Origin: Abditibacteriaceae bacterium | GTDB taxonomy: Bacteria; Armatimonadota; Abditibacteriia; Abditibacteriales; Abditibacteriaceae | Direction of reading: 5' to 3' | Assembly: GCA_031372065.1 (NCBI GenBank) | Contig: JANMKN010000321.1 | Span: 1-15,947 of the forward strand | Length of the DNA: 15,947 nt | In this document: piece by piece, positions 1 through 15,947 of the stretch | How positions within the stretch are numbered: position 1 is the stretch's first letter | Layout: every line of letters starts with the position of its first letter | The notes under the pieces: generated by a model | Seen by the model: the letters and a program-made list of their open reading frames with translations, nothing else | The model's database searches: none | What the model was told of the DNA's origin: nothing | Position numbers and translations under genes: made by a program

Positions 1-22
1 GTTTACGAGGCTTTTGAGGGGT

Positions 23-46
23 CAGCCCATTGCTTTAGCGATGGGG
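23..46. repeat. Short imperfect hairpin (CCCATTGC-TTTA-GCGATGGG) resembling IS200/IS605-end or REP-type palindromes
   Basis: Stem arms at 26-33 and 38-45 (one G-T pair) around a TTTA loop. AGCCC..CTTTAG..GGGG is the typical style of HUH (Y1) transposase-bound hairpins. No transposase in the window. Confidence 0.4.
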
Positions 47-73
47 AGTGATAAGTGATCACTTGGTTTAATC

Positions 74-628
74 ATGCTTCGCTGGCTGGAAAATTACTTC
101 GCACGTCGTGCCACAATTCGTCAACTCGGCGAATATATCGCGCCGGAAATGCGCGACAAAATTTTGTCGGGCGATTACGAAATTCCTCAACCACAACCAC
201 GCGAAATTGAGTTTGTTCTCATCTTAATCACGCCAAACACAAAGGATGCCAACGCAGAAAACTGCTCAATAGTGATTTCGCAGGCAAAACAAAGCGGCTA
301 TATAATTGAGGCTTTCGCAGGCACACTTTACTACTTAATTGGCGGGCTTTTTACCCGTGAAAATTTCATTCCGGCCTCCGAAGTGGCTGAAAAACTTCAG
401 CAGCAGCTAAAAGAAAAAGCTCGTTCGATTTACGGCACCGACACCGCTTTTGTCGGTTCGATTGGAAGTCTTGACTTCCAAAGTTACACCGCCTTATTAG
501 CCGACTTCCCGGCCCTACTCACACGCCTGTGCAATATGCCCGCAGGTCATTATGAAGAATTTAAAAGCGAAAATCCGATGCTGCACCAAAGGCAGAACGA
601 CTCCGATTCTGGTATCGTAGACGATTAA
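74..628 (+). CDS. Hypothetical protein, degenerate class III adenylate/guanylate cyclase-like domain
   Basis: 184-aa ORF. IRQLGEYIAPEMRDKIL, REIEFVLILI, GYIIEAFAGTLYYLIGG and AFVGSIGSLDFQSYTALLADFPALLTRL are colinear with the class III cyclase consensus (FGRYVSPEV..., VTVLFSDI, GTIDKFIGDAVMAxFG, VVGNIGSxxRxDYTVIGDxVNLASRL), but the catalytic residues are substituted. Confidence 0.65.
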   Translation: MLRWLENYFARRATIRQLGEYIAPEMRDKILSGDYEIPQPQPREIEFVLILITPNTKDANAENCSIVISQAKQSGYIIEAFAGTLYYLIGGLFTRENFIPASEVAEKLQQQLKEKARSIYGTDTAFVGSIGSLDFQSYTALLADFPALLTRLCNMPAGHYEEFKSENPMLHQRQNDSDSGIVDD

Positions 629-647
629 AATTGCTGTTTTGGTAGCC

Positions 648-927
648 TTTGGCAATCGTAAGGGTGCGCTCCGCGAGATTTTTCGCCGTTCCGCAGCGTT
701 TTTTGGCACTTCGCAGGCTTAAGGGCGCATTCCGCGCGATTTTTTTGCTTTCCGCAGCAGTTTTTGCCATTCCGCAAGATTTTTTCGTGTTCCGCAGGCT
801 TGAGGGCGCATTCCGCAGGATTTTTCTGCGTTCCGCAGGATTTTTTCGTGTTCCGCAAGATTTTTTCGCGTTCTGCAAGCGCAAAATGGCCTTTTATAGC
901 TGCAAAACGCCTAAAAATGGTGCGGAA
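648..927. repeat. 20/21-bp tandem satellite (core TTCCGCA), about 12 direct units plus an inverted terminal unit
   Basis: Unit starts at 648, 669, 689, 709, 730, 750, 770, 790, 811, 831, 851 and 871. The 20-bp type is TTCCGCA(A/G)GATTTTTTCGTG and the 21-bp type is TTCCGCAGGCTT(A/G)AGGGCGCA. The reverse complement of 908-927 is TTCCGCACCATTTTTAGGCG. Confidence 0.9.
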
Positions 928-942
928 TGTCAAAAGGGAAGC

Positions 943-1497
943 TCAACGCTGCGCCCAATACAAGACGGCGCCGATTCCGGCGCCTAAAAACAAACCGTAA
1001 CTCGCGCCCCATAAAACCATGCCACTTTGCCCTGCAATTGTGTTGTTTAATAGCGAACCAAGAAAATAACCAAGCGAATTCGCCACAAAAATCAAACCCG
1101 AAAAGGGAAAAATTGCGCCCGACTTTTTGAATCCGACAGCAAAAGCCAACGCCATGAAAATAGAACCAAGCAGCGAGCCGCCCCACTCGCCTAAAGTGCC
1201 CCGTAGCACAAAATAAGCGCCACACCAACCGGTGGCATAAGCGATAAAGGCCAGCGCAAAAAGCAAGCAAAATCGCGGGCCGCGCAATGGGCCAACAATT
1301 AAAGAATTGAAAACAACCGCGCCCGACAACACAAAAAACAGCGTCCACGCGATGTAAGAAACAGCCAAGCCCAAATGGGCATACATCCAGCGTTCGCCAA
1401 AAGCCACAGTGCCGAAAACCATCAAACTACTGGCGCAAAAGCCCAGACTGCCAACAAGAATAGACTTTTTGAGCGAAGGCAACGAAGCAGAAGACAT
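943..1497 (-). CDS. Hypothetical multi-pass membrane protein
   Basis: 184 aa, almost entirely hydrophobic and Gly-rich (about 6 TM segments). Its ATG directly abuts the TAA of the upstream GH20 gene (TAAATG). Confidence 0.8.
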   Translation of the reverse strand: MSSASLPSLKKSILVGSLGFCASSLMVFGTVAFGERWMYAHLGLAVSYIAWTLFFVLSGAVVFNSLIVGPLRGPRFCLLFALAFIAYATGWCGAYFVLRGTLGEWGGSLLGSIFMALAFAVGFKKSGAIFPFSGLIFVANSLGYFLGSLLNNTIAGQSGMVLWGASYGLFLGAGIGAVLYWAQR

Positions 1498-3381
1498 TTA
1501 TTTTTCCAATTGAATTTCGCCGTTGGAATCGGTTCCGGCGTCGCTGCGCACATTGGCGCGCAGGATAACTTTCGCGCCGGGTTTGATTTCCGGGACTTTG
1601 AAAGTGAAAACGTTGTTTTCATCCGTTGCGCCCGTCATCGCCAAATGCGCGTCGCGGGCGACAACAATACCATCAAGAGCGATTTCGGCCCATTCGATGT
1701 CCAAACGGTGCGCGCCGCCGGTGTATTGAAAGCGGATTTTGATTTCGCCGGGGCCGGAAACTTTGCCTGTAATGTCCCATTCGCGCGGCGTGAAGGTTTC
1801 TTTGGTTTCGCCACTTTTCCAGCGGCCTAAAACGGTTGGTTCTTCAGACAACTTGCGATAATTCACTTTCAAGGCATCAAGGCGCGCCAGATGCGTTTTC
1901 AGGCGCTGCGAAAAGTCATCGTAATTCTTGGTGTCGGCTTTCGACCAAGCCACTTCCGCAAGGGCACAGGCGCGCGGATAAGTCATGTATTCGGCGTAAT
2001 CGGACGCGGCGATGTATTCCGTCCACACGTTGCCTTGCGGCCCCAAGATGTGTCTGGCTTGATCGGCATTCAATTCCGTGGGCACCGGTTCGTAGGCGTA
2101 AACTTTTTCGAGCGGCACAAAACCGCCGATGGCTTTGGGTTCACCCGCGCGCTTGGACTGATAATAATCAAGATACAACGAGCTATTGGGCGACATCACC
2201 ACATCGGCGCCTGCTTTGGCCGCCGCAATTCCGCCCGCTGTGCCGCGCCAACTCATCACGGCGGCGCCATTGGCTAATCCGCCTTCAAGAATTTCGTCCC
2301 AACCGATGAGTCGCTTGCCGCGAATGGACAGCATTTTTTGCACGCGGCGAATGAAATAACTTTGCAATTCGTGTTCGTCTTTGAGGCCGGTGGCTTTCAT
2401 CAGTGCCTGACATTTCGGGCAGGCTTTCCAGCGCTCTTTGGGCACTTCGTCGCCGCCGATATGCACGAATTCCGACGGGAAAAGGCGCGTCACTTCGTCC
2501 AAAACGTTTTCGAGAAACTCGTAGGTTTTTTCGTTGCCCGCGCAGTAAACCTCGCTTTTGACGCCCCATTCGGTCGGCACCGGAAAAACTGCGCCTGTGC
2601 AGGAAAGTTCGGGATAAGCGGCCAGCGCCGCCATGCAATGACCGGGCATTTCGATTTCCGGCACTACCGTAATGCCGCGATTCGCCGCGTAACTGACGAT
2701 TTCAACGGCATCGGCCTGCGTATAAAACCCGCCTTCGCGCTTGTTTCCAGTGCCGCGCCACGCGCCGATTGCGGTCAGGCGCGGGTATTTTTCAATTTCG
2801 AGGCGCCAACCTTGGTCGTCGGTTAAGTGCCAGTGAAAAACATTGAATTTATGCAGCGCCATGACATCGAGAAATTTTTTGATGAACTCTTTCGAGAAAA
2901 AATGGCGCCCGCAATCGAGCATCAAACCGCGCCACGCAAAACGCGGCTCATCGCGGATGTTCAGGCAAGGCAAAGCGATGGTGGCGTCGCTTTTGGCATT
3001 CAATCGCGCGGCAGGAACCAATTGGCGCAGCGTTTGAATGGCGTTTTTCCAGCCTGCTGTTTTTGCGGCGCGCAAAATTAATTTCTGCGGCGTGATTTCA
3101 ATTTCATAGGCTTCGCCCGAAAGTTGTGCGGCTTGCTCAAAAACGATGGCGCCGCCCGTTTTTTCGCCGCCCACCAGCGGGCCAAAATACTCTTTCAAAA
3201 GCGCCACGGAGGAAGCCGCAGCGTTTGCCATTTCAATTTCTGTCCCCGCGCGCCATGAAAAACTGCCGGTTTGTTCTTTCCATTCAACAGGTTGAGGAAT
3301 TAAGGCTGGTGCGGCGTGACAAAACGTGGAAAACAAGGGCAGCAAAGCCAGCAATGCCAACAAAAAACATTTATATTTCAT
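1498..3381 (-). CDS. Secreted beta-N-acetylhexosaminidase, glycoside hydrolase family 20
   Basis: Signal peptide (MKYKCFLLALLALLPLFSTFCHA-A), GH20b N-domain, motifs DEPRFAWRGLMLDCGRHF, HWHLTDDQGWR, PEIEMPGH, catalytic HIGGDE, IGWDEIL and YPRACALAEVAW, plus an extra ~110-aa C-terminal beta-rich domain. Confidence 0.96.
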   Translation of the reverse strand: MKYKCFLLALLALLPLFSTFCHAAPALIPQPVEWKEQTGSFSWRAGTEIEMANAAASSVALLKEYFGPLVGGEKTGGAIVFEQAAQLSGEAYEIEITPQKLILRAAKTAGWKNAIQTLRQLVPAARLNAKSDATIALPCLNIRDEPRFAWRGLMLDCGRHFFSKEFIKKFLDVMALHKFNVFHWHLTDDQGWRLEIEKYPRLTAIGAWRGTGNKREGGFYTQADAVEIVSYAANRGITVVPEIEMPGHCMAALAAYPELSCTGAVFPVPTEWGVKSEVYCAGNEKTYEFLENVLDEVTRLFPSEFVHIGGDEVPKERWKACPKCQALMKATGLKDEHELQSYFIRRVQKMLSIRGKRLIGWDEILEGGLANGAAVMSWRGTAGGIAAAKAGADVVMSPNSSLYLDYYQSKRAGEPKAIGGFVPLEKVYAYEPVPTELNADQARHILGPQGNVWTEYIAASDYAEYMTYPRACALAEVAWSKADTKNYDDFSQRLKTHLARLDALKVNYRKLSEEPTVLGRWKSGETKETFTPREWDITGKVSGPGEIKIRFQYTGGAHRLDIEWAEIALDGIVVARDAHLAMTGATDENNVFTFKVPEIKPGAKVILRANVRSDAGTDSNGEIQLEK

Positions 3382-3510
3382 GGATTGGTTTCCAATGGCA
3401 AACTAAAACCCGTTAAAATCAGGCCAGAAACGGCCAAACGAACGTGTTTTGCCGGACACACTCAGGATAGTTGGGACAACTTCGCTGAGTCAAGGAGAAA
3501 AAGCAAATTT

Positions 3511-4518
3511 ATGGCGATCACGCAAAAAGACATTGCACAACGAGTTGGTGTTTCGCAGCAAGCCGTTGCTCATGCTTTGGGAGGAAAAGGGCGACTCAGC
3601 GAGGACACGCGCACGCGTATTTTGGATGAAGCTAATAAAATGGGTTATCGCCCGAATCCTTTAGCCCGCGCCTTGCTGACGGGGAAAACTAATTTAATTT
3701 CTTTGTGGCTGCCCAGCGAAATGTCGCCTTTTTATGCCCAAGTAGCGCATGACATCGAAAGCATGATTGGCCGCGAGCCTTATAATCTCGTGATAACCAA
3801 TGTAGAGCGTTATCACAAACAAGCGAAAAACGCGCAGAATTCGCAAAATTTCGCGCCCGCCGCGTGGCCGGTGGACGGCATTTTGGCCTTCGAGGTGCCG
3901 CAGATTCAAGGCATCGAAAATTCACTACTGGGCGGGCCGCCGGTGGTGTGCCTCGGCGTGGATTGGCTCACGACTTCGCAAAAACTCGACAGCGTTTCCA
4001 TCAATTTGCGGCCCGGTTCCGAAGAAGCCATGAGCCATTTATTGCCGGGGCGCCGCCGCATTGCTTTTATGACCATACCGGGCCTGTTGCAAAACAACGA
4101 TGCGCGCTGTGAGGTTTATCAGCAAGCGATGAAAAATGCGGGACTTGAACCCGAATATATTTTCCTCAACGATCTTTCGCGGTTGCGCGCCGATGCGAGG
4201 CAAGCGGTCCAAGATTATATCAAGCAAAACGGCGCGCCGGATGCTATCTTTTGCGCCAGCGATGAAGAAGCTATCGGCACCCATCGCGGACTTTGTGACT
4301 TAGGCCTAAAAATTCCCGAAGATGTGGCGCTTTTGGGCTGCGACGGCATTGAGGACACAGAATATCTCACACCGGCTATCAGCACCATTAAACAACCCAC
4401 ACAGGAAATGTGCCGCGTGGGTTGGGATTTGCTGCAACGCCGCATGGCACAGCCCGATTTGCCGCGCCAGCATCAACAATTGAAAGCTCATTTGGTGATT
4501 CGAGAATCATCGAGTTAA
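3511..4518 (+). CDS. LacI-family transcriptional regulator
   Basis: HTH ITQKDIAQRVGVSQQAVAHAL, hinge MGYRPNPLARAL, and C-terminal PDAIFCASD / IPEDVALLGCDGI / PAISTIKQP / LVIRES. Start set at ATG 3511 (AAGGAG upstream at 3492-3497) rather than GTG 3316, which would overlap the GH20 gene. Confidence 0.95.
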   Translation: MAITQKDIAQRVGVSQQAVAHALGGKGRLSEDTRTRILDEANKMGYRPNPLARALLTGKTNLISLWLPSEMSPFYAQVAHDIESMIGREPYNLVITNVERYHKQAKNAQNSQNFAPAAWPVDGILAFEVPQIQGIENSLLGGPPVVCLGVDWLTTSQKLDSVSINLRPGSEEAMSHLLPGRRRIAFMTIPGLLQNNDARCEVYQQAMKNAGLEPEYIFLNDLSRLRADARQAVQDYIKQNGAPDAIFCASDEEAIGTHRGLCDLGLKIPEDVALLGCDGIEDTEYLTPAISTIKQPTQEMCRVGWDLLQRRMAQPDLPRQHQQLKAHLVIRESSS

Positions 4519-4632
4519 CCCCCAACCCCCTTGCTAAGGGGGCTAAAATACAACGCTTTTGAGCAAGGCCAATGCTGACCAAATTCAATATAGTGATAGG
4601 TGAGCCCCCTTACCAAGGGGGTTGGGGGTTAA
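4515..4632. repeat. REPIN/MITE-like element: 30-bp inverted repeats, each with an internal hairpin
   Basis: 4515-4544 TTAACCCCCAACCCCCTTGCTAAGGGGGCT and 4603-4632 AGCCCCCTTACCAAGGGGGTTGGGGGTTAA match 29/30 as inverted repeats around a 58-bp spacer. The element fills the gap between two convergent stop codons. Confidence 0.85.
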
Positions 4633-4633
4633 T

Positions 4634-5848
4634 CTACTCTAAACCCGCTTCTTTTAAAAACGCTTTCACACTGGGACTGCTATTATTCGACGGGCCGAGG
4701 TCGTCGCGTTTTGTCCACTCGGAACGGTTTAGGAAATTCTTTTCCTCAAACGAATCGCCGAATAAAGCGGACAGCAATTTGATGTTCTGCGGCTTATTCA
4801 GAATGATGTCACCGTTGTCGGCGTAAATGCCATAAAGCGTGAGCGGTTGTATCTTTTCGGAGCTACCAAGATTTTTGGCAAACAGCGCGGCAGAGCCAAG
4901 TTCTTCGTCGTTCATATCTGTGCGAAATTCTTGGCGCACTTGTTTGACAACGCCGGGAATTTGCACCAGTGGTTTTTCCATCAGGCGTTTGGCGAGGGCT
5001 TTCATGACAGCTTGCTGGCGACGAATACGGCCCGGATCGCCTTCGAGGTCTTTGCGAAAACGCACATAGCCGTGCGCTTGCTCGCCATTTAACCATTGCG
5101 GGCCGGGTTTGAGATTGACTTCCCAATTTGCCCACGAATCTTTGTAGTGAATCGGGCCTCGGTAACGCTTACCGCCTTTGCCATGTCGCATTAAGGCGCC
5201 GTCCACATTGACATAAACGCCGTCCGCCATCTCCACCAATTTCTTAAAGCTGTTTGGTTTGATGACCGCGAGGCGATCAATGCGCAAGCCAAATTCATCG
5301 CGCATAAAATCGCGCAGTAATTTTTCGCGATTCGCCGGATCGGTGCCGCCTTCGGCATAAACCGCGTTCAGTTTGCGGTCTGACTGCCGATGTCCTTCGA
5401 GATCGGTAAAAGTCACCCGCGCATCGCGCGGCAGAGACAGCATTCGTGCCGTGCGCTTTTCGCGGTCAAAAGTAAAAACAATCATGGTGTCCGAACGCGG
5501 CGGCGAATCTTTGTCAATGATGTGAAACGGCGCCTTTTTTCCGGTGCGCGGATTCAGCACCATCGCGTTTTTCCAGTTGTAATCTTCGCCGATCAGCAAA
5601 ATGTTCACGCGATTGCTATGCACATTTTCAAATAGCAAATCGGGGTCTTGCTTGATTTTAATGATGGTTTCCACGGCCTGTGGCGCCGTTTCGGCGAAAT
5701 CGTGCCCCGACTTAGTTAGTCCGACCCACAAACCGCCCGCGACACAGAGAATGCCGAGCAAAACCAAAACGATACGGCCAAAACCAAATTTACGACGCGT
5801 CATTTCACCCTTTGCGGCACCCGGTTCGCGATTAGATTCTTGTTTCAA
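4634..5848 (-). CDS. LCP (LytR-CpsA-Psr) family cell-envelope phosphotransferase
   Basis: N-terminal TM, then RVNILLIGED, RSDTMIV, LSLPRDARV, KLNAVYAEGG and LNGEQAHGYVRFRK..GDPGRIRRQQ. The TTG start is supported by GGAGG 6 nt upstream. Confidence 0.93.
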   Translation of the reverse strand: MKQESNREPGAAKGEMTRRKFGFGRIVLVLLGILCVAGGLWVGLTKSGHDFAETAPQAVETIIKIKQDPDLLFENVHSNRVNILLIGEDYNWKNAMVLNPRTGKKAPFHIIDKDSPPRSDTMIVFTFDREKRTARMLSLPRDARVTFTDLEGHRQSDRKLNAVYAEGGTDPANREKLLRDFMRDEFGLRIDRLAVIKPNSFKKLVEMADGVYVNVDGALMRHGKGGKRYRGPIHYKDSWANWEVNLKPGPQWLNGEQAHGYVRFRKDLEGDPGRIRRQQAVMKALAKRLMEKPLVQIPGVVKQVRQEFRTDMNDEELGSAALFAKNLGSSEKIQPLTLYGIYADNGDIILNKPQNIKLLSALFGDSFEEKNFLNRSEWTKRDDLGPSNNSSPSVKAFLKEAGLE

Positions 5849-5913
5849 TGATGTCCTCCGGTGCCCTCAGTTTAACAAGGGACGCAGGATTATCGGGGCT
5901 ATCGTAATCTATC

Positions 5914-5979
5914 TATGGAGCGCGGGCGTCTCGCCCGCAAATCGAAAGCAGAATGTGGGCGGGACGCCCGCGCTCCATA
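5914..5979. repeat. REP doublet (inverted pair) of the GGAGCGCGGGCGTCTCGCCCGC class
   Basis: 5914-5939 TATGGAGCGCGGGCGTCTCGCCCGCA and 5954-5979 TGTGGGCGGGACGCCCGCGCTCCATA are 24/26 complementary. Each arm has its own GCGGGCG..CGCCCGC palindrome. Confidence 0.85.
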
Positions 5980-6096
5980 ATCTCATTCATTGCGTCCGAC
6001 TACTTACAAAACGCCAGATTGTTCCTCTTACTCCCTTTTGCCAAGGCTTTTGCTACGATAAATGTCGCATTCATCAAGGCGAATACGGCGTAGAAA

Positions 6097-7569
6097 TCAC
6101 GCGGCGCCCGCATCTTTTAATAATTTACGCAGGGAAGAGTGTTTTTCTGGCACCAGATCGAGTAATTTGCGGCCATCGGGCATTTGAACACTCGGATTGG
6201 CGCCTTTTTTCAATAAGAATTGCGTCATTTTTTGGGAAGCTTCATTGTAGGAAGAATTATTGGAAGGCGATTCTTGGACTAACAAATGAAGCAGCGGAGT
6301 CAAACCTCTTTCGTCGCGCAGATTAACGTTAGCGCCGTATTTCACCAGCAATTTCACGCCTTGCAGACGGAAGTAATGGGGTGCATCATAGTCGAAGCCC
6401 TCTAACAGATAAATGAGCGGCGTTTTGCCTTCTCCATCACGTGCATTAGCATCGGCGCCATATTTTAGCAGCAGCTTGATAGCAGCCACATTGGCCTTGC
6501 AGGATTTCGGATCATTAACGGTCATTTTCAGATTTTCGATGGCAAAATGGAGAGGTGTGCGCCCTTTTTTATCAGGCGCGTTGGGACTGGCGCCACGCCG
6601 CAGCAAAGCCTTCACTAAATCCGGGTCTACTTCGACGGTGGTTGTTGGGACTTGAGGCGTGGCCCCAAAAATCGTGTGCAGTGGCGTGTGCTTAAACTTA
6701 TCGCGCACATTAGCTTTTGCGCCGCGCTTGAGCAGATAACGCGCATCGGGATGTGAAGCATCGTAGCCTTCCAAACTTTGCAGTAAAGGCGTGCGGCCCC
6801 ACCAATCGCGCCCTTCCAAACGCGCGCCGTAACGCAGCAAATCGTCTATGATTTCTTTGGTATCATCGTCTCCACCACGCCCACCATAGTGATCAACACC
6901 AACGCTGCCCAGCGGCGTGCCTATACCGTAATCATTTTTCGGGTCGCCGAATTTTTCATTGGGATTGGCACCGGCCCGTAATAATTCACGCACAATCGGC
7001 CATAAGCGCGGGCCTTCGTGCCCGCCCATCAAAGCCTGCCGCAACGGAGAATCAGATTCGCCTTTCGCGGTATTAACTTTCGCTCCGTGCCGCGCCAGCA
7101 AACGCATAATAGTGTCTAAGTCGCGCATAAATTGCCGCACTTTTTGGGCAGATTGTTTGGGATGTTTTTCATCGAAATTCGGCATCGAGCTATGTGCATA
7201 ATTGATAACCGCATCCAGCGCCGTCGAATCTCCCTCTTCGCTGTAATTGGGGTCGTAGCCTTCTTTCAAAAGTTGACGAACCATCGGCAGATTGACGCTT
7301 CGCGCGGCTTGAATCAAAGCGGTGCGGACATTGACTTCAATTTGTCTTTGGGCTTCTTTCTGAGCGAGATATTTTTGATATAAAGCGTATTTTTGCATGG
7401 CGGCTTCATGCGCGGCCTGACGCAGCGACTCGCGTTTCGATTCCTGTGCGGCGCGCTTCCATTCGGCTTGTTGGCCGCGCCAACGCCAAAAACCGCTGCC
7501 GCCGACAATGCTAAAAGCCACCAGCATCGCGATAATTAACAAGCGTGTTTCGCTGTTCACTTTGTTCAT
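6097..7569 (-). CDS. Membrane-anchored ankyrin-repeat protein
   Basis: N-terminal TM helix and coiled segment, then repeated ankyrin motifs (GRTPLL, KHTPLH, GRTPLHFA, GKTPLIY, GLTPLLH; LLKYGADANARD, LVKYGANVNLRD). ATGA overlap with the upstream gene's stop. Confidence 0.93.
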   Translation of the reverse strand: MNKVNSETRLLIIAMLVAFSIVGGSGFWRWRGQQAEWKRAAQESKRESLRQAAHEAAMQKYALYQKYLAQKEAQRQIEVNVRTALIQAARSVNLPMVRQLLKEGYDPNYSEEGDSTALDAVINYAHSSMPNFDEKHPKQSAQKVRQFMRDLDTIMRLLARHGAKVNTAKGESDSPLRQALMGGHEGPRLWPIVRELLRAGANPNEKFGDPKNDYGIGTPLGSVGVDHYGGRGGDDDTKEIIDDLLRYGARLEGRDWWGRTPLLQSLEGYDASHPDARYLLKRGAKANVRDKFKHTPLHTIFGATPQVPTTTVEVDPDLVKALLRRGASPNAPDKKGRTPLHFAIENLKMTVNDPKSCKANVAAIKLLLKYGADANARDGEGKTPLIYLLEGFDYDAPHYFRLQGVKLLVKYGANVNLRDERGLTPLLHLLVQESPSNNSSYNEASQKMTQFLLKKGANPSVQMPDGRKLLDLVPEKHSSLRKLLKDAGAA

Positions 7570-8609
7570 GGAGTGCTTGCCTCAATCATGGTCGGCACGG
7601 GGGGCGCTTGCAACGCATTAGCGCGCCCTGTCAGCCAACTGCCCGATTCTTCGACACGTTTTCCTGCGCGGCGGCGATAAATAACGCCCGCGCAATGCCC
7701 GCCATCAAGCAAAACCGCGTTTTCGATGCGGCGCGGCAATTCTGCGGCGTCGCAGGGCCGCTCGGTGATAGGCAACTTTGCAAATTCTTTTCGCAAAGCG
7801 GGCAATAACGTGCCCTCGCCAACATAATTCTTGCCTTCGTAGCGTCCGAATAAATTGCGCACTTCTTCCAAACTGCGCGGGTTATGTTGCACCAGAAAAA
7901 ACAAATGTTTGCCATCGGCGCTCCAGCCCAACGCCGCATGACGAAAATAAGGCCCAAAACTGCGCGATAGTCCCGGCCATTGGCCTGGCGGCTCGACATG
8001 AAGCTGCTTTTTCTTATCGCGCCACACTTGCGCTGCGCCGCCATCAATCAAGCAAAGCAGCGCGCTTAAACCAAACGAATTTTGCTTTTGAAAATCCGGC
8101 GCGGGCGCGAAATTCCAGCGGCGATGCGGCGCCGTCAATTCCAAATCAAAAAGAGGGGTCTGACCGGGGCGTAATTGCCAACCAATTGTCCAACGCCGCA
8201 GCGGTTGCACTCCCGCGCCGGGCGTAACGCCATGTTGCCACGCGTTTCCAGTTGCCACGTCGCCAATCAGCGGGCCAACGCTGTCACGGCGCGTCACATA
8301 ATAACCGCCGTTGATGATAGCTGTTTCGCGCGCAGTCGAAAGGCGCGCTTGCGTGGAGATGGCTTTGGCTTGTGGAGAATATAAAACGCGCGGTTGCGCT
8401 AAAGGCGTGTAAATCCACACCGCATACCAATCGCGGCGATAGAGAACATTCGGGCGTGAGGCCGAGCTAAACGACAACATGGCGCGCTTGACATTGTGCG
8501 CTGCTGGCTCGCTGCGTTGCGCCGGCAACTGGCGCTTTTCGATGTTGCGGCATCCGGCTATACCACTTGAAGCGACAGCGAGGCACAGCCAAACGCGCCA
8601 CGATTTCAT
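7566..8609 (-). CDS. Lipoprotein, phosphodiester glycosidase (NAGPA/DUF2233)-like
   Basis: Lipobox IAGC at residue 20. AIINGGYY, RHAALGWSADGKHLFFLV and NAVLLDGGHC correspond to the family motifs INGGFF, PRTAIG..DGxLLLV and AxNLDGGGS. ATGA overlaps at both ends. Confidence 0.7.
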   Translation of the reverse strand: MKSWRVWLCLAVASSGIAGCRNIEKRQLPAQRSEPAAHNVKRAMLSFSSASRPNVLYRRDWYAVWIYTPLAQPRVLYSPQAKAISTQARLSTARETAIINGGYYVTRRDSVGPLIGDVATGNAWQHGVTPGAGVQPLRRWTIGWQLRPGQTPLFDLELTAPHRRWNFAPAPDFQKQNSFGLSALLCLIDGGAAQVWRDKKKQLHVEPPGQWPGLSRSFGPYFRHAALGWSADGKHLFFLVQHNPRSLEEVRNLFGRYEGKNYVGEGTLLPALRKEFAKLPITERPCDAAELPRRIENAVLLDGGHCAGVIYRRRAGKRVEESGSWLTGRANALQAPPVPTMIEASTP

Positions 8610-10078
8610 GCTTTCGTTTCGCTGCCATTCGATGATGGCGCGGCATTGTTATCCAGCAAATTCGCTTTGCCGATGAGTTGCGCGGCTAAAACAGTTTGGA
8701 TGACGCTGGCGATGTTATTAGTGGTCGCATCGGCGGCGCCGCCGTTTTCGTTGCCGGAAATCGTCACCATTTTGGCCTGCGCCAAAGCTGCTGCGATTTG
8801 CGGCGCGATTTGTGGCACCATTTCGATTTGGCGATAGCGCAAATAGGCTTCGCCGCCCGCAATGATGGCTTGATTGATTTTTTCGATGCTTTGCGCGTTG
8901 GCTTCGGCCACGACCAAAATGCGATGCGCTTCGGCATCGGCGCGGGCTAAGGCTTCGATTTTTACGCGCTGTGCATCGGCGTTGGCTTGGGCAATTTGTG
9001 TAGCGTCAAGTTCGGCTTCGCGTTGCAGCCCCAAGGCTTGTTGGCGCTTGGCGTCGGCTTCGGCTACGAGTGCCGCGTTTAAGGCGCGCGTTTGATCTAA
9101 TTCGCGATTGCGGTCTGAAATAATGCGGTCTGCTTCGATTTGCGCTTCTTTGGCGCGCCGCGTTTGCTGCGAGGCCACAATGTCGGCGCCCGCTGCGGCT
9201 TCGGCGACGGCTTCGCGGCGCTTGGTTTCGGCAATTTCGAGCGATTGCTGCTTTTTTACTTCGGCTTCGGCAATCAGGCCCGCGTTGGCGGCGCGGGTTT
9301 GTTCGAGTTCGCGGCTGGCATCCGAAATTTTGCGCTCCGCTTCGAGTTGCGCTTCTTTGGCGCGCCGTGTTTGTTGCGCGGCCACGATGTCGGCGTTGGC
9401 TTGCGCTTCGGCTGCCGACATTCGGCGGCGCGCTTCGGCGACTTCCGATTGCACAACTTTGATGTTCAGCGAATTGAAAATCAAACCGAGATCGGTCAAC
9501 TCGCGCGAACACGCTTTGCGAATGATAATCGCCAACGGGTCGTCGTCGTCTTCCATACCCGAAACGGCTTGTGTATCAATGCCTTCGTGCGTAATCGCCA
9601 CTTTGGGCGCGGTGCGCGCGGAAAATAATTGGTCATGCGTCAGCAAGTTGATGGCGCGGCGACCCGACGAACTGAGCAAATCGATGAGAATGTTGAGTTG
9701 CTCTTCTCGCGGCTTGGAAAAGAAGCGGTTGGCGGCGGTTTTGATGAGTTGATCGGTATCGCCCACCGACACAATCGCGCTGGCTAAAACACGCACTTTG
9801 ATGGGCGAAGGCGTGCCATTGGCGTCCACATCGGCGGTTTGGTCGGTGATGTCGAGGTCAACATTAATCGCCTTGCTGGAAAGCGTGGTGCCGGTTGTGA
9901 AAACCGGAATTTCCAGCGATTTGCCCGGCCCGCGATAAATGACGGTGGCACCGTGCATTTTCGACACCATGCGAATGGTTCCCGCTTCCACATTGCGCAA
10001 AAACGACGACACCGTGATCGGTATCAAAATCAGCACCAAGAAAATGGCGCCAAACACCACATAAACTAAATTGTCCAT
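8606..10078 (-). CDS. Flotillin-like SPFH (band 7) domain protein
   Basis: N-terminal TM, SPFH domain ending ELTDLGLIFNSLNIK, a long Ala/Glu/Arg-rich coiled coil (AEAQANA, ARADAEA), and flotillin-type C-terminus IEMVPQIAPQIAAALAQAKMVTI. Lies downstream of an NfeD-like gene. Confidence 0.88.
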   Translation of the reverse strand: MDNLVYVVFGAIFLVLILIPITVSSFLRNVEAGTIRMVSKMHGATVIYRGPGKSLEIPVFTTGTTLSSKAINVDLDITDQTADVDANGTPSPIKVRVLASAIVSVGDTDQLIKTAANRFFSKPREEQLNILIDLLSSSGRRAINLLTHDQLFSARTAPKVAITHEGIDTQAVSGMEDDDDPLAIIIRKACSRELTDLGLIFNSLNIKVVQSEVAEARRRMSAAEAQANADIVAAQQTRRAKEAQLEAERKISDASRELEQTRAANAGLIAEAEVKKQQSLEIAETKRREAVAEAAAGADIVASQQTRRAKEAQIEADRIISDRNRELDQTRALNAALVAEADAKRQQALGLQREAELDATQIAQANADAQRVKIEALARADAEAHRILVVAEANAQSIEKINQAIIAGGEAYLRYRQIEMVPQIAPQIAAALAQAKMVTISGNENGGAADATTNNIASVIQTVLAAQLIGKANLLDNNAAPSSNGSETKA

Positions 10079-10112
10079 AATAAAATCTCTTTTCTCCCCC
10101 GTGAAAACTCCG

Positions 10113-10850
10113 TTACAACTGTCTCAACGGCGACACGGTGCAGCTTTGTCGCTGCGCATCTACGGCTTCGACCAACAAAATATCGCCCGCGCGCACGCGA
10201 ATGCCTTCGGCTCGTTCGCGCGCGCTGAGGCGACCTAATAATTGAATGGTTTGTCCATCGAGATTGATGGCAATCAGGCCGCAGCCTGTAGAATCGAAAT
10301 TGGTGACGGCGCGCGCTTCTTCGGCGACGGCACTTTCGAGCGTGTGGCCTTCACCGGCAAAGCGAAACCAAAAATTCCACAGCGGGCCAAAGAGAAATTT
10401 TTCAAAGCAAATTCCGCCCACTACAGCCAACAAAGCGCGCCAAGGTTCGGCGTGCAGAAAACTTTTGACCAAAATGCCCGTGGCGCCGAAACCAAGCAAT
10501 ACGCTAAACCACAAGCGTGGCGACAGCAACATCATAAAAATATTGGAGAGGTTTACGCGAATGCTGTGGCCGTGTTGCGCGTGCTGATGGCCGCCCTGAT
10601 GATGGGCACCGTGTTGCGCGCCGTGATGTGGCGCTGCCGTGTGGTGACTTTGAACCGCGTGAGAATCGCTGTGCGCGTGCCCGCTATGCGATCCGCCATG
10701 TCCACTTTCGCCATGCGCATGACCGCCGTGCGAACCACCATGACCATGCGAACCGCCGTGCGCGTGGCCGATTTGACCGAGAAAACTCAGCGCGGCCATG
10801 CTCACCATGCCGGTGAAACCTAAATACAGGCTAAACCTGTAAGCGTCCAT
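10113..10850 (-). CDS. NfeD-like (YuaF/NfeD2-type) flotillin partner with a His-rich loop
   Basis: TM, His/Gly-rich tract, two TMs (LLSPRLWFSVLLGFGATGIL), then OB-fold-like C-terminus (GCGLIAINLDGQTIQLLG..IRVRAGDILLVEAVD..CTV). Start set at ATG 10850 (MDAYRF) rather than 10955. Confidence 0.85.
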   Translation of the reverse strand: MDAYRFSLYLGFTGMVSMAALSFLGQIGHAHGGSHGHGGSHGGHAHGESGHGGSHSGHAHSDSHAVQSHHTAAPHHGAQHGAHHQGGHQHAQHGHSIRVNLSNIFMMLLSPRLWFSVLLGFGATGILVKSFLHAEPWRALLAVVGGICFEKFLFGPLWNFWFRFAGEGHTLESAVAEEARAVTNFDSTGCGLIAINLDGQTIQLLGRLSARERAEGIRVRAGDILLVEAVDAQRQSCTVSPLRQL

Positions 10851-10887
10851 GATATTGTTATGCCTAAATTCCGTATGTTCATCACGC

Positions 10888-10915
10888 ATTATATAGCAAC
10901 CACGCGGCAATACAA
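10888..10915 (-). promoter_or_regulatory. Putative sigma70-type promoter for the nfeD-flotillin operon
   Basis: Minus strand reads TTGTAT-N16-TATAAT. The perfect -10 box is about 37 nt upstream of ATG 10850. Confidence 0.45.
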
Positions 10916-10948
10916 GGGAAAACGAATACAGATTCGGCAAAATCGGGG

Positions 10949-10978
10949 TTGTCACCGAGCAACGAATCGGGCTAAATT
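10949..10978 (+). promoter_or_regulatory. Putative sigma70-type promoter for the isomerase gene
   Basis: TTGTCA-N18-TAAATT, about 30 nt upstream of ATG 11009. Confidence 0.3.
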
Positions 10979-11008
10979 TTGGAGAACCAAAAATTAAAGG
11001 GACAACGA

Positions 11009-11872
11009 ATGACTTGGAAACTAAGCGCCTTCACCGACGAAGCGGGCGATTCTTGCGAAGCGCAAATTGAAGCCGCACAAAGCAATGGCTTAAAACGCCT
11101 CGATTTGCGCGCGATGGACGGTTTTAACTGCACCGCTATGCCAATCGAACACGCCAAAGGCGTCGCGGAAAAACTTAAAGACGCCAATCTTGAAGTCGGT
11201 ATGTTCGGTTCGCCGCTCGGCAAAATTGACATCGCCGACAGCATGAGCACCGATCTTGGCAAATTGGAGCATCTCGCCGAACTCGCGCCAATTTTGGGCT
11301 GCCAGAATGTGCGCATTTTTTCATATTACAACAAAGAAAATCGCCCGCACGATTTCTGGCAAATGGAATCCATCAGTCGCCTTTCGCTTTTGCAAAAACG
11401 CGCCAAAGAACTGGGCCTCGTTTTATATCACGAAAACGAGCGCCACATTTACGGCGACTTGTGCGCCGATGTTTTAGAAATTGCCAACCTGCGCGACGGC
11501 AAAAGTTTCAAACTAATTTTCGATTTCGACAATTACAATCAAAGCGGCGAAGACGTGTGGGACAACTGGACAAAGTTGCACGACAAAACCGACGCGATTC
11601 ACCTCAAAGACAGCACAAAAACCAACGAACACGTCCCCGCCGGTCAGGGCAATGGCCGCGTGCGCGAGATTCTGATTGACGCGTTAGCCAAAGATTGGAG
11701 CGGCCCGGTGATTGTGGAGCCGCATCTGTCACATTCCGGCGCTGTGGCCGCCACCGGGCCAAGCGGCGCGGCTAATCAAGCCTTTAGCCAAATGGCCCCG
11801 CACGAAAGTTTCAAAGTCGCCCTTGATGCCGCGCATGAGTTGTTGAAGAATGTCGGCGCGCAGGTGGATTAA
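11009..11872 (+). CDS. Sugar phosphate isomerase/epimerase (xylose-isomerase-like TIM barrel)
   Basis: KLSAFTDEAG, GSPLGK, VRIFSYY, and metal-binding motifs LYHENE, FDFDNY, IHLKD, PAGQGNG, VEPHL. ATG 11009 has AAAGGGA upstream. Confidence 0.92.
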   Translation: MTWKLSAFTDEAGDSCEAQIEAAQSNGLKRLDLRAMDGFNCTAMPIEHAKGVAEKLKDANLEVGMFGSPLGKIDIADSMSTDLGKLEHLAELAPILGCQNVRIFSYYNKENRPHDFWQMESISRLSLLQKRAKELGLVLYHENERHIYGDLCADVLEIANLRDGKSFKLIFDFDNYNQSGEDVWDNWTKLHDKTDAIHLKDSTKTNEHVPAGQGNGRVREILIDALAKDWSGPVIVEPHLSHSGAVAATGPSGAANQAFSQMAPHESFKVALDAAHELLKNVGAQVD

Positions 11873-11878
11873 TCTGGC

Positions 11879-13063
11879 TCACATATCCACGCCCATAAAT
11901 TTGCCCACCGTGTCGTAGACACTGTTGTAATAAGCGGTCATGCCCATTCCGACAATAATAAGCGTGGCAATGGCGGCGATGGCGAGGCCAATTAAGCCCA
12001 CTGTCTTAGGCACCGTGGTCATGCGCTGGCGCAAATCGGACTCGTAATACTGCGCGGCTTGTCCCAGCATAGCGGGTTCGCTGCCAGTGGCTTCGCCGGT
12101 TTTAATGAGGCTGAGTGTCACTTCCGAAAACACGCCGGATTGTTTAAGCGCGGTGCCCAGCGGCACATTTTGGTCGCGCGCCAAACGTGCGGCGCGGGCA
12201 AATTTTTCATCAAGAACCGCGTTGTTTGCCATGCCCGCACAGTTTTCCAAAGCGGCAGGCGGTGCAATTCCGGCCTTTGTCAGCCAACCGAGCGCGGTTA
12301 GATAACGAAAAACCGCCAAGTCGCGCCACAGCGGGCCAGTCAGCGGAATATATGCGGCGATTTGGTCGCGCATCTTGCGCGCGGCGGAATTGGTATCCAT
12401 CCATTTGCGCAAAACAAAATACAACGCGATCAAAATTGCCGTCATAATCAGGCGCGGAATGAGATCATGAACATAGCCGGATAATCCGGCGCGCAGGGCT
12501 AACTTTTGCTGCTCCAACTGGCCCATGCCCTGCCCTTGCTTGTCTATCGCTTCGACGGCGTGCGTAAAAATTTTGTAACTGCCCGGCACCAAAATCAGCA
12601 GCGGCAAAACCACAAATTTATTGAGAAACGTCGCCGTAAACAGACTGCGCCGCAAGGCGACTTCATCTTCCAAATCGCGTGCGATACGCTCGAAGGCCGC
12701 TTCCAATTCGCCGCCGGTTTCGCCCGCCAAAACCAGCGCCGCTTCGCCGCGCGAAAAGATTTGAGGCCGCGTTTTCATCCAGGCCGCGAAACTGCCGCCG
12801 CGTTCAACGCAAATTTGCGCTTTGCGCGACGCTTCTTTCAAATCGTCACGGCTTGTCACGCCTTGCATATGATGCAGCGTGGCACCGAGCGTCATGCCGC
12901 CTTTGATGCAAGTCGCCATTTGCCGCCAAAAAACCATACGCGCTTTTAGCGGCACCGTTACCGGCGGCGCCGCGCTAATAATCGCCGCCTGCGGTTTTGG
13001 GGACGGCGAGGATGCCACACTTTGTTGCGGAACTTCATTGGAATGTTGAGGCGAACTTTGCAT
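11879..13063 (-). CDS. Type II secretion system F / type IV pilus PilC family inner-membrane platform protein
   Basis: Two T2SSF repeats: FWRQMATCIKGGMTL..AGETGGELEAAFERIA and LGWLTKAGIAPPAAL..TGEATGSEPAMLGQAAQYYE, each followed by TM segments. Confidence 0.92.
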   Translation of the reverse strand: MQSSPQHSNEVPQQSVASSPSPKPQAAIISAAPPVTVPLKARMVFWRQMATCIKGGMTLGATLHHMQGVTSRDDLKEASRKAQICVERGGSFAAWMKTRPQIFSRGEAALVLAGETGGELEAAFERIARDLEDEVALRRSLFTATFLNKFVVLPLLILVPGSYKIFTHAVEAIDKQGQGMGQLEQQKLALRAGLSGYVHDLIPRLIMTAILIALYFVLRKWMDTNSAARKMRDQIAAYIPLTGPLWRDLAVFRYLTALGWLTKAGIAPPAALENCAGMANNAVLDEKFARAARLARDQNVPLGTALKQSGVFSEVTLSLIKTGEATGSEPAMLGQAAQYYESDLRQRMTTVPKTVGLIGLAIAAIATLIIVGMGMTAYYNSVYDTVGKFMGVDM

Positions 13064-13176
13064 TGGAATTTCGGATTGAGAATGTATGATGAAACAATGG
13101 CAAAATTTGGCGATTGAAACAAGAGCGGTTTTCTAAGAATCAGTTTAAAAACGTTGCTTTCCTTTAGGCCCAAAGG

Positions 13177-13213
13177 AAAGGCCGCATGGAATTGAATCCA
13201 CGCGGCCTTTTTT
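13177..13213 (-). terminator. Rho-independent terminator downstream of cysS (possibly bidirectional)
   Basis: Minus strand GGCCGCGUGGA-UUCAAU-UCCAUGCGGCC then UUUCCUUU, about 22 nt after the cysS stop. The G-U pair forms only on the minus strand; the plus strand carries a T6 tail. Confidence 0.75.
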
Positions 13214-13235
13214 GATTTTATCTCCGCTTCTTACC

Positions 13236-14588
13236 TCATATTTCCTGCTTCCACTTAGTGCCCTCCGGCCCGTCTTCCAAGATGATGCCGATGGTCTTTA
13301 ATTCGTTGCGGATTTGGTCGCCAGTTGCAAAATCGCGGCGTTCGCGGGCATCGTGGCGCACTTGAATCAGCAATTCCATCAAGCGTGGCGTGAAGCTGTC
13401 ACCAACTGGCGCGGTTTTTAGATCGAAGCCGAGCATTTCTAAAGCGCGCCGCGCGCTTACGGCTAAAGTCGCATCGCCGCTGCGATTAAATTCGCTGACG
13501 GCATCGAAAACGGCGGCTAAAGCAATCGGCGTATTAAGATTGTCCAGCAAGGCTTCGGCGAAACGCTGCTGGAAAGCGAGGGCAGTATCGCTGTCGCTAT
13601 CGCGTTCGGGCACTTCAGCTAAAGCGTTGGTCAGGCGCGCCCAACTGGTTTTCGATTGTTGCAGTTTTTCTTCGGAATAATCAAGCGGCGATTGCGGATG
13701 CGTCATCAAAAACAAGAGGCGCCACACTTGCGGCGAGGCTTTGGCAAAGCCTTCTTGCAGCGTGATGAAATTGCCGAGCGACTTGCTCATTTTCACGCCA
13801 TTCACGCGCAATTCGCCGCAGTGCCACCACGTTTTGGCGAAGCAGCGGCCATCGAGATAACTTTCGCTTTGCGCCACTTCGTTTTCATGATGTGGAAACG
13901 CCAGTTCGCGCGCGCCGCCGTGAATATCGAAGCCTGCGCCGAGTCAATCGAGCGCCATCGCCGAGCATTCGATATGCCAGCCGGGACGCCCATCGCCCCA
14001 CGGCGAGCGCCACGCCGGTTCGCCCGCTTTGGCGCCTTTCCACAAGGCGAAATCAAGCGGGTCATCTTTTAAATCGCCGGGCGCAATGCGCGCGCCCGAC
14101 TGCAAATCTTCGACTTTCTGGCCGCTGAGTTTGCCGTAATCGTCGTCTTGTGAAACATCGAAATACACATCGCCGCTTTTGGCATAAGCGAAGCCTTTTT
14201 GGATCAGCACTTCGATCATTTCAACGATGTTTTCGATGTTCTGCGTGACGCGCGGATAATGATGCGCTCGCAAGCAGCCCAGCGTGTCCAATTCCTGCGC
14301 GCCTTCCTCGGCAAAGCGCGAGGCCAGTTCGAGCGGGTCAACACCCAGTTCCCCGGCGCGCTTGATGATTTTGTCGTCCACGTCCGTGACGTTTTGCACA
14401 TGAACGACTTCCAAGCCGCGCCATTCCAGAAAACGGCGCAAAACATCGTAAGTCAGAAAGGCGCGCGCATGGCCGATGTGCAGCGCATCGTAAGGCGTGA
14501 CGCCGCAGACATAGAGCGAAATTTTGCCTTCCTCGCGCGGAATGACTTCGTCTTTTTTACGGCTGAGGGTATTGTAAAGGGAGATCAT
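13236..14588 (-). CDS. cysS: Cysteine--tRNA ligase, 450 codons, interrupted by one in-frame TGA at codon 215 (recoded, pseudogene or sequence error)
   Basis: The ORF-track pieces 13944..14588 and 13236..13877 share a frame. The join reads [44 protein letters not shown], KMSKS, the Zn ligands (CGVT, ECSAM, HHENE) and the C-terminal anticodon-binding domain are all present. Confidence 0.95.
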
Positions 14589-14589
14589 A

Positions 14590-14677
14590 TCAGTAGTCAG
14601 TGGTTAGTGGTCGGTGGTCAGTGGCACAGTTTTGCTTGCTGCTTTTCTGACCACTGCGCACCGCTCACTGCCCACTA
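14590..14677. repeat. Inverted arrays of 7-bp tandem repeats forming a long imperfect hairpin
   Basis: TCAGTAG TCAGTGG TTAGTGG TCGGTGG TCAGTGG (14590-14624) face CTGACCA CTGCGCA CCGCTCA CTGCCCA CTA (14647-14677). They fill the whole gap between the sigma gene and cysS. Confidence 0.85.
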
Positions 14678-15946
14678 TTTCATTTGTTCGCCTAAGTTTT
14701 CAAACAGTTCGTCGGCGTTTTTGCCATCGCGCGGGAACAGGACGAAAGCGCGTTTCAATTGCAGTTCGCGCAATTGCGCAGGGTCTTTGGGATACACATT
14801 TTCAGGGCTACAGATTTCGATCCAGCGTTCGCCGACTTTTATACCTAATGGCCCCGAATGCGGCAGCAGCAAAAACAAATTCAGGCCGGGCATCGTGCCC
14901 GGAGGCGCGACGGCCAATTTATCTACACCGCGACACGAACGGCGCGCTAATTTTTGCACCGCAGTCGCCGCGCGCGAGGCGCCCGCTTCGCCCAAATTGG
15001 CTGTCGCTTCGGCCCAATTGGGAATTTGCAGCCATAAAAGGCCGAATTCGTGGTCGTAGCGCGCCGCTCGCAGCACTTCCTCATCCAAAAGGCCCGCGAA
15101 CTCGACCAAACTCGCAACACGTTTGCGCGAAAGAGCCGGAACCGGCGCAATGTGTTGACCAGCACGACGGCGTTCTTCGGCTGTGTCGCCCGTGGTTTTC
15201 CCTTTTGCCAATTCCACCAAATAAGCCGCGCGCGCGCGTTGCTGTGCCCACGGCGCCGCAACGCCATTGGAGGCCATCGGCGCGACTTCGGAAAGTTCGA
15301 TGATTTCTCGCAGGTTTTCCAGCCCACGCTTCACCAAATACGCCGCGTAGTTGATGGAAATTCCCATCTCACGCGCGATTTCGGTTTTTGTCATCTCGCG
15401 AAAAAAGAACATCGTCACAGCGCGTTTTTCAAGGTCTTTCAACTGCGGCAGCGCGGCATCTAAGATCATTTGATGTTCTACGATTTCTTCGTGAGGTTGC
15501 TCTTCATCGGAAATCTGCTCGCTCCAATCGGAAGCGTCTTCATCCTCGCGCCGCTTGTCTTCGAGCGAATCCACGTTGAGAATCTGCGTGTTTTTCAAAA
15601 CCTCGCGCACACTGTCCGCTTTGATGTCCAATGCTTCAGCGATTTCTTCAGGCGAAGGTGCGCGATCAAATTCAGTTGTCAGTTTTTCCGTAGTGCGCAC
15701 AATACGCTGGCGCAATTCCGAATGCCAGCCCGGTTCGTGAATTAAACGGCCCAAATCGCGCAAATAATGACGAATTTCACCGGAAATCAAATGGCACGCA
15801 TAAGTCGAAAACTTGATGCCCTTATCGGGATCGTAACGATCAACCGCTTTGACAAGACCGATGTAACCTTCCTGCACCAAGTCTTCAAACGGCTCGCCGG
15901 ATGTCTTGAAACCCCGCGCGCAGTATTCGACAAGGGGCGCGTGAAC
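14675..15946 (-). CDS. Sigma-70 family sigma factor (SigB/SigF/SigG/FliA-like) with a C-terminal degenerate GGDEF-like domain; 5' end lies outside the window
   Basis: Frame is open to the edge (VHAPLVEYCARGFKTSGEPFEDLVQEGYIGLVKAVDRYDPDKGIKFSTYA, region 2). Region 3 is RAPSPEEIAEAL and region 4 is LKDLEKRAVTMFFFREMTKTEIAREMGIS. A linker and a ~145-aa GGDEF-like domain follow. Confidence 0.92.
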   Translation of the reverse strand, partial: VHAPLVEYCARGFKTSGEPFEDLVQEGYIGLVKAVDRYDPDKGIKFSTYACHLISGEIRHYLRDLGRLIHEPGWHSELRQRIVRTTEKLTTEFDRAPSPEEIAEALDIKADSVREVLKNTQILNVDSLEDKRREDEDASDWSEQISDEEQPHEEIVEHQMILDAALPQLKDLEKRAVTMFFFREMTKTEIAREMGISINYAAYLVKRGLENLREIIELSEVAPMASNGVAAPWAQQRARAAYLVELAKGKTTGDTAEERRRAGQHIAPVPALSRKRVASLVEFAGLLDEEVLRAARYDHEFGLLWLQIPNWAEATANLGEAGASRAATAVQKLARRSCRGVDKLAVAPPGTMPGLNLFLLLPHSGPLGIKVGERWIEICSPENVYPKDPAQLRELQLKRAFVLFPRDGKNADELFENLGEQMK

Positions 15947-15947
15947 C

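Follow-up and report, generated by a model that had tools for sequence, protein, structure and literature searches.

In the published case that we found of a sigma factor under c-di-GMP control, the ligand acts through a separate anti-sigma, RsiG. In the RsiG-(c-di-GMP)2-WhiG systems of Streptomyces and Rubrobacter, an alternative sigma factor is controlled by ligand that RsiG senses through E(X)3S(X)2R(X)3Q(X)3D motifs. Targets proposed for Rubrobacter WhiG include genes of type IV pili as well as DGC/PDE genes (excerpts of PMC8325347). In the cyclase PleD, the I-site is formed by R359, D362, and R390 from one domain together with R313 from the adjacent domain, and two ligand dimers cross-link the domains (excerpts of PMC7288161). 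In ECF41 and similar proteins, a C-terminal domain fused in the same chain has been described to regulate the sigma factor, with no obvious anti-sigma gene (excerpts of PMC3426412). Cyanobacterial SigF, a group 3 sigma factor, controls pilA (PMC7690835) and is tied to pilin expression (PMC7690835, PMC2532724; all in excerpt), while partner-switching SigB adjoins rsbV and rsbW.

The gene described here joins elements of these systems in a single chain. It lies at the end of a stretch of 15,947 nucleotides (hereafter the window), which is one entire contig (C200 of genome G000), and by its sequence and modeled structure its product is a SigB/F/G-type sigma factor followed by a C-terminal GGDEF-fold domain. 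As in RsiG-WhiG, we propose that c-di-GMP controls an alternative sigma factor, but the putative sensor, a GGDEF I-site, is part of the sigma chain itself rather than a separate anti-sigma, and the candidate targets discussed below resemble the pilus and DGC/PDE genes listed for Rubrobacter WhiG in the excerpted report. The C-terminal domain shares its fold and four ligand residues with PleD/WspR-type cyclases and with degenerate-GGDEF receptors such as PelD (excerpts of PMC7288161); unlike these proteins, the fusion has no active site, sensor domain, or membrane anchor, and its output is a sigma factor. In ECF41, region 3 is missing and the extension does not have a GGDEF fold, whereas the fusion has region 3 and hence does not have an ECF architecture. 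The pieces (RsiG-WhiG, I-site receptors, and ECF41-type fused domains) are known, and their combination appears undescribed: no description of a sigma-GGDEF fusion was found in full-text literature that left out most subscription papers and all supplements, the term 'ggdef' does not occur in the excerpts of two ECF classification papers, and the excerpted text of PMC9239204 describes no such fusion. A domain-architecture table in subscription or supplementary material could list one.

The fusion gene occupies positions 14675..15946 of the minus strand. Its frame is open throughout from 15946 to the stop codon at 14675-14677 and encodes 423 amino acids, with approximately 55-60 amino acids of the 5' end lying past the contig end; twelve full-length close relatives (72-82% identity over the C-terminal part) have 478-507 amino acids. 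No contig overlapping the missing 5' end was found in the window's own assembly, while two public contigs extend beyond the end of the window. An independently assembled public contig, which may stem from the source sample, spans 14373-15666 with zero differences, and the junction between the sigma part and the C-terminal domain is therefore unlikely to be a mis-join.

Sigma-70 regions 2, 3, and 4 are all above the Pfam cut-off, as in group 3 (SigB/F/G-like) members of the sigma-70 family. On the minus strand, region 2 (residues 2-67) lies at 15746..15943 (PF04542, E 2e-18), region 3 (residues 77-144) at 15515..15718 (PF04539, E 2.8e-13), and region 4 (residues 160-214) at 15305..15469 (PF08281/PF04545, E about 1e-8). 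TIGR02980 (SigB/SigF/SigG) ranks first among NCBIfam models (E 6e-51), with 173 bits against a cut-off of 234 for a protein that is missing its N-terminus. This top-ranking model is the point of resemblance to partner-switching SigB, with a score below the cut-off. The cyanobacterial SigF model PRK07408 follows with 141 bits against a cut-off of 261, and the FliA/WhiG model TIGR02479 reaches 109 bits against 190, which sets the fusion apart from WhiG, a flagellar-clade sigma factor. Unlike the fusion, SigF has no C-terminal domain. Both share HYLRD in region 2.4, where rsbVW-linked SigB has RYFRD. A Foldseek search with the whole model placed the S. aureus SigB holoenzyme among the top matches; in the PDB, the matches listed for the whole model were sigma factors only. 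In the ESM Atlas, cluster names were limited to generic sigma-70 terms and the commonest taxon was Armatimonadota; source names were likewise generic.

The initial annotation had recognized, by eye, a GGDEF domain after sigma region 4. This match required testing because the C-terminal 198 amino acids of the window's protein alone match no Pfam or NCBIfam model. Related sequences are more telling, as PF00990 is matched by 6 of 19 family members (best 7.7e-16) and a plain PDB sequence search with a distant member retrieves cyclases. A profile of the family's C-terminal domain (96 sequences) retrieved 57 PDB sequences, nearly all of them named GGDEF or cyclase, with PleD at E 9e-25 and 6d9m at E 7e-33. 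In the AlphaFold2 model of the window's protein (mean pLDDT 85.8, pTM 0.51), residues 269-423 match GGDEF structures throughout the best 30 rows of a wide structure search, the best at Z 17.9 (rmsd 1.9 A over 144 residues) and PleD 1w25 at Z 16.1 (rmsd 2.3 A over 142 residues). The proposed fold is therefore upheld, while its boundary moves: the domain comprises the last 155 residues (14678..15142, minus strand) and begins near residue 269, at 15142 instead of 15120. The motifs quoted in the annotation lie where it had placed them, including FAGLLDEE (15100-15077), QIP (15028-15020), FLLLPH (14875-14858), and LFPRDG (14740-14723).

This GGDEF-fold domain has lost the catalytic residues. An alignment with 17 intact cyclases of the same genome as reference confirmed that Q307 replaces the first Asp of DID, that T315/A316 replace the N/D guanine-binding pair, and that the loop PPGTMPGLN (14905-14879, minus strand) replaces the GG(D/E)EF signature, so that all three features of an active diguanylate cyclase (GG(D/E)EF, the metal-binding Asp, and the N/D pair) are gone. 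The catalytic columns (the first Asp of DID, F-K, N-D, H-G-D, GG(D/E)EF, and the Ser before G400) are invariant or almost so in the 17 cyclases and unconserved in the family. None of 164 family members (97 genome loci and 67 representatives) carries a GGDEF-type motif, and the first Asp of DID is present in 16 of them. The 97 loci are those with a whole, in-frame C-terminal domain among 100 sampled for spread across families, two of the other three being frameshifted or split and one lying at a contig end. The representatives derive from the best 150 matches in a 50%-identity library, of which 70 had both parts and three short ones were dropped.

What is conserved points to the ligand site instead. 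With a mean column identity of just 31% across 96 sequences, only E290, R293, R339, D342, P362, R374, and P405 are at least 90% conserved, and four of these seven columns correspond, by alignment with intact cyclases and by spacing, to R313, R359, D362, and R390 of PleD. The primary I-site motif RxxD (R339-G-V-D342; 14932-14921, minus strand) matches PleD R359/D362, and D342 is separated from the vanished signature by five residues, as had been annotated. R293, the counterpart of R313, lies in the helix E290-x-x-R293-x-x-R296 (15059..15079, minus strand), and the 46 residues between R293 and R339 equal the distance between R313 and R359. The column of R374 (14825..14827, minus strand), the counterpart of R390 and third residue of the primary I-site, is 31 residues past the RxxD arginine in the aligned cyclases, like R390 after R359. 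The window's protein thus has the full set R293, R339, D342, and R374, that is, the RxxD together with the R390- and R313-type arginines that mark an I-site c-di-GMP receptor by sequence; the two further arginines take the case beyond the RxxD reported initially.

The retention of RxxD against the loss of GGDEF among homologs had been put forward as a check, and RxxD is kept in 95/97 loci and 60/67 representatives, compared with 32/39 intact cyclases and 20/21 other degenerate GGDEF domains. This bears out the description of a catalytically dead domain that retains RxxD, and it rules out a decayed copy of an active cyclase fusion, as no homolog has a GGDEF-type motif. All four residues occur in 91 of the 97 loci, in 52 of the 67 representatives, and in at least one member of 32 of the 33 families. 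They occur together in only 12 of 39 intact cyclase domains, so the GGDEF fold itself does not need the set; R293 in particular is found in 94/97 family loci versus 21/39 intact cyclases, of which 25 carry R374. For all four residues, representatives differ from intact cyclases (Fisher p 3e-6, for sequences that are not fully independent). The difference from other degenerate domains, 12 of 21 of which keep all four, is not significant (p 0.09). The 60 control domains, 40 regions from the weaker part of a set of 57 matches and the remainder from the genome of origin, were gathered with the family's own profile and are biased toward family look-alikes. Since the pattern is common in dead GGDEF domains, retention of the four residues is the signature of a class and no proof of binding; judged by sequence, it marks a broad class of degenerate GGDEF domains and is not special to the sigma-fusion family. 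The organism has c-di-GMP machinery of its own, its genome encoding 17 intact GGDEF motifs along with 5 of the HD-GYP type, and strong GGDEF matches occur in five of five small fusion-bearing genomes checked. Co-occurrence with cyclases was rejected as evidence, as four of five genomes without the fusion likewise have strong GGDEF matches.

For dimer prediction, residues 160-423 were modeled as a pair together with four c-di-GMP molecules; the score covers protein contacts only and leaves the ligand aside. The homodimer scored 0.63 versus 0.00 for the best of three controls, with runs sharing at least 45% of contacts and a partner pLDDT of at least 76. In calibration, 20 of 30 solved homodimers passed the mark, as did 1 of 23 single chains; these counts apply only roughly here. 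The RxxD loop (339-341) and P362 of one copy are predicted to meet the R293/R296 helix of the other, the best-resolved pairs being 339-296, 362-293, 296-340, and 341-293. This is the cross-linked geometry described for inhibited cyclases (excerpts of PMC7288161), and the pass may reflect known structures of inhibited cyclases, PleD among them. The predicted interface does not name sigma region 4, and single-chain models leave the domain arrangement unfixed (pTM 0.51 and 0.56), so that the models show no contact that would block the sigma part and bear out the built-in anti-sigma module considered in the initial annotation. The linker (residues 221-268; 15143..15286, minus strand) contributes a predicted helix (232-248) to the dimer interface and is broken by low-confidence stretches in the window's model. 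In the model of a pilC-linked relative (L051), an unbroken 48-residue helix runs from the region-4 recognition helix to the GGDEF domain.

The full-length family profile matches 183 of 251 Armatimonadota genomes at E 1e-66 or better, nearly always in one copy, although the weakest matches may be unfused. The C-terminal domain alone is found in 33 of 61 related genomes. Named fusion records come from Armatimonadota classes including Abditibacteriia, Fimbriimonadia, and Chthonomonadia. A quick tree groups every fused protein in a single clade (SH-aLRT 99), in which the window's protein clusters with Abditibacteriaceae records. The simplest reading of this sequence tree is a single fusion event early in Armatimonadota. 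Records titled Actinomycetota or Archangium were rejected as signs of a wider range because their sequences nest within the Armatimonadota clade. Nearest to the fused clade are sigma factors without the fusion, from Vulcanimicrobiota, Atribacterota, and unnamed bacteria. Sigma factors of Melainabacteria and cyanobacterial SigF fall inside the same larger group (support 91), which is not resolved internally and in which SigF and the fusion form separate, non-sister clades; the rsbVW-linked SigB of the genome of origin falls outside it on a long branch.

Beyond the nearby pilC-like gene mentioned in the initial annotation, the whole fusion family is tied to type IV pilus genes. At 50 of 100 loci, in 19 of 33 families, pilC lies immediately upstream on the same strand, frequently in the order ATPase-ATPase-pilC-sigma-(pilins) with type II/IV ATPases and sometimes with pilins, and at a further three loci pilC is nearby on the opposite strand. 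Proximity to pilC is also seen for many unfused sister sigma factors, in Vulcanimicrobiota, Atribacterota, and Melainabacteria. The PilB encoded beside the fusion gene matches Pfam MshEN in all three cases checked. A pattern search of the PilBs beside the fusion gene found no c-di-GMP-binding RLG motif, and PilB was on this ground rejected as a c-di-GMP receptor. In contrast to partner-switching SigB, the fusion has no recurring rsbV/rsbW cluster as a neighbor among the 100 loci (the window's own upstream DNA is missing), and control from a distance is possible; a separate rsbV-rsbW-sigB-like operon is present on contig C12 of the same genome.

A candidate promoter motif accompanies this arrangement. 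Between the fusion gene and the next pilin gene, six of eight loci carry ATCTCAAA, or the -10 half that matches it, and TGGAA(T/G)AA. A looser first pattern gave 7 matches versus 0 controls in the set holding the training loci, and 3 versus 6 in one set of five genomes. The refined bipartite pattern TCTCAAA-N11-14-TDTGGAAKA, scanned in 251 genomes, gave 31 matches (8 of them training sites) versus 7 for the reversed pattern, and was present in 26 of 183 genomes with a family match versus 1 of 68 without, where kin are not independent. It precedes pilin genes, fliM, a GGDEF gene, a REC-GGDEF-HD gene, stand-alone LuxR genes in three families, and a MerR-type gene followed by a gene that is presumably flgB-like, the latter having no Pfam match. 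About a dozen non-training matches inside open frames or before unrelated genes look like chance. Three of five genomes without the fusion have only rsbV/W-linked SigB, and the pattern is absent from the checked families of this kind. We infer that the fusion sigma reads the motif because of its position, its SigB/F-like -10 element (for comparison, excerpts of PMC2532724), and its absence where SigB is exclusively rsbVW-linked. The published -10 element of SigF (GGGT..., from excerpted text) differs from the candidate GGAAKA.

Taken as a whole, we see roughly an even chance that c-di-GMP binds the I-site of this catalysis-free domain, cross-links two copies of the sigma factor, and likely switches it off. 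Cross-linked sigma would be withdrawn from RNA polymerase or promoter DNA and transcription of the targets would likely cease, such that high c-di-GMP would shut down pilus and motility genes, the likely targets across most of Armatimonadota. In pilC-linked relatives, the unbroken helix from the -35 recognition helix to the GGDEF domain could relay the change. The individual steps differ in strength. Binding of c-di-GMP by the C-terminal domain is highly probable, and once binding is granted, control of sigma activity would very probably follow. An inhibitory direction is favored less firmly, on the precedent of RsiG-WhiG and of cyclases under feedback inhibition, but is reasonably probable. 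A regulon of pilus and motility genes in most of the phylum is likely. The most far-reaching version, a phylum-wide one-component switch in which c-di-GMP cross-links the sigma factor and pulls on its -35 recognition helix, and thereby acts without an anti-sigma as the master switch that turns pilus, flagellar, and c-di-GMP genes on and off, may hold, and we would place it slightly below an even chance.

The domain may also bind c-di-GMP and thereby activate the sigma factor, or route it to a partner, the cell pole, or a protease, with no inhibitory dimer. PopA, reportedly a degenerate-GGDEF c-di-GMP receptor, is said to act by such routing to proteolysis. Conservation of the I-site residues fits this possibility equally well, and candidate targets that include GGDEF and pilin genes would suit positive feedback and attachment to surfaces. 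In ECF41, the extension is crucial for activity (excerpts of PMC3426412), which would be a precedent for relief of an intramolecular block. However, R293, the arginine that the partner supplies in inhibited cyclases, is kept at nearly all loci and used in the predicted dimer, and fliM and pilin genes as candidate targets fit a shut-down at high c-di-GMP, as in Rubrobacter (excerpts of PMC8325347). We regard activation or routing as unlikely, yet as a serious competitor.

It is less probable still, and on balance rather improbable, that the GGDEF domain serves as a ligand-independent dimerization or docking module whose Arg and Asp residues make salt bridges or bind an acidic partner. Unrelated degenerate GGDEF domains often retain all four residues, as noted above, and the dimer score takes account of protein contacts only. 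Furthermore, some members retain the domain despite having lost RxxD or the R293 helix; examples are several proteins of the window's own family and, in one family, a second paralog. Against such a module stands the identity of the few conserved polar columns, which coincide with the published ligand-contact set and are often absent from intact cyclases, in a domain that otherwise varies as widely as its mean column identity indicates.

The window's own family departs from the pilC-linked pattern. Here an AI-2E transporter gene and cysS flank the fusion gene, which follows pilC at 0 of 13 loci, and the refined motif occurs in 0 of 21 genomes. The pilus operon of the genome of origin lies on contig C355 without the fusion gene, and the pilC-like gene in the window is only 24-28% identical to the operon-type PilC, which sits on another contig. 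The initial annotation had rated this gene as weak evidence, and as a distant paralog we rejected it altogether. The assembly (94% complete) yielded no match to fliM or to a flgB-like gene, and CTCAA-GGAATA showed no spacing enrichment in the lineage. A matrix scan of the genome gave 17 matches versus 2-8 for five column permutations. The best matrix match followed, on contig C173, was rejected because it shares bases with a histidine kinase start codon and because five relatives do not preserve its -35 part. A site before a gene that we take to be TadG-like was rejected as not clearly kept in five related loci. That the switch works in pilC-linked relatives while the module drifts toward loss in this family is very improbable: the lost pilC link and motif, the broken linker, an insertion of five residues in a loop, the absence of at least one I-site residue at 4 of 11 loci, and C-terminal domains frameshifted or split in G002 and G006 (possibly assembly errors) speak for it, but 25 of the family's 26 other genomes have the domain, the window's copy has all four residues, and the dimer pass was obtained with that very copy.

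If the sigma factor proves to sense c-di-GMP itself, it would be the shortest route from this messenger to promoter choice, and it would illustrate how a feedback site of cyclases can be reused as a transcription switch. Such a protein may serve as a one-gene, c-di-GMP-responsive expression tool. For Armatimonadota, a poorly studied phylum, the fusion would provide a first candidate regulator of motility and attachment together with a candidate promoter.

The reverse strand of the window carries a stand-alone pilC-like (T2SSF) gene (11879-13063) that shares 24%–28% identity with operon-type PilC, and a pilB-pilT-pilC operon with prepilin genes is present elsewhere in the genome (G000:C355:3959-19611). 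At three loci (L072, L073, and L077), a second secretion ATPase is encoded downstream of the pilin genes and begins with an apparent RLG-type MshEN motif; the upstream PilB differs from it in this start. The candidate promoter (TCTCAAA-N11-14-TDTGGAAKA) also precedes stand-alone LuxR helix-turn-helix genes of approximately 90 aa in three families (L295, L310, L311, L317, and L318), and it is possible that these genes form a second tier of the candidate regulon.

Also on the reverse strand, cysS lies beside the fusion (13236-14588) and contains an in-frame TGA at 13944-13946, a position occupied by L, I, or T in eight relatives. The TGA-bearing copy is the single cysS found in the G000 assembly, and none of the public contigs listed bridges the site; the TGA is probably an assembly error. 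The products of the reverse-strand gene pair at 8606-10955 resemble a flotillin-like protein and an NfeD-like partner rich in His, and a Pfam search with this pair returned nothing over the cut-off. A forward-strand frame of 184 aa (74-628) had no Pfam match and may bear a faint likeness to a class III cyclase fragment; after it comes a brief run of imperfect repeats (about 625-930) that is visible in overlapping frames.

Two further degenerate GGDEF domains are encoded in the genome, one retaining RxxD and all four I-site residues (G000:C210:16467-17864) and one retaining RxxD (G000:C83:285-1442). Many look-alike degenerate domains with E(Y/F)xR and RxxD occur in one Melainabacteria-type genome, G259 (L251, L255-L257, L261, L263, and L266), and possibly represent an expanded family of putative receptors. 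One family possesses a second, divergent fusion copy (L065, L108, and L116); in L065, the RxxD arginine is replaced by H and a pilin gene lies next downstream. The fusion C-domain is frameshifted, split, or stopped early at L004/L033 (G002), L018/L127 (G006), and L146, reflecting either true loss or assembly error. Within the window's own family, the E290/R293 helix or RxxD is missing in some members (L037-L040), and these natural variants bear on the predicted cross-linking of two fusion copies by c-di-GMP.

A separate rsbV-rsbW-sigB-like operon is also present (G000:C12:2131-4282), the sigB-like protein of which exhibits 36% identity with the sigma part of the fusion. In Vulcanimicrobiota, Atribacterota, and Melainabacteria, genes for unfused SigF-like sigma factors (L177, L198, L199, L202, L204, L209, L210, and L231-L239) lie close to pilC, which suggests that the pilus-linked sigma lineage is old.
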